NCBI GenBank assembly: GCA_029856045.1
Contig: JAHQWG010000028.1
Coordinates: 320,730 to 384,729, forward strand
Source: Promethearchaeia archaeon
GTDB lineage: Archaea; Asgardarchaeota; Lokiarchaeia; Sigyniarchaeales; SOKP01
Reading direction: 5' to 3'
DNA length: 64,000 nucleotides
The translations under genes were made by a program, and so were the position numbers. Position 1 is the first letter of the stretch. Every line of letters starts with the position of its first letter. The notes under the pieces were generated by a model. That model made no database searches. It saw only the letters and a list, made by a program, of their open reading frames with translations, and was not told the origin of the DNA. Positions 1 through 64,000 of the stretch are shown one piece after another.

Positions 1-1890
1 TTTAGAAATAATGATTTAGATTTCCCGATAATTGTTAGTCCGAATCTAGGGATTCCTTGTTTTTTAAAATATGGTAATAAAAGAAAAAAGAGAGATTATT
101 CTTTCAATTTATTAGTAATCACAAAAAAAATTGAATCTAGTGCTATCTTAAAAACATCTCTAGAAGAAGCAATACAAATCATCCCTCTTAAAAGATTGAA
201 AATTGAGAAAGAATCTAAAGATAATTCCCTAAAAAATATTGCTATTCGAGGCATTCCAATAGATTTAAAACTTGATAAAATCGAGAACACCGATATCCTA
301 CCAATAAATCGGGTAGCTTTTCTTGAAGATCAGTATTATTTGAATCCTCAGGATTATCTTATTAAATTTAAGACATTTGGAAATTTGAATAAATTTTTTA
401 AAGTATCTGTATCATTTGCAGAAAATTCTGAGGTAAAGACTATCTTAAAACATCAAAATTTTATAATGTTCGATATCGTTCATAAAATCTCAGATAAATT
501 AAACCGAATAAATTATCATTCACTTGTGTTAACTAAACAAGATTGGAAAAATTTTACGTTTGTTCAAGCGACAGATATTCATCTCGCCAAAAGAAATGAC
601 CTAATTTTAGAAAAATTAAAGACAGATATATCAAAAAGAGTTTCGACTAAAATTAGAGATTTAATTAACGGATTAAATAAAAAAGAGATTACACCAATAG
701 AAAATAGATTAATAAATCCAAATAATCAACTTAGAAAATTTATAAAAATCATAAATAAAAAAGTCCAAAAAAACCAAATTGACTTTTTAGTTTTTACAGG
801 AGATATTATAGACTTCTGTTTAATTAGTGCAATTGAAAAATTAGAAGATATGACGGATTTCAACTTTCCAAATACAAACTGGAAGATTTTTCAAGATATA
901 ATTTTAAACAGAATAGATTATAATAAACCTGGGATGATAACCGGTGAAGAATTACTCTGTCCTATCTTCACTATTCCTGGAAATCATGATTTCCGCTTGG
1001 GACATTATGATTTAAGATGGGGATTTATGTATAGAAAATTAGGATTAGTATTATCAGAAGCAATAATGTTATACGATGAATGGGTTGCAGACCCAATAAG
1101 AGCACTAACTCCCTTAAGAAAATGCTTGATTAATTATTGGCAAGAAATTAATCCGGCTTTAGATTATATCATAACTTTAGGCAATAACCACTTTATTTTT
1201 ATGAACTCAGGGTATGATTCTGGCAAAGATTTTCGAGATTTCATTACGGGATTTCCATCATCAACTGGTATGACAGATGCTCAAATAAAACTTTTAGAGA
1301 ATTTCTTAAATTATAAATTTAAAGGAAATGAAAATATATTTCTTTTTACACATGGACCAATAATTAATCCCATAAAAAAGATAAAATTTATTCAAAAACT
1401 GAAAAAAAAGATAAATGTAGATACTTTTCTTAATTTTGAGGAATTAAAAGAATCAAATTTAGCCAAAAAGGGAATCCCAGAGGATAAAAGAAATATTGAT
1501 GATAAAATAAATCTCAAGTATGGAACTATTACTAATAACTGGCAAGAAATGATAAATTTTTGTAAAGATTTCTGTTTAATAGCGTTATGTGGGCATACGC
1601 ACACCTTAAGAGAGTTTAGATTACAAAATCCGATTAAAAAAAGTAAAGTATTCAAATCCGTTCCATTCAATTTGATAAAAATTGAAAATCCTGCAGCAGT
1701 ATTTTTCGATGATTATTCAGAGTTATTAAAAAATCAAAAAGATATATGGAATAAGAAACCTTTTTTGTTTCAGACGCCCGCTTTGGGTTTAGGTTCTTAC
1801 AAACATCCTACTATAGGTGGGGCATATAGAATAATTAAAATAAAAAAAGAAAAGATAGATTCTTTCAGGGTAAAATTTATACCAAAATGA
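1..1890 (+). CDS. Calcineurin-like metallophosphoesterase (5' end probably outside the window)
   Basis: Motifs TDIH, TGDIID, PGNHD, FTHG and GHTH. The frame is open from base 1 to the listed TTG at 196. Confidence 0.8.
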   Translation, partial: FRNNDLDFPIIVSPNLGIPCFLKYGNKRKKRDYSFNLLVITKKIESSAILKTSLEEAIQIIPLKRLKIEKESKDNSLKNIAIRGIPIDLKLDKIENTDILPINRVAFLEDQYYLNPQDYLIKFKTFGNLNKFFKVSVSFAENSEVKTILKHQNFIMFDIVHKISDKLNRINYHSLVLTKQDWKNFTFVQATDIHLAKRNDLILEKLKTDISKRVSTKIRDLINGLNKKEITPIENRLINPNNQLRKFIKIINKKVQKNQIDFLVFTGDIIDFCLISAIEKLEDMTDFNFPNTNWKIFQDIILNRIDYNKPGMITGEELLCPIFTIPGNHDFRLGHYDLRWGFMYRKLGLVLSEAIMLYDEWVADPIRALTPLRKCLINYWQEINPALDYIITLGNNHFIFMNSGYDSGKDFRDFITGFPSSTGMTDAQIKLLENFLNYKFKGNENIFLFTHGPIINPIKKIKFIQKLKKKINVDTFLNFEELKESNLAKKGIPEDKRNIDDKINLKYGTITNNWQEMINFCKDFCLIALCGHTHTLREFRLQNPIKKSKVFKSVPFNLIKIENPAAVFFDDYSELLKNQKDIWNKKPFLFQTPALGLGSYKHPTIGGAYRIIKIKKEKIDSFRVKFIPK

Positions 1891-1976
1891 ATTAAATAAA
1901 CTTATTAACCTAATAAGGAGTTCATGAAAATAAATTCAAATATTTTGAAAAAGAATAATATAAATAGATTTGAAAC

Positions 1977-3227
1977 ATGGAATTCGATATTTCTAATTAT
2001 TTGATTAATTTTTCACTTAAAAAAAATTTAGATAGCTTTCTTGATGATTCCCAGAAAACTCAAGTTGATGCTTTCAAAATAAAAAATAAATCGATAAAAA
2101 AGTATATTAATGAATTTTGGACATCAAAACAGAGACAAGCATCATCTATTCATGAAATTTCATATAGAGCTTGTTTTAAAGCACAACTTCCAAGATTTTT
2201 TATAAAACTATTAACGAAGCCAAATCATATTATTTATGATCCTTTTAGTGGTCGGGGTACAACCATAATTGAAGCGGGTTTACTAAACAGAAATGTAATT
2301 TCCAATGATATTAATCCTTTAAGTGAAATTTTAACACGACCGAGATTAAATATTCCCTCTATTGATGATATCAAAGATAGATTAGACAATATTCCGTTAA
2401 ATTTGGAATTCGAAAATGAAATTGATTTATCCATGTTTTATCACGAAAAAACAAAGAGGGAAATACTTTCTTTGAAAACTTATCTTTATAAAAGAAAAAT
2501 AGGAAATAAAGAGGATGATATTGATAGATGGATTCGAATGGTTACTACTAATAGATTAACTGGACATTCTAAAGGTTTCTTTTCTGTATATACTTTACCT
2601 CCAAATCAAGCGGTTTCACAAGAAAGACAAATTAAAATAAATAGAAAACATCGTCAAAAACCAGAGTACAGAGATGTGAAAAAAAGAATTATAAAAAAAT
2701 CAATCTCTTTACTACGAAACCTAACTATGCAACAAAAAAAAAAATTAAGAGAAATTTCTAAAAATGCAATATTTTTAACGAAAGATGCAAGAAATACACC
2801 AGAAATTAAAAAGAATTTGGTTCAATTAACGGTTACATCTCCCCCTTTTCTAAAAGTAGTGCAATATTCAAAGGATAATTGGTTAAGATGTTGGTTCAAT
2901 TCAATAGATGCAGAAGAAATATCTAAAAAAATTACAATGGAATCTGATGTTAATAGATGGTCAAAGATGATGGGTAATGTTTTTAAAGAATTATATAGAA
3001 TCACCAAAATAAATGGATGGGTTGCATTTGAAGTGGGAGAAGTCCAGAAAGGAAAAATTAAATTAGAAGAATATATTGTTCCTGAGGGATTAAATGCAGG
3101 ATTTATCTCTAAAGGAATTGTCATTAATGAACAGGAATTTACTAAAACATCTAATATTTGGGGTATAAAAAATAAAGAATCAGGGACTAATACAAATCGA
3201 ATTGTGTTATTTAAAAAAGAGAGCTAA
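1977..3227 (+). CDS. Orphan amino-DNA methyltransferase (N4-C/N6-A)
   Basis: Motif I DPFSGRGTT precedes motif IV-like TSPPF. No adjacent restriction endonuclease was recognised. Confidence 0.8.
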   Translation: MEFDISNYLINFSLKKNLDSFLDDSQKTQVDAFKIKNKSIKKYINEFWTSKQRQASSIHEISYRACFKAQLPRFFIKLLTKPNHIIYDPFSGRGTTIIEAGLLNRNVISNDINPLSEILTRPRLNIPSIDDIKDRLDNIPLNLEFENEIDLSMFYHEKTKREILSLKTYLYKRKIGNKEDDIDRWIRMVTTNRLTGHSKGFFSVYTLPPNQAVSQERQIKINRKHRQKPEYRDVKKRIIKKSISLLRNLTMQQKKKLREISKNAIFLTKDARNTPEIKKNLVQLTVTSPPFLKVVQYSKDNWLRCWFNSIDAEEISKKITMESDVNRWSKMMGNVFKELYRITKINGWVAFEVGEVQKGKIKLEEYIVPEGLNAGFISKGIVINEQEFTKTSNIWGIKNKESGTNTNRIVLFKKES

Positions 3228-3267
3228 AAAAAAAATTTGGTTATTAAAGAATTAATTATTTCTTAAA

Positions 3268-4749
3268 TTATTCCATTTCCTCTTCATTCAAATTCTCTTC
3301 TTCTTGTTCTTCTTCTATAGAGTCCTTTTCTTCATTTATTTTCTCTGTCTCTACTTTTTCTTCTTGAAAGCGTTTTTCTTCAACTTGAACTTTTTTAGGT
3401 TCAGTTTCTAATGGTTTTAGTCCTTTAATTTTTAATTTTTTCACTTGTAAAAAGTCTTGGAATTCTTTATCTCCTATCTTATTTATATCAAGTGCTTCAT
3501 TATCCTCTAAATATTTTTTGAAATCACTTACAATCAAAATTACTTCTTCCTGGTTATAACGTTTTCTCATTATTAACCCTTTCCTTTCTAAGACATATTC
3601 AGAATACCATATAAAAAAGAACACGGTAATAATTAACATTAAAAAATTACTAATTAAATTAACTTGATTGCGATCTGTAAAAAATCCTGGTAATGAACCT
3701 CCTCCTGTAATCATTATAATCTGGCCTTCAATATATAAAAATGTAAAAGCAAAAAGGAAAAAAGGCATATTATTGACATTGAATATTCGAGAGGTATAGA
3801 CTTTATCACCCAATCCTTTTAGAACCAAAATAGCTGTAGCTACCATTAATAATACGTCAAGAATTGCCATAATAACATCCGTACCTGTCGGTTGAGTTGC
3901 ACCACGTAATGCATTTGTGAAACTGAATACTCTATACCAAATAATGAGCCAAATAAAAATGTAAAACATAGAAGAAAATACATTAGGGGTTTCATTCTTT
4001 TTACTTCTTAAATGAAGATTAATTAAGCGCCATGATGTTATACCAATAATAATAAAGACGACAACATTCCAACCAATATATAAATATAAATTATCAAGAG
4101 GATCTCCTTGATTTACTGGCGCAAAATATGACCAAAATCCATAAAAAGTGCCAATTTGCATTAAGATAGGCGCAGCGAGTCCTAAAATTAAAAAGGCTAT
4201 TGCGATATATTCTTTTCTTTCAGATAATTCAAATTTTGTAAGAACTTTATTATTTATCTTAATAGATAAATCTTCAAATCCTACTTTGAGAAAAAATATT
4301 TGAATAATGTTCCATCCAAAATAAATTATAATGAAAATAGTTGGTAGAATTAAATCCCATCCCAAGAATTGTATGGATGATTGAGTAGAATGGCCTAATA
4401 GAAAGTATACTAGTATTATAACAAAACTTATTCCAAATGCAATTAAGAAACCAAAGATTTTATTCCTATCAAATCTTTTGTCTGTAGAAAATAAAAAATC
4501 ATTCAATTTCGGTATTAATCCAAAAAACATTAGAAATATAAAAGCTAATGAAATTGTTGTTGCTAAAAATAAAATTAGATCCCCCCAATTGGGAATTAAG
4601 CTTATTAAGGCAATCAAAATTGCAGAAATGAAGAAAATTATTGTATATAATAAATGGCTTTCATTAAAGATTCTATAAAAATATTTATCTAAAAGTTCTT
4701 GAACTTTAATTATAAATTTACTTTTGGGTTTTGGTTTTTCTTCTTCCAA
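3268..4749 (-). CDS. Polytopic membrane protein with an acidic C-terminal tail
   Basis: About 10 hydrophobic segments and an E/K-rich tail. Confidence 0.7.
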   Translation of the reverse strand: MEEEKPKPKSKFIIKVQELLDKYFYRIFNESHLLYTIIFFISAILIALISLIPNWGDLILFLATTISLAFIFLMFFGLIPKLNDFLFSTDKRFDRNKIFGFLIAFGISFVIILVYFLLGHSTQSSIQFLGWDLILPTIFIIIYFGWNIIQIFFLKVGFEDLSIKINNKVLTKFELSERKEYIAIAFLILGLAAPILMQIGTFYGFWSYFAPVNQGDPLDNLYLYIGWNVVVFIIIGITSWRLINLHLRSKKNETPNVFSSMFYIFIWLIIWYRVFSFTNALRGATQPTGTDVIMAILDVLLMVATAILVLKGLGDKVYTSRIFNVNNMPFFLFAFTFLYIEGQIIMITGGGSLPGFFTDRNQVNLISNFLMLIITVFFFIWYSEYVLERKGLIMRKRYNQEEVILIVSDFKKYLEDNEALDINKIGDKEFQDFLQVKKLKIKGLKPLETEPKKVQVEEKRFQEEKVETEKINEEKDSIEEEQEEENLNEEEME

Positions 4750-4857
4750 AATTAACCATCTTCTTTTTATTTATTTAAATTAATATAATAAATTCAAAAT
4801 GTTATATAAAAATAGTTAAGCAATTTTAATATAAAAATTATTGAGATTTCCAAAGAA

Positions 4858-6282
4858 ATGTTCTTAAAAAATAGAGACATATTATTGAACGAGAATATTC
4901 CACAGAAAGAACTAGAATTAAGAATAGTGCTTATCGACGCTTTAGAAAGAGCTTTAGATGCAGTAAAGCCAAAAATTTTAATTACGAGAGCCGTAGTTAT
5001 TGATAAAAACCAACTCAAAATCCATAATTTATCTTTAGATTTAACAAAATTTAGGAGATGTATCATAATCGGTGGCGGAAAAGCATCTGGTGCTATGGCA
5101 GTAGAGTTGGAAAACATTTTAATTTCATATGGGAAAATTCCATTTAATGGAATCATTAATATCCCAAAAGGATTAGAACTTGATAACAAATATTTCTCTG
5201 GTAGAATAAAATTAAACTTTGCATCTCATCCCATTCCTGATGATGCTGGTATAAATGGAGTTAAAAATATGATGGATTTAATCCGAAATACTTCTAATAA
5301 TGATTTAATTTTCTGTCTAATTTCCGGTGGGGGTTCAGCATTATTACCTTTACCAATGAAAGGATTAACTTTAGAAGATTTAAAAGATGTGAATTCATTA
5401 TTATTAGCTTCTGGTGCCAGTATTGAAGAAATTAATGCGATAAGAAAGCATCTGTCTGCTTTTAAAGGCGGTCGATTAGCTAAAGCTGCAAATAAAAAGG
5501 GGCAACCAACAATAATTTCACTGATAATTTCCGATGTGATTGGAAATCGTCTAGATACAATTGCTTCAGGACCTACAGTTCCAGATCAAACAACCTACGA
5601 AGATGCAATAAATTATTTAAAAAAATATCAGTTATTTTATAATATCCCAGAAAGTGTAAGAAAATTTTTATTATCAGGATATAAGAAGGAGATTCCTGAG
5701 ACACCTAAAAAAGGAGATCCATGTTTTCTTAAAGTTCATAATTTCATAATAGGAAGTGTAGAAAATGCTGCAAAAGCCGCAGAAAATTATTTGAAGCAAA
5801 ATAATATAGAGGTTAGATATATTCAAGAAAAAATCAAGGGAGAAGCCAGAGATTATGGGGCAAATTTATTTAAAATTATTTCACAATTCATAGAAGAAAA
5901 TGCAAAAAAAGCGAAAACTGATAAATTTGCCTTAATTGGAACTGGCGAATTAACTGTTACGATAAAAGGGGATGGTACTGGTGGTAGAAATCAAGAGATG
6001 CTTTTAAATTTTCTTAATTCAATTAAAAATAAAGAAATTGATTACAATTTTTTAATCCTGGCAGTAAATCTTGATGGTATAGAAGGAAATAGCAAAGCTA
6101 TGGGTGCAATTATTGATAATTATACGATAAGTAAGTATAGAAATATGAATTTAGATTTATCAATATTCCTTGAAAATAACGATTCAAATACATTTTTTAA
6201 AATGTTAAAGGATGAAATTATTACTGGTTATACTGGCATAAATGTGAATGATCTGACGATAGGAATCTTATCTTTTAATTGA
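4858..6282 (+). CDS. gck: Glycerate 2-kinase, MOFRL family
   Basis: GGGKAS, ASHPIPD, LISGGGSAL, INAIRKHLSAFKGGRLA, IASGPT, GGRNQE, TGINVND. Confidence 0.9.
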   Translation: MFLKNRDILLNENIPQKELELRIVLIDALERALDAVKPKILITRAVVIDKNQLKIHNLSLDLTKFRRCIIIGGGKASGAMAVELENILISYGKIPFNGIINIPKGLELDNKYFSGRIKLNFASHPIPDDAGINGVKNMMDLIRNTSNNDLIFCLISGGGSALLPLPMKGLTLEDLKDVNSLLLASGASIEEINAIRKHLSAFKGGRLAKAANKKGQPTIISLIISDVIGNRLDTIASGPTVPDQTTYEDAINYLKKYQLFYNIPESVRKFLLSGYKKEIPETPKKGDPCFLKVHNFIIGSVENAAKAAENYLKQNNIEVRYIQEKIKGEARDYGANLFKIISQFIEENAKKAKTDKFALIGTGELTVTIKGDGTGGRNQEMLLNFLNSIKNKEIDYNFLILAVNLDGIEGNSKAMGAIIDNYTISKYRNMNLDLSIFLENNDSNTFFKMLKDEIITGYTGINVNDLTIGILSFN

Positions 6283-6411
6283 ATAATTTTTATGATAAAA
6301 AGGAGCTTGTTAAATGATTTAGATAATTTTTTTTATAATAAAAAACCAAAGATAGCATAATTATATGTTAAATTTTATTATCTATCTTCTATAAAATTGA
6401 ATAAAAAAATA

Positions 6412-6505
6412 CTTCAGGGGGGATAATTTTTTTGTTAAAATAGGATTAGTATTATCTATCCGGTGATAGATTTTTTTATTTTGGTTGAGTACCTCCCCCC
6501 TGGAG
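6412..6505 (+). ncRNA. Candidate structured RNA / long hairpin
   Basis: Three nested helices: 6412-6423 with 6494-6505, 6434-6445 with 6474-6485, and 6454-6460 with 6465-6471 (loop CGGT). The G.U pairs work only on the + strand. Confidence 0.4.
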
Positions 6506-6613
6506 CCCCCCAACATCGCGTGGATTTAAAATGAGTATGAAGTGATTAGATATGATTGGGATATGTTTGGATTCCATCTTTTTCAATAGAAGTATATTTC
6601 CTTTTTTATACAT
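6476..6613 (-). CDS. Unannotated 45-aa small ORF (MYKKGNILLLKKMESKHIPIISNHFILILNPRDVGGLQGGGTQPK)
   Basis: ATG preceded by GGGAGGTG (SD-like). A BRE/TATA-like box lies upstream at 6775-6798. Confidence 0.4.
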   Translation of the reverse strand: MYKKGNILLLKKMESKHIPIISNHFILILNPRDVGGLQGGGTQPK

Positions 6614-6774
6614 CCCTACACCTCCCAATAGAGCCACTCTGGATTTATTGATTAACCTTTAGAATGGAAATTATTTATTTTTTAAAATTTCAGAAAAATA
6701 TTTTATTTTTTTACCGATTATGTAAAATTTTTACTTTTTTTTTTAAATTTGTTTACCTAATTAATACTTGGATC

Positions 6775-6798
6775 ACATATTTAAACTTTTTGTTATAA
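6775..6798 (-). promoter_or_regulatory. BRE-TATA-like promoter, copy 1 of an exact 24-bp inverted repeat
   Basis: The minus strand reads TTATAACAAAAAGTTTAAATATGT, identical to 10699-10722 (+). Confidence 0.55.
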
Positions 6799-6970
6799 TA
6801 AAAGAAAAAGTAATTGTAAAAAAAGAAAATTATTCTTATTTATTAAATAATTCTTATAAAGAAATTTAAAATACAGTAAAATTATGTATTTAATAATTCT
6901 GTGCTTCTACCCAATTGTTATGAAAAAAAGTGAGTAAATTGAATTAATAATACCTTTTTCAAAGAATATA

Positions 6971-7417
6971 TTATTTTTTAGTAAAAAAATTTTCAATCTC
7001 AGGTTTAAATTCTTGGAATTTATCAATAATAGTAAAATTCTCATTATTATATCTCTGTATAAATTGTTTTAGTATAAGTTCCAACTTAACTTTGACTTTT
7101 TCAACTTGTTTATCAATATTTTTCTTTTTATCACATATAGCATATGCAAGAATGTTTTCTACAGTATTGAAATCTCCCGCTTGAATTGTTCCAGTAATAA
7201 AAATAAAAAGAATATCGCCTGATTCAAGATATTCTAAAGCAGAACCTTGAAATGCTTTTTCTACAAATTGTGTTATAGCAGAAATAAATGATGATCTAAG
7301 GTCCTTATGAACTTCCTTTTTTGTTTTTACCGAGATGTTTTTAATGATATAATTTACAATCGTAAATCCACGAAATATTATACCAGCTTCATATAATTCT
7401 TTCAAATTATTAACCAT
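6971..7417 (-). CDS. Longin-like domain protein
   Basis: 148 aa with pattern beta-beta-helix (DLRSSFISAITQF), three strands, then helices (LELILKQFIQRY...FQEFKPEI), typical of Asgard longin-like proteins. Confidence 0.6.
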   Translation of the reverse strand: MVNNLKELYEAGIIFRGFTIVNYIIKNISVKTKKEVHKDLRSSFISAITQFVEKAFQGSALEYLESGDILFIFITGTIQAGDFNTVENILAYAICDKKKNIDKQVEKVKVKLELILKQFIQRYNNENFTIIDKFQEFKPEIENFFTKK

Positions 7418-7617
7418 TCATTACTTTAATTTGTTATAAACATTAACTACTTTGAATAAAATTTTCTCGAATTTAAAATATGAGCCATTACTACATATTT
7501 ATCTAATTATATTAATAAATATAAAGGCAAATTTATAAGGAAAAACATTCTTACCTTTGTTAAGTATTACAATTATAATTAAAAATCAAATATAGAGTAA
7601 GAATTTGAGAGAATTTT

Positions 7618-8622
7618 ATGCTTGTTGATGAAATTAACATAAAATTAGTCATTTTGGGTGTTGGAAGTGTTGGAAAAACTTCAATAGTAAAATCATTTTT
7701 AGATCAAGAGATTCCAAGAATGTATATTCCAACAATTGGAAGCAGTATTGCAAGGAAGGAATTTATATTAAAAAATATTGCAATTAAAATTAATATTTGG
7801 GATATTGGTGGTCAAAAATCCTTTAATCCTTTAAACCCAGTATTTTTTACTAATGTTGATGCAGCTTTTTTAGTGTTTGATTTAACTCAACCAAAAGAAA
7901 CATTACCTAGATTAGAAATTGATTATTTAGCAAATTTGTCAAAATATACCAATAAATGTATTGCATTTGTAATTGGAAATAAATTAGATTTAATTTCAAC
8001 TAAGGAAGAACTAGAGAATATTGCAAATTATTATAAAATAAAAAATGTTCCATTAATTCTAACTTCTGCTAAAACTCAAGAAAACCTACTTGAAGCATTT
8101 AATTTAATCATATTTAACTTTTTGAAGGAATGGGAGAAAGGACTTAAATCTAAACAATTTCAGGGAATATCAAATGAATTCTTGAACTTAATTAACAAAA
8201 CTGAAAATCAGCTAAAAGATTTATTTGTAAATTTAGATAAGGTAGACTCAATTATGATTTCAAGTAAATCATTACCTCAATTAACTAAAAAAAAAATTTC
8301 ATCTTCTACCCCTAATTTAGATTCTGGAATTGAATTAATTGATTATGGAAGATATAAGAAAAAAATTGAAGAATTTAATAAAATAAAAGATCATATTACT
8401 GATTCATTTGATAATAAATTAACCATTATAAAAGATGTAATTTCAAGTTTAAAAACAACTCCAATAGATTCACTTATTGATACAATTGACAAAACAATGA
8501 AACAATTAAATGATATTAAAAAAGATTTTGAATTTAACTTAGATTCCTTATTGAGTTTAGAAAAAAGTGAACAAAATGTGAAAGAAGTAAAGAAAGAACT
8601 TAAAGAAACTGGAGGCGAATAA
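7618..8622 (+). CDS. Rab/Ras-like small GTPase with a C-terminal helical/coiled-coil extension
   Basis: G1 GVGSVGKT, G2 PTIG, G3 WDIGGQ, G4 NKLD, G5 TSAK, followed by a ~160-aa helical tail. Confidence 0.9.
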   Translation: MLVDEINIKLVILGVGSVGKTSIVKSFLDQEIPRMYIPTIGSSIARKEFILKNIAIKINIWDIGGQKSFNPLNPVFFTNVDAAFLVFDLTQPKETLPRLEIDYLANLSKYTNKCIAFVIGNKLDLISTKEELENIANYYKIKNVPLILTSAKTQENLLEAFNLIIFNFLKEWEKGLKSKQFQGISNEFLNLINKTENQLKDLFVNLDKVDSIMISSKSLPQLTKKKISSSTPNLDSGIELIDYGRYKKKIEEFNKIKDHITDSFDNKLTIIKDVISSLKTTPIDSLIDTIDKTMKQLNDIKKDFEFNLDSLLSLEKSEQNVKEVKKELKETGGE

Positions 8623-8648
8623 AGATTCCAAAAGAGAAAAAAGATAAA

Positions 8649-9215
8649 ATGGAGCAGATAGAAAGCACAAATGAAATTACAATGGATGAGATTGAAGAAT
8701 TAGATGAACAACTTATTAATATTGAGAATTGGGTAAAATTTTTTGATGGAGAGATAAAAACTATAAAAAATGATGTCAGTAATATTCGAGAGCAAATAAA
8801 AACTCAAGAAAAAACTATAAAAAATGATGTCAGTAATATTCGAGAGCAAATAAAAACTCAAGAAGAAATAATCAATAGTAAATTTAAAGAATTTTCTGAG
8901 CAATATTTAATTGATAAAAAAAATATGACAGCAAAATTACAAGAAATTGAAAGTGAATATGATACAATGAAAATTTCCTTGGCAATAAATGAAAAACACC
9001 TATTGGAAAGGTTAAAATCGATGATAAGTGCCGAGATAGACATGGCTGTTAAAGGTAAGGAGCAGGAATTACTTATGAATTTGTGGATTGATGAATTAAA
9101 TCAGATTATTTCGGATTTTGAAAAATTAAAGAGCATGCATCCAAAGGAATTTTCACTTCGGATTAATGAAATATCAAAAACAGTTGAGATATTTAAACAA
9201 AATCTTAAAAAATAG
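8649..9215 (+). CDS. Coiled-coil protein
   Basis: Heptad-like E/K/I/L pattern and an internal 18-aa duplication. Confidence 0.7.
   Translation: MEQIESTNEITMDEIEELDEQLINIENWVKFFDGEIKTIKNDVSNIREQIKTQEKTIKNDVSNIREQIKTQEEIINSKFKEFSEQYLIDKKNMTAKLQEIESEYDTMKISLAINEKHLLERLKSMISAEIDMAVKGKEQELLMNLWIDELNQIISDFEKLKSMHPKEFSLRINEISKTVEIFKQNLKK
8757..8864 (+). repeat. Perfect 54-bp tandem duplication (2 copies, in frame)
   Basis: 8757-8810 is identical to 8811-8864; both encode KTIKNDVSNIREQIKTQE. Confidence 0.95.
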
Positions 9216-9360
9216 AATTTATATTCCTGCTTTTTACAAAGTTAATCTAAGTTAATTTCCTTTTAATTAAATTTATTGCATTTATTCAATTATTCTAAAT
9301 TATAAATGCCTCGTCTAAATAAATATAAATAAATTCGCTCAATATTTTTTGTTATAACCA

Positions 9361-10593
9361 ATGATTGATCAAAATTTTATTGAATTTTTAATACCAATAT
9401 TAGTCTCTTTATTCTGTGGTTTTATTATTGGAATTGAACGAACAAGAGTATCTGCACAATATGGTGCTAGAGATCATATATTTTTTTCAATAATATCTAC
9501 TACAATTATTATTCTATATGATAAATTTTTGCAAGATCTAGGTTTTTATATTCTTATTATTATTTTTGGAGGAATGATTGTATTTTTATTAATTGGTACT
9601 TTTTATCGATTATTTAGAACTGATGACCCAGGATATACGACAACATTATCTATGCTTTTGGCAATGGTTGTTGGAATCGTTAGTTATTATAATTCTTATC
9701 TTGCTATAACTATTTCAGTTATATTTTTAATAATCCTTTCTACTAAAAAGCAATTCTATAAAATACAAAAGTTAAAAGATATTGAATGGACAGGAACTGT
9801 TGAATTTTTAGCAATTATGATATTAACGCTTATACTTTTCCCTCAATATTTAATAATTTATAATATTCAAATTGTTACTATAGTATATGTTTTTCTAACC
9901 ATTTTAGCGATTAAATATTTCTCATATTTTCTTCTTAAATCGTCATCGGAAAAGAATTTATATGTTTTATCGATATTAGGAGGCTTTGCTCATAGTGAAG
10001 CTACTACTAAAGAATTAGCTGAAATTGACGCTCATCCTGCAACTGTTTCATTATTACTTCAGACTATGATCATTAGAATCCTTTTAGTAATAATTCTAAT
10101 CTCATTTGAATTAACCGTTAGATTATTTTACCCATTAATATTAACAACCATAATTGGCATAATTATAAATATATTAATTTTAAGGAAAAAAGAGAAAAAG
10201 TATATTCTTCAAAAAGTGAAGAACCCTCTTTCTTTAAAATCAGCTTTAATTTTTTCTTCTACCTATTTACTTGCGGTGTTCTTAACGATTATATTTAAAA
10301 ATATTCAAATCCCATATCAGTTATATCTCCCAATTGCAATTCTGATGGGATTATTATCTGGTGGTGCAAGTTCATTATTTACATCTACAGCATATATTTC
10401 AGGATTAGTTGAAATTAATTTGGCTATTAATATGATTGTTTTTGGATTATGTGCTACAATATTAAATAAATTATTATATTATTATCGCTTTCAAAAAACA
10501 AGAAGTAAAAAAAATATAATCAATTTAATATTATATTTGTCATTAACAGTAATAATTCTTTTATTTTTCTCATTTACTATAGGTTTTTTATGA
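9361..10593 (+). CDS. MgtC/SapB-family membrane protein with a DUF4010-like C-terminal part
   Basis: GFIIGIER, GARDH, PGYTT, GGFAHSEATT, NPLSLKSALIF. Confidence 0.75.
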   Translation: MIDQNFIEFLIPILVSLFCGFIIGIERTRVSAQYGARDHIFFSIISTTIIILYDKFLQDLGFYILIIIFGGMIVFLLIGTFYRLFRTDDPGYTTTLSMLLAMVVGIVSYYNSYLAITISVIFLIILSTKKQFYKIQKLKDIEWTGTVEFLAIMILTLILFPQYLIIYNIQIVTIVYVFLTILAIKYFSYFLLKSSSEKNLYVLSILGGFAHSEATTKELAEIDAHPATVSLLLQTMIIRILLVIILISFELTVRLFYPLILTTIIGIIINILILRKKEKKYILQKVKNPLSLKSALIFSSTYLLAVFLTIIFKNIQIPYQLYLPIAILMGLLSGGASSLFTSTAYISGLVEINLAINMIVFGLCATILNKLLYYYRFQKTRSKKNIINLILYLSLTVIILLFFSFTIGFL

Positions 10594-10698
10594 TTTCCAG
10601 TTAATTTAGAGCTTGATTTTGAATTTATTATTTTTGTTGTAAAAAAGGATTCAATATCAAGTGTTTTATGTTTGTATTTTTAGATCTAAGAAAAAGTC

Positions 10699-10722
10699 TT
10701 ATAACAAAAAGTTTAAATATGT
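10699..10722 (+). promoter_or_regulatory. BRE-TATA-like promoter, copy 2 of the exact 24-bp inverted repeat
   Basis: TTATAACAAAAAGTTTAAATATGT upstream of the ORF at 10809. Confidence 0.55.
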
Positions 10723-10808
10723 AAAAGAAAATATTTTAGTACTAAATATTCGTTTCTTTTTGGTAAAAAAAAAGCTCAAGACAAAAAAAGAACTCAAAAA
10801 GTGATATA

Positions 10809-11003
10809 ATGAAAGTATTATTAAATAATTTGATATATTCTAAAAAAAATTTACTTATAAATACTCCGTTTAAAGAATCAAGCAATATAAAGCAAGATAA
10901 TTTTTATCTTGAACAATTTAGAGTAAAAGATATTTTTACTGAGATTGATTTCGCTCGTTTACAAAGATTAAGAAACAAAGCAAATAGGATTAAAAAGTTA
11001 TAA
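10809..11003 (+). CDS. Small basic hypothetical protein (64 aa)
   Basis: ATG ORF lying between a promoter-like box and a terminator-like hairpin. Confidence 0.5.
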   Translation: MKVLLNNLIYSKKNLLINTPFKESSNIKQDNFYLEQFRVKDIFTEIDFARLQRLRNKANRIKKL

Positions 11004-11056
11004 AGCAATTTGAGATAAAATTTAAAAAAAGCCAAATAGGGTAAATGGGGGAGAAC

Positions 11057-11092
11057 GGCTTCTCCTTATAGGGAGAAGCCACCTTTTTTTTT
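11057..11092 (+). terminator. GC hairpin plus U-tract
   Basis: GGCTTCTCCT-TATA-GGGAGAAGCC followed by a run of 9 T. Confidence 0.65.
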
Positions 11093-11305
11093 CCTTGTCA
11101 AGTAATAAATTAAATAGAATTTAAATCTAGTTATAAAAATAAATATAGTTAATAATAAGTTTATTAGTAAGTGTTTTTTAGGTTAAAAAATATCGAAAAA
11201 GTTAATAAAAATTTAATCTATTAAGAAGTATTAGATATAAGGAATTTTAAATTAACATTAAAAAACTATAATCAAATAAAAAAAAACAAAAGTAAGTGAA
11301 TTACT

Positions 11306-12076
11306 ATGGATTGGGGAATGAAAAATCGCTTATCACGGATAATTAACCCAAAATCTGGGCATTGTGTAATGTTAGCGGTTGATCACGGTTATTTTGGGAA
11401 TGTTCCGGGTGCTTTAAAACGTTTTGAAGATTTAAATATACTTTTTGAATACGCTGATGCTTTAATGTTAACACGTGGAATGCTTCGAAACTGTGTTCCT
11501 GCAGAAGTTAATAAACCAATAGTTCTGAGAGTTTCAGCTGGTGCAAGTATGCTTAAAGAACTCTCAAATGAAGAAATCAATGTTACGATAGATGATGCGA
11601 TTAGATTGAATGTATCTGCTATCACATGCTCGATTTTTATTGGTGGTGAATATGAGAAACAATCAATTATGAATCTTTCAAAATTAGTAAATTGGGGTCA
11701 AACTTATGGTATCCCGGTTCTAGCAGTTACTGCTGTTGGTAGAGAGATGGTAAGAGATGCAAGATATTTGAGTATGGCATCTCGAATGGCAGCTGAAATG
11801 GGTGCAACTTTCGTTAAGACTTATTATTGCGAAGATTTTGAAGAAGTTACTAGTATATGCCCGGCACCAGTTGTTATTGCAGGTGGTAAGAAAATTGAAG
11901 AACGTGATGCCTTACAGATGGCTAAAAATGCTATAGATAAAGGGGCAGTCGGCGTAGACATGGGAAGGAATATTTTTCAATCTGATAAACCTGTTGGAAT
12001 GATTAAAGCAGTAAGAGAAATTGTCCATAATAACGCTAGTGTAGATGATGCATTTGAAATTTACCAAAATGGGTAA
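11306..12076 (+). CDS. lsrF: LsrF-like thiolase / DhnA-type class I aldolase
   Basis: [44 protein letters not shown]. Confidence 0.85.
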
Positions 12077-12138
12077 ATTAAAAATTTCCTTAATTTTTTT
12101 TTAATATATATTTATTATTTAATTGGGATTTTGGTCAA

Positions 12139-13089
12139 GTGACAAGATCTAAGATAGATAACATCAGAATTGACGAAATAGCGGATAAAGTTTTACTTAT
12201 TCATCAAATAAAAGCATCTGGACCTTTTACTAGATGTGATGGGTTGCTCATATTACCTAAAGAAGATCGTAATTCTAAAACCGTTGTTCTTGACTTAAAT
12301 GTAGAACCCAAATGCATTAAATCTATCAATGAAGTATATGGACCAGTCTCAGAATATGTGTGTAGTCATGGACATATGGATCATATCACCCATGTTTATA
12401 TGTGGGAGCGATTCGGTGCGAATATATATGGTTTTATTCCGGAAGCTAATTATTTGCTTAATCTATACAATCTTTTTGAAGGTTTTGGGTTCAATGAAGC
12501 TATGGACTTTTCAATAATAGAAAAATTTGCAGAACTTAATAAATATCATGAATGTAATAATGTTATTCCAATTAAACCTGGCTCTAAATTAAAATTTGAA
12601 AATTTTAAAATTGAAACTATTCCATTTCAGGGTCATTCATTAGCTAATGTGGGCTTTTACCTTCCCGTAGAAAGAATACTACATATCGGATGCCTTGGGT
12701 TTGACCTTTCTAAGCTAAATAGTGAAGGTTTTGGTCCGTGGTATGGTTTCAAACAATGTTCTATTCTACAATATCTAAAGGATATTGATTTCGCTGAATC
12801 TTTATATCTTAGAAAGGCTGATTTCTTGACTTCAAGCCACGGGTATGTTGTAAAAAATCCCGACAGAAGTCCATTTGACTATATGAGGAAAAAAATCGAA
12901 AGTAACAAGCTAAAGATTGATCAAGCTTTAAAATCCTTAAATCCACCATTAAAATCCGAAGAAGAAACTGTAAAAAAATTACTCAAAATGGATATTTTTT
13001 TTCCAAAAAGAAATATGAGTGGATTCATGCTAGAAATTTACACTTTTTGGGAATATTGGATAATTAAAAATCACATCCAGCTTATTTAA
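12139..13089 (+). CDS. MBL-fold metallo-hydrolase
   Basis: SHGHMDH, GHS, SSHG. Confidence 0.8.
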   Translation: MTRSKIDNIRIDEIADKVLLIHQIKASGPFTRCDGLLILPKEDRNSKTVVLDLNVEPKCIKSINEVYGPVSEYVCSHGHMDHITHVYMWERFGANIYGFIPEANYLLNLYNLFEGFGFNEAMDFSIIEKFAELNKYHECNNVIPIKPGSKLKFENFKIETIPFQGHSLANVGFYLPVERILHIGCLGFDLSKLNSEGFGPWYGFKQCSILQYLKDIDFAESLYLRKADFLTSSHGYVVKNPDRSPFDYMRKKIESNKLKIDQALKSLNPPLKSEEETVKKLLKMDIFFPKRNMSGFMLEIYTFWEYWIIKNHIQLI

Positions 13090-13147
13090 TTTATTATCAG
13101 ATAATAAGAAAGATATATTTAATTTGATCTTAACCTTTAGGATTAGG

Positions 13148-14116
13148 CTATTTCCCTTTATAATATGGCGATTTTCTAAGTATATGTTTTTTAGCAATTG
13201 GACGAATAATCAGAGGAAAAATTTGATTGAAAAATCTTGAGTTTTTAACTTTTTTCTTGACTTCTTTAAAATAATCATCAAGAGTGTATCTCTGATATTG
13301 AAGTAAATTTTGACTTTTTTCTGTATCCATAAATCCACAGTGAAAATCATCTTCACTAAAGGCCTCGGAAGGTAAAAAATTGGTTCCAAGACCAAACAAT
13401 TTAAACATTCTATTAAGATAATCCCTATAGATAATCCGACATTTTTGTCCTCCGGAGATATTCAATGTTTCACCCCAAATTTCATTATTTTCCACCGAAT
13501 TTGCAAGAGCAAGTCCAACATCTTTAGTATCGCAAATCTCAATACATGTATCTATTGGCATATCAAACATTATGGGGTCCATTTGAAGTTTATTAGGGGA
13601 GACAATATAAGTTAAGCGCAAAATAACCCATTTTAAATTAGAAGATCTGATGAGATCTTCACATTTTAGTTTTTGTTTGGCATATTCATCATCAATTGTG
13701 GGATTAGGAGGGTCGCTAGTCCTAATTAAAGGAGATTTACGGCGATCTCCATAAATTGCTATCGAAGATGTATAAACCAATCGAGGTTTTTGGGGTTGAA
13801 TTTCCATTGCCTTAATAATATTTGAGGTACCTCCAACATTAACTTCTTCGGCAAATTTTGGTTGTGCATCAGCAAGTGGAGGAATTATGGCAGCAACATG
13901 CAATACGACATCCATTCCTGAGACGGCTTTATTAACATCCTCACTATTCCGTAAATCCCCCCAAATTATTTCAACTTTTCCTTCATAATCTTTTGCTATC
14001 TTTTTATTTTTAGAATTCTCAATATCAAAAATTCTAATATTATAATTTTTTTTAGATAATTCCTTTATAGTGCTTAATCCGACATTTCCAAAAGCTCCTG
14101 TAAGAAGAACATTCAT
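13148..14116 (-). CDS. NAD-dependent epimerase/dehydratase (extended SDR)
   Basis: TGAFGNVG, TSSIAIYG, YAKQK. Confidence 0.85.
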   Translation of the reverse strand: MNVLLTGAFGNVGLSTIKELSKKNYNIRIFDIENSKNKKIAKDYEGKVEIIWGDLRNSEDVNKAVSGMDVVLHVAAIIPPLADAQPKFAEEVNVGGTSNIIKAMEIQPQKPRLVYTSSIAIYGDRRKSPLIRTSDPPNPTIDDEYAKQKLKCEDLIRSSNLKWVILRLTYIVSPNKLQMDPIMFDMPIDTCIEICDTKDVGLALANSVENNEIWGETLNISGGQKCRIIYRDYLNRMFKLFGLGTNFLPSEAFSEDDFHCGFMDTEKSQNLLQYQRYTLDDYFKEVKKKVKNSRFFNQIFPLIIRPIAKKHILRKSPYYKGK

Positions 14117-14228
14117 TTATTTCACTCTTTAATTAAAGAAAAAATTAATTTATCATAAAAATAATATTCAATTCGTATTAAAAGTTACAAAATTTACAAA
14201 TATTTGTGTTTAATTATTATTGACATTG

Positions 14229-15269
14229 TTAAGGTTCGAAAATAACCTTTAAAGATTCATTCGCTTCACAGACTACTTTAAAAGCATCTCCAGCTCTACT
14301 TAGTGGAAATCGGTGGGAAATTAAATCTACTACCTTTATTTTTTTAGATTTAATCCATTCAAATGCTTCATCAAGATCTTCAGGAGCAGCACCATAAGAA
14401 GTCATAATAACAACCTCATTCCTCCAGTAATCATTTATGGGGATTTCTATGTTTATACCTGGTTTTGGGACTGCAAAGTAAATAATAACCGTTCCAGGGC
14501 CTGCATATTCTATAGCCTGTTTTGCAGCAGATAATGCACCTGTACATACAATTATACAATCAGGAGGTCTGTTTTCGTTAAATTTTTTTACCTCTGCGAT
14601 TATATTTTTGCTTGCATGAAGAACTAATTCTGCTCCGAATTCTTTTGCCTTTTTTAATCGATATTCACTAATATCAGTTGTAATTATTTTTTCAACACCT
14701 TTTGCTTTTGCTAACTTAAGATGTAATAATCCAGAGACACCACTACCTAAAATTAATAGGGTTTGTCCTTTTCTAATATTTGCTAAACGCTGGGCTCGAC
14801 ATACGCATCCTAATGGTTCAATAAAAACGCCCTCATCATATGTCATATTCTCTGATAAAATATATACTCCTTTTTTTTCTAAATTTATTTTTGGAATTCT
14901 GATATATTCTGCAAAACCTCCAGGGTCATAATTTGTATTGTGCAATAAATGACAAGCGGTATGGTGGCCAAGTCGGCAGTAATGGCAATCGAAATCCGGT
15001 ACGTGATGGGATACAAAAACTCGATCCCCTAACTTATAATCTAAAACACTTTCACCTATTTCAATAATATCACCCGTCATCTCATGACCGAGAACTAGAC
15101 TATTGACTCCCAATTTTTTCATTTTAGCAAAACGATAATATTCTAAAATATCGCTTCCACAAATCCCGGATTTTTTTACTTTTATTAATAATTCTCCAGA
15201 ATTAATCTGAGGTTTTGGCATTTCTTCTAATCTAACATCATCATTATTATAATATTTTGCGACTTTCAT
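14229..15269 (-). CDS. Zn-dependent (polyol/threonine-type) dehydrogenase
   Basis: GICGSD, LGHE, CHYC...C, EPLGC, GSGVSG. Confidence 0.9.
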   Translation of the reverse strand: MKVAKYYNNDDVRLEEMPKPQINSGELLIKVKKSGICGSDILEYYRFAKMKKLGVNSLVLGHEMTGDIIEIGESVLDYKLGDRVFVSHHVPDFDCHYCRLGHHTACHLLHNTNYDPGGFAEYIRIPKINLEKKGVYILSENMTYDEGVFIEPLGCVCRAQRLANIRKGQTLLILGSGVSGLLHLKLAKAKGVEKIITTDISEYRLKKAKEFGAELVLHASKNIIAEVKKFNENRPPDCIIVCTGALSAAKQAIEYAGPGTVIIYFAVPKPGINIEIPINDYWRNEVVIMTSYGAAPEDLDEAFEWIKSKKIKVVDLISHRFPLSRAGDAFKVVCEANESLKVIFEP

Positions 15270-15389
15270 AATAAATCTCTAAATTTCATATTCATACAGA
15301 ACAAGTTGATCTAAATAGAAATAACTTTTCTTTAAATTTAACTACTTTTCTTCAACTTTTTTAAAGAATTAAATTAAATAATAATTATT

Positions 15390-15923
15390 ATGAATGCAAA
15401 AAATTCAGATCAAGCTGATATGAATAAGCTTTTTGATGAGAAAATTGAAGAATTAGAAAAGAATTTACGATTTGGTGAAGGTGATAAAAATTGTGCTGCT
15501 TGGACATTTACAAGTATCCTAGATGTATTAGGATTAGAGAATTTCTTTTTTAATAATCTGGCTATACCTCTTGCTGGTGGCTTTGGGGGATTTAAGAGTA
15601 TGCATGGATGGAAGGGACCTTGTGGTGCTGTGTGTGCTGGTTGTGCTGCAATCGGAATAATTATGGGTGGACAAAAACCGATAAAGTTTGGAGCCAAATC
15701 AAGAATATATTTAAGAGCAGCGAAATTTGTCCATTATTTCGAAAAAGAGTTTGGTTCTGTAATTTGCGAAGATCTTTGCGGAATAGATTTTAGCGACCCA
15801 ATCGGACTTCAAAAATTTTTAGATGTTGATATTTGGGGAAATACATGCTATAAATATATTATTAAAGCTGTTGATCTTGTAAGAAAAGTAACAGATAAAG
15901 AATTAACAAGAAAATGGGGTTGA
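15390..15923 (+). CDS. C-GCAxxG-C-C family putative redox protein
   Basis: NCA, GGFGG, CGAVCAG, GSVICEDL and a distal Cys. Confidence 0.8.
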   Translation: MNAKNSDQADMNKLFDEKIEELEKNLRFGEGDKNCAAWTFTSILDVLGLENFFFNNLAIPLAGGFGGFKSMHGWKGPCGAVCAGCAAIGIIMGGQKPIKFGAKSRIYLRAAKFVHYFEKEFGSVICEDLCGIDFSDPIGLQKFLDVDIWGNTCYKYIIKAVDLVRKVTDKELTRKWG

Positions 15924-15925
15924 TA

Positions 15926-16321
15926 TCATATCGATAGTAACTCTTCTTTAGATATTTCTTGTCGGTGTTTTTGATCTGCCCATAATTTACGATAGAAATA
16001 AAAATATTCGTATAAATCTGATTTGTCTGGTGAATAAATTAGAATTCCATCATTAATAACTTGAATTTTAATATATAATGGTAATTCAGAGAAAAATCGA
16101 ATGTCATATTTTTTCGAAACAACGTTTATATTTCTTAAAAATACTGATAATAATTCGTAATTTTCTTTTTTTGGAGCTACAATACAAATATCGATATCAC
16201 TTCTATTTGTCTCCCAATTATATATATAAGATCCGAATAATAATATCCCTAATATCTTTTTATTTGTAAATGCAAATGAAAAATCATTAATTATTTGATC
16301 TATAAGTTCTTTTGATACCAT
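15926..16321 (-). CDS. mntA: Minimal nucleotidyltransferase (MNT) antitoxin
   Basis: LFGSY...RSDIDICIV; overlaps the HEPN gene. Confidence 0.85.
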   Translation of the reverse strand: MVSKELIDQIINDFSFAFTNKKILGILLFGSYIYNWETNRSDIDICIVAPKKENYELLSVFLRNINVVSKKYDIRFFSELPLYIKIQVINDGILIYSPDKSDLYEYFYFYRKLWADQKHRQEISKEELLSI

Positions 16322-16737
16322 TTCCTAATAACTTCTTTATATTTTTCTATACCATCTAAATGAGACAAAATTCCTTTATATGCAATTTTATCAACAAGAC
16401 GATTATATTTATGTACAATTTTATTTCGCAGACCATGTGCTTCCTTTATAACAAGTGATAACTCTTTGGAAATAACTTGTTTCTTAACTAAAATATCAAT
16501 ATTTGTATAATCATCTTTTGGGATTAGATTTAAATCTTTTATGATCATTGCTGCTAAATCTGAAATTGCCTCTATTATAATTTGATAAGCATGATATATG
16601 GATAATTGATTTCTTATATTCAATTTGTTTAAAAAATCTTTTTCTTTAATATCTCTAGTCCATTCCTTAAGATAATTTAAGAATTCGTCTATTTGTTCTA
16701 ATTTTTCTCTATATCTTACTATTCTTTTCTTATCCAT
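16300..16737 (-). CDS. hepT: HEPN (DUF86) RNase toxin
   Basis: RNKIVHKY (RxxxxH plus Y). Confidence 0.85.
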   Translation of the reverse strand: MDKKRIVRYREKLEQIDEFLNYLKEWTRDIKEKDFLNKLNIRNQLSIYHAYQIIIEAISDLAAMIIKDLNLIPKDDYTNIDILVKKQVISKELSLVIKEAHGLRNKIVHKYNRLVDKIAYKGILSHLDGIEKYKEVIRKWYQKNL

Positions 16738-16784
16738 TCAAATATTATATATTATTTTCTTTTTTAATATTTATGCATTTGAGG

Positions 16785-18302
16785 TTAATTAATCGGCTTA
16801 TCTTTTTGCATTTCTTGATATTTTAAATACAATTTATACGCTTTTTCCCATTTTGAATCATTTTTTGGGTTAAATGATTTTATTTCGAATGAATTCCTAA
16901 CAATATAGCGTAATTGCTGAAGTGATTCTATTTGATCTGTCGCTACAGTCTGCATTAAAATATTTCCAATAGTTGTAGCTTCACTTGGTCCAGCATCTAC
17001 AGGAAGATTAGTAGCATTGGATGTAAATTGACATAAAAGTTTATTTTGTGAACCTCCACCAATAATATAAATTTTTTCGATCTTTTTATATGAAAATTCT
17101 TGTAATTGGTCGAGTATTTGACGATATCTAAAAGCTAATCCCTCAAAAATTATTCTAGAAATAGTACCTATTTCCGTAGGAACATCTTGATCTGTTCCTT
17201 TACAATAATTTTGGATTGTTTCAATTATATTCTTTGGATTTAAAAACATATTATTATCTGGAAAAATAAAACTAGTATATGGTTTTGCTCTTTTAGCTAA
17301 TTTTTCAATTTCACGATAAGAAATTTTTGTTCTATTTTGTTCTTCCCATATTCGTTTACATTCTTGAATTAACCATAATCCCATAATATTATTAAGAAAG
17401 CATATTTTTCCAAAAACCCCTCCTTCATTTGTGAAATTATATTTAAGAGCTTTTTGATTTATTATAGGTTGAGGTAATTCTAAACCCATTAAACTCCAAG
17501 TACCGGAGCTAATATAAGCCCAATTCTTAAATTCTTCTTCAAGTGGAACTGCTGCAATTGCCGCAGCAGTATCATGACAGAGAGTTGCAATAACGGGTGT
17601 ATTTTCATCTAAACAAGTTTTATTTGTTATAGAGTTATGAATTTTTCCAAGAATAGTTCCATGGTTTATAATACCGGGAAACCATTTAGGATTGAACCCT
17701 AACTTTTCTATTAAATCAAACGCCCATTCATTCTTAATTGGATTATATAACTGCGATGTTGTTGCTAATGTATATTCCGAGCCAATTTTTCCTGATAGTA
17801 AAAAGTTAAAATAATCTGCAATCATTAAAACTTTATTTATAATGGTGAGTTGTGGGGATTTGGATTTTACCATAGAAAATAATTGAGTAGAGCTATTAAT
17901 TGGCATGAATTGAATTCCAGTTTGATTAAAAATCTCTTCTTTTCGAACGACCTTAAACATTTCATCAACCATTCCATCAGTTCGCTTATCTCGATAATGA
18001 TGATTGAGCCCTACAAGCTCATTATTACAATCCAAAAGAACAAAATCAACTCCCCAACTATCGATTCCAACTCCATCAAAATTGGGTCCATACTTTTCTA
18101 CACACATCTTCAAACCATTTTTTATTTCTTCGAAGAGTCTTAAAGTATCCCAATATAATGAATCAAACACTTGAATAACACCATTGGAAAAACGGTATAT
18201 TTCATCTAATTTTAATAGTTTGTCTTCAAGAACTCCCACTATTACTCTTCCTGAACTGGCACCTAGATCTATTCCAATATATTTCTTCATTGGATTTTTC
18301 AT
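16785..18302 (-). CDS. rhaB: Rhamnulokinase-like FGGY carbohydrate kinase
   Basis: DLGASSGR, DSWGVDF, HDTA, SSGTWSLMG, FTNEGG, NIMGLWLIQEC, GGGSQN. Confidence 0.85.
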   Translation of the reverse strand: MKNPMKKYIGIDLGASSGRVIVGVLEDKLLKLDEIYRFSNGVIQVFDSLYWDTLRLFEEIKNGLKMCVEKYGPNFDGVGIDSWGVDFVLLDCNNELVGLNHHYRDKRTDGMVDEMFKVVRKEEIFNQTGIQFMPINSSTQLFSMVKSKSPQLTIINKVLMIADYFNFLLSGKIGSEYTLATTSQLYNPIKNEWAFDLIEKLGFNPKWFPGIINHGTILGKIHNSITNKTCLDENTPVIATLCHDTAAAIAAVPLEEEFKNWAYISSGTWSLMGLELPQPIINQKALKYNFTNEGGVFGKICFLNNIMGLWLIQECKRIWEEQNRTKISYREIEKLAKRAKPYTSFIFPDNNMFLNPKNIIETIQNYCKGTDQDVPTEIGTISRIIFEGLAFRYRQILDQLQEFSYKKIEKIYIIGGGSQNKLLCQFTSNATNLPVDAGPSEATTIGNILMQTVATDQIESLQQLRYIVRNSFEIKSFNPKNDSKWEKAYKLYLKYQEMQKDKPIN

Positions 18303-18357
18303 AAATTATAATTAAATAGCGAAATTTTTATAATTTTTCAAATATTTATTAAAAATT

Positions 18358-19032
18358 ATGGAAGATGATAAAGAAGACCAACTTAGAATAGAAGTTGTAA
18401 ATGGGGCGAAAGAGATCTTTTCTAAAGGCTTAGTGGAAGCAGGGGAAGGTAATGTAAGTATTCGAATTCCGAAAAAGGATGAACTCTTCATCACACCATC
18501 ATTTAATAAATATACAACCTTAGTGAAAGATGAAATAGTTCATATGAAATTTGATGGTGCGCCATTAAGTTCAGGAAAATTGCCCTCTACAGAATATCGG
18601 CTTCATGTAGCTATTTATGAAGCGCGTCCAAGAGCTAATTGCGTAATACACACTCATTCACCATATGCAACTATGCTTTCTGTTGTGCAAAAAAAAATCC
18701 CAGTAATTATGGAAGAACAAGTTGTATTTTTAGGTGGATCTATTGATATAGCGGAATTTGGTAAGGCACATACTGAAGAAATTGGAGAAAAAGCACTTGA
18801 AGTTATGGGTATAAAAAATGGTGTATTATTAGGCAATCATGGAGTTTTAGTATGTGCAAGATCTATGGGACATGTTGTTATATTAGCAGAATTAGTTGAA
18901 AAATTGGCAAGAATTTATTGGGGTGCACTTCAAATAGGAGACCCTATTTTAATTTCGAAAGAAGATTGTCAAAGATTTAAAAAGCACTTTGATTCTTTGT
19001 TTGCAACGTATGTAAAAAAAAGAAGGAGATAA
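18358..19032 (+). CDS. fucA: Class II aldolase/adducin (fuculose-1-P aldolase-like)
   Basis: GNVS, ITPS, PSTEYRLH, HTHSPYA, NHG. Confidence 0.8.
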   Translation: MEDDKEDQLRIEVVNGAKEIFSKGLVEAGEGNVSIRIPKKDELFITPSFNKYTTLVKDEIVHMKFDGAPLSSGKLPSTEYRLHVAIYEARPRANCVIHTHSPYATMLSVVQKKIPVIMEEQVVFLGGSIDIAEFGKAHTEEIGEKALEVMGIKNGVLLGNHGVLVCARSMGHVVILAELVEKLARIYWGALQIGDPILISKEDCQRFKKHFDSLFATYVKKRRR

Positions 19033-19097
19033 ACTATAAAATATCTAAAACTTTTTAAGATTTTAATAAAAAATAATTAAAAGAGCTAGAACAATCT

Positions 19098-19607
19098 TTG
19101 ACCGCAAATATAATTACAAAAGTAGTAGAAATAAATAATTGTAATGGAGATACATTTGTAAAAGCTATTTACAAAGAAAAATTTTGGGAAATTATTAGTC
19201 CCGTTACCAAAATTGAAGTAGAGTTCATTTCCCCCAATGTATTTCGGAGTGAGATAATTGATGAAGTTAAATTAACTGTAGGTAATCTTTTAAATATTCC
19301 AATAGAGATGACCGGTGAAATGGTTTTACTGGATAAGGGAGAAGTACCGGAAAAGGGAAGATTAATAGAATTTAATGTTCGAAATAATAAAGATGTTAAA
19401 AAATTAGAAGGACGCTTCAGAATCAAACAGATCTCAACAAATACTGTAAAAATTGGAGTATTCATTCAAATTCTTGAATTAAGTAGTGATTTTATCAATT
19501 TAATTGGGAAAAGTGCAGCGGAACTCATTTTAAGAACAAAAATTACCGGGATGTTGAGAAATTTAGAGAAATATTGCCAATCTAATAATCTTAAAGATCT
19601 TTTATAG
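19098..19607 (+). CDS. Hypothetical protein, possibly SRPBCC/START-like fold
   Basis: Beta-rich pattern with a long C-terminal helix; fold call is weak. Confidence 0.5.
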   Translation: MTANIITKVVEINNCNGDTFVKAIYKEKFWEIISPVTKIEVEFISPNVFRSEIIDEVKLTVGNLLNIPIEMTGEMVLLDKGEVPEKGRLIEFNVRNNKDVKKLEGRFRIKQISTNTVKIGVFIQILELSSDFINLIGKSAAELILRTKITGMLRNLEKYCQSNNLKDLL

Positions 19608-19732
19608 CGCATAAATCTCATAAAATTTACATTTCAATAAAATTTAGGTAAAGATAAATAAAAACTTATTAAAAAATAATAAATTCATATAAATTTAAGA
19701 TATTTCAATTTTAGAAATTCATGTGAAGTTTT

Positions 19733-20020
19733 ATGCCACAAAATAAAAAAAAAAGCACAAAAGAAAAACCAGTAGATATCACTGAAGAGACCAGAGAGTG
19801 CCCTATATGTGGAAAAATGTTAAAAAGACCATATTGGAAACATCTACAAAAAAAACATCCAAAAGAATACCATGAAAATAGAACTACGTGGATTCAGCTC
19901 TACAAAGATTACACAGCAATGGGGATGAGTATGGATATGAGTTTAAAAGTAATTAGTGAATTGTTTAATGTCTCAGAAAAGGAGATTAAATCACTTTTAA
20001 AGAAACAAAAAATATTATGA
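19733..20020 (+). CDS. Small C2H2-type zinc-finger protein with a helical/HTH-like C-terminus
   Basis: CPIC-x10-H-x4-H followed by VISELFNVSEKEIKSLL. Confidence 0.65.
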   Translation: MPQNKKKSTKEKPVDITEETRECPICGKMLKRPYWKHLQKKHPKEYHENRTTWIQLYKDYTAMGMSMDMSLKVISELFNVSEKEIKSLLKKQKIL

Positions 20021-20051
20021 AAAATAAATTTTTGTAATCAAATTTATTAAC

Positions 20052-20345
20052 TTAAAATTCCTCTTCTTCTTCCTCCTTTAACAAACCTGTTTGCTTCAAC
20101 AAATCCTCAACAGTTTCTTTTGTTTTCATAACTTGTTCGTTATCTTTCAAGTTCAAGTTATCTAAAACTGAATCGGTGAATTCCATAAACTTCTTAATCG
20201 ATTTACTAGATAAATCTTCAACTTTCTCTTGTGTTTCTTTTACAAAATCTCTTCCAGAATCACCAAAAACACTTCCAACAAAATCAACAAATGATTTATT
20301 TAATTTGTCAATGAAGGTTTCATCTTTTTCTTCTTCATAACTCAT
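20052..20345 (-). CDS. Small acidic helical hypothetical protein
   Basis: 97-aa ATG ORF with a poly-E tail. Confidence 0.65.
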   Translation of the reverse strand: MSYEEEKDETFIDKLNKSFVDFVGSVFGDSGRDFVKETQEKVEDLSSKSIKKFMEFTDSVLDNLNLKDNEQVMKTKETVEDLLKQTGLLKEEEEEEF

Positions 20346-20476
20346 AATATATTTACCTTATAAAAACGTATTTTAATTTATTTCATTTAATTGATTTTAT
20401 AAAAATTTAATCATATTAATAATAATTTCAAATAAAAAAAGATTTTTTACCTTCCTCGTTTATCTGAAGGCTTCCA

Positions 20477-21793
20477 TTATTTTTCAATTACATTATCTTT
20501 TTTCAATCCTAATTCTTCCTCAGCATACTTTTTTATTGCCTTCCATTGGCTTTCACTTGTTCCATAATATTTAAAGAGAGCGATACCTAAACCAAAATCG
20601 AAGCCTTTCATTTGTTTTAACATCTCTTCAGTATTACATTCTACGGAATTAGTAATAGATAATACAGGAGTATTACCGAATTCGTGAGCTCGCTTTTTAA
20701 TATTTCTAATAAAATACCAATAGAAAATATCACCTACTTTACCCCAAAACCATCCATCATCTCTAGTTCCCATTAAATATGGATATTCCATAGGTGAGAC
20801 AACATCCAAAATCGTAGATAATTTCTTCCAATCTTGGCCCAATCTTTTCCTTGATAATATTTTTTTTGGTCCAGGAAGACAAAACCATCCTGTGATACAA
20901 TCTTGATTAATAGATTTAATCGTATCTTGCAATTTCTGAGCATATTCTGCAATAGCATTGGTCTTAAAATCAAACCATTCCTTACTATTAATGATTTTTG
21001 CTTTCTCTCCAAATTTCTCATGAAATAATTTAACACAATGATCACAAGCACATAAATCAATAAATGCTCCATTATATCTGATATAATCTGCAAAAAAAGC
21101 TTTAATGGGATAATTTCTTACTATCTCTTTCGTTAGCTCTAGAAGATAATCAATATGTTTGCTATTTGGACACATGAAACTAGTTAAGGGAATATAACCT
21201 TGCCCGCGATTGCCTCTAGAAGCCCCAATCTTTTCATCTATTTTATTTGTTAAGAAGGGGATTTTTTTCTGATATTCCTCAAAAGAAATACCATCTGGTA
21301 AATCAACTCTCATTTCACCTTCATTATGGGTTGATATTTCTCCTTTTTTATATTCTATCCCATGTTTTTTTCCGCTTTTACCGTGAATACTTACTCTTTC
21401 TGGATGTAAATATCCTTGATAAGCATCATTCATTGATGTGAATGAGACCATTAATGTAATATTTCTATCCTTTCCAGCATCACAAAATTCTCCTAAAATG
21501 TCTCGATCAGTAGGATTCCATCCAATATTTGTATCCCAAGTACATGCACCATCAGTGTCTTTAATAACTAAACCAAAAACATTAATATGACACTCTCCTA
21601 ATTTATCCATTACCTCATTTACATTAAGACCATTTTGAGCAAATTGGTAATCTAATTTTCTAAACCCTTTTGGACCTCTAACCGGCATTAATCCCATAGC
21701 GTAAATTTTCTTTACTCCGAAAATTGTTTGTAATTTTTCAATTTTCTTCAAATCCATTGAAAAATATTTTGACCAATCTACTGTTTTTACCAA
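20477..21793 (-). CDS. Glycoside hydrolase-like TIM barrel (GHL10/DUF187-like)
   Basis: DILGEFCDAG, MCPNS, FFADYIRY, CACDHC, LGQDW, VSPMEY. Confidence 0.6.
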   Translation of the reverse strand: MVKTVDWSKYFSMDLKKIEKLQTIFGVKKIYAMGLMPVRGPKGFRKLDYQFAQNGLNVNEVMDKLGECHINVFGLVIKDTDGACTWDTNIGWNPTDRDILGEFCDAGKDRNITLMVSFTSMNDAYQGYLHPERVSIHGKSGKKHGIEYKKGEISTHNEGEMRVDLPDGISFEEYQKKIPFLTNKIDEKIGASRGNRGQGYIPLTSFMCPNSKHIDYLLELTKEIVRNYPIKAFFADYIRYNGAFIDLCACDHCVKLFHEKFGEKAKIINSKEWFDFKTNAIAEYAQKLQDTIKSINQDCITGWFCLPGPKKILSRKRLGQDWKKLSTILDVVSPMEYPYLMGTRDDGWFWGKVGDIFYWYFIRNIKKRAHEFGNTPVLSITNSVECNTEEMLKQMKGFDFGLGIALFKYYGTSESQWKAIKKYAEEELGLKKDNVIEK

Positions 21794-21926
21794 ATTAATC
21801 CTTATTATTTTAAATTTTTAATATATTTATGATATTCGATAGTTAGAACATTTTTTCTTACTACTTTTTTAGATAATTTTGGATCTTTTTCAAAACTTTT
21901 TATTTTTTATAGTGTAATTATTATTA

Positions 21927-23063
21927 ATGAACGCAAACATCACGAGTAATAAGAGTACATTAAGTCAATATTATGAAATTGATGATAGTTATCAACGTTT
22001 TGATGCAAAAAATCATATGATCTATAGACCATTCTGGGACAAAACTTTACCAACTTACAGACAGATGTTTTTTACTAACATTGAAAAACACATTAAATCT
22101 AAGAAAGAAGGATATACACGTTTTGATTTCGCTTTTGTGAAAGCTGGATGGACAATTTATGAAAATTCTCCATTTGCTTTTGCATGGGAAGGAGAGAAAA
22201 TTCATACAATAGATGAATATGGCACAAATTGGACAAGATCCGAACATAATATTGAAAATCTTAATGAATTTACTCAAAAAATTAAAAAAGTTGCAAAGTT
22301 TTATGGAGCATCGCTAGTAGGAATTACAGATATTGACAAAAAATGGATTTATAACACTGATTTAAAAGTAAAAGCATTATCAAAAATAGAAATAGATAAA
22401 AATCGAATTAAATCTACTGAGAATGACGATGCTTTTTCCAAAAAACCCATCTTTTTACCGAAAGGAATTAATAAAGCTATTATAATAGCAATAGAAATGA
22501 ACTCAGATGGATTAGCAACTGCACCTGCACAACCATCCTCAGCATCATCTGCTATTGCGTATTCAAAAATGGCATTTTCAATAGCTTGTGTTGGCGAATT
22601 TATTAGAAATCTTGGGTATAGGGCGATTCAATGTGGTAATGATACTGCTTTAAGCATTCCTCTAGCAATCGATGCAGGTTTAGGCGCTTTAGGAAGATCA
22701 GGCTTATTAATCACTCCTGAATATGGTCCAAGGGTTAGAATTTGTAAAGTTTTTACAGATCTACCTTTAAAATCTGATAAACCGAATTCTAAATTTATTG
22801 AAACAATTAAAGAAACTTGTAGGGATTGTTTTAAATGTGCTGATGCTTGTGAAAATGGTGCAATAACTAAGGATAAAGAGCCGAGCTTTAAAGGAGAATC
22901 ATCTTCAAACAATCCAGGTGTCAAGAAATATTATGTAAATGTCGAAAAATGTTTTGAATTTTGGGTAGAAAATAGCGGTGATTGCGGAAATTGCATTACA
23001 GTATGCCCATTTTCTAAAATTAAAAAATCGATAACACCTAGTGAATTTTGGAATAAAATATAA
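21927..23063 (+). CDS. rdhA: Reductive dehalogenase-domain protein (cobalamin, 2x[4Fe-4S])
   Basis: KVAKFYGASLVGIT, LSIPLAIDAGLGALGRSGLLITPEYGPRVR, VFTDLPL, CRDCFKCADAC, C...CGNCITVCPF. No TAT signal. Confidence 0.8.
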   Translation: MNANITSNKSTLSQYYEIDDSYQRFDAKNHMIYRPFWDKTLPTYRQMFFTNIEKHIKSKKEGYTRFDFAFVKAGWTIYENSPFAFAWEGEKIHTIDEYGTNWTRSEHNIENLNEFTQKIKKVAKFYGASLVGITDIDKKWIYNTDLKVKALSKIEIDKNRIKSTENDDAFSKKPIFLPKGINKAIIIAIEMNSDGLATAPAQPSSASSAIAYSKMAFSIACVGEFIRNLGYRAIQCGNDTALSIPLAIDAGLGALGRSGLLITPEYGPRVRICKVFTDLPLKSDKPNSKFIETIKETCRDCFKCADACENGAITKDKEPSFKGESSSNNPGVKKYYVNVEKCFEFWVENSGDCGNCITVCPFSKIKKSITPSEFWNKI

Positions 23064-23095
23064 AAAGTAAAATGATTTTTAATTGATATTTGTTG

Positions 23096-23151
23096 AGTGA
23101 AAAATTATTAATGTAATTTTCTTATATTTTTTTATTAAATACCAAAATATT
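23096..23151 (+). repeat. Direct repeat copy 1 flanking vapBC
   Basis: Matches 24033-24089 with 2 substitutions and 1 indel. Confidence 0.85.
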
Positions 23152-23271
23152 TATGATATTTAATATTTGAATGATTTTCATATTTTAAGGGAAAAAAAAA
23201 TTTCCGAAAAAAAATATAAATATATGAAAAATATTTATTTAATAGGAAAAATCTTTTAAGGAGAATTATAA

Positions 23272-23517
23272 ATGCAATATATAAAAGTCGGAACGCACGG
23301 AGAGATTATAATAAAGAAGAAATTAAGAGAAAAATTTGGTATAAAACCAGGACAAGAAATAATAGCATTTAACGCCGGAGATCATATTGGCATTATTCCC
23401 GTAAACGGAAACCCCTTTAAAAAATTAAGTGGAAAATATAAATGGAAAGAAACTTCAAAAGAAGCAAAAAAACTTGCAGAAAAAATTGCATTAGAAGAAG
23501 TTAATAAAAGGTTTTAA
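23272..23517 (+). CDS. vapB: AbrB/MazE/SpoVT-family antitoxin
   Basis: KVGTHGEIIIKKKLREKFGIKPG; ends 1 nt before the PIN gene. Confidence 0.85.
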   Translation: MQYIKVGTHGEIIIKKKLREKFGIKPGQEIIAFNAGDHIGIIPVNGNPFKKLSGKYKWKETSKEAKKLAEKIALEEVNKRF

Positions 23518-23518
23518 A

Positions 23519-23932
23519 ATGCCATTGATTGAAACGGATACAATTTATGCTTTACTTAATAGCAATGATAAATATCATAAATTTTCAGAAGAAATTATAA
23601 AAAAAATAATTTCAAATAAATTAGAAGCAATATTTTCTTCTGCTTCTCTTGTTGAATTAGCTTTGATATATAAATCAAAGAATATTGAAAATGAATTTAA
23701 AAATGATTTAATAGAAATCCAAAGAATAAAAAATATTGAATGGGCACCATTAGATGCAATAAATTCATTAACAGCAGCATATCTCAGAGAAACATATCAG
23801 ATTTCATTTTTTGATTCTTTACATGCGGGAATTGCACTAAATTTAGATAATCAAATAATATCACAAGATAAGGGTTATGATCTAATTACTGGCTTGAAAA
23901 GGATTCCATTAACTCATTTTAAGCATGAGTAA
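23519..23932 (+). CDS. vapC: PIN-domain toxin
   Basis: IETDTIYA, SLVEL, FFDSLHAG, ISQDKGYD. Confidence 0.85.
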   Translation: MPLIETDTIYALLNSNDKYHKFSEEIIKKIISNKLEAIFSSASLVELALIYKSKNIENEFKNDLIEIQRIKNIEWAPLDAINSLTAAYLRETYQISFFDSLHAGIALNLDNQIISQDKGYDLITGLKRIPLTHFKHE

Positions 23933-24032
23933 TATTAAATTAGAGAATTTTAATGATATCATCTCATAATTATAAAACTAGGCGCTTGGGTCAATTATTC
24001 TTACTTTTTTATTATAAATAAACGCTTAATTA

Positions 24033-24089
24033 AGTGAAAAATTATTAATTTAATTTTACTTATATTTTTTTACTAAATACCAAAATATT
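24033..24089 (+). repeat. Direct repeat copy 2 flanking vapBC
   Basis: Matches 23096-23151. Confidence 0.85.
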
Positions 24090-24161
24090 GAATTTCTGAA
24101 AATCTATTATTAATAGCATTATTAATTGCTAGATTTTTAAAAAGGGTTTGAGAGTAGGTTT

Positions 24162-24704
24162 ATGACGGAATATAAATATATTTTTAAGGTTGTAATTTTA
24201 GGAGATGCCTCAGTTGGAAAAACTACTCTAACATATAGATTTATAACAGGAGATTTTTTACAAACCCTTAAAAGTTCAATTGGAACTACACTCTATTCTA
24301 AACTTGTGCAATATAAAGGAGATTCAATAAAATTACAAATTTGGGATTTTGCTGGAGAAAAAAGGTTTCGATTTTTATTACCAGGTTACATTGAAGGAGC
24401 TAATGGTGCTTTTTTAATGTATGATATTACAAGTTCAATCTCATTTTCACACCTTCAAGAATGGCTAGATATTGTAAGACAGCAAGAGGGGCATATCCCT
24501 ATAGTGTTAATTGGATCAAAGTTAGATTAAAATAAATACAGAACTGTTAGTAAAGAAGAAGGTCTAAGTGTTGCGAAGCAATTTGGTTTATTTTCATTTA
24601 TTGAGTTAAGCTCAAAATCAGGTAAAAATGTTGAAATTGCAATAGAACAGATGACTAAAATTTTACTGGCAGATACAACCAAAAAAGAGAGGATTCATCT
24701 CTAA
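24162..24704 (+). pseudogene. Rab-like GTPase with an in-frame TAA at 24528-24530
   Basis: GDASVGKT, WDFAGE, GSKLD*, then the same frame continues NKYRTVSKEEG...IELSSKSGKNVE...IHL* to 24704, supplying the G5 region. Confidence 0.8.
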
Positions 24705-25038
24705 ATTTTTTATTGAAGAATTACACTTGTTTTAGTGTTAAGTTTTCGAAAAATTAATATAACTAGTAAATTATCTAAATTGATATAATATAGGAAATAA
24801 GGCAAAATACGGATTGGAATTTAAAGTTAGGGGAAAATATTAAAGAATTATACATATTTTCGGAAGAGAGAATTAATATGCTAAGATTTTTTGATCCAAG
24901 TGGATTTTTTTTTACTCAAAATTAGAATTTATAACTAAATTGAAAGCTATTTTTTACAAAATATTTAAAAATGAATTTTTGATTTATATATGTTAGTACA
25001 AAAAATTTTGTCGGATTAATTTTAGATTCAATAGGGAG

Positions 25039-25558
25039 ATGGATATCACATTCTAGAGGAAATTCTATCTAATTCTCAAAAGAAAATTAGAGAAGAGTAT
25101 AAATCTTTATTTGACTTTTCTTTAGATTTAATTTATGTATATGAATCAGAAGGATATAATATTGATGCAAATGATATTGCATTAACATCTCTTGGATATA
25201 ATTTAGAAGATTTTCAAAAATTATCTCTTAAAGATTTAATAGATAAAGATCAGATCATCACACATATAATGCTATCAAAGAAATTAAAGAAACAGGGAAA
25301 AAATCTTCAAATTTTGAATCCAAACTTAAAACAAAAAGTTGTAATTTCATATATGTCGAAACATATGGAATTCCATTTAAAAAAAATGGGAAAATATATG
25401 CTATTTTAAATGTTGCTCATGATATTACCGAACGTAAGAAGATGGAATAAAAATTAAAAGAATCAGAAGAAAACCTTAAAAAATTAAAAAAAGAATTAGA
25501 ATGGAAAGTAGAGAAAAGACCTAGGGAATTAAAAAAATCTAAAGACACTTTAAAAAAA
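25039..25558 (+). pseudogene. Decayed N-terminal PAS + coiled-coil segment of the downstream histidine kinase
   Basis: EEYKSLFDFSLDLIYVY...DANDIAL in one frame, a frameshift near 25260, then HDITERKKME*KLKESEE with TAA at 25448-25450, in frame with 25559. Confidence 0.75.
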
Positions 25559-27418
25559 TTGAATAAATTATTAGAACAAGAAGTGGAGGAAATGACTAAG
25601 AAATTAAACGAAACCAAAGAAAAATATCAGACCTCATATGAGTATAGTAAAGATGGCATTAGTTTGATAGATACGTATCATGCTAATGAAAGTATAATTA
25701 TGGATTTGAAAAATAGGAAATCAGGAATTGAAATATTAGATGTCATTCCATGGGGTACTCATCTCTGTCTTTTTTACGAAAAAAAAGAAGATTTATTTGA
25801 AATTTTAATACCTTATTTTAAAGCAGGATTAGAGAATAATGAATACTGTATTTGGGTAACTTCAGAACCACTAAATCAAAAAGATGTTGAAATAGGTATA
25901 AGTAAAGCTATACCAAATTTTGAGCAATATCTAAAAAGAAAACAAGTAGAGATAATTCCATATTTTGACTTTTATTTTAAAAATAACGAGTTTGATCTGC
26001 AAAGAGTTCTTTATGAATGGATTGAGAAATTAAAGTACGCCTTAAATGAAGGATATGATGGATTAAGAGTGACTGGGAATACTGCTTGGCTTGAGAAAAA
26101 AGATTGGAAAAGCTTTACTGATTATGAAGCAGAAATAAATAGTGTGATACCATTCCATAAGATGATTGCCATTTGCACTTATGCACTCGAGAAATGTGGA
26201 CCATTTGAATTATTAGATGTTATAAATAATCATCAATTTGCTCTTCTTAGACGGGAGGGCGAGTGGGAGTACTTTAAAAGCATGGAACAAATTAAGGTAG
26301 AACGAAAATTAAAAGAATCCGAAGAAAAATATCGAAATATTCTTGATAATATACAAGAAGGGTATCTTGAAGTAGATCTCAAGGGAAATTATACTTTTGT
26401 GAATGATTATCATTGTTATTTTTTTGGTATTTCGAAAGATGATACGATTGGAAATAATTATGCGGAATTTGTAGATAAAAAACAAAAAAAAAAATTATTC
26501 GAAATTTTCAACAAAGTATATAGAAGAGAAGTTCCCAGTGCAAGATTTGAGATTGAAGCTATTAGATATGACGGGGAGAAACGAATCTATGAGGGTACCT
26601 GTAATTTAAAATTAGATTCTAATGGTAGAAGGATTGGTTTTTATAGTCTTACTCGAGATATTACTGAAAGAAAAGAGGCAGAAAAGTTAATGATAGAGGA
26701 GTTAAATAAACTCACAGAACTTGATCAACTTAGAAGAGATTTTGTATCCAGAGCATCACATGAGTTAAAGACCCCATTAACGTCTATATATAGCGCTACC
26801 CAACTCCTTTTAGAGTTATATAAAGATCAATTAGGAAAAAATGCTTTAGAACTTGTTGAAATGATTGAGAAAGGAGGATATAGGTTGAAAGGATTGGTCG
26901 AAAAATTACTAGATTTTTCACGTATTGAATCAGGAAGATTCCAGTTATATAAGAAAATGGAGAATGCTACTGAGATTATTAGGGATTGTATAAGTAATAT
27001 GGCATATTTAGCAAATAAACGAAATATTATTTTGAATGTGGATCTTCCAGAAACATTTAATATAGAATTAGATAAAGTAAGATTTGAACAAGTTGTTATA
27101 AATTTATTATCAAATGCTATTAAAAACACTCCACCTATTGGTGATATTCAAATTAGTTTAAGCAAACAGAATGGATTTATGGTGTTTTCCGTAAAAGATA
27201 GTGGTGTAGGTCTCACAAGAAGTGAAAGGGGTAAGATTTTCAAAAAATTCGGAAAAATTGAAAGATATGGAAAGGGTTTAGATATAATTCCTGAAGGAGT
27301 CGGTCTCGGGCTTTTTATTTCGAAGGAAATAGTAGAGAATCATGGAGGTAAAATTTTTGTTGAGTCCAAAGGAAGAGATAAGGGTGCAAATTTTATTGTA
27401 AAATTACCTTTTAAATGA
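25559..27418 (+). CDS. Sensor histidine kinase (MEDS-PAS-HisKA-HATPase)
   Basis: PWGTHLCLFY (MEDS), RDITERK (PAC), SHELKTPL, NLLSNAIK, DSGVG, GVGLGL. Confidence 0.9.
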   Translation: MNKLLEQEVEEMTKKLNETKEKYQTSYEYSKDGISLIDTYHANESIIMDLKNRKSGIEILDVIPWGTHLCLFYEKKEDLFEILIPYFKAGLENNEYCIWVTSEPLNQKDVEIGISKAIPNFEQYLKRKQVEIIPYFDFYFKNNEFDLQRVLYEWIEKLKYALNEGYDGLRVTGNTAWLEKKDWKSFTDYEAEINSVIPFHKMIAICTYALEKCGPFELLDVINNHQFALLRREGEWEYFKSMEQIKVERKLKESEEKYRNILDNIQEGYLEVDLKGNYTFVNDYHCYFFGISKDDTIGNNYAEFVDKKQKKKLFEIFNKVYRREVPSARFEIEAIRYDGEKRIYEGTCNLKLDSNGRRIGFYSLTRDITERKEAEKLMIEELNKLTELDQLRRDFVSRASHELKTPLTSIYSATQLLLELYKDQLGKNALELVEMIEKGGYRLKGLVEKLLDFSRIESGRFQLYKKMENATEIIRDCISNMAYLANKRNIILNVDLPETFNIELDKVRFEQVVINLLSNAIKNTPPIGDIQISLSKQNGFMVFSVKDSGVGLTRSERGKIFKKFGKIERYGKGLDIIPEGVGLGLFISKEIVENHGGKIFVESKGRDKGANFIVKLPFK

Positions 27419-27580
27419 AATAATAAAAGGAATAACGTCGATTATAAAGGTAAACAACTATTTTTTTAATTTGGTAAATTAGATAAAATTTAATTAATGA
27501 GGTTTGATAAAAATATATAAACTAGTAGAATTAAGTATATAACTATCTTTTAGTTTATCATTCCAATTTGATCATTTTAA

Positions 27581-28864
27581 GTGAAAAAGATGTCAAATAA
27601 AACAAAATCTGATTTTTCATTTTCAGAAATAGAAAATAAATTAAAATCTAAACCCTTATTCACGCTTATATTTGTCGCAGTATTAATGACTTTATTTTTC
27701 ATCCAAGCTTTAAAGGCATATTTAACAGGATTATATATGGGCATGTATTATGCAGTATTTTCAGGGCAACCAGAATATTATCCCATCCTTCTTACCCTAA
27801 TTTTTTTCTTTTTACCAGCCTTGACCAATACAATTGGCAAGAAGATTGAAAAAAGTCGTTTTATGATTTTTTCTATATATGTCATTACTATCATTAGATT
27901 ATTAATGGCATTTCATCTACCATTTATATGGGAGGTTATCTGTTCGGGACTAATAATCACATTTTACGGCTTTTTTATGAGCACATTCCTTACGCTTTGG
28001 TCAGAAGAAGCTGATAATATTGAACTAAACCATAAAGTAGTAATAATTACATTTTCTATCTTTTGTGCTTTTCTAATTGATTATTTGATTAGAACAATTG
28101 GTTTTTCCCAAGATATTTCATTATTACCACCGGGTTTAATCGCAGATTATTGGTACATAACGCAATATATCTGGTTATTTATTCAAATTCCCTTAAGCTT
28201 TTTTTGTATCTATTTTATGAGATTGCATTTTCCAAGATTTTCTACAAAACCTAAAGAAGAAATAGAAAAAAAAGATAATTTCAGCACTCTTTATTCCCTA
28301 ATCTTTATAGGCTTAGGAATGTTCTTGTTTCTCTTAATTAATCTCTTTCTTTATCCCAACTCAATTGCCCAATATACTGCAACTAGTTATTCTTTTAACA
28401 ATATTTTAAATATAGTTGCACTAATGATTGCGATTTGTATAATACTATTTGTAAACGTAGATTTAATTTCAAATATAAAAATAATAGGTATTCTGAATGG
28501 TTTTATGATTTTGTCTCTGTGTCTATTCCTATTTCTTGGAAAAATTTTAACCTATATTGCAAGTATCCTTATTTCAATTTCTCTCGTAATCATGTATTTA
28601 AATTTCTATTTATTATTGTTCCGATTATTAAAAATAAATTTCAAATGGGAGAAATTAAAAACAATTTCTAATTCTATAACAATTGGACTCGCCTTTTTAG
28701 TTTTATTTATTTTTTTGCATGCCTTTGCAGATGAATGGGCATATACATTTAAATTTTTAAAAGATCTAGGGCCATTCATATTACTGCTAGCAGGAATTAT
28801 TTTTTCTATTTCAACTTGGTTTTCAATTATATTCAAATCAAAAAAGGAGGAGGTAATTAGATGA
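27581..28864 (+). CDS. ~12-TM membrane protein, candidate CWH43/PGAP2IP-type TM region
   Basis: Polytopic. Its stop overlaps the start of the EEP gene (ATGA). Confidence 0.6.
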   Translation: MKKMSNKTKSDFSFSEIENKLKSKPLFTLIFVAVLMTLFFIQALKAYLTGLYMGMYYAVFSGQPEYYPILLTLIFFFLPALTNTIGKKIEKSRFMIFSIYVITIIRLLMAFHLPFIWEVICSGLIITFYGFFMSTFLTLWSEEADNIELNHKVVIITFSIFCAFLIDYLIRTIGFSQDISLLPPGLIADYWYITQYIWLFIQIPLSFFCIYFMRLHFPRFSTKPKEEIEKKDNFSTLYSLIFIGLGMFLFLLINLFLYPNSIAQYTATSYSFNNILNIVALMIAICIILFVNVDLISNIKIIGILNGFMILSLCLFLFLGKILTYIASILISISLVIMYLNFYLLLFRLLKINFKWEKLKTISNSITIGLAFLVLFIFLHAFADEWAYTFKFLKDLGPFILLLAGIIFSISTWFSIIFKSKKEEVIR

Positions 28865-29688
28865 GGAAAAATCATAGAATTATTCTTATATTTTTATTTT
28901 TCATTCCACTGATATTTTCAATTATAATGTTTGGAGTTAGCGAAACACCTGTAGAAAGTTCAACAAAAAATGAATTTACGTTTATGACATATAACATTCA
29001 TTTTGGACAAGGTGAAGATAATTTACTAAATTTTGAACGGTTAGCACAGAACATTTTAGTCGCAGAGCCCGATTTCATTGGACTTCAAGAAGTAGAAAAT
29101 GGTAGAATGACAACTCAAGGGGTAGATATGACATTTTGGTTAGCTAAAAGATTAAATATGTATTACTATTATTACCCTGCAGAAAGTGAACATTCGTTTG
29201 GTTGCGCACTCCTAAGTAAATATCCTATAATATTTAAAATGGGCGAACAGATACCCAGCAATTCTATGAGAAGGGTTTATATCCATTGCGTGGTTGAAGT
29301 AAATAATACACTCCAATTTGATGTATTTGTAACACATCTTGGGATTAGAGCAGAGAATTTAACAAGACAAGTAAATTTTCTCGTCGAAAATATCCAGGAA
29401 GTTTTTATTTCTTCTACAAAACCAAAAATTTTAATGGGAGACTTTAATCTACGTGAGAATTGGACTCATCCAGAAGAATCAATACTTTATCCAATTCATT
29501 ACTATTTTAACAATACCGCTGAAGCAGTTCCTATTGAACAACGAGCAAGAATAGATCATATTTACGCCTCGGGTTATCAAGAGATTCTTGATTACAATAT
29601 ACATAGCGATATGCTCCCCGGAGTTGATACTCCCGCTGAATTTGGTTCTGACCATTTACCTACCGTAGCAACTTTAACTTTTCCTTAA
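28861..29688 (+). CDS. Membrane-anchored endonuclease/exonuclease/phosphatase (EEP), CWH43-like
   Basis: N-terminal TM; TYNIHFG, GLQEV, GCALLSKYPI, VTHL, MGDFN, IDHI, SDHLP. SD GGAGGAGGT upstream. Confidence 0.85.
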   Translation: MRKNHRIILIFLFFIPLIFSIIMFGVSETPVESSTKNEFTFMTYNIHFGQGEDNLLNFERLAQNILVAEPDFIGLQEVENGRMTTQGVDMTFWLAKRLNMYYYYYPAESEHSFGCALLSKYPIIFKMGEQIPSNSMRRVYIHCVVEVNNTLQFDVFVTHLGIRAENLTRQVNFLVENIQEVFISSTKPKILMGDFNLRENWTHPEESILYPIHYYFNNTAEAVPIEQRARIDHIYASGYQEILDYNIHSDMLPGVDTPAEFGSDHLPTVATLTFP

Positions 29689-29702
29689 AAAGGAATAAAA
29701 AT

Positions 29703-31127
29703 ATGGCATTTAAAGATGAGAGAAGATTATTAGGGGAACATCTTACATCTACAGAAATCTTTGAGGAATTGATTTTTCCTGAAATAAAAAATGATCTATA
29801 TAATTTTTTATGGATTGATCTTTATGCTGGAGAGGGAAATCTGATTTTTCCAATATTAAATCATCTTCGTAAAGAGGAAAGAATTGATTTTTTTAAAGAT
29901 CATATATTTTTATCAGATATTCAGGAAAAAATGGTTCATAAGTGCATTGAAACTGCTAAAAATTATGGTATTGAAGAAAATATTGCTCAACAAAACATTA
30001 AATTACATGATAATTTAAAGAATATCCCAGTATTTTTAAAAAAAAATAAATATCCTGTTTATCATATTACGAATCCCCCTTATTTATATATAGGATATAT
30101 CCGAAAGCATAAAGAAACACAAAAATATGTATCCTATTTCGATAATAAAAATAAGGGGTATCAGGATTTATATCAAATTGCTATGGTGAATGATCTAAGG
30201 AATAGACTTGCAAATTTAATATATATTATTCCATCAAATTTTTTATTTGGTGCTTCAGTATCCAATAAGATTAGAGAAGATTTCCTAAAAAATTACTATA
30301 TTAAAAGAGTTATTATCTTCGAAAAACAAATCTTCGAGTTTACTGGAACAAATATATGCTTATGTTTTTTTAGAAGAAAGCAGATACCATCAATTGAAAT
30401 TCAAGAATTTAATGGAATAAAAGTTAAAAAAGAAAACCAGATCTTAGAAAAAATTTATACTTTAAAACCTAAATTTAAATATAGAGCTGGCTCAGAATTT
30501 GAAGAATTTCTCAAAAATCATCGAGCTAATAATCCTCCACACATTAAATATTATTTATTAATGGATGAAGTATCAAAAAACAACGGAATTAATAAAATTG
30601 ACGTAATTGATGCAAATAATTATCAAAATAATGAATATAAAAAATTAACGCTTGAAGTTAATGAAGGATTAGAAAACAGAATCAAATCGAATATATTATT
30701 TGTTCGAACAGTGGATACAGGCTCAGATGAGGGAAGAGTAGGGATTAATATAATTAAAAATGAATTTAATGTTGATGGGATTCTTGTTTCAGGTAATACA
30801 TATAGGACACATCCAATTCAAATTTTTTTCGTATCTCAAATCTCAGTAGAAAATCAGAAATTGCTAAAGAATTATTTTAATCTCTTATTGGAACACTTTC
30901 GGGAAAAACTTGATAGTGAATTTCTGACAACATATAAATATTCAAATGCAAAATATACTAGAAAGTATTTAGGACTTACATATGTGAAGAGATTAATTGA
31001 AACATATCCATATTTAGATTTTAATAAGGAGCAGAATGAAACTCTAAAAAATTTGATTCTCAATAATGATGTTGGGGGAATTTTGAATTTATTAGAGAAT
31101 CATAAGAAGCATTATTTAACTAAATAA
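29703..31127 (+). CDS. N6-adenine DNA methyltransferase (gamma-like), orphan
   Basis: DLYAGEGN, ITNPPY, YIIPSNF. Confidence 0.8.
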   Translation: MAFKDERRLLGEHLTSTEIFEELIFPEIKNDLYNFLWIDLYAGEGNLIFPILNHLRKEERIDFFKDHIFLSDIQEKMVHKCIETAKNYGIEENIAQQNIKLHDNLKNIPVFLKKNKYPVYHITNPPYLYIGYIRKHKETQKYVSYFDNKNKGYQDLYQIAMVNDLRNRLANLIYIIPSNFLFGASVSNKIREDFLKNYYIKRVIIFEKQIFEFTGTNICLCFFRRKQIPSIEIQEFNGIKVKKENQILEKIYTLKPKFKYRAGSEFEEFLKNHRANNPPHIKYYLLMDEVSKNNGINKIDVIDANNYQNNEYKKLTLEVNEGLENRIKSNILFVRTVDTGSDEGRVGINIIKNEFNVDGILVSGNTYRTHPIQIFFVSQISVENQKLLKNYFNLLLEHFREKLDSEFLTTYKYSNAKYTRKYLGLTYVKRLIETYPYLDFNKEQNETLKNLILNNDVGGILNLLENHKKHYLTK

Positions 31128-31130
31128 GTT

Positions 31131-32555
31131 TTATTTATCATAAATTTTGTTTAATTCTTTTAGAAATGGCAGGAATTCTTTTGGTTGTCCAAATACAGGA
31201 ATTTTCTTTCCTCTTAGCATTTTAATAATATCATTTCTAAGTTCAGGATAATCAACGCGTTGAATAATAACAAAAATGGGTTTATGAAATTCTTTACTGA
31301 AATTAAGAGCATCTAATAAATTTTTTTCCCAATTAAGATACTTGAGAAATCTAAAACGTGGATCGAAATAAAAAGCTGGGACATCAAAGATCATCGCATC
31401 TATTTCATTATCAGATAGAGCGATTTCAAAAATTTTTTTTAAGGTCTCCATATCATAGAATTGAGCAGCAAAATCAAGTGGATTTCTAGCGCTGGTACCT
31501 CTCATATAAAATAATTTAGCAATTTTTTCTTGAATATCAACATTAAATTGTGGGACTTTAAAACCATATTTTTCAACTAAATCTGTAAGCATAACTCCAT
31601 ATCCACCGGATATGGAGACAATCAGAAAGTTTTTAACTTTAAAAGTTCCATAATAATCTAAAATTAAAGCACCACATAATAATTCAGTGAGAGTCTCAAC
31701 TTGAACAACTCCATATTGTTTGAATAAGCCATCCCAAATTTCATTTCTTCCCGCGATAGCTGCGGTATGAGTCTTTGCAGCTATTTGACCTGTGGGTGAA
31801 ACGCCACCTTTTAATAGAAGGATAGGCTTTTTGTTTTTTTCTAAAACATTTCTTAAAACTCTTCCACGTCCTTCTTTTATGCCTTCTAAATAGGCAATAA
31901 TATAATCTGTTTCATCATCTTGAGATAAATGAGCTAAAAGATCTATAAAATCAAGATCTGCCCCATTTCCAAAAGAAAAGATTTTAGAAAAGGTTAAATT
32001 TAATTCCTTTGCCATAAATATCGCGAGATTAGCAAGCCCACCTGATTGACAGATCAATCCAATTCGCCCTGATTTGCTTGGAAACCCCAAACGCCAAGCT
32101 ATTCCTTTTTTTGGATAATATAAACCCATTCCATTTGGACCGAGAATTCGCACTTTGTTTTTTGCATGTTTAATTAAATCTTTTTCCAATTGAATTCCTT
32201 CTTCTGTTCCTGAATCAGAAAATTCTGAAGTAAATATGCTGACTAATTTAACACCTTTTTCCACACATTCATCAATTATTTCTAATATCTTCTCTTTTGT
32301 AACTGCGATAAATGCAAAATCAACTGGATCTGGAACATCCTTAATTGAAGGAAAGATCTTTCCTTGGGTACCATCATCAAAACCCGGAATTTCCTTAAGA
32401 TTTGGATTTATCACAAAAATTTTTCCCTTAAAATTCTCTTGGTACGCTCTTACGAAAAAGAAGTTCCTACTTTTTGATGCACCAATAATTGCCATATTTT
32501 GGATTTTAGATAAAAATGAAATATCTTTAATTTCTGGAAGATTATCATTAAACAT
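31131..32555 (-). CDS. acdA: ADP-forming acyl-CoA synthetase alpha subunit
   Basis: IIGAS, GPNGMG, QSGG, GNGADL, YLEG, AAKTHTAAIAG, SGGYGV, NPLDF. Confidence 0.85.
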   Translation of the reverse strand: MFNDNLPEIKDISFLSKIQNMAIIGASKSRNFFFVRAYQENFKGKIFVINPNLKEIPGFDDGTQGKIFPSIKDVPDPVDFAFIAVTKEKILEIIDECVEKGVKLVSIFTSEFSDSGTEEGIQLEKDLIKHAKNKVRILGPNGMGLYYPKKGIAWRLGFPSKSGRIGLICQSGGLANLAIFMAKELNLTFSKIFSFGNGADLDFIDLLAHLSQDDETDYIIAYLEGIKEGRGRVLRNVLEKNKKPILLLKGGVSPTGQIAAKTHTAAIAGRNEIWDGLFKQYGVVQVETLTELLCGALILDYYGTFKVKNFLIVSISGGYGVMLTDLVEKYGFKVPQFNVDIQEKIAKLFYMRGTSARNPLDFAAQFYDMETLKKIFEIALSDNEIDAMIFDVPAFYFDPRFRFLKYLNWEKNLLDALNFSKEFHKPIFVIIQRVDYPELRNDIIKMLRGKKIPVFGQPKEFLPFLKELNKIYDK

Positions 32556-32740
32556 ATAAGTTTAACTAAGAAAGAAACTTAATAAAATTTTTAAAAAAAA
32601 AGTTATTTACCTAATCGCTATAAAATAGACAATAAATTTTATTAGAAAATTATATCTATTTATTATTTCTTATTAGAATTAAAAATTTATTTGGCGTTTT
32701 ATTTTAAAATAATAGACAATTCAAAAATGAGATTATAAAA

Positions 32741-33724
32741 ATGATAACACAAAAAAAGATTAAAGAAGTTTTAGAACACAACTGCATTAACCTTAGATTC
32801 CATGCACGCGGAGGACAAGGAGGTGTAACTGCTTCAAACTTATGTGTAGAAGCATTTTACGGTTATGGAATTTGCCAACCTCGTTTTGGAGCTGAAAGAA
32901 TGGGCAGTCCAACCGAAAGTTATGTGCGGTTAAGTTTAAGCAAGGAGTTAATTAGATCAAATGAACAAGTCTACGCTCCTCATTTTGTAGCCATTTTAGA
33001 TGAATCCCTAATGTGGGAGATTGATGTAACTGAGGGACTCCCAAAAGGTGGATGGATAATTATTAATACAGATATGAATCAATTAGAAATTCAAGAATTA
33101 ATTAAGAGAAAAGATCTAAATATTGCTACAATTCCTGCTACTACAATTGCTTTAGATGTTTTTGGAAGAAATATTACTAACACTATAATTCTTGGTGCAT
33201 TAATTAGAGTTTCCCAACTTTTTTCATTGGAAGAATTATCGAAGGCCATCCAAAATAGATTTAAGGGCTCAATTATTGAAAAAAATATTAAAGCTATAAA
33301 ACAGGCAATAGATGCAACTTGTATATATGAAGTAGAAGATGAGATAGATTTCACTATAGATACTAAAATAGCTTGGACACAAACTGAACCATCTCTACCT
33401 GGATATGAGGAATTAGATAAGGCAGGGGTATGGTATTGCGATGAAGACGTTATTTCTTATGGCAGCACACAGGTAAAAACTGGTTCTTGGGGTGAATATG
33501 ATGTACTATGGGATAAAGAAACTTGCACTGATTGCGCTCAATGTTGGTATATTTGTCCTGACTTCGCTATTCTAAGAGAGAAAGGTGAGGATGGATTATG
33601 GCATATGACAGGAATTGATCAATTTCATTGTAAATCGTGTTTAAATTGTGTGAATATTTGTCCAGTAAATGCCCTATCAAAAAAATTAAAACAAAGACCT
33701 GGCTCATGTGCCGTGGAGGAATAA
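32741..33724 (+). CDS. porG: 2-oxoacid:ferredoxin oxidoreductase gamma-delta fusion
   Basis: HARGGQGGVTA, PRFGAERMGSP, NTIILGA, then TGSW and two CxxCxxCxxxCP motifs. Confidence 0.9.
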   Translation: MITQKKIKEVLEHNCINLRFHARGGQGGVTASNLCVEAFYGYGICQPRFGAERMGSPTESYVRLSLSKELIRSNEQVYAPHFVAILDESLMWEIDVTEGLPKGGWIIINTDMNQLEIQELIKRKDLNIATIPATTIALDVFGRNITNTIILGALIRVSQLFSLEELSKAIQNRFKGSIIEKNIKAIKQAIDATCIYEVEDEIDFTIDTKIAWTQTEPSLPGYEELDKAGVWYCDEDVISYGSTQVKTGSWGEYDVLWDKETCTDCAQCWYICPDFAILREKGEDGLWHMTGIDQFHCKSCLNCVNICPVNALSKKLKQRPGSCAVEE

Positions 33725-33741
33725 TTGGAGGTGAAAATTAA

Positions 33742-34965
33742 ATGTCAATAGAACCAATGAGAATATTTTTTAAGGAAATTAAAGAACCTATTGAAACTGC
33801 AATGATTGGAAATTATGCTGTAGCAGGGGGTGTAGCACAAACAGATCCAGATGTGATATGTGCCTTTCCAATTACACCACAAACTCAATCAGTTGAAGGA
33901 TTATCTGATGTTGTGCATCAAGGTAGATTAAAGGCAGCCTTTATTAATGTTGAATCAGAATTAGCGGCGATGAGTTATTCTACAGCTGCATGTGCTGCAG
34001 GAGCAAGAACATTTACAGCAACTGCTTCTCAAGGTTATTTATTAATGGCTGAGGCTTTACCTATGGCAGTTGGTTGGCGTGTTCCTTTAACAATGATGAT
34101 TTCGGCTAGAGCTTTTAACGCTCCGAATTTATCAATTTGGAACTCTTGGGAATTTGTTTTAATTGATTTTGGTTGGAATTGTATTGTCTCTGAAAATGTT
34201 CAAGAAACTTATGATTCTGCCATTTTATCCGTGATGATTTCAGACGCCTCATTATTTCCTACAATGTTTGTTCATGATGGTTTCATTATATCTCATTCAG
34301 TTCAACAATTAACATTAATTCCTGATGAGACTGTCCGGAATTTAACTCCGAAAATCCTGAAGCATCACATTAATCCAGAACATCCAGGAACATGGGGCGG
34401 GATTGTAACCCCTAGCTATTTTATGGAAGGTAGAATGAGATTAGATGTGGATAAAAAACCGGTTTTAAATCATATTAAAAACGTGTTTGAACGCTTTAAA
34501 AAAGCAACGGGGCGAAAATATGATTTAATTGAAACTTTTAATTTAGATAATTCTTCCAGAACTGCATTTATTACTATGGGTTCCATGTGTGGGAATATTA
34601 TAAGTTGGATGACAAAAAATAAAGATGTAGGACTTATCAAAATTCGTACATATCGTCCATTTCCTTACGAAGAATTACAAAATATAATCCAAGAACATAA
34701 TATTGAAAAATTAATTATTTTAGAGAAATCAGACTCATTAAACAATCTTATACCGCCATTCTCATCTTCAGTTGCAACTGCAACATATCCTTTAGGGACA
34801 TTATTCAGGTCTTATATTGTTGGATTAGGTGGACGAGATGTTACGAGGGATGAATTTAATGTTGCTAAAAAGAAGATGGAAAATGTAAAAGATATGAAAG
34901 GTCAGCTATATATGTATCTTGGTGTTCGAGAAAGAAAAAATAAAATTTATGGAGTGGATATATAA
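33742..34965 (+). CDS. porA: 2-oxoacid:ferredoxin oxidoreductase alpha subunit
   Basis: AFPITPQT, VESELAAMS, GARTFTATASQG, DGFIISH, YRPFP, GLGGRD. Confidence 0.9.
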   Translation: MSIEPMRIFFKEIKEPIETAMIGNYAVAGGVAQTDPDVICAFPITPQTQSVEGLSDVVHQGRLKAAFINVESELAAMSYSTAACAAGARTFTATASQGYLLMAEALPMAVGWRVPLTMMISARAFNAPNLSIWNSWEFVLIDFGWNCIVSENVQETYDSAILSVMISDASLFPTMFVHDGFIISHSVQQLTLIPDETVRNLTPKILKHHINPEHPGTWGGIVTPSYFMEGRMRLDVDKKPVLNHIKNVFERFKKATGRKYDLIETFNLDNSSRTAFITMGSMCGNIISWMTKNKDVGLIKIRTYRPFPYEELQNIIQEHNIEKLIILEKSDSLNNLIPPFSSSVATATYPLGTLFRSYIVGLGGRDVTRDEFNVAKKKMENVKDMKGQLYMYLGVRERKNKIYGVDI

Positions 34966-34967
34966 AG

Positions 34968-36053
34968 ATGTCAAAACCGGAAAAAAATATAATAAAGGTG
35001 GAAGATTTACTTGCAAAAAATGAGAAATGCAATGTATTATTCTTTAACTACGACAATGAAGCTTTTATGAATACGGGGATACAAGAGAGTGGAGGTACAC
35101 CACCCTACGCTTCAACAACTACCGGTCCCGCTGGTGAAAAGATACCTGGAAAAATAGGTGTTAAGCAAGATCTTGTAACTCCTATGGCATTTTTTGGGGG
35201 TAAATCTATGTTCTTAGCAACTGTAAATCCAGCATATCCTAATGATTTCATGGGAAAGGTAATTGAAGCATTAAAAACAAATGGTGGCGCTTTCCTCCAA
35301 GCTTACTCTGATTGTATGAGAGGATGGCGTCATGCAGCAGAAGATGCTTTAACAATATCAAAAATGGCAACAGATTGTGGATATTGGCCTCTTTATACAG
35401 TTAGAATTAAAGATGGAATACCTAAATTTTCATATTATCGCGGACTGGATGTTGATCGAGAGAAATTTATTGATTATTTAAATTCAATGGGAAGGTTTAA
35501 ACATCTTTTTAAACCAATTGTGAGACAAAAAGAAATAGATGAAATTATATACTTCACCGAATTACGAAATGAAAGATTGAGAAATTTAATTAATATTATG
35601 AGTGCAGAAAAACCTAGTGATTTATATAAGTTAAATCGAAAAAAATTCAAGCCACAAATTCATATTCAACCAGGTCATGGATTATGCCCAGGGTGTGGAG
35701 CGGGAATGGTATTGAACCAGTTAGCTACAGCAGCAACCCAAGTAGCAGGTAGGAATATAGTTTATGTAAATAATACGAGCTGTAGTGAGGTTTCCACTTC
35801 TAAAGATAATGTTAGTTCTTGGAATGTTCCATGGGTGCATCATTTATTTGAATCCGGTGCGACCGTTGCCGAGGCTATTTCAACTGCCTATAAAATCCGA
35901 AAAACTAAAGGATTATTTGACGGAGATATTCCATATGTTATTCATATTGGAGGAGATGGTTCCTATTATGATATTGGCTTTCAATTTTTCAAAGCTGCAA
36001 TAATTCGAACCAGTTCTTTTATGGAAATGAATGAATATTTAAACCAAAAATAA
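34968..36053 (+). CDS. porB: 2-oxoacid:ferredoxin oxidoreductase beta subunit, circularly permuted
   Basis: YDNEAFMNTGIQ and CMRGW lie in the N-terminal part; PGHGLCPGCG, TSCSEV, WNVPWVH and GGDGSYYDIG lie in the C-terminal part. Confidence 0.85.
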   Translation: MSKPEKNIIKVEDLLAKNEKCNVLFFNYDNEAFMNTGIQESGGTPPYASTTTGPAGEKIPGKIGVKQDLVTPMAFFGGKSMFLATVNPAYPNDFMGKVIEALKTNGGAFLQAYSDCMRGWRHAAEDALTISKMATDCGYWPLYTVRIKDGIPKFSYYRGLDVDREKFIDYLNSMGRFKHLFKPIVRQKEIDEIIYFTELRNERLRNLINIMSAEKPSDLYKLNRKKFKPQIHIQPGHGLCPGCGAGMVLNQLATAATQVAGRNIVYVNNTSCSEVSTSKDNVSSWNVPWVHHLFESGATVAEAISTAYKIRKTKGLFDGDIPYVIHIGGDGSYYDIGFQFFKAAIIRTSSFMEMNEYLNQK

Positions 36054-36230
36054 ATTTTCTTTTTTTAAAACACTTTCTACCTAATTTTATTTCAAGATAT
36101 AATTAAAAATAAATCTCCTTTAAGTTTTCATCAAGAATTTTCATACAAAGGAAGTAGTGATTGTTTTTGAATTCAAAAAATTAAATTTTTAAATTCATTC
36201 AATATAATATAGAATTGGTGTAAAAATTAA

Positions 36231-36635
36231 ATGATTGAACTAAAAACAATTAATATAAATACCCCCCAACGAGAGATATTAATGGATATTACAAGAGAGA
36301 TAAATAAAATTTTATCAGAATCGAATATACAAAATGGTGTTTGTCGATTATTTGTACCACATACAACAGCGGCAATAACCATTAATGAAAATGCTGATCC
36401 TTCCGTTAAAAAAGATATAATAAATTTCTTAGGAAAAATAATTCCTCAAAACGCAGGATTTAGGCATATGGAGGGAAATTCTGATGCTCATATCAAATCT
36501 ACACTGGTTGGTCCTTCTTTAGAGATCTTAATTAACAATAAAAGATTAGTATTAGGGACGTGGCAAGGAATTATGTTTTCAGAATTTGACGGCCCCCGTA
36601 ATAGAAAACTCCATATTCAATTGCAGGGCGAATAA
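36231..36635 (+). CDS. yjbQ: YjbQ/UPF0047 family protein
   Basis: PHTTAAITINENADP, HMEGNSDAHIKS, LGTWQGI, EFDGPR. Confidence 0.92.
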   Translation: MIELKTININTPQREILMDITREINKILSESNIQNGVCRLFVPHTTAAITINENADPSVKKDIINFLGKIIPQNAGFRHMEGNSDAHIKSTLVGPSLEILINNKRLVLGTWQGIMFSEFDGPRNRKLHIQLQGE

Positions 36636-36976
36636 CTTTTAAATTACATATTTTGAATTTTGCAATTTAAATTCTAGAGAATTTTACAAAATCATTTTGT
36701 CGGTATTGATAATATTTTTTTAAATTTAATCATAATTACTAGTTTATATTAATCTCCTAAATTATCAACCAGAAATACGTCGCTTATTTTTAATTTAATA
36801 ATTAAAATATATAAATAATAGAAACAATACTTTTTTAAGAGAAATAAAAATAAGATACCCGGAAAAAAATAGAAAATTTTAGAGAGCTTGGTAAGAATTT
36901 GACAAAATTTGAAAGAAAAAAGATTCTACTATTATTATCTGATAAAAATATTTTATAGTTGGTGTATATTTAAAAA

Positions 36977-37537
36977 TTGAATAGGATTAAATGGGAAGAT
37001 ATAAGAATCGAGGATATTGGGATTAATAGCATTATAAAGTTATTAAATGTTCTTAATTCAAATTCGAATGATGCTGATAAAAATATCGCTTATAATAGTC
37101 TAGTAAAGTTAGGAAAGGAGTTAGTTGAACCATATTTAGAGAAATATTTAATTGAAAAATATGACTATGATGATAATCAAAGTGAGCTACTTCTTAAATT
37201 ACTAATAAAATTGAATAAAAATAATAATTTATGGTTCTTATTTCAATTAAAAAACCCAGATTTCGTTAAACGTGCTGTAGCAGTAGAAAAAATTGGAGAA
37301 TTAAAATTACAATCCTATTTGCCAGAAGTAATAAAATTAATAGATGATGATGATCCATCTGTTCGTTTTGCAGTCTGTAAAACATTAAAAATATTTCTTA
37401 AAGATGATATTGTAAATTTAAATCACATTTTAAAAAACGATATTCTCATACGTCTTATGGAGAGGAATACTAGAGAAAATAACCTTGTAATTAAAAAAAC
37501 TATTCAACGATTAATTTCTAATTATTTCAATGTATAA
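36977..37537 (+). CDS. HEAT-repeat protein
   Basis: DFVKRAVAVEKIGEL, LIDDDDPSVRFAVCKTL. Confidence 0.7.
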   Translation: MNRIKWEDIRIEDIGINSIIKLLNVLNSNSNDADKNIAYNSLVKLGKELVEPYLEKYLIEKYDYDDNQSELLLKLLIKLNKNNNLWFLFQLKNPDFVKRAVAVEKIGELKLQSYLPEVIKLIDDDDPSVRFAVCKTLKIFLKDDIVNLNHILKNDILIRLMERNTRENNLVIKKTIQRLISNYFNV

Positions 37538-37632
37538 TTCCTTAAATTATGAGAATTTTAAATCTATAAAGATTTATTAAATCTTAAGTTAATATGTAAC
37601 ATAGGGATACAATTAAACAAATTTGATATAAT

Positions 37633-38172
37633 ATGCCTAGTTTCGATTATACTTTTAAAGTGCTTATGTTGGGGGAAGCATCAGTAGGAAAGACTAGTCT
37701 GACGAAACGATATGTCCAAGGTATTTTTAACCCAGATGAGAAGCTGACTATCGGAGTGGATTTCTATATAAAAACTGTTGATGTCTTAGACAAAAAAGTT
37801 AAACTGCAAATATGGGACCTAGGAGGCGAACAGCGATTCCGATTTCTATTACCAACGTATTGTTTGGGAGCTAATGCGACTATTTTCATGTATGACATTA
37901 CTCGATTAAATACCTTAGAGAACATTCATTCTTGGTTATCTATAGTATATCAAAGAAGTGGATTAATTCCCATTATGTTAGTAGGTTCAAAGTTGGATCT
38001 AGAAAAAAAGGAAAGATCGGTTCCTCGAGAGTATGGAATTCAAGTAGCGGAAGAAAATAATTTATCTGGATGGATTGAAATATCGTCTAAAAATAACGTC
38101 AATGTAGATAATGTTTTTGAAACTCTTTGTAAATATATGTTAGAACGAGCAGTAAAAAGGAGTGCATTGTGA
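37633..38172 (+). CDS. Rab-like small GTPase
   Basis: GEASVGKT, TIGVDF, KLQIWDLGGE, RFRFL, YDIT, SKLD, ISSK. No C-terminal Cys prenylation motif. Confidence 0.92.
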   Translation: MPSFDYTFKVLMLGEASVGKTSLTKRYVQGIFNPDEKLTIGVDFYIKTVDVLDKKVKLQIWDLGGEQRFRFLLPTYCLGANATIFMYDITRLNTLENIHSWLSIVYQRSGLIPIMLVGSKLDLEKKERSVPREYGIQVAEENNLSGWIEISSKNNVNVDNVFETLCKYMLERAVKRSAL

Positions 38173-38175
38173 AAA

Positions 38176-39147
38176 ATGAAGCGTGAAGGAGATAAAATTA
38201 ATTCTATACGAAAAATATTTGAATTAATTGGAAAATCGGAAAAGAGTATTGAACATATATACGATTTTTTGCTTAGAAACAAAAAAATTGAAGATCTCAG
38301 AAGAGTTTCAAATGAATTAGGCATTACATTAAAAAGAGGATATAAGGTTTGTGCAGTTCTAAATGAATTAGATTTAATACAAATTTTCGATCGACCAATG
38401 AAAATCAATTTATTAAATCCAATTGTTGCCTGGCAGAAAATAATTAATAAAAAAATTAATGAATTAAGTGAAGATTTAGATAAAAAAATAAATACACTTG
38501 AAGAGTCATTGAATTCATTTTTTAAAGTATATGAATTGAAAGAGCCAGAAGTGGGTGAACCGATTGAATTCTTAAATTTTGATACTAAAAATCTTAATTG
38601 GGTTTATTATCCTTATTTTGCTAACAGAGTTTCGAGAATTGCTATTGGAATCGCTTATGAAAATCCATTTATAAATGAACTCACTAAAGGTGAGTTTTCA
38701 ATAATAGAGAAAGAATTAGCTGAAATATTAGCAGAAAATCTAAGAGTTTTAGCTGAACATGTTCGACAAATTGAAATCTTCATTGTTTTAAATTCAAATG
38801 TATTGGAGGCTTTTTTAAATTCAATTCGATATAAAAAATTAGTTGATCATCTAAATATAAAGGAGATGATACCCCAGAAGATTCAAGTGAGAATAACACA
38901 TGAAGATTTCAGTAATTTTGCATTAAGAGACGATGAAATGCTAATTCAACCGAGCTTTGATCCATCAAATATTCTATTAGGTTCTTATATTTCTCGACAA
39001 AAAGATATTGTGAAAATTTTTAAACAGAAATTTGATGATTTATTTGAAAATAGCCTTCAGGTTAATGATTATCTAAGAGACCATAGAATTTTTGAAAAAA
39101 GCGAGTTATCAAATATTGATAAACTAGCACTAGGATTTCTTCAATAA
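38176..39147 (+). CDS. TrmB-like wHTH transcriptional regulator
   Basis: IYDFLL...VSNELGITLKRGYKVCAVLNELDLI...RPMK, then a coiled linker and a C-terminal effector-like domain. Confidence 0.6.
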   Translation: MKREGDKINSIRKIFELIGKSEKSIEHIYDFLLRNKKIEDLRRVSNELGITLKRGYKVCAVLNELDLIQIFDRPMKINLLNPIVAWQKIINKKINELSEDLDKKINTLEESLNSFFKVYELKEPEVGEPIEFLNFDTKNLNWVYYPYFANRVSRIAIGIAYENPFINELTKGEFSIIEKELAEILAENLRVLAEHVRQIEIFIVLNSNVLEAFLNSIRYKKLVDHLNIKEMIPQKIQVRITHEDFSNFALRDDEMLIQPSFDPSNILLGSYISRQKDIVKIFKQKFDDLFENSLQVNDYLRDHRIFEKSELSNIDKLALGFLQ

Positions 39148-39226
39148 ATTTGATTCTTGTTTTTACCACTTAATATCTAATTATCAATAAATTTCTAAAA
39201 ATAAAACATAATAAATAGAGGATAAA

Positions 39227-39904
39227 ATGAAAATAATAGTATTCAGCCCTCATCCTGATGATGAGATTTTTGGTTGTGGAGGTAGCATATTAAAATGGAT
39301 GGAGGAAGGACATGATGTCCACCTTATTTATATCTCTGACAATAGAGCTATAATAACTTGGGCAAAAAAACATGGATCCTTTATTGAAACTGAAGAAAAT
39401 AAAAACCTAACCGAAGAAGAAATAGCAAGGATTGGACTTCAAGAGGCAAGAGAAGCTGCAAAATTTTTAGGATTACCAGATAAAAAAGTACATTTATTTA
39501 AATTTCCAGATCAAAAAGTTAAAGACCATATTGATAAAGGTGTAGAACTTGCGAAACCTATTATAAAAGATGCCAATAGATGTGTTATTCCAAGTGCTAA
39601 TAATGAACACCCAGATCATCAAGCAACATATGAAATTACAGTAAGATCGGCTGAAGAACTCAATTTAAAAAATCTAGAGTTTTATGTGTATGCTTTATAC
39701 AATCCTTTACGAGCAGAAGGCGAGCATTTAGTTAAAATTAAGATGGGTGATTTACGCCTTAAATTATATGAAGCTCTACAGATTTATAAATCCCAGTTTT
39801 GGGATAAAGAAATGATTCGTAACAGTATGTGGGTTAAAGGAAAGCGTAGAGAAAGATTCGGATATTATAAATTTGAAGATATTGGAAAACATTATAACTT
39901 TTAA
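39227..39904 (+). CDS. PIG-L/LmbE family deacetylase (paralogue A)
   Basis: SPHPDDE...HPDH. Confidence 0.9.
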   Translation: MKIIVFSPHPDDEIFGCGGSILKWMEEGHDVHLIYISDNRAIITWAKKHGSFIETEENKNLTEEEIARIGLQEAREAAKFLGLPDKKVHLFKFPDQKVKDHIDKGVELAKPIIKDANRCVIPSANNEHPDHQATYEITVRSAEELNLKNLEFYVYALYNPLRAEGEHLVKIKMGDLRLKLYEALQIYKSQFWDKEMIRNSMWVKGKRRERFGYYKFEDIGKHYNF

Positions 39905-39923
39905 TTTTTTTTTCAAATATTAC

Positions 39924-40598
39924 TTAGAAATTATAAAATTTACCAACATCTTTTAGTTTATAATAACCATATCTGTCTCTTCGTTTTCCTCGGATCCATA
40001 AGCTTTGAGGCGCCATATCCTTGGTATAAAATTGTGAGCTATGTAATTTTAAAGCTTCATACGCTTTAAAGCGAAAATCTCCTACCTTAACTTTCTTTAA
40101 ATGTTCCCCTTCTGCTTTCAACGGATTATATAAAGCAAATACATAAAATACAAGATTTTGAAGGTTAAGTTCTTGTGCTACCTTTATTGCAATATCATGT
40201 GTAGCTTGATGGTCGGGATGTTCATTATTTCCACTCGGGATAACAAACATGTTTGTATCTTTTATATTATCTTTAATTTTTTCAACCGCCTCATCGATAT
40301 GGTTCTTGAGTTCTTGATCATAAAATCTTAAGAAATGACGATTTTCTTTTTTTATTCCTAAGAATTCAGCAGATGAATCTGCCTCTTTTAATCTTATTTC
40401 AGCTAGTTGGTCTTCATTTATTCTGGTTTCTTTGCAATCTTTAAGTTCATTTCTTTCTCTTGCCTTACGATACCCAGCTCTTCCATCAGTAAACCAAATT
40501 ATATGAATATTATACCCCTTTTCGAGCCATTTTAAGATTGAGCCACCTGCTCCAAAGACTTCATCATCTGGATGAGGGGCAAAAATTATTATCTTCAT
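39924..40598 (-). CDS. PIG-L/LmbE family deacetylase (paralogue B)
   Basis: APHPDDE, TDG, HPDH, HSSQ. SD GGAGG lies just after the carB stop. Confidence 0.9.
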   Translation of the reverse strand: MKIIIFAPHPDDEVFGAGGSILKWLEKGYNIHIIWFTDGRAGYRKARERNELKDCKETRINEDQLAEIRLKEADSSAEFLGIKKENRHFLRFYDQELKNHIDEAVEKIKDNIKDTNMFVIPSGNNEHPDHQATHDIAIKVAQELNLQNLVFYVFALYNPLKAEGEHLKKVKVGDFRFKAYEALKLHSSQFYTKDMAPQSLWIRGKRRDRYGYYKLKDVGKFYNF

Positions 40599-40613
40599 AA
40601 ATAAACCTCCTTA

Positions 40614-43600
40614 TTACCAATATGGCATTTTACCATCATGAAATTCATTTAATGATTTAATAGAAATTTTTCTTTCTCGAATTTGCTCAATTGCATTAAA
40701 TATTGCAAATGCTAATTGCAGATTTATTATAACTGGAATATTATATTCCACCGCAAATCTACGAATTTCATATTCATCTTCCATTATTCTCTTATATTTT
40801 TCTGCTTCCATTGCAATTGTTGGGATGTTTATTACCATGTTAATTTTTCCTTCTCTGATATAAGTTAAGATATTCGGAAATTCTCCAATTTCTTTTACTT
40901 TTGATAATTTAAAGTTTGATATTCCTGCAGATTCAAGAGCTTTTGAAGTATGTTCTGTTGCATAAATTGAAAAACCTAAAGATTTGATTTTGTGAGCTAA
41001 AGGAATAATATCCTTCTTTAGTTTTTCCCCACCAACTGTAATTAAAATATTACCATTCTCAATAGGAATTTTTAATTCGGTTGCTTCTAATGCTTTTATT
41101 AAAGCATCAGGAAAATCATCTCCAATACATGCAACTTCTCCTGTTGATGCCATCTCAACACCCAAGACAGGGTCGGCTCCATCTAAGCGCATAAATGAAA
41201 ATTGGGGGCATTTAATGGTCACGAAATTTCCAGTTGGTATATTCATTACTTTTGGATCAATTTTTTTTCCAAGAATGACTTCAGCAGCAATTTTCATAAG
41301 ATTAATTCCCCGAGTTTTTGAAACTAAAGGCATAGAACGACTTGAGCGCAAATTACATTCTATAACATATAATTTCCCTTCTTTTAATAAATATTGGATA
41401 TTAAATGGTCCCCTTATTTTTAATGCTAAAGCGATTTTTTTTGAAGTTAAGATTAAATTTTCAATAATATCATTAGATATTGTCTGAGGGGGGATTGCCA
41501 TTGTGGCATCTCCACTATGTATCCCAGCATTTTCAATATGTTCAATAATTGCGCCAATAAATACATTCTCTCCATCGCTAACACCATCACATTCAATTTC
41601 ACGTGAGTCGGTAAAAAATTTTGTAATAACAACTGGGTTATCTTTAGATACTTTAGAAGCGATATCTAAAACTTGTAGTAAAGTTTGGGGATCATGTGCT
41701 ACTCTCATTGCAGCACCACTTAATACAAAAGAAGGTCGTACTAAAACGGGGTATCCAATTTCCTCTGCAAATTTTAACGCTTCATCTTTTTCCACAAGAC
41801 TATTCCATATTGGTTGCAATATTGCTAAGTGATCAAGCAAGGCACTAAATCTTTTCCTATTTTCTGCATTATTGATACTAATCCCTTGAGTACCTAATAA
41901 TCTGAGATTAGTTTTTCTAAAAAACTCATTATATTTTTGGAATTTAACCGCTAAATTATTTGCAATTTGACCACCAACCGATACAACTACACCATAACCT
42001 TTTTCCTTCTCGCAGATATCTACAACACGTTCGCCCGATAATTCTTCGAAATATAATTTATCTGAAATATCATAATCAGTTGAGACCGTTTCAGGATTAT
42101 AATTAATCATAATTACTTGATCAACATTTAATTCCTTGAGTTTCCATACCATATTAACGCAGCCCCAATCAAATTCTACAGAAGAACCGATTCTATAAGT
42201 TCCTGAGCCTAAAACAATTATTTTTTGAAGATTCTCAGTGGTTTCTTTTTCATAATCAATATCGTCTTCCATTGCAGAATATGTAAGATAAAGATAATTT
42301 GTTTGTGCTGGCCATTCAGCTGCCAGTGTATCCATCTGATTTGTATAGGGAATTATATTATATCGTTTTCGAAGTCGTCGAATAGTGATTGTATCAAGCC
42401 CCATTATTGTTGCTATTTGTCCATCTGAAAATCCAAAACGTTTAGCCTTTCTTAATTGATATTCTTTTTCATCATCCGAAGACCTAAGAAGATTTAATCT
42501 TTTCAATTCTCTTTCTATACTAATTATATTTTCAATTTTATGGAGAAACCATTTATCAATTCGAGTTAAGCGGTAAATCTCATTGATAGACATTCCTTTT
42601 TTAATAGCTTCCGCCACTCTAAAAATTCTTTTATCCGTTGGATGCCTTAATTCATTCTTTAATTCATTATAATTATCAATTGATTCTAAGTCATTACCAA
42701 CAATTCCTTTCATATCGATATCCAACATTCTTATTGCTTTTTGTAATACTTCTTCGAAAGTTCGTCCAATTGCCATTACTTCTCCAACTGATTTCATTTG
42801 TGTTCCAATGTGTCTATCTACTCGTCGAAATTTGTCTAAATCCCATCGGGGATATTTTAAAACTATATAATCAATCGAAGGTTCAAAACATGCCGTTGTA
42901 ATACCAGTTACAGTATTTTTTAATTCTGTTAACAGATATCCCAGTGCTAATTTAGTAGCAAAATATGCTAAAGGATAGCCTGTTGCTTTTGAGGCAAGTG
43001 CAGATGAGCGAGACAACCTTGCATTTATTTCAATTGCTTGAAATTCTTTTGATATTGGATTTAATGCATATTGAATATTACATTCTCCAATAATACCCAA
43101 ATTTTGAACAACTCTTATTGATGCACATCTCATCATTTGATATTCTTCATTTGTTAGTGTTTGAGTGGGAGCAACAACAATGCTCTCTCCAGTATGTATC
43201 CCCATAGGATCAACATTTTCCATACTACAATTAATAATACAATTGTTAGATACATCCCTAACAACTTCAAATTCGATTTCTTTCCATCCCCATACTGATT
43301 CCTCTACTAAAATTTGATGTATCATTGATTGAGCTAACGCTCTTTTCGCAAAAACTTCAAATTCTTTTATATTTTCAACAATACCCGATCCTCTACCACC
43401 TAATGTATATGCAACGCGAATCATTAATGGAAAACCCAATTCTTCTGCTGCTTTCAATGCATCTTGATAATTATCTACTGCAAAACTTTTAGGGCAAACT
43501 ACACCAGATTTTTCCATTGCTTTAACAAATAAATCTCTATCTTCGGTTGCAATTATTGCTTCGACAGGTGTTCCCAATACTCTTACATTATATTTTTCTA

Positions 43601-43922
43601 ATATTTTCTTTTCTGCTAATTCAACACCGATATTTAATGCAGTCTGGCCACCAAATGATAATAAAATTCCATCAGGTCTTTCTTTTTTAATTATTTTTTC
43701 AACATAATGCATATTAATTGGCAATAAGTATATTCTATCTGATAATTGGGGATCAGTTTGAATTGTCGCGATATTTGGGTTTATTAAAATAGTATAAATT
43801 CCTTCCTCCTTAAGTGCCTTTAATGCTTGAGAACCAGAGTAGTCAAATTCACCTGCTTGACCAATTTTTATTGAACCTGAGCCCAGTACTAACACCCTTT
43901 TTATTGTATTATCAAAAGGCAT
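40614..43922 (-). CDS. carB: Carbamoyl-phosphate synthase large subunit
   Basis: IGQAGEFDYSGSQA, RSSALASKATGYP, NPETVSTDYD, RPSFVLSG and an MGS-like tail. Confidence 0.97.
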   Translation of the reverse strand: MPFDNTIKRVLVLGSGSIKIGQAGEFDYSGSQALKALKEEGIYTILINPNIATIQTDPQLSDRIYLLPINMHYVEKIIKKERPDGILLSFGGQTALNIGVELAEKKILEKYNVRVLGTPVEAIIATEDRDLFVKAMEKSGVVCPKSFAVDNYQDALKAAEELGFPLMIRVAYTLGGRGSGIVENIKEFEVFAKRALAQSMIHQILVEESVWGWKEIEFEVVRDVSNNCIINCSMENVDPMGIHTGESIVVAPTQTLTNEEYQMMRCASIRVVQNLGIIGECNIQYALNPISKEFQAIEINARLSRSSALASKATGYPLAYFATKLALGYLLTELKNTVTGITTACFEPSIDYIVLKYPRWDLDKFRRVDRHIGTQMKSVGEVMAIGRTFEEVLQKAIRMLDIDMKGIVGNDLESIDNYNELKNELRHPTDKRIFRVAEAIKKGMSINEIYRLTRIDKWFLHKIENIISIERELKRLNLLRSSDDEKEYQLRKAKRFGFSDGQIATIMGLDTITIRRLRKRYNIIPYTNQMDTLAAEWPAQTNYLYLTYSAMEDDIDYEKETTENLQKIIVLGSGTYRIGSSVEFDWGCVNMVWKLKELNVDQVIMINYNPETVSTDYDISDKLYFEELSGERVVDICEKEKGYGVVVSVGGQIANNLAVKFQKYNEFFRKTNLRLLGTQGISINNAENRKRFSALLDHLAILQPIWNSLVEKDEALKFAEEIGYPVLVRPSFVLSGAAMRVAHDPQTLLQVLDIASKVSKDNPVVITKFFTDSREIECDGVSDGENVFIGAIIEHIENAGIHSGDATMAIPPQTISNDIIENLILTSKKIALALKIRGPFNIQYLLKEGKLYVIECNLRSSRSMPLVSKTRGINLMKIAAEVILGKKIDPKVMNIPTGNFVTIKCPQFSFMRLDGADPVLGVEMASTGEVACIGDDFPDALIKALEATELKIPIENGNILITVGGEKLKKDIIPLAHKIKSLGFSIYATEHTSKALESAGISNFKLSKVKEIGEFPNILTYIREGKINMVINIPTIAMEAEKYKRIMEDEYEIRRFAVEYNIPVIINLQLAFAIFNAIEQIRERKISIKSLNEFHDGKMPYW

Positions 43923-45077
43923 CTATTTTAGAACCCCCATAAATTTTAAAAACATATCAAATAGAAATGTTTGAGTATCTTTAGGTCCTGGAGATGATTC
44001 GGGATGAAATTGAAGGCTAAAAATGGGTTTAGTTTTATGGATAATCCCTTCATTTGTTTTATCATCAGGATTATAAAAGAATTCCTTAAAACTTGCTTCT
44101 TCCATATTATCAGTATTAATTCCATATCCATGATTCTGAGTAGTAATAAAGCATCTTTCCGTAGGTATATGTATCGCTGGTTTGTTTCCACCTCGATGTC
44201 CATATTTAAGCTTATATGTTTCAAGACCTGCACCCAATCCGATTATTTGATCTCCTAGACAAATACCCATTGTAGGAATAGAATTTTCGATTAAATTTTC
44301 AGCAACTTCAATTGCACTTTTACATTTCAAGGGATCTCCCGGTCCATTTGAAATTAGAACACCGTTGGGATTATAATCCATGATTTGGTCATAATTAAAA
44401 TCATGGGGCACTAAAATTACATTCAAATTTTTTTTCAACAAATTTCTTATAATATTAAATTTAGTGCCCAAATCTAAAACAATCACAGTCCCAATAGGAT
44501 TTGAGGGAGTGAAATGTCTTGTTCTCTCGGTAGAAACTTCACTAACTAAATCTTTATTATTCGGATCTGAAATTTCTTTAACTTCCTCTTTTATTAGTTC
44601 GATATCAGGTTTTTCACCGGGATTAAATACTTGCAATAATCCTAATTTCACTCCTTCATCTCGAATTATTTTAGTCAAAGCCCTAGTATCAACCCATTCA
44701 ATTCCAGGGACGTCTTGTTCTTGAAGAAAATCGTCTAAAGATTTCACACTTTCATAGTGACTAGGTATCTTACAATATTCATTTACTACTAATCCTTTAA
44801 TTCTAACACTATCTGACTCAAAACATTTGTGTATTTTATATTCATCCTTTATCCAATCTGGAACACCATAGTTTCCAATTAAGGGATAAGTCATAATACA
44901 TATTTGTTCATGAAAAGAGGGATCTGTAATAGTTTCATTATAACCAACCATCCCGGTTGTAAATACTACTTCTCCACAAACCTTTTTACTGGCACCAAAT
45001 CCAATTCCTTCAAAATATCTTCCATCTTGAAACATTAAGATTGCTGGACGGTCATATTTTAAATACAATTGACACAC
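43923..45077 (-). CDS. carA: Carbamoyl-phosphate synthase small subunit
   Basis: GEVVFTTGMVGY, SNGPGDP, GICLG, QNHG, QFHPE. Confidence 0.97.
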   Translation of the reverse strand: MCQLYLKYDRPAILMFQDGRYFEGIGFGASKKVCGEVVFTTGMVGYNETITDPSFHEQICIMTYPLIGNYGVPDWIKDEYKIHKCFESDSVRIKGLVVNEYCKIPSHYESVKSLDDFLQEQDVPGIEWVDTRALTKIIRDEGVKLGLLQVFNPGEKPDIELIKEEVKEISDPNNKDLVSEVSTERTRHFTPSNPIGTVIVLDLGTKFNIIRNLLKKNLNVILVPHDFNYDQIMDYNPNGVLISNGPGDPLKCKSAIEVAENLIENSIPTMGICLGDQIIGLGAGLETYKLKYGHRGGNKPAIHIPTERCFITTQNHGYGINTDNMEEASFKEFFYNPDDKTNEGIIHKTKPIFSLQFHPESSPGPKDTQTFLFDMFLKFMGVLK

Positions 45078-45260
45078 TCAAGAGCATTAATTTTCTTTGT
45101 TTTAATTTAATATTTTTGGTTGATTTTAAATTTTCAATATTAAAAAGATAATAATTAATAGTGAAGAAATATTTAAGATTTAAGACAAAATGTTTTAATA
45201 TATCCTATTCCAAGAAAATGAAAGGATTTTTAAAGAAAACCTATAATATTTTGAATTTCC

Positions 45261-46817
45261 TCATTCATATTCAATTGTACTAGGAGGTTTATTCGAAATA
45301 TCGTATAAAACTCTATTGAAACCATTTACTTCGTTAATAATTTTTGTTGATATCTTTTCTAGTAGATCCCAGTCAATCTTCGCGAAATTAGCGGTCATAG
45401 CATCTATACTCTGAACTGCTCGGATTACACATATATATTCATATGTTCTATGATCTCCCATAACTCCAACTGTTTTTATTGGAAGGAATACTGGAAATAT
45501 TTGCCAAATATCATCATAAATCCCAGCATTTTTAATTTCTTCTTGAATTATTTGATCAGCTTCTCTTATCATACTTAATTTTTCCTCATCAACGGGACCA
45601 ACACACCTTACGGCTAATCCAGGACCAGGAAATGGGTGTCTTTTTATTAATTCTTCTGGTAAGCCAAGTTCTATACCTATTTTTCTAACTTCATCTTTAT
45701 ATAAATCTTTGAGTGGTTCAATTATATCAAAATTTATTTTTTCTGGCAAGACTACATTATGATGAGATTTAATTTTTGATGCAAATTTACTCGTAGCTTT
45801 AGATTCGACTCGATCGGGATAGATTGTTCCTTGTGCTAAAAATTTAATATTTGGAAATTTAGTTTCTAATTCCTTAGTTTTTTGTTCAAAAACTTCAATA
45901 AATGAGTTTGCTATTATTATTCTTTTTTTTTCAGGATCAGATACTCCCTTAAGGCGCTTCATAAATAAATTCTTTGCATCAATATAATGAAAGTTCTTAA
46001 ATTTTAACATTCTTTTAAAAAATTCCTGGACTTCAACTTCTTCATTTTTTCTTAGTAAATTATTATTGATAAAAATACAGTGCAATTTATCACCAATGGC
46101 TTGATGGAGCAATATTGCAGTAACTGATGAATCTACTCCTCCACTCAGTCCTAAGATTACTCTATTATCTCCTACTTCTTCTTTGATCTCATTAATCGTT
46201 TGATCAATCCAATTTTCTAATTTCCATTCCTTTTTACATTTAGCTACATTAAATAAAAAATTAGAGAGAATTTTATCTCCATTAACAGTATGTTTTACCT
46301 CTGGATGGAATTGCACTCCATATATTTTTAGTTCTTCATTTCCATATGCTGCAATTGAACAATTATCAGTTTTCGCTAAAACTTGAAATCCCAGAGGAAG
46401 ATTTATCACTTGGTCTAAATGAGACATCCATACTATTTCTTCGTCTCTTAAAGATTCGAAAAACCCTTTATGTTCGAGAATGTGTAATATTGTTTTTCCA
46501 TATTCTTTCTTTTCCCTTGGTTCTATTTTACCCCCAAGATGATGAATTATTAAATGATGACCATAACAAATACCCAAAATCGCCATATTTTTTTCTTGCA
46601 TAAATTCAAAGAATTTCTTAGACAGTTTAGGACTATTTTTTGAATAAACACTATTTGGTCCTCCAGATAAAATAATTGCTTTAAGCTTAATATTTTCGAT
46701 TTTTTTTAAATCAATATTGTAAGGGAAGACTTCGGAGTAAACATTTAAATCTCTTATTCTCCTAGCAATTAGGTGGCTATATTGCCCTCCAAAATCAAGA
46801 ATTATAACTCTATCCAT
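45261..46817 (-). CDS. guaA: GMP synthase (single chain, GATase + ATPPase)
   Basis: DFGGQY, GICYG, QFHPE, SGGVDS, IKSHHNV, HPFPGPGL, KPPSTIEYE. Confidence 0.97.
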   Translation of the reverse strand: MDRVIILDFGGQYSHLIARRIRDLNVYSEVFPYNIDLKKIENIKLKAIILSGGPNSVYSKNSPKLSKKFFEFMQEKNMAILGICYGHHLIIHHLGGKIEPREKKEYGKTILHILEHKGFFESLRDEEIVWMSHLDQVINLPLGFQVLAKTDNCSIAAYGNEELKIYGVQFHPEVKHTVNGDKILSNFLFNVAKCKKEWKLENWIDQTINEIKEEVGDNRVILGLSGGVDSSVTAILLHQAIGDKLHCIFINNNLLRKNEEVEVQEFFKRMLKFKNFHYIDAKNLFMKRLKGVSDPEKKRIIIANSFIEVFEQKTKELETKFPNIKFLAQGTIYPDRVESKATSKFASKIKSHHNVVLPEKINFDIIEPLKDLYKDEVRKIGIELGLPEELIKRHPFPGPGLAVRCVGPVDEEKLSMIREADQIIQEEIKNAGIYDDIWQIFPVFLPIKTVGVMGDHRTYEYICVIRAVQSIDAMTANFAKIDWDLLEKISTKIINEVNGFNRVLYDISNKPPSTIEYE

Positions 46818-47073
46818 TCTAATTTAAAATTATTCTATTTAAGGCGATAATTACTAGATATTGTTAGCTTGATATCACTAATATTTTTTCATTATAAATT
46901 ATATCCTAATAAAAGATTAATAATTAACTCGTTTTAGCAAAATTGAATTAAATCCTAAGCATTTAGTTTAATCTTTATTTTTAAAATTTAATATATTTAA
47001 AATATTGATTAAAGAATTAACAAAATATCCATTATCTAACAAGAAATTAAAAATTTATTGAAATTCTTAATTT

Positions 47074-48480
47074 TTAAAGGGAAGTTAGCCATGAGTTAAT
47101 GTCATTTCCAAAAATAATCAATAGAATAAAAATTATAACAAATATAAGCCAATAAAGATGATGTTTATTAAATTTCTTTCCTGTTATGATAAGATTTGCA
47201 CGGGAATTATATTCCTTAGCTTTAGATTTATATAATATCTTCATACCTTTTGGTGTTATAACTAGATCTTCTTTGAGGATTTCTATTGATTTTCCTTCAA
47301 TTAGTTTATCCAAGTGTTTTTCTGCAATTTCTGGTCCTAATTCGTCATAAAAAAAATCGGCAAACCCTTCATAATAAAGACGTCCGAGAGTAAGCCCTTG
47401 CTCAAAATTTTTTAAAACTTGTGAGCGGGTTATGCGTTTTCTCCTTATGTTTCCTAGAAGATATCCTGTTAATCGAGTGTTGTAAATATTATCAGCTACA
47501 ACTTTTATTGCTGTTATATCGAAATCTTCTTCTTTTGCAACTAATTCTCGTAAAATTTTAATTCCTTCTACAAAAATTAAAGCGGCTATCACAAGTCCAA
47601 CAATGGCATCAACAAAATAATATTTGAGAATCGCGAAAGTTAAACCTATTAGAACTCCAATCGATAAACGAACATTTAATTCTGAATCTTTGGAATCGCT
47701 TAGGAGTGAAAGATTTCCCGAGCTTCTTCCTACTATACTTTTTAAATACATTAAACCAGCATTCATCGCTATTGAGACGAATCCAATAATATATGCTTGA
47801 ATAGTAGGTATTATTGGCGTTGGATTAAATAAAGCTTCAATACTAGCCCAAACCATTGTAGCGCCAGTAAACAACACCATTAGGATAATGATAATGCTCG
47901 CAAGCCGATCTTTATTAAATTTGAATCCTATAACTGCTATAATTCCAATCTTTATTAGATCCGTCAAATTTTCAAATCCTTCAGTTAACATGCCCTGAGA
48001 TGTTAATTGAAGACCCGTAAATATTTTTAAAATCGATAATATAATTAAACAAAAAGCAGTAACAATCATTACTGTCTTTTCAGAAAACAATATACGCATC
48101 CAATGTGAGGTGTGTAAAATCTGATGATAACTTAATTCTACTAGGTTTTTTCCCTCGTTGGTAAGTGAAATTTTGTCATCTTCGTTTATAATAACTAATT
48201 TTTTTCGCCTTGCTATTTGTAAAAATTCCTCTACATCTTCGTTTTCAATAACGGGGATCCTAGTTGTGGAGATGAAAAAAAGGCGCATTTTAGATTTAAT
48301 TGCCTCTAAGGTATTTGCACCATCATAAATCAAACAAAGAAAACCGTATAAGAAATTATTATTTGGTTCATGACGACGAGTCTCATAATATACAGACATT
48401 TCTTGTTTAACTTTTTCTATTGAAGGTCCGAATTTAAGGTCTTTCTTTGAATATTTTGATTTCAAATCTGAAAGTGGCAA
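47074..48480 (-). CDS. Cation diffusion facilitator-like transporter flanked by wHTH-like domains
   Basis: Six-TM CDF pattern (SQGMLTEGFENLTD; SLLSDSKDSELN; VDAIVGLVIA) with ISLTNEG and VITPKG wing motifs. Confidence 0.7.
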   Translation of the reverse strand: MPLSDLKSKYSKKDLKFGPSIEKVKQEMSVYYETRRHEPNNNFLYGFLCLIYDGANTLEAIKSKMRLFFISTTRIPVIENEDVEEFLQIARRKKLVIINEDDKISLTNEGKNLVELSYHQILHTSHWMRILFSEKTVMIVTAFCLIILSILKIFTGLQLTSQGMLTEGFENLTDLIKIGIIAVIGFKFNKDRLASIIIILMVLFTGATMVWASIEALFNPTPIIPTIQAYIIGFVSIAMNAGLMYLKSIVGRSSGNLSLLSDSKDSELNVRLSIGVLIGLTFAILKYYFVDAIVGLVIAALIFVEGIKILRELVAKEEDFDITAIKVVADNIYNTRLTGYLLGNIRRKRITRSQVLKNFEQGLTLGRLYYEGFADFFYDELGPEIAEKHLDKLIEGKSIEILKEDLVITPKGMKILYKSKAKEYNSRANLIITGKKFNKHHLYWLIFVIIFILLIIFGNDINSWLTSL

Positions 48481-48593
48481 TTTTAATCCATTAAACTATG
48501 ATATTTTTTAAATTTTTAATAATAATAGTAATAACTTAAGATTTTTAAAGAAATATTAAAAGATTTATAAAGAGATTGATGGTATTATAACCT

Positions 48594-49097
48594 TTATTTA
48601 TTTGTATTACGCTCTTTATCCATTAATTCAGAAAAAGAACTGCCTTCCTTTATAATATTTAAAATTAGGTGAGTATTGGTTCGTTCTACATTCGGGGATG
48701 CATGAAGATTTTTTATCATAGCACTAAGTTCAGGCCGAGTTTTGAATCTTGCAAAGATAAGGGCGTCATAATTCCCTGTAATATCATAGACTCCAAAAAC
48801 ATTTGGATTTTGAGCTATTTCTTTCTCAACATCGATCATTTTTCCCTTTGAGATAGTTACTTCGATAATGGCAATAATATTATAACTCAATTTTTCATAA
48901 TCAATCCGAACTCCATAATTCTTAATTATTTTCTTTTCTTCTAATAATTCTACATGTTTTTTTATAGTAACAGGAGATTTATTTAATTCAGTGGAAATTT
49001 TATGATAAGATTCACGACCATCTTGACTTAAGATTCGCAAAATTTCAAGATCTATTTCTTCAGTTAACGGTTGATTAATATCCTTCATATGATACAA
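48594..49097 (-). CDS. Lrp/AsnC transcriptional regulator
   Basis: DLEILRILSQDGR..., LEEKKII, ITGNYD. Divergent from glnA. Confidence 0.92.
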   Translation of the reverse strand: MYHMKDINQPLTEEIDLEILRILSQDGRESYHKISTELNKSPVTIKKHVELLEEKKIIKNYGVRIDYEKLSYNIIAIIEVTISKGKMIDVEKEIAQNPNVFGVYDITGNYDALIFARFKTRPELSAMIKNLHASPNVERTNTHLILNIIKEGSSFSELMDKERNTNK

Positions 49098-49265
49098 TTA
49101 ATTTTTTCCTATTTAAAAATATTTTTACTTTTTTTTAAGAATTCTGAAAATAGATACTAGTAATCATAAGATTTTTATATCATATTTTTAATAATTTATT
49201 ATTAAAATAAAAATTTATTATTGTAAAAAAATAATTGAAAAAAATAATCCAAAAGGAGAGGTTTT

Positions 49266-50600
49266 GTGTTAAACATGAAAAGAGAAGAAAAAATTGAAGA
49301 GATTCTAAAAATCATAAAAGATCAAGAGATCAAATTTGCTAGTTTAGAATTTACTGAAATTAATGGGATTGTAAAAAGTTTTGGAGTTAATATCAATCGA
49401 ATTGAATCAATTTTAAAAGCGGGTGAGGCTTTCGACGGGTCGTCTATCACAGGTTACGGTTCAATAGAGGAATCTGATATGGTTGCACTTCCAGATCCAT
49501 TTACTTTTCACATCATTCCTTGGAATTCTCAAAAAAAAGATGAATGTGGATTTATATGTGATATATATGAACCTGATGGTAAAAGATTTGAAGGAGATCC
49601 GAGATTTATTCTTCAAAAAACTTATAAAGAAGTTCAAGAAATGGGCTACGAATTTATGTGTGCCCCAGAATTGGAATTCTTCATATTAAGTGAAGAGGAA
49701 GCAATCAAACCTAGAGATTTACGCGGATATTTTGATTATGATCCACATCTTATGGATGAAAAAATGAGAAGAGGCATGGCTGAGTATGCGAAAGAATATG
49801 GAATTGAAATCGAAACATTACATCATGAGGTTGCAGAAGGTCAAAATGAAATTGATTTCAAATACGATACAGCCTTAAAAACTGCAGATCATACGGTTTG
49901 GCTAAAAATGATTGTAAAAGTTGTAGCAGCACAATATAACTGTATCGCATCTTTTATGCCAAAACCTTTCCAAAATATCAATGGCTCTGGGATGCATGTA
50001 CATCAATCTCTATGGAAGAATGGAGAAAATATCTTTTATGATGAAAACGATGAGAATAATATTTCCCAAATCATGAAATATTATATTGGAGGGCAAATAA
50101 AATATGGAAAGGAAATGTGTGCGGTTTTGTGTAGCTGGCCAAACTCTTACAAACGTTTAGTTCCCGGTTATGAAGCGCCAATTTATTTAGCGTGGGGTTT
50201 TAAAAATCGATCTCCGTTAATTCGCGTACCAAGCTTTCCAACTAAGTCTGGAGCTCGATGTGAAATACGATGTCCTGATCCAGCGGGCAATCCGTATTTG
50301 CAATTTTCAGTATTATTAGCAACGGGATTAGAGGGGATCAAGCAAAAAATTGAACCCCCAGAGCCCAGTGACTTCAATGTATATAAAATTTCTACTAAGG
50401 AGATGAAAAAGAGAGGAATTAAAGCACTTCCAGCAAATCTTTACGAAGCTCTTGAAGAATACGAGAAATCTGAACTTATGAAAAGAGTTTTTGGTGATAG
50501 ACCATTCAGAAATTACCTCTGGGCAAAACTTGAAGAATTTGATTTGTATCGGAAAGTTGTTTCTGATTGGGAATTTAAAAGATATATTAGAAAACTATAA
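49266..50600 (+). CDS. glnA: Glutamine synthetase type I
   Basis: FDGSSI, PELEFF, HHEVAEGQNEI, FMPKP, NGSGMHVHQS, NSYKRLVPGYEAP, EIRCPD. Confidence 0.97.
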   Translation: MLNMKREEKIEEILKIIKDQEIKFASLEFTEINGIVKSFGVNINRIESILKAGEAFDGSSITGYGSIEESDMVALPDPFTFHIIPWNSQKKDECGFICDIYEPDGKRFEGDPRFILQKTYKEVQEMGYEFMCAPELEFFILSEEEAIKPRDLRGYFDYDPHLMDEKMRRGMAEYAKEYGIEIETLHHEVAEGQNEIDFKYDTALKTADHTVWLKMIVKVVAAQYNCIASFMPKPFQNINGSGMHVHQSLWKNGENIFYDENDENNISQIMKYYIGGQIKYGKEMCAVLCSWPNSYKRLVPGYEAPIYLAWGFKNRSPLIRVPSFPTKSGARCEIRCPDPAGNPYLQFSVLLATGLEGIKQKIEPPEPSDFNVYKISTKEMKKRGIKALPANLYEALEEYEKSELMKRVFGDRPFRNYLWAKLEEFDLYRKVVSDWEFKRYIRKL

Positions 50601-50630
50601 AAATAGCAAAAAAACCTTGCAATCGTTCTA

Positions 50631-50651
50631 GCTCTCTCTCAGAGAGAGAGC
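50631..50651. terminator. Perfect (CT)n/(AG)n inverted repeat between convergent glnA and pyrG
   Basis: GCTCTCTCTC-A-GAGAGAGAGC. Confidence 0.5.
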
Positions 50652-50697
50652 AAATTCTTTGATTAAAGAATTCGTTGTAAATAGACTTAGCGAATTT

Positions 50698-52377
50698 TTA
50701 TTTTTTTTTATATTTTATTGAAGCCTTAATAAAAGCAGAATAAACTGGAGAAGGTTTGTATGGTTTACTTTTAAATTCCGGATGAAATTGAGTCCCAACC
50801 ATCCAATGATCATCACGATTCAATTCAATACTATTAATAATTTCTCCAGTTTCATCTCTACTTGAAACTACTAAACCATTTTCGTTTGCTTCTTCGGTAA
50901 TAAATCGTTCTTGAATGTGATATCTATGTCTGAATCTTTCAATGATTTCCTCTTTTTGGTAAGCCTCATATAACTTAGTTCCTTTTTTAATCTTTATTGG
51001 AAGACCTCCTAATCTCATCGTGCCCCCTTTTGATTTGATTTTTTTTTGACTTTCAAGCAAATCGATAACTGGATAAGGTGTATTATGATCTATTTCTGTC
51101 GAATTTGCGTTTTTCAAGCCTAAATATTTCCTGCAAAATGCAACGAAAAATAATTGAGCTCCAAAACATATTCCTAAATAAGGAACTTTATTTTCCATTG
51201 CAAATTCGGCGGCTTTAATCATACCTTCTACTGCTCGCTCCCCAAATCCAGGCGTTAATAAAATTCCATCGCATCCTTTTAATTCATTTTCAATATCCGT
51301 CTCTTCAGTAATATTAATCATTTTTAAATTTGTACGATATCCTTCATGAGCTGCAGCTTGCTCCAATGCAGTGTTTATCGAGATATATGAATCAGAAATA
51401 TTGAAATATTTTCCAGGCATACCAATTGTAATGGTTTCCTTTGCATTTTTATAAAGATTAACCATTTTTTGCCATTCAGAATAATTATTTACAGTACTAT
51501 AAGTTACTAATTTTGCTTTCAGATCTAAGAGTTCGCATAAATAATCTCCTAATTTTTGATCTTCGAATAATAGAGGAAGTTCATAAACTACATCTAAATC
51601 AGGATCTGATATTACTGCTTCTAATGGAACGTTTGTAAATAATGAAATTTTTTCTTTTATTTCATTATCTAAAGGTTTACTTGATCTGCCGATTAGAACA
51701 TCAGGTTGCAAACCAACAGCTTGTAAAGCCTTTACAGAGTGCTGAGTAGGCTTTGTTTTATGTTGCATAATAACATTGGAATATGGAATTAAAGTAACAT
51801 GAATTAGAGCAGTACTTCTTTTTGGTAATTCCAGTCTTAATTGTCGAAAACTTTCTAAAAATATCTGAGACTCAATGTCTCCAACAGTACCTCCACACTC
51901 TACAAGTAGAACGTCTAAATCCTCCTCAACTGCTATTTTTTTTAATCGATCCTTAATAATATTTGTACAATGAGGAATTATTTGAACAGTTCTTCCAAGG
52001 AATTTACCTTCTCTTTCTCTTAAAATAGTTGCGAGATAAACTTGACCTGAAGTAATATTATGAGAGGGGGGTATCTCAATTCCTAAAAATCTAGAATATG
52101 ATCCAAAGTCTTGGTCGATTTCTGATATTCTATAAATATATTCATCCGAAGTAGGTACGGGTTTAAAATCCCAAACTTGTTCTGTAACAAAGCATTCTCC
52201 ATGTTCAATGGGATTGAGTGTTCCGGGGTCTACATTTAAATAGGGATCAATCTTTACACCAGAAACTTTAAATCCTCGAAATTGAAATAACTTACCTAAA
52301 CTAGCAGTTACAATACCTTTTCCTATGCCGGACATTACTCCGCCAGTTATAAACACAAATTTACAATTAGACTGCAT
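50698..52377 (-). CDS. pyrG: CTP synthase
   Basis: TGGVMSGIGKG, KIDPYLNVDPGT, GGTVGDIES, KTKPTQHSV, GICFG, QFHPEF. Confidence 0.95.
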   Translation of the reverse strand: MQSNCKFVFITGGVMSGIGKGIVTASLGKLFQFRGFKVSGVKIDPYLNVDPGTLNPIEHGECFVTEQVWDFKPVPTSDEYIYRISEIDQDFGSYSRFLGIEIPPSHNITSGQVYLATILREREGKFLGRTVQIIPHCTNIIKDRLKKIAVEEDLDVLLVECGGTVGDIESQIFLESFRQLRLELPKRSTALIHVTLIPYSNVIMQHKTKPTQHSVKALQAVGLQPDVLIGRSSKPLDNEIKEKISLFTNVPLEAVISDPDLDVVYELPLLFEDQKLGDYLCELLDLKAKLVTYSTVNNYSEWQKMVNLYKNAKETITIGMPGKYFNISDSYISINTALEQAAAHEGYRTNLKMINITEETDIENELKGCDGILLTPGFGERAVEGMIKAAEFAMENKVPYLGICFGAQLFFVAFCRKYLGLKNANSTEIDHNTPYPVIDLLESQKKIKSKGGTMRLGGLPIKIKKGTKLYEAYQKEEIIERFRHRYHIQERFITEEANENGLVVSSRDETGEIINSIELNRDDHWMVGTQFHPEFKSKPYKPSPVYSAFIKASIKYKKK

Positions 52378-52952
52378 TTTAACTTCATTTACTCTGTTTC
52401 AATATTAGTTATAAATAAAGTATTTATTATATTTCCTTTCTTTTCAATTTTTTCTAATAATATTTATTCACGCAATTATTTTATTTATCCTATTTATTTT
52501 AAGAAAGAAATTTTAAAATTATATAAAGGCTTGATTTATTTATTAATATTTCTCTTCCAATATTGTACAACTTAAAACTGGAGTTGTAATAAGGGGGATT
52601 TCCCACGATTTTCCCATTTATTTGGTTAGTAGGTAATAATAACGAGACTCATCTCAAAATACAATTGATTGGATTTTATTACAAAAATGGAGAAATTTAA
52701 CAGCATTTTTTAGTAAATAAATTGTAAAATTTGACAATAATTAAAAAATATTCAATTTTTTGGCATTTTACATCTATATTTTTAAAAAGATTTAAAATTT
52801 CGCAAGATTTTTTGAAAAGTTTCATTCTTATCCCCATTTCTCTGAAATAATATGTTAGTTTTGTCGGAAATACTGAAAACTTTATATTATATGGAATTAT
52901 TTTTAATTATAACAATATACAACAGTTTGAATTAAAAATAAAGGGAAATAAT

Positions 52953-53222
52953 TTGACCAAGCTTGGAATATATACACATCGTTTAGGTATAACGAGAGTT
53001 AGAGCTAAAGATTCCTACCTATCTGTTATATATTCTATTTGTATTGCCGATTATTCAATTTTTTACGACATTTTAAAATCGGCTTTAAGAGGTCATGTGG
53101 ATTTAAATCCCATAAGGGAAAATTTTGGAGATTTTACTGCTCGATTAGGAAGGAATTTATATTTTTTCTTCAGAGATTTTCGAATTCAGTTTAAGGTTAA
53201 AGGAGTTGAAATGTTGAGCTAG
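52953..53222 (+). CDS. Possible small ORF / leader upstream of gdhA
   Basis: 89-codon TTG ORF; no recognisable family. Confidence 0.3.
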   Translation: MTKLGIYTHRLGITRVRAKDSYLSVIYSICIADYSIFYDILKSALRGHVDLNPIRENFGDFTARLGRNLYFFFRDFRIQFKVKGVEMLS

Positions 53223-53279
53223 TTGGATATAAAGAAATATTTTAAAATGAAAATTTACTACAAAAAGGAGAAATACAAA

Positions 53280-54569
53280 ATGGAAATTACCAATAATAAT
53301 AATTTTAAAGAATACAAAACGCCAGAAAATTTAGATCCATTCACAATTGCACAGCAGCAATTGAAACATGCGTGTGAATTACTTGGATATAATGAGCAAA
53401 TCTATAATGCTTTATCTGAACCGGAGAGACTTATTATATTAAAATTATCAATGAGAATGGACAACGGGAGTTTAAGAACTTTTAAAGCATTTAGATGTCA
53501 ATTTAATTCAGCAAGAGGGCCAACAAAAGGGGGAATAAGATGGCATCTTGATGAAAATTCTTCGCTAATAAAAGCATTAGCAGCGTTGATGACATGGAAA
53601 TGTGCTTGTGTTGATTTACCTTTAGGAGGTGCTAAAGGTGGTATTATTTGTAACCCAAAAGAGATGAGTAATAATGAGCTTGAACGGCTTGCGAGATTAT
53701 ATATTAGAAAATTATCAGAGTTCATAGGTCCTCGTATAGATATACCTGCTCCAGATGTATACACTACACCTCAGATAATGGCTTGGATGATGGATGAATA
53801 TGAAGTAATCAAAGGTATAAAAGCCCCTTCTGTCATCACAGGAAAACCATTAGAACTTGGGGGAAGTGTTGGGCGTATAAGTGCAACTGCTAGAGGAGGA
53901 ACATTTTGTATTAGAGAAGCAATAAAAGAAGCTAATATCTCATTAAAGGGTGCAAAAATTGCGATTCAAGGTTTTGGGAATGCTGGAAGTCATGTTGCTG
54001 AGATTTTACAGGATGAATTTGGTTGCAAAATAATTGCAGCTTCTGATACAAAGGGAGGGATTTATAATAAAAATGGATTTAATGTTCATAAAGCAATTGA
54101 GCATAAAAAAAAAACTTCAACAATTATGGGTTTAGAAGATACACAACAGATCTCGAATGAAGATTTATTTGAATTAAATTGCGATATACTAATTCCTGCT
54201 GCATTAGAAAATGTTATTACAAAAAGAAATGCCGCGAATATAAAGGCAAAAATTGTAGCGGAACTTGCAAATGGACCAACAACTCCTGCTGCAGGTGAGA
54301 TATTATTTGATAAGGATATAATTGTTATTCCAGATTTTCTATGTAATGCAGGAGGGGTGACTGTCAGTTATTTTGAGATGATTCAGGGATTTTATTTACA
54401 TCGTTGGACTGCACAAGAGGTTGATAATCTATTAAATAGAATAATGACAAAAGCATATAAAGATACCATATTAAGAGCCAATCTGAATGAAACTAATAAT
54501 AGAATGGGTGCTTACATGATATCCGTTGAGAGAGTTGTCGAGGCTATGAAACTGAGAGGTTGGATTTAA
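53280..54569 (+). CDS. gdhA: Glu/Leu/Phe/Val (glutamate) dehydrogenase
   Basis: RGPTKGGIRWH, MTWKCA, GGAKGG, DIPAPDV, QGFGNAG, NAGGVTVSYFE. The ATG at 53280 follows AAGGAG; the frame is open from 53223. Confidence 0.93.
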   Translation: MEITNNNNFKEYKTPENLDPFTIAQQQLKHACELLGYNEQIYNALSEPERLIILKLSMRMDNGSLRTFKAFRCQFNSARGPTKGGIRWHLDENSSLIKALAALMTWKCACVDLPLGGAKGGIICNPKEMSNNELERLARLYIRKLSEFIGPRIDIPAPDVYTTPQIMAWMMDEYEVIKGIKAPSVITGKPLELGGSVGRISATARGGTFCIREAIKEANISLKGAKIAIQGFGNAGSHVAEILQDEFGCKIIAASDTKGGIYNKNGFNVHKAIEHKKKTSTIMGLEDTQQISNEDLFELNCDILIPAALENVITKRNAANIKAKIVAELANGPTTPAAGEILFDKDIIVIPDFLCNAGGVTVSYFEMIQGFYLHRWTAQEVDNLLNRIMTKAYKDTILRANLNETNNRMGAYMISVERVVEAMKLRGWI

Positions 54570-54855
54570 TATAATATTAAATTTTATCTCTAATTATTTT
54601 TGATACTTTTTCTAAATTTAATTTTGAATAGGCATAAACGTGCTTGATATTTCTTGAATTGCTATAGGAATCATATTAAAAAATATTTTCCATAGTGTAA
54701 AATAAAAAAAAATTGACAATTTTTATTTTTTTAAGTTAAAATTGAATTTTTCATTTTTTTTTAATATTGGATCTCAATTTTTAAAATAAAATAGAAAGGT
54801 TAAATTTAATTTAATATTATTGAAACTTAAGAAAAATAGAAATTGGTATATAAGA

Positions 54856-55740
54856 ATGACATATAAAATTTTAGAAAAAAGAGAATTGGGAGAGAGTGGT
54901 ATCGTATTTGAAATAGTGCTAGAAACTCCATTAATTGCCAAAAAAGCCTATGCTGGTAATTTTGTATTAATTCGAATTAATGAAACGGGAGAACGGATTC
55001 CTTTGACAATAGCTGATTATGATAGAGAAAAGGGGACACTAACAATAGTATTTCAAGTTGTCGGAAAAAGTACGAAATTACTTTCACATCAGAATGTTGG
55101 AGATGAAATTCTTGATGTTGTTGGTCCCTTAGGAAATAAAATTCACATTAAAAAATATGAATATCCTGTTGTATTTGTTGGAGGTGGAGTGGGAATAGCA
55201 CCTTGTTATCCACAAGCAAAAGAATTAAAAGAAGCAGGGAATACCATTATTTCGATATTAGGTGCTAGAAATAAGGGATTATTATTTTGGAAAGATAAAA
55301 TGGGAGCTGTAAGTGATGAAATAATTATATGTACAGATGATGGATCAGAAGGTAAAAAAGGAGTTGTAACAGAACCATTAAAAGATCTATTAAAAAGAGG
55401 GAAGTTAAGTTTAGTAATTGCTATAGGTCCGTTAATTATGATGAAATTTGTAACTCTTACAACTAATGGATCTAATGGATTACCTAAGGTAAAAACTTTT
55501 GTATCTTTGAATACAATTATGATTGATGGCACTGGAATGTGTGGGGGTTGTCGTTTTCCTACAATTGATGGAAAAATAGGCTTTGCATGTGTTGATGGAC
55601 CTGATGTTGATGGACATATTGTGGATTTTAATAATCTTTTAAAGCGTGCAAATAGATTTGAAAAACAAGAAAAAAAATCACTAGAACTTTATGATCAAGA
55701 ATGTAAAGCATTAAAAAAATTTGATGAGGGGAGTAGTTAA
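54856..55740 (+). CDS. nfnA: NfnA/SudB (FAD/NAD-binding, [2Fe-2S]) subunit
   Basis: GERIPLTIAD, VGPLG, GGGVG, TDDGS, DGTGMCGGCR, ACVDGP. Confidence 0.92.
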   Translation: MTYKILEKRELGESGIVFEIVLETPLIAKKAYAGNFVLIRINETGERIPLTIADYDREKGTLTIVFQVVGKSTKLLSHQNVGDEILDVVGPLGNKIHIKKYEYPVVFVGGGVGIAPCYPQAKELKEAGNTIISILGARNKGLLFWKDKMGAVSDEIIICTDDGSEGKKGVVTEPLKDLLKRGKLSLVIAIGPLIMMKFVTLTTNGSNGLPKVKTFVSLNTIMIDGTGMCGGCRFPTIDGKIGFACVDGPDVDGHIVDFNNLLKRANRFEKQEKKSLELYDQECKALKKFDEGSS

Positions 55741-55741
55741 A

Positions 55742-58309
55742 ATGGAAGAAATATCACCTTTAATCAAAGTCTTAATCGATAATAAACAAAAAATTCTCGA
55801 TTCTAAGAAATATAATGAGGTCGAATTTGATGAATTTATTTATTCCTTAATGCAAGCCGAAAATGAAAGACAGAAAGTTTTGAAAAAAATAGAGGAATTG
55901 GGAAGTATTGATATCCAAAAGTTAAAAGATATATTAAAGATTTCTGAACATAGGTTAATTTATGATATCGAATATTTAAAGGAATTAGGATTATTAGAGT
56001 TTATTGGAGAGATATCTGAATTTTATCAAAGTATCGAAGAAAAGAATGAGAAGGAAGGCTTATTTCCAAATGTTTCTATAATAAGGGATAAAAAAATTTG
56101 TAGTGGTTGTGGATTATGTGTTTCGATTTGTCCAACTAATGCAATAAATTTCTTAAATGATGTTTTAAATATTAACGATGATTTATGCATAAATTGTGGC
56201 TTATGCTACGCTTGTTGTCATCGCTCATTTTTTCCAAGAGAATTAAAGGATAATCAAGAAAAACTCGATACTGATATAAAATACTTGAAAGAATTTAACA
56301 ACTATAGGGAAATTTATTCAGCACAAACAAAAGATAATATTACTAAAGAAATTGCGCAGGATTGGGAAATTGTTACCACATTACTAAAAATTGCGTTCAA
56401 ACAAAATATCATTGATGCTGCAATATTAATTGGTACAACAGAAAAACCAAATGAGCCATTACCCTTTTTGATCCAAAACGAAGAAGACTTATTTAAAAAG
56501 GCAAGAATAGTATATAATAATGCTAATTTATTAAAAATACTTCAAAATTCCAAGAGATTTAAGAAAGTTGCAGTAGTTGGAACTCCTTGTATTATGGAGG
56601 CTCTGAAAAAAATCTCAATTTATCCACTTAATAAACCTTTTTATGATAATATTGCATTAAAAATAGGATCATTTTGTATGAACCATAGTTTATTTGGATG
56701 TTTTTTCTGCGATGATTTGACTGCAGAACTTTCCGATATCTCTATTGGTTCAATTGGCTCGGAACGGGGTTGGTCTACTGTAATAGCAAGAACTAGTAGA
56801 GGTGCGAATTTATTTCAACAAGCTTTGGATCTGAAATTAATTGAGAAGAAAATTATTGAAGAAGACAGTAAAAATTTCAATACATTAAGTAAAATTGCTA
56901 AATCCAAATTGAAAATGTATAAAGAGATTCCCAGACAAAAAATGATTGAGCAGGATCCAAAAGTAAGAAGAAACAATTTCCTGGAGGTCCCAAAGGGATA
57001 CACTCTAGAGATGGTAAAATTAGAAACTCAAAGATGTTTACAATGCGGAATTCCTCTATGTATTGAAGGTTGTCCTGTTAATGTTGATATTCCAAAATTT
57101 ATAAGATTATTAAGACAAGAGAAATTTTCTGAAGCTATTAATAATGTAAAAACATATAATTTATTACCGGCAATATGTGGGAGGGTATGTCCTCAAGAAA
57201 TACAATGCGAACAAGCATGTTTATTAGGTTCTGTTTCCAATCCAATTGCAATTGGTAACTTAGAACGATTTATTGCTGATTGGGACCGAAAAAGTCAGGT
57301 TAAAGCATGCCCTGATTGTCAAGCTCCAAAAAATATTAAAGTAGCAATCATTGGGGCAGGTCCTGCAGGTTTAACTTGTGCTGGGGAGCTTTTAATGAGA
57401 GGATACGATGTAACAATTTTTGAAGCATTTCATACGGGAGGAGGTGTGCTAGTTTATGGTATACCAGAATTTAGATTACCAAAAGAGATAGTTAGAGAAG
57501 AAATCGAGACATTAAAAATGTTGGGTAGTAAAATAGAATACAATAAGATAATAGGAAAGATAATGACTATAGAAGATTTAAAATCTATGGGGTTTAAGGC
57601 TTTCTTTATTGGGGTAGGTGCAGGATTACCTACATTTATTAAAGTATCCGGTTTAAGCTTAAATGGTGTTTTGACGGCAAATGAATTTCTTACAAGAGCA
57701 AATTTAATGAAAGCCTATAAATTCCCAGAATATGATACACCTATAAAAATAGGAAAAATTGTAACAGTTCTTGGAGGGGGAAATGTAGCTATGGATTCAG
57801 CAAGAGTTGCATTGAGATTAGGTGCTGAAAGAGTAATTGTTGTGTATAGGAGATCCGAAAAAGAAATGCCTGCAAGGAGAGCAGAATATCATCATGCGAT
57901 TGAAGAAGGAATTGAATTTCAATTTTTAACCAATCCAGTAAGCTTTATTGGAGATGAAAATGAAAATGTTAAGCAAATGGAGGTTATTAAAATGAGATTA
58001 GGAGAACTTGATGATTCTGGGCGACGGCGACCAATTCCAATTGAAGGTTCAGAGTATAAAATAGATACAGATACGATAATAATAGCAATAGGGACAAAAG
58101 CAAATCCTATTCTTACAAATTCAATCCCTGAGTTAAAACTTAATAAGTGGGGGTATATTGAAACCAATGAGCAGGGAAAGACAAATTTGGAAGGTGTTTA
58201 TGCGGGTGGAGATATTGTGACTGGTAGTGCGACAGTTATTTCTGCTATGGGAGCGGGGAAGAGAGCAGCAACAGAGATTGATAATTATCTTACAAAAAAG
58301 AGACAGTAA
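55742..58309 (+). CDS. nfnB: Fusion: wHTH-like + 2x[4Fe-4S] + FrhB-like + NfnB/SudA (GltD-like)
   Basis: CSGCGLCVSICP, CINCGLCYACC, VVGTPC, IGSFCM, CFFCDDLTAELSDISIGSIGS...GWSTVI; then RCLQC, CGRVCPQE, GAGPAG, YGIPEFRLP, GGGNVAMD, GGDIVTG. Confidence 0.88.
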   Translation: MEEISPLIKVLIDNKQKILDSKKYNEVEFDEFIYSLMQAENERQKVLKKIEELGSIDIQKLKDILKISEHRLIYDIEYLKELGLLEFIGEISEFYQSIEEKNEKEGLFPNVSIIRDKKICSGCGLCVSICPTNAINFLNDVLNINDDLCINCGLCYACCHRSFFPRELKDNQEKLDTDIKYLKEFNNYREIYSAQTKDNITKEIAQDWEIVTTLLKIAFKQNIIDAAILIGTTEKPNEPLPFLIQNEEDLFKKARIVYNNANLLKILQNSKRFKKVAVVGTPCIMEALKKISIYPLNKPFYDNIALKIGSFCMNHSLFGCFFCDDLTAELSDISIGSIGSERGWSTVIARTSRGANLFQQALDLKLIEKKIIEEDSKNFNTLSKIAKSKLKMYKEIPRQKMIEQDPKVRRNNFLEVPKGYTLEMVKLETQRCLQCGIPLCIEGCPVNVDIPKFIRLLRQEKFSEAINNVKTYNLLPAICGRVCPQEIQCEQACLLGSVSNPIAIGNLERFIADWDRKSQVKACPDCQAPKNIKVAIIGAGPAGLTCAGELLMRGYDVTIFEAFHTGGGVLVYGIPEFRLPKEIVREEIETLKMLGSKIEYNKIIGKIMTIEDLKSMGFKAFFIGVGAGLPTFIKVSGLSLNGVLTANEFLTRANLMKAYKFPEYDTPIKIGKIVTVLGGGNVAMDSARVALRLGAERVIVVYRRSEKEMPARRAEYHHAIEEGIEFQFLTNPVSFIGDENENVKQMEVIKMRLGELDDSGRRRPIPIEGSEYKIDTDTIIIAIGTKANPILTNSIPELKLNKWGYIETNEQGKTNLEGVYAGGDIVTGSATVISAMGAGKRAATEIDNYLTKKRQ

Positions 58310-58341
58310 AAATTATTTTTATTATATTTTATATTTGTCCT

Positions 58342-59202
58342 TTAAATAATATCTAAGAAAATACTGAATAATTTTTTTTCAAGATCTAATTGTTGTAATT
58401 GATTCCAATTATTTAAGAGATAAGGATATAGTTCTTCGCTAAAGGCATCTAAAGCTTTCTCATTTCTGAGTTCATAAAATATAAAATTTTTCATCATTTT
58501 CACAATATCAAGAAATATTTTTGGGATTGTTTGAGGATCTGCAATATTCACGTCAATATTTAATAGATTCCAACCGTGATCTTTTGAAAACTCGATCTTA
58601 GATAATTCCTTATCTTTATCTGATTGAATTGCTTCTATAAATCTAGAATAGAAATTCTCGATATTTCTATAAATTCGCTCTTTTTTAATTCCAGAGATAT
58701 TTTTCTCAATTACACTAGCACAAATGTTCAAAATCTGTTGGAATACTCCTAGTAAGTCAAATAAAATTCCATAAGATTCAATTTTTTCGGTTTCTTTCCA
58801 TTGAGTCATAAACTCATCGATTTGATTTCCATAAGATTGATAAGGTTCAACCGAACCATTCCATTTTTCTTTCCAATCAGATGATGTTTTGGCATAATGA
58901 GAAAGAAAATCTTTTTTAATTACCATTAATCGAGCTCTTAGAATTTCAGCATGAGTTTCTTTCTTATCTGCTGCAATGAATAATAATTTATATTCCTGAG
59001 CATGGTTATATACCCATTTTAGGCCACTCATATCAATAGATTCAATTCCAGATTGATCAAGCTCTTGTTCTGAAAATAAATTTAATGCTGTTAAAAGGCC
59101 TGATACTAAATCCTCATCAATTTCTAATCCAAGGGAATCTTTATATAAAATAGTAACTCCTGATTCACTGTCAACAATCCAGATGTTCATGTAATTCCCC
59201 AA
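58342..59202 (-). CDS. Longin-like N-terminal domain plus helical C-terminal domain
   Basis: IWIVDSESGVTIL...DEDLVSGLLTALNLF...IESIDM...LLFIAAD...LRARLMVIKKDF. Confidence 0.65.
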   Translation of the reverse strand: MGNYMNIWIVDSESGVTILYKDSLGLEIDEDLVSGLLTALNLFSEQELDQSGIESIDMSGLKWVYNHAQEYKLLFIAADKKETHAEILRARLMVIKKDFLSHYAKTSSDWKEKWNGSVEPYQSYGNQIDEFMTQWKETEKIESYGILFDLLGVFQQILNICASVIEKNISGIKKERIYRNIENFYSRFIEAIQSDKDKELSKIEFSKDHGWNLLNIDVNIADPQTIPKIFLDIVKMMKNFIFYELRNEKALDAFSEELYPYLLNNWNQLQQLDLEKKLFSIFLDII

Positions 59203-59594
59203 TATCTAATTTTTATAATTAATTAATATTAAATTACAATTAATTCTAAATTTAGATTTATTCTTCTAGGGATTAATAATCTTCTTAATATTTCTTTATT
59301 AATTTTTTCTCCATCTTTTGTTGTTGATTTAATTTTTTTTATTTATAGCCATTGATTAAAAACTACAAATAAAAAATAAATAAATTGGATTAGGAATTTA
59401 AAGTCTGAAGAGAATGTGAAATTAATTTGCTCTTACATATGAATATCTTAAAAGTTTTTAAATATATATATAGCAAAATTTTTGCATTTATGATCCATAA
59501 AATATCAACTTCAACTAGTAAGTACTAGACTTTTTGGTAAAAAAATATATACATAGACTATCATATATCATTTATCAAATTTCTATGATAGATC

Positions 59595-62500
59595 TTGAGA
59601 TTGAGGATTATAAAACATTATAAAAAGTTAATAATATTATTTATTATTTTATTAAATCTAAGTTTTTTGTTAAACATTAGTCCAAATACTACACTTTTCT
59701 CACAAGATGATTCAATATTAGAATTGGATGATAATAAGAAGATTGAGAATTTAGAAAATATTGATGAAAATCCACTTGATAATAATTCTATAAATATTGA
59801 TCTATTAAAATCATCGAACTTTAATTATACTTCTTTATCTAACGTATCGCAATTTGACGTTAGGGAAGAGGCTCAAAGTTTAGATTCAATTTATGAATAT
59901 GATATAGGAAATCCCTATAATGAATATCAAGTAGGAGTACCATTTGGCTGGAATGCCTCGAGCTGTTCAATTAATGTCTCAACTTATGAAAAAACCCAAC
60001 ATTTAGAAAATAATGATTTTGATCCAGATCCTAATTGGAATTATTATACTTTTAAGCAAGATTCTCATGTAGAAATAAAATCAGAGGAAAGAGACAAAGC
60101 AGGATATGTAAAATTTAAGGATAATGATGATGATGAAAAATTTTATGAAGGTGATTTTGCAGTTATTACACAATCAATAACAAATGCAAATCAAAATGGT
60201 GCAAGTGTTCATATAGGAGATGTTATCCAAGAAGCTAATAATATTACTGCAATTGATAGTGATTTTCTATCTAATCCCTACTACTCTCAAGATTATGATA
60301 ATCCTTATGGGGGTCAAACAGGTTCCGGAGATAACACATATCTTTTTCATGGGTTCGATTATTTAGTCGCTCAAATTGTGCCCGCAGCATATATATTTTC
60401 TAGGAAAAACCCTTCAATTGCTTGGTGGACAACGTTTAACATACCATTTAAGGTAGATTATGCACAAATTACAATATCATGGTTGATGAATAATTTAAAT
60501 TTTGAGAAGGAAGATGGGTATAGAGTTTGTGCAAGGATAAATAATGAATATATTGACGGAAGAGAAGCAATTGATGGCGAATATTGGTCTGAAAACGCCA
60601 CAGAAACAACGATTGCATATTATGGATATAATGATTATGTTACCGGACAAGATCATGGCTTAGTTACAAGAACATACAATATAACCAATTTAATTAAAGG
60701 TTTAAGTGGCGAAATGAAAATAGATTTTGGTATTTGGGCGTATCATCCAACTAGTGAAAATGATGAAATCGAAGTGAAGTTTGACAATCTTCAAATATAT
60801 GCAAATTGCTCCAAAAAACACAAAACAGGATCATTGGAGTTCGATTTAAAATGGGATGATGTAGGTAATTTTTTTTTAGGTGACACTTATTATTCTAATT
60901 ATTTCAGTACATACGTTGTTGTTGATGAAGATGAACAATGGATTAGAATTTTTCCATTTAATGAAATATTAAATTTAACTCAAGGATCTTTCTATCATTA
61001 TATTTTTAATTTCTCAGAAGAACATATTCATTTATTAGAACGAAATAATTTTGATTTTAAAATAGGAGTTCGTTTTGAGGAAACTTGCCCAATCGAATGG
61101 GAATTTGAACTTAGATTTTGGTTTGATAATATATATTTAAATGTTCAATATGATCATCCTAATCCCACTTATTCTGGTTTACAAATGAGAATAAATGGAA
61201 CCAATCAAGAAAAAGTTACTACTCAACCTTATGATGTTGATATCTCTAACTGGGAAGGAGGTAAACAATATAATTTTAGCTTTCTTTCAGAAAATTTTAC
61301 TTCACTTTATATGGATTTTCTTATTAATCTGTCTCTTTTTATTCATAAATATTCATTTAATGCATCAATTGCAAGTTATGAAATTCTTCCATCTCAAAAT
61401 TTAGTTTCATGGAATGTAACTTACAATAACTCAAACACTTACAATTCTCTTAAAATAACAAATCAATCCGGTCTAATTAATATAATAAATTACACTATTC
61501 AAATTTTCGATTTTCCTGCTTTTGATGGGCTAGGATTATATAGCTCAGATTGGTGTATATCTGGTCTTACAGGCCCCAATTATCAGAATTATAGTGGAAT
61601 TATGATTAAATTTAATGGAACTTCTAATTTCTATCAAAGTGTTTTAATTAAAAATCCAGATGTTGGTGGTCAGTGGATTGTTCAGGCAACTCAACCAAAT
61701 TATATCGATGAGTTAATTATTAATTCAACAAACTATTATAATGGAAATTTTTTGCAATATAACGTTAGCACATACAATGAAACAGTCTTTGGTAATTTTA
61801 GTATTAATATATATAATGATTCAAAGGATTTTGTTAATGAATCAACACATAGCAATGTTTTTGGTGATTTATCTAGCCAATGGAATATAGTAGATTATGG
61901 AATTGGTGTCTATACTTTAGAGGTATTTTGGAATGACACAAATTCAGAGAAACAAACTTTAAGGATAGGGTTTTGGAATAAAACTTTTGAAATATGGCGG
62001 AAATCAAATGCTAAACTTTTAGAAAAACATGTTAAATTAGAATCTGGAGAAAATGCTGAATTTAAAATATCATATAATTCTACAGAACCATCAGAATATG
62101 GAATAAGTGATGCTACTATAGAATGTTGGGAAAATCATTCAGGTACTTGGAATAAATGGGGGGAATATTGGGTTGGAACTTATTTAATTGATTCGCTTCA
62201 ATATGAAAATTTTGGGAATTACACTCTTAAATTGAAGACTTCTGGTGTTCCACAGGAGAATTATAGTGTAACATTAGTTTTTATTAAAGAATTTTACCAA
62301 CATCAAAATTTAACTTCTTGGATTGATGTATCGGGAGATCCATTAAATATGTCAATTACTTGGGGTGCATCTTGGGACGATTTAGTGGATCAAAATATTG
62401 TTTGGGCAAATAATACCCCTTATGTAAATGACACCATAAATAGTGTTATTCAAGTTAGATTAGTTAATGAATCTAATCCGGAGCAATTATTAGAAGATGG

Positions 62501-64000
62501 AATTGTTAGTGCTAAATTGAGTTCAAATATTATTTATGGAATAGAGGTATATGCAATCACCCATAATGAAGGAGATAAAGGAAAATATAATCTCACTATT
62601 GATACAACTGGATTAGATGTTTCTCAAGGGAATAATAATAAAACGCTATTCATAATAGGTAGTGCACCAGGATTTAATCCAGATCAACTGAATGTTACAA
62701 TGCTTATTAACCCAATTCCAACTATGATTACTATTGAAGATGTTCAATCAGTATATGAAGAAGGTGAAATTCAAGTTCAAGGAATCTTCTATAACCTTAT
62801 AGATCCTCAATATCCCAAAACAGTCAGTTCTGGAAATTTATATTGGATAATAGAAAATGATAGTGTTAAGATATCTGGAGAAATGAATTTATTAGCCGAA
62901 GGTATATATTTTCAAACTGTTTCTTTAAGTGAATCTAATTATCTTTATCCTGGTCCATATGATATCTTTATTAACGGAACTGCAACTAACTGTGAAGACG
63001 TAAATAGTACAACCAAAATTTTAGTAATAAAACCAAAGATTAATACAATTTTAACTATTGAATTACCAGAAATTATTCGGATAAAGCAATCATTTCAGAT
63101 CATATGTAGTTTATCATTTATTAATGGTACACCTCTAATTAATCGATTTATTCAAGTAAATTTAACTCTTAAAACTAGCGAAGGAACGCTATATAGTTTT
63201 TTGGTATCTTTAATATCAAATACAGAGGGTGTTGGAACTTATGAATATATAATCCCTGCTCATTATGAAAATGGAAATATTACAATGAATGCGTATTATC
63301 TTGGAGAATATTGGATTAAGACAGCATTTGGAAATGAATATAGAGATATTTTTGGAAAAATTCCCACTTCTCTTAGTATTATCAATTCATCATCTTCAAT
63401 ACAGGTTGGTTATAATACTTACTATGAAATGCAACTATCTATTTCGAATGTATCAGATCTTAAGGATTATTTTATATTATTCTCTGCGTTTTATGATGAT
63501 GATACTGAAGCGTTCATATTAAAAGATTTAAATACTGACCAAGAGGGTAAGTGTAATTATACAATTTGGGAGATAGACAATAATAGACATAAATTAAGAG
63601 TCTATTTTGAATACTTGGGAACTGAAACAATAGCATATAATTTCACATCTGAGGAAAGAGATATCATACAAAAATGGAATACTACTATACATATTTCAGA
63701 TTTAGGATATATCCCAAGATTTGGACAAATAATACCAATAAACCTTGGTTTTTCGTGCATAGAGGATCCTTTATTATCTTATGAAGGATTGGGAGTTTTA
63801 ATTATTTTTAAATATGGTATCATCACTTCTACAATTCAAATGTATATTGATGAAACCAATCAGTTAAGTTTTGATTACCCAATTGCCGACTATTTTAATG
63901 GAAATTTGAATATTTCTATTATTTTTGAAGGAACAAACCAAATTAATTTTGTAAATGAAAATAAATCTCTACAAATAGCAAATAAATTAAGTTCAACAAT
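59595..64000 (+). CDS. Very large secreted/surface glycoprotein (3' end outside the window, >1460 aa)
   Basis: TTG start, basic + hydrophobic signal (RIIKHYKKLIILFIILLNLSFLL), beta-rich with many NxS/T sequons. The frame was spot-checked open to the window end; it is absent from the ORF track because it has no stop. Confidence 0.8.
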   Translation, partial: MRLRIIKHYKKLIILFIILLNLSFLLNISPNTTLFSQDDSILELDDNKKIENLENIDENPLDNNSINIDLLKSSNFNYTSLSNVSQFDVREEAQSLDSIYEYDIGNPYNEYQVGVPFGWNASSCSINVSTYEKTQHLENNDFDPDPNWNYYTFKQDSHVEIKSEERDKAGYVKFKDNDDDEKFYEGDFAVITQSITNANQNGASVHIGDVIQEANNITAIDSDFLSNPYYSQDYDNPYGGQTGSGDNTYLFHGFDYLVAQIVPAAYIFSRKNPSIAWWTTFNIPFKVDYAQITISWLMNNLNFEKEDGYRVCARINNEYIDGREAIDGEYWSENATETTIAYYGYNDYVTGQDHGLVTRTYNITNLIKGLSGEMKIDFGIWAYHPTSENDEIEVKFDNLQIYANCSKKHKTGSLEFDLKWDDVGNFFLGDTYYSNYFSTYVVVDEDEQWIRIFPFNEILNLTQGSFYHYIFNFSEEHIHLLERNNFDFKIGVRFEETCPIEWEFELRFWFDNIYLNVQYDHPNPTYSGLQMRINGTNQEKVTTQPYDVDISNWEGGKQYNFSFLSENFTSLYMDFLINLSLFIHKYSFNASIASYEILPSQNLVSWNVTYNNSNTYNSLKITNQSGLINIINYTIQIFDFPAFDGLGLYSSDWCISGLTGPNYQNYSGIMIKFNGTSNFYQSVLIKNPDVGGQWIVQATQPNYIDELIINSTNYYNGNFLQYNVSTYNETVFGNFSINIYNDSKDFVNESTHSNVFGDLSSQWNIVDYGIGVYTLEVFWNDTNSEKQTLRIGFWNKTFEIWRKSNAKLLEKHVKLESGENAEFKISYNSTEPSEYGISDATIECWENHSGTWNKWGEYWVGTYLIDSLQYENFGNYTLKLKTSGVPQENYSVTLVFIKEFYQHQNLTSWIDVSGDPLNMSITWGASWDDLVDQNIVWANNTPYVNDTINSVIQVRLVNESNPEQLLEDGIVSAKLSSNIIYGIEVYAITHNEGDKGKYNLTIDTTGLDVSQGNNNKTLFIIGSAPGFNPDQLNVTMLINPIPTMITIEDVQSVYEEGEIQVQGIFYNLIDPQYPKTVSSGNLYWIIENDSVKISGEMNLLAEGIYFQTVSLSESNYLYPGPYDIFINGTATNCEDVNSTTKILVIKPKINTILTIELPEIIRIKQSFQIICSLSFINGTPLINRFIQVNLTLKTSEGTLYSFLVSLISNTEGVGTYEYIIPAHYENGNITMNAYYLGEYWIKTAFGNEYRDIFGKIPTSLSIINSSSSIQVGYNTYYEMQLSISNVSDLKDYFILFSAFYDDDTEAFILKDLNTDQEGKCNYTIWEIDNNRHKLRVYFEYLGTETIAYNFTSEERDIIQKWNTTIHISDLGYIPRFGQIIPINLGFSCIEDPLLSYEGLGVLIIFKYGIITSTIQMYIDETNQLSFDYPIADYFNGNLNISIIFEGTNQINFVNENKSLQIANKLSST

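Follow-up and report, generated by a model that had tools for sequence, protein, structure and literature searches.

PGAP2IP, the product of the gene CWH43, and its fungal relative Cwh43 represent, to our knowledge, the least understood enzyme of GPI-anchor lipid remodelling. Variants of CWH43 have been linked to hydrocephalus. In Pfam, the PGAP2IP architecture consists of PF23022 (6TM_1st), PF23021 (6TM_2nd) and the EEP domain PF23226. CWH43 is 699 aa long (bioRxiv 10.64898/2026.05.01.722067), and Cwh43 swaps the glycerolipid of the GPI anchor for ceramide or ceramide-phosphate (PMC4962981). According to a 2026 study, components of eukaryotic GPI synthesis, maturation and attachment (the transamidase) are Asgard-derived (PMC12872458). 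The GlcNAc-PDases are secreted, Clostridia-type, metal-dependent EEPs that remove phosphocholine or phosphoethanolamine from GlcNAc-6-P, and an unstudied “Asgard/Chloroflexus” subcluster has been placed next to Cwh43p and PGAP2IP (PMC10704324). Kinship between Asgard proteins and Cwh43/PGAP2IP at the level of the EEP domain is already known from that paper and from Pfam-based names (P0095). In the literature we found no Asgard CWH43 homologues beyond this EEP cluster, and no paper on the three points that are new here: a split two-gene form, a transitive full-length link and an MFS fold for CWH43.

We analysed a 64,000 nucleotide stretch of DNA (the window), which is AT-rich (GC about 0.23-0.34) and comes from a Loki-type Asgard archaeon in which Ras/Roc GTPase genes are present. 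It contains two adjoining open reading frames on the plus strand. ORF A (P0001; 27581..28864) has a GTG start and encodes 427 aa; the public gene call starts at the ATG at 27590 and yields 424 aa, and the N-termini of orthologues align with the Met at this position. ORF B (P0002; 28861..29688) has an ATG start and encodes 275 aa. The features of the pair are as follows.

27590..28864, plus strand: gene for the predicted 12-TM MFS-fold subunit, 424 aa from the ATG; the in-frame GTG at 27581 gives the 427 aa of P0001
27656..28228, plus strand: N-lobe, TM1-TM6, residues 26-216 (GTG numbering); helix limits from the model
28286..28858, plus strand: C-lobe, TM7-TM12, residues 236-426; the half that matches Pfam 6TM_2nd_PGAP2IP (PF23021) in relatives
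28846..28854, plus strand: Shine-Dalgarno-like GGAGGAGGT, read from the sequence, within the 3' end of the first gene and 6 nt before the second ATG
28861..28864, plus strand: ATGA overlap of the stop of the first gene and the start of the second
28861..29688, plus strand: gene for the putative membrane-anchored EEP phosphodiesterase subunit, 275 aa (P0002), with Pfam PF23226 and PF03372 matches
28876..28941, plus strand: predicted TM helix (residues ~6-27, following MRKNHR) that anchors the EEP at its N-terminus; counterpart of helix 13 in fused proteins
28969..29685, plus strand: EEP catalytic domain, residues 37-275

The ATGA overlap suggests translational coupling of the TM and EEP genes, and it recurs in L007 and L011, orthologues of the same genus, as well as in L004, L005 and L010. 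P0002 has 184 homologues of similar length; homologues of either protein stem almost exclusively from MAGs of Promethearchaeota, Loki-, Hel-, Thor- and Odinarchaeota. Many of the TM-protein and EEP matches are on contigs of equal length and so probably share contigs. We used the TM-family profile to fetch 11 loci from related genomes. A TM ORF is directly followed by an adjoining EEP ORF in all 11, with junctions of -4, +3, +7 or +9 nt and frames that vary from locus to locus, and every EEP ORF starts at a Met of its own and opens with a hydrophobic helix. Mean column identity is 57% in the TM family and likewise 57% in the EEP family, and the arrangement is more than chance. The genes that flank the pair differ between genera, so the unit consists of the TM and EEP genes only; a MEDS-PAS kinase upstream and an N6_Mtase-like ORF downstream were considered as further members and set aside on the same ground.

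ORF B holds the motifs YNIHFGQG...FERLAQNILVAEPDFIGLQE...LAKRLNMYYYYYPAESEHSFGCALLSKYPI, and its canonical EEP catalytic set (N, E, H, D-x-N, D, D-H) is complete: N45, E77, H159, D194, N196, D232, D264 and H265 are all present and do not vary across 32 family members. Among Pfam families, P0002 matches PF23226, the C-terminal domain of PGAP2IP, best, at 77.3 bits (cut-off 27; profile positions 2-156 of 239), compared with 62.2 bits for the generic EEP model PF03372 (positions 1-225). PF23226 is also matched in 2 of 14 control bacterial genomes, and the PDB relatives of the domain include 3teb (E 1e-13) and beta-hemolysin/sphingomyelinase. An initial annotation of this DNA had quoted EEP motifs, all of which we located in ORF B, and had judged the domain nearer to the Cwh43 type than to a generic EEP, as the two Pfam scores bear out. 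Given the bias of Lys+Arg in P0001 (16 in predicted cytoplasmic loops versus 2 in outer loops), the MRKNHR ahead of the anchor and four N-x-S/T sequons in the EEP (residues 148, 166, 200 and 217), the catalytic domain is predicted to lie outside the cell, on the side topologically equivalent to the ER lumen.

P0001 matches no Pfam or NCBIfam model, and the TM-family profile has no match among PDB sequences at E<=10. We modelled the protein with AlphaFold2 from a 34-sequence alignment and obtained a confident model (pLDDT 83.6, pTM 0.87) with 12 helices arranged 6+6 around a basic central loop, in line with the earlier description of a ~12-TM protein with a CWH43-like layout. A Foldseek search with this model gave 192 PDB matches at E<=1e-3, and all 50 of the best 50 listed are MFS transporters (TM-score 0.55-0.58). 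P0001 is thus predicted to have an MFS fold, with 12 TM helices in two 6-helix lobes; this fold had not been anticipated in the initial annotation. The Pfam family MFS_1 (PF07690) is matched weakly by 3 of the 34 TM-family members (best E 4.3e-4), P0001 itself not being among them. The N-lobe carries a motif-A-like stretch, P79-A-L-T-N-T-I-G-K-K88, in the TM2-TM3 turn, whose MFS likeness was judged by eye only, and a conserved outer loop, GFSQDISLLPPG, at residues 174-187. Taken with the weak MFS_1 matches, the model suggests that the pair of “6TM” domains defined by Pfam in PGAP2IP represents the N-lobe and the C-lobe of an MFS fold. The MFS lipid transporters Spns1/Spns2, MFSD2A and FLVCR1/2 are structural neighbours of the P0001 model; P0001 itself has no significant sequence match, and its partner here is an outward-facing EEP. 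LplT-Aas, an MFS lipid transporter coupled to an enzyme, offers a further comparison. Some homologues of P0001 carry the source name “MFS family permease”.

The two modules of the pair occur as single chains elsewhere. A search for longer relatives of the EEP returned 373 proteins, most of them 645-694 aa with a TM region of ~400 aa before the EEP, from Asgard archaea (Promethearchaeota, Heimdall-, Hod- and Njordarchaeia) or from Anaerolineales; all 35 fused relatives tested match PF23226. These fused proteins belong to the uncharacterised “Asgard/Chloroflexus group” (PMC10704324). In hhalign comparisons, the TM family (A1) aligns with columns 24-408 of the fused family (A3) (prob 99.5, E 4.6e-23, 359 columns) and the EEP family (A2) with columns 448-687 (E 1.5e-57). 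The stretch between the two matched parts is helix 13 of the fused proteins, and this helix corresponds to the anchor of the split EEP, since in many of them the alignment to A2 already begins at profile positions 5-9. An exhaustive HMMER search of 1.84 billion representatives with the TM profile matched only 77 proteins, of about 400 aa or 620-770 aa besides shorter, apparently partial ones, and 9 of the 10 long matches scanned contain an EEP domain. The fused proteins are homologous to the pair over both modules, with the same topology and the same catalytic residues, but they are single chains and their EEP is only about 30% identical to P0002. One such paralogue, P0419 (682 aa), lies on another contig of the same genome; its EEP is 31% identical to P0002, and pairwise BLASTP of P0001 against its TM region gave no match. 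By these profile alignments, the pair is a TM-EEP protein that is genuinely divided between two genes. The initial annotation had argued from the ATGA overlap and the Shine-Dalgarno-like sequence for a genuine two-gene split, and the 11 loci with their differing junctions and the matches to the fused-family profile uphold this.

The relation of the TM subunit to PGAP2IP had to be traced through these proteins. P0001 does not match PF23021 at E<=10, and PF23022 matches nothing in this genome at E<=10 and no protein of the 34-member TM family. PF23021 is matched by 2 of these 34 (best E 4.6e-4). In the close orthologue G294:C99 (A1 E 1.7e-153), the C-terminal half matches profile positions 3-146 at 22.1 bits (E 2.1e-4), below the cut-off of 27, and TM subunits of a second split lineage reach 27.1 bits. 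Among 301 Asgard genomes, PF23021 (68-111 bits) and PF23022 (35-46 bits) both score over their cut-offs in the same five genes, and neither has a match in the 14 control genomes. The five encoded proteins (L015-L019, 599-663 aa) carry all three PGAP2IP domains, and their alignment with the fused family is full-length (E 3.9e-72, 616 columns); their TM region alone aligns with prob 99.2 and E 8e-20 over 338 columns, compared with E 0.04-0.24 over 17-89 columns for reversed-sequence controls. Direct hhalign of A1 against this Pfam-verified PGAP2IP-like TM region is not significant (prob 3-4.4, E 0.009-0.014), the alignment being collinear over 335 columns.

P0001 would therefore be related to the PGAP2IP TM domains only through intermediates, in a chain via the fused family, and for PF23022 the link comes only via transitive alignments that span the N-lobe. 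The initial annotation had made its reading depend on a profile match of the TM protein to PGAP2IP domains, and the match that we find is this transitive one. Its wider claim, that the TM protein and the EEP together resemble CWH43/PGAP2IP, stands directly for the EEP and through intermediates for the TM part, with P0001 matching neither PF23021 nor PF23022. Judged through Pfam models and Asgard intermediates, the pair is a split, distant PGAP2IP/Cwh43 relative. It shares the layout of PGAP2IP and of the C-terminal two-thirds of fungal Cwh43, namely 6+6 TM helices and then an extracytoplasmic or luminal EEP, at a combined size similar to that of CWH43 (424+275 aa). It differs in being encoded by two genes, with a TM subunit that is not recognised directly by PF23021 or PF23022: the three PGAP2IP domains are not in one polypeptide here, and the division into two ORFs is conserved in 11 loci. 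On sequence grounds, the window's pair is a side branch, and the five-protein Asgard clade is clearly nearer to the eukaryote-derived models.

A predicted complex of the two proteins, which the initial annotation had proposed as a check, scores above its controls, with an ipSAE of 0.52 (runs 0.49, 0.52 and 0.66) against 0.01 for the best control. Between runs, at least 64% of contacts agree, and partner pLDDT is at least 80. The ipSAE mark is reached by 58 of 80 solved complexes and by 2 of 110 mismatched pairs; passes at 0.60 or under comprise only 7 of the 80 solved complexes plus both passing mismatches, and 0.52 is thus a weak pass. We take the model as consistent with association of P0001 and P0002, though not as proof, in view of the strong prior from the fused homologues.

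We read the pair as two subunits of one membrane enzyme, a split PGAP2IP-like protein composed of an MFS-fold subunit, helix 13 and an outward-facing EEP ecto-phosphodiesterase, probably with a role on lipids or lipid-linked glycans (probability roughly 0.7). This reading draws on four observations: each gene is homologous to the matching half of the fused proteins, the two genes stay adjacent across genomes, the catalytic residues of the EEP are intact, and the TM subunit is predicted to have an MFS fold. In such an enzyme, the 12-helix subunit (N-in, C-in) would bind a membrane lipid or lipid-linked glycan and present it laterally or through a central cavity. A separate N-in/C-out helix would hold the EEP at the outer membrane face, where it would then cleave or transfer the head-group phosphodiester in a metal-dependent reaction. 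By analogy with the characterised enzymes of its EEP subgroup, the substrate may be a lipid whose head group is phospho-inositol or a phospho-sugar, or else a sugar carrying phosphocholine/phosphoethanolamine.

Several other explanations have to be weighed against this two-subunit enzyme. The presence of a fused paralogue in the same genome might point to an assembly error, or to a fused gene of which this copy is frameshifted or in decay. Against this, many homologues share 44-98% identity with both ORFs, the catalytic residues do not vary, and at least 11 genomes retain the split. Since junction lengths and frames vary across the 11 loci, every EEP ORF brings a start Met and a TM anchor of its own, and conservation is strong, we rejected a frameshift, pseudogene or assembly artefact on this comparison and regard its odds as negligible. 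The predicted MFS fold could also mean ordinary solute transport, which is a point against our preferred explanation. The operon might then merely combine an MFS transporter for solutes with a secreted nuclease or phosphatase of independent function, as the permease names given by some sources and the nucleases in the EEP superfamily would allow. Such a pairing is highly improbable to us: hundreds of homologues have both modules fused in one polypeptide, adjacency is kept across genera while the flanks change, and the TM profile finds almost solely split or EEP-fused forms.

The remaining two alternatives concern what the enzyme acts on. The EEP might strip surface glycans or lipid-linked oligosaccharides of zwitterionic phosphocholine or phosphoethanolamine decorations, in the manner of the characterised GlcNAc-PDases, with the MFS-fold subunit serving as anchor or scaffold only. 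The Asgard/Chloroflexota proteins do form a subcluster of the GlcNAc-PDase EEP group (PMC10704324), PF23226 is the best EEP model, and the catalytic domain is predicted to face outward. In that clustering the GlcNAc-PDases, which are metal-dependent phosphodiesterases, share an EEP subgroup with these proteins, but they work as soluble secreted enzymes that bear a signal peptide and lack a membrane partner (PMC10704324). The TM subunit here is conserved as strongly as the EEP (57% in both), which speaks for more than an anchoring role, and glycan trimming with a passive scaffold seems unlikely, if worth keeping in mind. We are a shade more sceptical that the pair is a true functional Cwh43/PGAP2IP counterpart, exchanging the lipid on the inositol-phosphate-linked glycan of a GPI-like protein or glycolipid anchor. 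Full-length homology to the PGAP2IP architecture by the transitive chain, the reported Asgard origin of GPI components (PMC12872458) and eight PIG-L-family deacetylase genes in the genome would agree with it; the PIG-L family is broad, however, occurring in 8 of the 14 control genomes, and the pair stands as a side branch to the PGAP2IP-like clade verified by Pfam. The genome is 100% complete, and Per1, Peptidase_C13 (GPI8), PIG-U, PIG-M, PigN and PIGA were not found in it at E<=0.01, an absence that is weak for five of the six, since four matched no control genome and PIGA matched one, below the cut-off. A PF10277 (Frag1/PGAP2) match of 38.3 bits was not used as support, as DUF998 scores higher (46.3 bits) and the gene lies on another contig. 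The initial annotation had proposed a lipid head-group or anchor remodelling system, and for a GPI or anchor role the genome lends no support.

A bolder extension is that the pair and the fused Asgard family are the prokaryotic antecedent of GPI lipid remodelling, in which the MFS-fold lobes would gate a membrane lipid anchor to the outward-facing EEP, and the EEP would exchange the lipid on a phospho-inositol or phospho-sugar head group instead of only cleaving it. We think this unlikely; if true, eukaryotic PGAP2IP/Cwh43 would be an MFS-fold-plus-EEP machine inherited from Asgard archaea. Apart from this, the prokaryotic relatives suggest that the membrane domain of PGAP2IP is an MFS-type lipid-handling module, and, being small and coming in one chain or naturally cut in two, they offer tractable material for PGAP2IP structure and enzymology. 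For eukaryogenesis, the family extends by one the list of enzymes of membrane lipids or glycoconjugates that have full-length relatives in Asgard archaea. The closest of these lie in other Asgard lineages, and the family also occurs in Anaerolineales, so descent could have run either way.

We computed a quick maximum-likelihood tree of EEP domains (69 rows, covering the split families, fused Asgard and Anaerolineales proteins and sampled non-TM bacterial EEPs), which has long branches and is not securely rooted. The window's split EEP family forms one clade (99% SH-aLRT), Anaerolineales proteins nest within an Asgard fused clade, and the sampled non-TM bacterial EEPs fall outside the TM-linked forms. 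A position among ordinary bacterial EEPs, which the initial annotation had held would count against a CWH43-like reading, is not what we find: in this sampled tree the EEP groups with TM-linked forms. The second split lineage (L021/L022) stands apart from the window's clade, which suggests more than one fission. Fused paralogues occur in the same genome and, in genome G252, directly upstream of the split pair, and an origin of the pair by duplication and then fission fits these positions.

The complete PGAP2IP architecture occurs outside the window. Five Asgard proteins of 599-663 aa, each from a different genome, carry both six-TM domains (PF23022, PF23021) and the EEP domain (PF23226), each above its cut-off. 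If the nearest prokaryotic relative of eukaryotic PGAP2IP is sought, these five are much stronger candidates than the pair in the window.

L015-L019 (genomes G268, G226, G111, G298 and G178): complete PF23022+PF23021+PF23226 proteins

The window's genome itself encodes a fused, single-chain paralogue, whose EEP shares 31% identity with that of the pair (P0002) and whose TM region matches the TM subunit (P0001) at profile level only.

L002:142-2190 (G000, contig C53), + strand: fused paralogue P0419, 682 aa, PF23226 at 77.2 bits

In a further Asgard genome, both forms occur in tandem, with the split pair beginning ~245 nt downstream of the fused paralogue's end on the same strand, an order that fits duplication followed by fission.

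L009:171-1256 and 1501-3588 (G252, contig C86), same strand: fused TM-EEP paralogue and split TM+EEP pair

Split pairs were also found in a second, higher-GC Asgard lineage, in which the TM subunit reaches the PF23021 cut-off with 27.1 bits. In this lineage the EEP does not stand as a sister group of the window's clade, which suggests that its fission was independent.

L021:530-2574 and L022:527-2577, - strand: split pairs, TM subunit (399/401 aa) overlapping EEP (281 aa)

Fused TM-EEP proteins of Anaerolineales (Chloroflexota; P0265, P0286, P0300 and relatives) fall inside an Asgard fused clade in our EEP tree, which is not securely rooted, and this nesting points to inter-domain transfer in either direction.

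Two genes adjoin the pair in the window. The upstream sensor kinase is kept in this position within the genus only, and the downstream ORF, which starts 14 nt past the EEP stop, does not occur behind the pair in other genera.

25559-27418, + strand: MEDS-PAS-HisKA-HATPase sensor kinase, directly upstream
29703-31127, + strand: 474-aa ORF, sole match a weak one to N6_Mtase (33 bits)

Further upstream, a 122-aa Ras/Roc small-GTPase ORF (24162-24530, + strand) may be truncated, since it spans profile positions 1-115 of 162 only. Downstream of the pair, at a distance of some 10 kb, are two of the genome's eight genes of the broad PIG-L family (LmbE-type deacetylases; 39236-39646, + strand, and 40179-40586, - strand). 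Elsewhere in the genome, without linkage to the pair, a 209-aa membrane protein (L029:3737-4366, - strand; G000:C27:381275-381814) matches both DUF998 (46.3 bits) and Frag1/PGAP2 PF10277 (39.2 bits), and its gene adjoins one for an Rce1-like CAAX protease (L029:2539-3594).

Follow-up and report, generated by a model that had tools for sequence, protein, structure and literature searches.

The window analyzed here, a stretch of 64,000 nucleotides from the genome of an Asgard archaeon (Lokiarchaeia), contains three tightly packed genes on the forward strand, between positions 32741 and 36053, that encode a fused gamma-delta subunit, an alpha subunit and a beta subunit of a predicted 2-oxoacid:ferredoxin oxidoreductase (OFOR), in this order (Table 1). 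The first of these proteins combines an N-terminal POR gamma domain with a C-terminal delta domain of the 2x[4Fe-4S] ferredoxin type; it passes the cut-off of the NCBIfam model TIGR02175 PorC_KorC (152 bits against 81) and matches OxalOxreddelta over residues 52-313. The stop codon of the alpha gene, porA (34963-34965), is separated from the ATG of the beta gene (34968) by 2 nucleotides, the spacing given in the initial annotation of this DNA, and a Shine-Dalgarno-like box, GGAGTGG, lies upstream of that ATG. In addition to this operon, the source genome encodes two further canonical four-subunit por/vor operons.

Table 1. Positions of the operon genes and of the segments and motifs of the beta subunit in the window
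Feature	Position	Strand	Remarks
Fused gamma-delta subunit, 327 aa	32741-33724	+	Pfam POR 5.8e-29 (residues 24-190), Fer4 dicluster (255-312)
Alpha subunit, 407 aa, PYR domain and domain II	33742-34965	+	Pfam POR_N 2.8e-52, PFOR_II 1.2e-12
Beta subunit, 361 aa plus stop	34968-36053	+	
New N-terminal extension, residues 1-20	34968-35027	+	Family-specific, pattern NII..DLL; no match to the canonical profile
Old C-terminal half, residues 21-189	35028-35534	+	Nodes 123-286 of the canonical profile (hmmsearch)
YDNE	35049-35060	+	In the old C-terminal half; YDNEAFMNTG from residue 28
C116, fourth cluster ligand	35313-35315	+	In CMRGW, old C-terminal half
Junction, residues 190-227	35535-35648	+	Old C-terminal helix to old N-terminal segment
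Old N-terminal half, residues 228-352	35649-36023	+	Nodes 10-126 of the canonical profile (hmmsearch)
GHGLCPGCG	from 35673	+	
GGDGSYYDIG	from 35949	+	
GDG, residues 329-331	35952-35960	+	Old N-terminal half
New C-terminal tail, residues 353-361	36024-36050	+	Family-specific; no match to the canonical profile

Reversed order of the two halves of the beta subunit

The beta subunit encoded in the window is not collinear with the OFOR beta family because its two halves are reversed. In a phmmer search of the PDB, residues 226-346 of the query aligned with residues 3-114 of 9bt4 chain C, and residues 23-192 of the query aligned with residues 119-281 of the same chain; oxalate oxidoreductase, 5c4i chain C, likewise shared two stretches with the query in reversed order. 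We further compared the protein with a canonical profile of 307 nodes that was built from 61 representatives of beta subunits with the canonical order. The two matches obtained in this comparison (hmmsearch domain 1, 142.5 bits, 8.2e-46, for the old C-terminal half; domain 2, 97.6 bits, 3.9e-32, for the old N-terminal half) together span nodes 10-286, with an overall E-value of 4.5e-76, and the canonical PorB of the same genome also aligned with the window DNA in the swapped order. The reversal is far beyond what could be expected by chance.

The break in the chain maps to canonical nodes ~123-126, that is, after the helix that follows GDG (nodes 103-105) and before the strand that leads to DN (nodes 132-133). 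Because the halves are in the reversed order, the GDG...DN motif that binds ThDP and Mg is not contiguous but is split between the C-terminus, from which GDG is 31 residues away, and the N-terminus, from which DN is 29 residues away. The old C-terminal half includes MNTGIQ and GYWPLY in addition to the motifs listed in Table 1, whereas the old N-terminal half contains C240 and C243 (within GLCPGCG), C272 (within TSCSEV), WNVPWVH, GDG and then the DIG helix. When the protein is aligned with the canonical profile, C240 and C243 occupy the CxxC positions of the cluster site, and C272 and C116 its two further C positions. None of these four cysteines varies among 74 sequences of the family, and the same is true of G329-D330-G331 and Y28-D29-N30-E31. 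We detected no foreign linker at the junction and found no PorB remnants in the flanks of the window.

The initial annotation had described the gene as a PorB with swapped halves that is cut inside the TPP motif, keeps all four cluster cysteines and contains no duplicated segment. When the open reading frame was read again, all the motif coordinates given there proved exact. The swap was recovered in the PDB search, with the canonical profile and with the canonical PorB of the genome, the two profile matches in reversed order that the annotation anticipated were obtained, and the location of the cut and the retention of the cysteines agree with its description. Within the open reading frame, the absence of a duplicated segment holds at the detectable level.

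Family assignment and comparison with known enzymes

In OFORs, it is the beta subunit that contains the proximal [4Fe-4S] cluster and, through Mg2+, binds the ThDP diphosphate. Curated models of this family recognize the window protein poorly. The Pfam model TPP_enzyme_C is barely passed, with a half-domain match that scores 24.5 bits (residues 16-111; cut-off 21.9), and the top-ranked NCBIfam models, those for PorB, the oxalate oxidoreductase beta subunit and VorB, all score below their curated cut-offs (198.7 against 405 for the PorB equivalog). Such a low score is expected for the beta subunit because its alignment is split and reversed. For the alpha subunit, PorA_Arch ranks first, at 291 against a cut-off of 550. 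The beta subunit is descended from PorB/VorB-type OFOR beta subunits and is predicted to function like them.

The closest match of known structure is PorB of the four-subunit PFOR of Methanosarcina acetivorans (9bt4 chain C; 5.2e-43), which also ranks at the top of the Foldseek search and reaches a VIA Z score of 10.4. Common to the two proteins are the residues for ThDP/Mg, all four cysteines of the cluster and a PorA-type alpha partner. They differ in that the window protein has its halves reversed, with GDG...DN divided between the termini, and possesses an N-terminal extension of 20 residues and a C-terminal extension of ~9 residues; moreover, gamma and delta are fused in the window operon but separate in the four-subunit enzyme. 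The second-best match, the oxalate oxidoreductase of Moorella thermoacetica (5c4i/5exd/5exe; 2.3e-40), is a three-subunit enzyme with a fused gamma-delta-type subunit, as in the window operon, but its beta subunit has the canonical order. Nothing was found that would suggest oxalate as the substrate, and the NCBIfam model of the oxalate oxidoreductase beta subunit yields 171.9 against a cut-off of 590.

The nearest canonical relatives, PorB proteins of 326-335 aa encoded in other Asgard classes (for example, at loci L032-L038), form a group with the window protein (support 98), are 40-45% identical to its residues 24-~210 and are encoded directly downstream of an alpha gene. Unlike the window protein, they all show the canonical order.

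Distribution among Asgard archaea

A word-indexed search recovered 210 homologs at E<=1e-5, from NCBI, JGI, ENA and Logan assemblies, among them metagenome-assembled genomes (MAGs) labelled Promethearchaeota, Lokiarchaeota and Helarchaeota; the 120 that were listed are mostly full-length (~361 aa) and are 52-95% identical to the query. We then surveyed a sample of 400 genomes of the phylum, including 160 genomes of the class to which the window belongs and 239 genomes of other Asgard classes. The permuted gene, either full-length or truncated by a contig end, is present in 130 of the 160 genomes, in families f1-f7, and yields no match in the remaining ~30. It was found in none of the 239 genomes of the other classes, apart from a single 2.8-kb contig (G075) that carries the whole operon at 77% identity and that we judged to be mis-binned. 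Orthologs are also encoded in closed genomes, namely, those of the cultured Promethearchaeum syntrophicum MK-D1 (DSAG12_00808, QEE14985.1), the cultured Lokiarchaeum ossiferum (NEF87_002873, UYP46588.1) and Ca. Harpocratesius repetitus (MCF2138868.1). All three proteins, like those from most of the MAGs, are labelled "hypothetical protein" at NCBI. The swapped order is thus real and conserved across Lokiarchaeia, including cultured strains, and the presence of the same order in other Asgard genomes, which the initial annotation had proposed to look for, is borne out within this class.

Given that the source genome is an assembly of 55 contigs, one could suspect an error of assembly or gene calling whereby the halves of a normal porB, or tandem copies of it, were misjoined in the MAG. 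This explanation can be dismissed for practical purposes: the same order and length are seen in over 200 proteins from independent assemblies and in the 130 genomes of the class, the closed single-contig genomes of cultured strains contain the permuted gene, the sequence of the junction is conserved under purifying selection (see below), and the flanks are free of porB remnants.

The operon context is conserved as well. Of 16 distant loci, 14 retain the order gamma-delta, alpha, beta, and an alpha gene is located directly upstream of the permuted beta gene in 51 further loci. In one closed genome, beta is found 540 kb away from gamma-delta and alpha, and another genome has gamma-delta on a separate contig; all three genes are kept in both cases. 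We examined five near-complete relatives without a beta match; the cognate alpha is also missing in four of these, and in the fifth, alpha lies at a contig edge. In those four relatives, alpha is lost together with beta. Near the operon, at 31131-32555, there is also a divergent gene for an ADP-forming acyl-CoA synthetase. As a candidate part of the system, this gene was rejected, a weak match being found nearby in just 1 of the 16 distant loci.

Search for permuted beta subunits elsewhere

With HMMER, 1.84 billion representatives of clusters at 50% identity were scanned exhaustively, which produced 1204 matches. Among the best 150 of these, the permuted order was seen only in the full-length P0121 and in fragments, all from the Lokiarchaeial family, whereas all 126 others in which both halves were matched had the canonical order. 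Beyond these 150 matches, more distant OFOR beta families may include independent permutants. Several bacterial loci (L080-L086) that were listed by their match pattern as spanning residues 24-352 of the query were rejected as permutants because tblastn places their halves in the canonical order.

The initial annotation knew of no described PorB with this topology, and our full-text literature search likewise found no publication in which an OFOR or PorB is described as permuted. The locus tag DSAG12_00808 occurs in no main text found by this search. The MK-D1 ortholog itself has nevertheless been assigned a function: Imachi et al. 2020 identify DSAG12_00808 with the beta subunit of pyruvate:ferredoxin oxidoreductase (K00170/COG1013/arCOG01601; PMC7015854, Supplementary Tables 3, 4), place it under "2-oxoacid/pyruvate degradation" (PMC7015854) and report its transcription at RPKM 286, next to an alpha gene at RPKM 372 (PMC7015854, Supplementary Table 3). 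No word beginning with "permut" is present in the supplement of that article. It therefore appears that the topology is new, whereas the functional assignment of the MK-D1 ortholog is already in the literature.

The permutation could still be a catalogued or common variant of the OFOR beta subunit that also exists outside Lokiarchaeia. The curators of arCOG01601, COG1013 and K00170, all of which already include the MK-D1 ortholog, may have seen the order of its halves, and the order was inspected for the best 150 of the 1204 representative matches. We consider this quite improbable in view of the 126 canonical proteins as opposed to a single permuted family among those 150 matches, the canonical order of the bacterial matches that looked full-length, the absence of the gene from the 239 genomes of other Asgard classes, and the silence of both the literature searched and the MK-D1 supplement on any permutation.

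Phylogeny and selection

For phylogenetic analysis, we restored the canonical order in 24 diverse permuted sequences and combined these with the 61 canonical representatives, eight PorB proteins of other Asgard classes and the two canonical PorBs of the source genome. In the resulting tree, which is unrooted and was built with a quick method, the re-ordered sequences group in a single clade, with an SH-aLRT of 100 and a long stem of 0.88 changes per site. This clade belongs to a group (support 98) that also includes the canonical PorBs of the other Asgard classes, and the source genome's own two canonical PorBs fall in the other main group of the tree. On the evidence of this tree, the permuted beta subunit has a single origin. 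A search of the 400-genome sample for canonical PorB of the Asgard type gave no match at E<=1e-30 in the class of the window and did give matches in the other classes, which suggests that the permuted gene is the Lokiarchaeial ortholog of the PorB found in those classes.

The strength of selection was estimated from pairwise NG86 comparisons of 13 orthologs, with dS of ~1.6; because this is near saturation, the dN/dS values are approximate, namely, 0.07 for the whole gene, 0.06 for each of the two core halves, 0.12 for the junction, 0.19 for the N-terminal extension and 0.17 for the C-terminal tail (residues 348-358). Such values indicate that the beta gene is subject to purifying selection.

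Predicted structure of the beta subunit and its complex with alpha

An AlphaFold2 model of the beta subunit, obtained with the family alignment, has a pLDDT of 83 and a pTM of 0.88, that is, the permuted chain is predicted with confidence to fold. In this model, the junction comprises a helix (187-210) and a strand (212-221) with pLDDT of 87-93, and the N-terminal extension forms a short strand (6-10) and a helix (11-15). The sole poorly modelled part is the loop 32-61, beside the DNE motif, where pLDDT is below 50. Each half of the model can be fitted to beta subunits of solved structure: Foldseek aligned ~120 columns of the model to the beta domains of PFOR and oxalate oxidoreductase at 1.9-2.2 A, and VIA gave Z scores of 10-12 over ~170 residues. 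Both programs align sequentially and matched approximately half of the model at once; this is the outcome to be expected for a permutant, and we take it as evidence neither for nor against the permutation.

The model of the alpha-beta complex reached an ipSAE of 0.81, whereas the best-scoring of three controls had 0.00; for reference, 58 of the 80 solved complexes and 2 of the 110 mismatched pairs attained that mark. At least 95% of the contacts are shared between runs, and the partner pLDDT is at least 85. The modelled interface brings together residues 64-90 of alpha, including the ESE segment, with residues 262-316 and 339-358 of beta, the latter comprising the C-terminal helix and the tail, from which residues 355 and 357-358 touch alpha. 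Because complexes of this kind have already been solved, this pass may reflect likeness to them rather than prove binding.

Discussion

The results described here lead us to conclude, with a probability of about 0.85, that the product of the beta gene in this operon is a true, naturally occurring circularly permuted form of an OFOR beta subunit of the pyruvate/2-ketoisovalerate type. Under this reading, the chain would start with the old C-terminal half, in which the strand with DNE and the fourth cysteine precede the old C-terminal helix; this helix would continue into the old N-terminus, with CxxC, C, GDG and the helix that now ends the chain. To judge from the sequence, the Mg-ThDP site would be assembled from both ends of the chain, and the protein is modelled to fold into the normal shape of a PP domain. 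The permuted subunit would pair with the alpha subunit encoded 2 nucleotides upstream and with the fused gamma-delta subunit, and the complex would oxidize 2-oxoacids from amino acid fermentation to acyl-CoA and CO2, with reduction of ferredoxin. Oxidation of amino-acid-derived 2-oxoacids coupled to ferredoxin reduction is the most likely role, with catalytic activity and substrate range being predictions. The proposal of the initial annotation that the protein is a functional natural permutant in a heterotrimer is consistent with these findings: conservation and purifying selection support the permutant, three genes make a heterotrimer a reasonable assumption, and activity is a prediction.

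The long stem of the permuted clade leaves room for an altered substrate or altered properties, and the protein might, accordingly, be a real permutant that has ceased to be a standard OFOR beta subunit and has become an altered or non-catalytic paralog with another substrate or with a regulatory or scaffold role. Such a change would fit with the failure of both beta and alpha to reach the NCBIfam cut-offs, with the presence of the two canonical por/vor operons, whose four-subunit enzymes could serve for pyruvate and ketoisovalerate, and with the lack of the gene in ~30 genomes of the class, the alpha gene being gone as well in the four near-complete ones that were checked. We nevertheless regard it as unlikely. 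All classes of residues that bind Mg-ThDP and the cluster are invariant, both cores evolve under very strong selection, and beta is strictly associated with an alpha subunit that keeps the ESE region of the catalytic Glu, in the modelled interface; the low family scores, in turn, would be expected from a split and reversed alignment.

How the permutation arose can be addressed with the sequences of the junction and the new termini. Duplication followed by trimming is the standard model for circular permutants. In the present case, porB would have been duplicated in tandem at the base of Lokiarchaeia (Promethearchaeia), the copies would have been fused in frame and both ends would have been trimmed. 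At the junction, a weak alignment (E 0.045) connects residues 186-216 with columns 279-310, which correspond to the C-terminal helix of canonical PorB, and canonical node 10 is matched at residue 228, so that ~11 residues remain for nodes 1-9. The old C-terminal helix thus seems to run straight into the old N-terminus, a direct join of the kind that fusion of tandem copies and trimming would leave.

The new termini were inspected for relics of such a duplication. In HMMER, the two halves overlap by four nodes in canonical coordinates (123-126). With hhalign, residues 9-28 aligned to columns 113-133, an overlap of ~19 columns (E 0.009) that is carried by the genuine strand 21-28. When residues 1-20, 4-22 and 348-361 were each compared alone with the canonical alignment, hhalign gave E-values of 0.11-0.14 at unrelated positions and thus no significant relics. 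We therefore do not propose a duplicated segment at the new termini, given that the apparent overlap requires the genuine strand. Because statistically detectable relics of duplication are missing there, the origin by duplication and trimming is consistent with the data but not demonstrated by them.

Among ThDP enzymes, the PYR and PP domains are found in varying order or on separate chains, and these enzymes tolerate rewiring of chain connectivity around the conserved cofactor site. These rearrangements move whole domains, however, whereas the chain of the beta subunit described here is interrupted within a domain, PP, at a point that lies in the very motif that binds the diphosphate.

The change of topology is real and unusual, and it affects a central enzyme of cultured Asgard archaea. 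The swap defeats the curated family models, and the gene is labelled as hypothetical in MK-D1, L. ossiferum and most MAGs, so that automated reconstructions of Lokiarchaeial metabolism can overlook one subunit of an energy-conserving step at the core of amino acid fermentation. Found in 130 of the 160 genomes of a single class and absent from the other Asgard classes, the gene provides a simple clade marker. Given that two cultured strains carry the permuted gene, purification, structure determination and assays are feasible.

A broader interpretation, for which we put the odds slightly above even, is that this is the first natural ThDP enzyme to be broken inside the diphosphate-binding motif, with the site closed by the chain ends in a fully active, central catabolic oxidoreductase, and that the permuted form arose once, at the base of Lokiarchaeia, where it replaced the ancestral Asgard PorB. 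If this is the case, the permuted PorB is a molecular synapomorphy of the class to which the cultured relatives of eukaryotes belong. The new termini may have altered the loading of the cofactor, the stability of the protein or its contacts with partners. The enzyme would then be a clean natural example in which a motif regarded as contiguous in all ThDP enzymes (GDG-x25-28-N) was cut and is put together from the two ends of the chain, with the enzyme retained.

Operon integrity and paralogs of the permuted beta subunit

In a closed genome from the same taxonomic order as the window (G279), the circularly permuted beta gene is solitary, and the gamma-delta fusion and alpha genes lie ~540 kb away, which shows that the oxidoreductase operon can be broken with all three genes retained. 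A single in-frame TGA, TAG or TAA was observed within the permuted beta match of a few relatives. Sequencing error, pseudogene formation or recoding may explain these stops. The window's own genome also encodes two canonical por/vor-type operons, each with four subunits (separate gamma, separate delta, alpha and beta). Their beta subunits, of 306-307 aa, have the normal half order, and this group falls in another clade than the permuted beta.

Coordinates of the features discussed
Feature	Location	Strand	Remarks
N6_Mtase-domain protein	window 29703-31127	+	474 aa; NPPY motif; Pfam 5.3e-08
ADP-forming acyl-CoA synthetase, alpha-type	window 31131-32555	-	CoA_binding + Succ_CoA_lig
HEAT-repeat protein, then Ras/Rab-family GTPase	window 36977-38172	+	small, 186 aa; small, 179 aa
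Next ORF	window 38176-39147		323 aa
PIG-L/LmbE	window 39227-39904	+	Pfam 3.6e-22
PIG-L/LmbE	window 39924-40598	-	Pfam 5.6e-28
Canonical por/vor-type locus L041	G000:C27:354059-354979	-	
Canonical por/vor-type locus L042	G000:C27:417948-418870	+	
Solitary permuted beta, L022	G279:C1:1502548-1503603		
Gamma-delta/alpha	G279:C1:2045958-2048099		
Permuted beta with in-frame stop	G162:C1:39240-40352		
Permuted beta with in-frame stop	G274:C195:2920-4041		
Permuted beta with in-frame stop	G273		
Permuted beta with in-frame stop	G123:C221		

Neighboring genes

Downstream of the operon, the HEAT-repeat and GTPase (Pfam Ras, 2e-43) genes form a pair of the Asgard eukaryote-signature type, and the ORF that follows matched no Pfam domain. 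The two PIG-L/LmbE genes, of the GlcNAc-PI de-N-acetylase type, are paralogous and convergent, separated by 20 nt, and may have a bearing on the GPI-like lipid remodelling genes proposed for the window. On the other side of the operon, the N6_Mtase protein, whose long C-terminal part is uncharacterised, is a possible methyltransferase/specificity fusion or type IIG-like enzyme.

The acyl-CoA synthetase gene and the oxidoreductase operon are divergently transcribed; the synthetase scored 282.6 bits with NCBIfam AcCoA-syn-alpha, under the cut-off of 567. This neighborhood is not kept in distant relatives. In the window, the pairing of synthetase and oxidoreductase would suit a route from 2-oxoacid via acyl-CoA to ATP.
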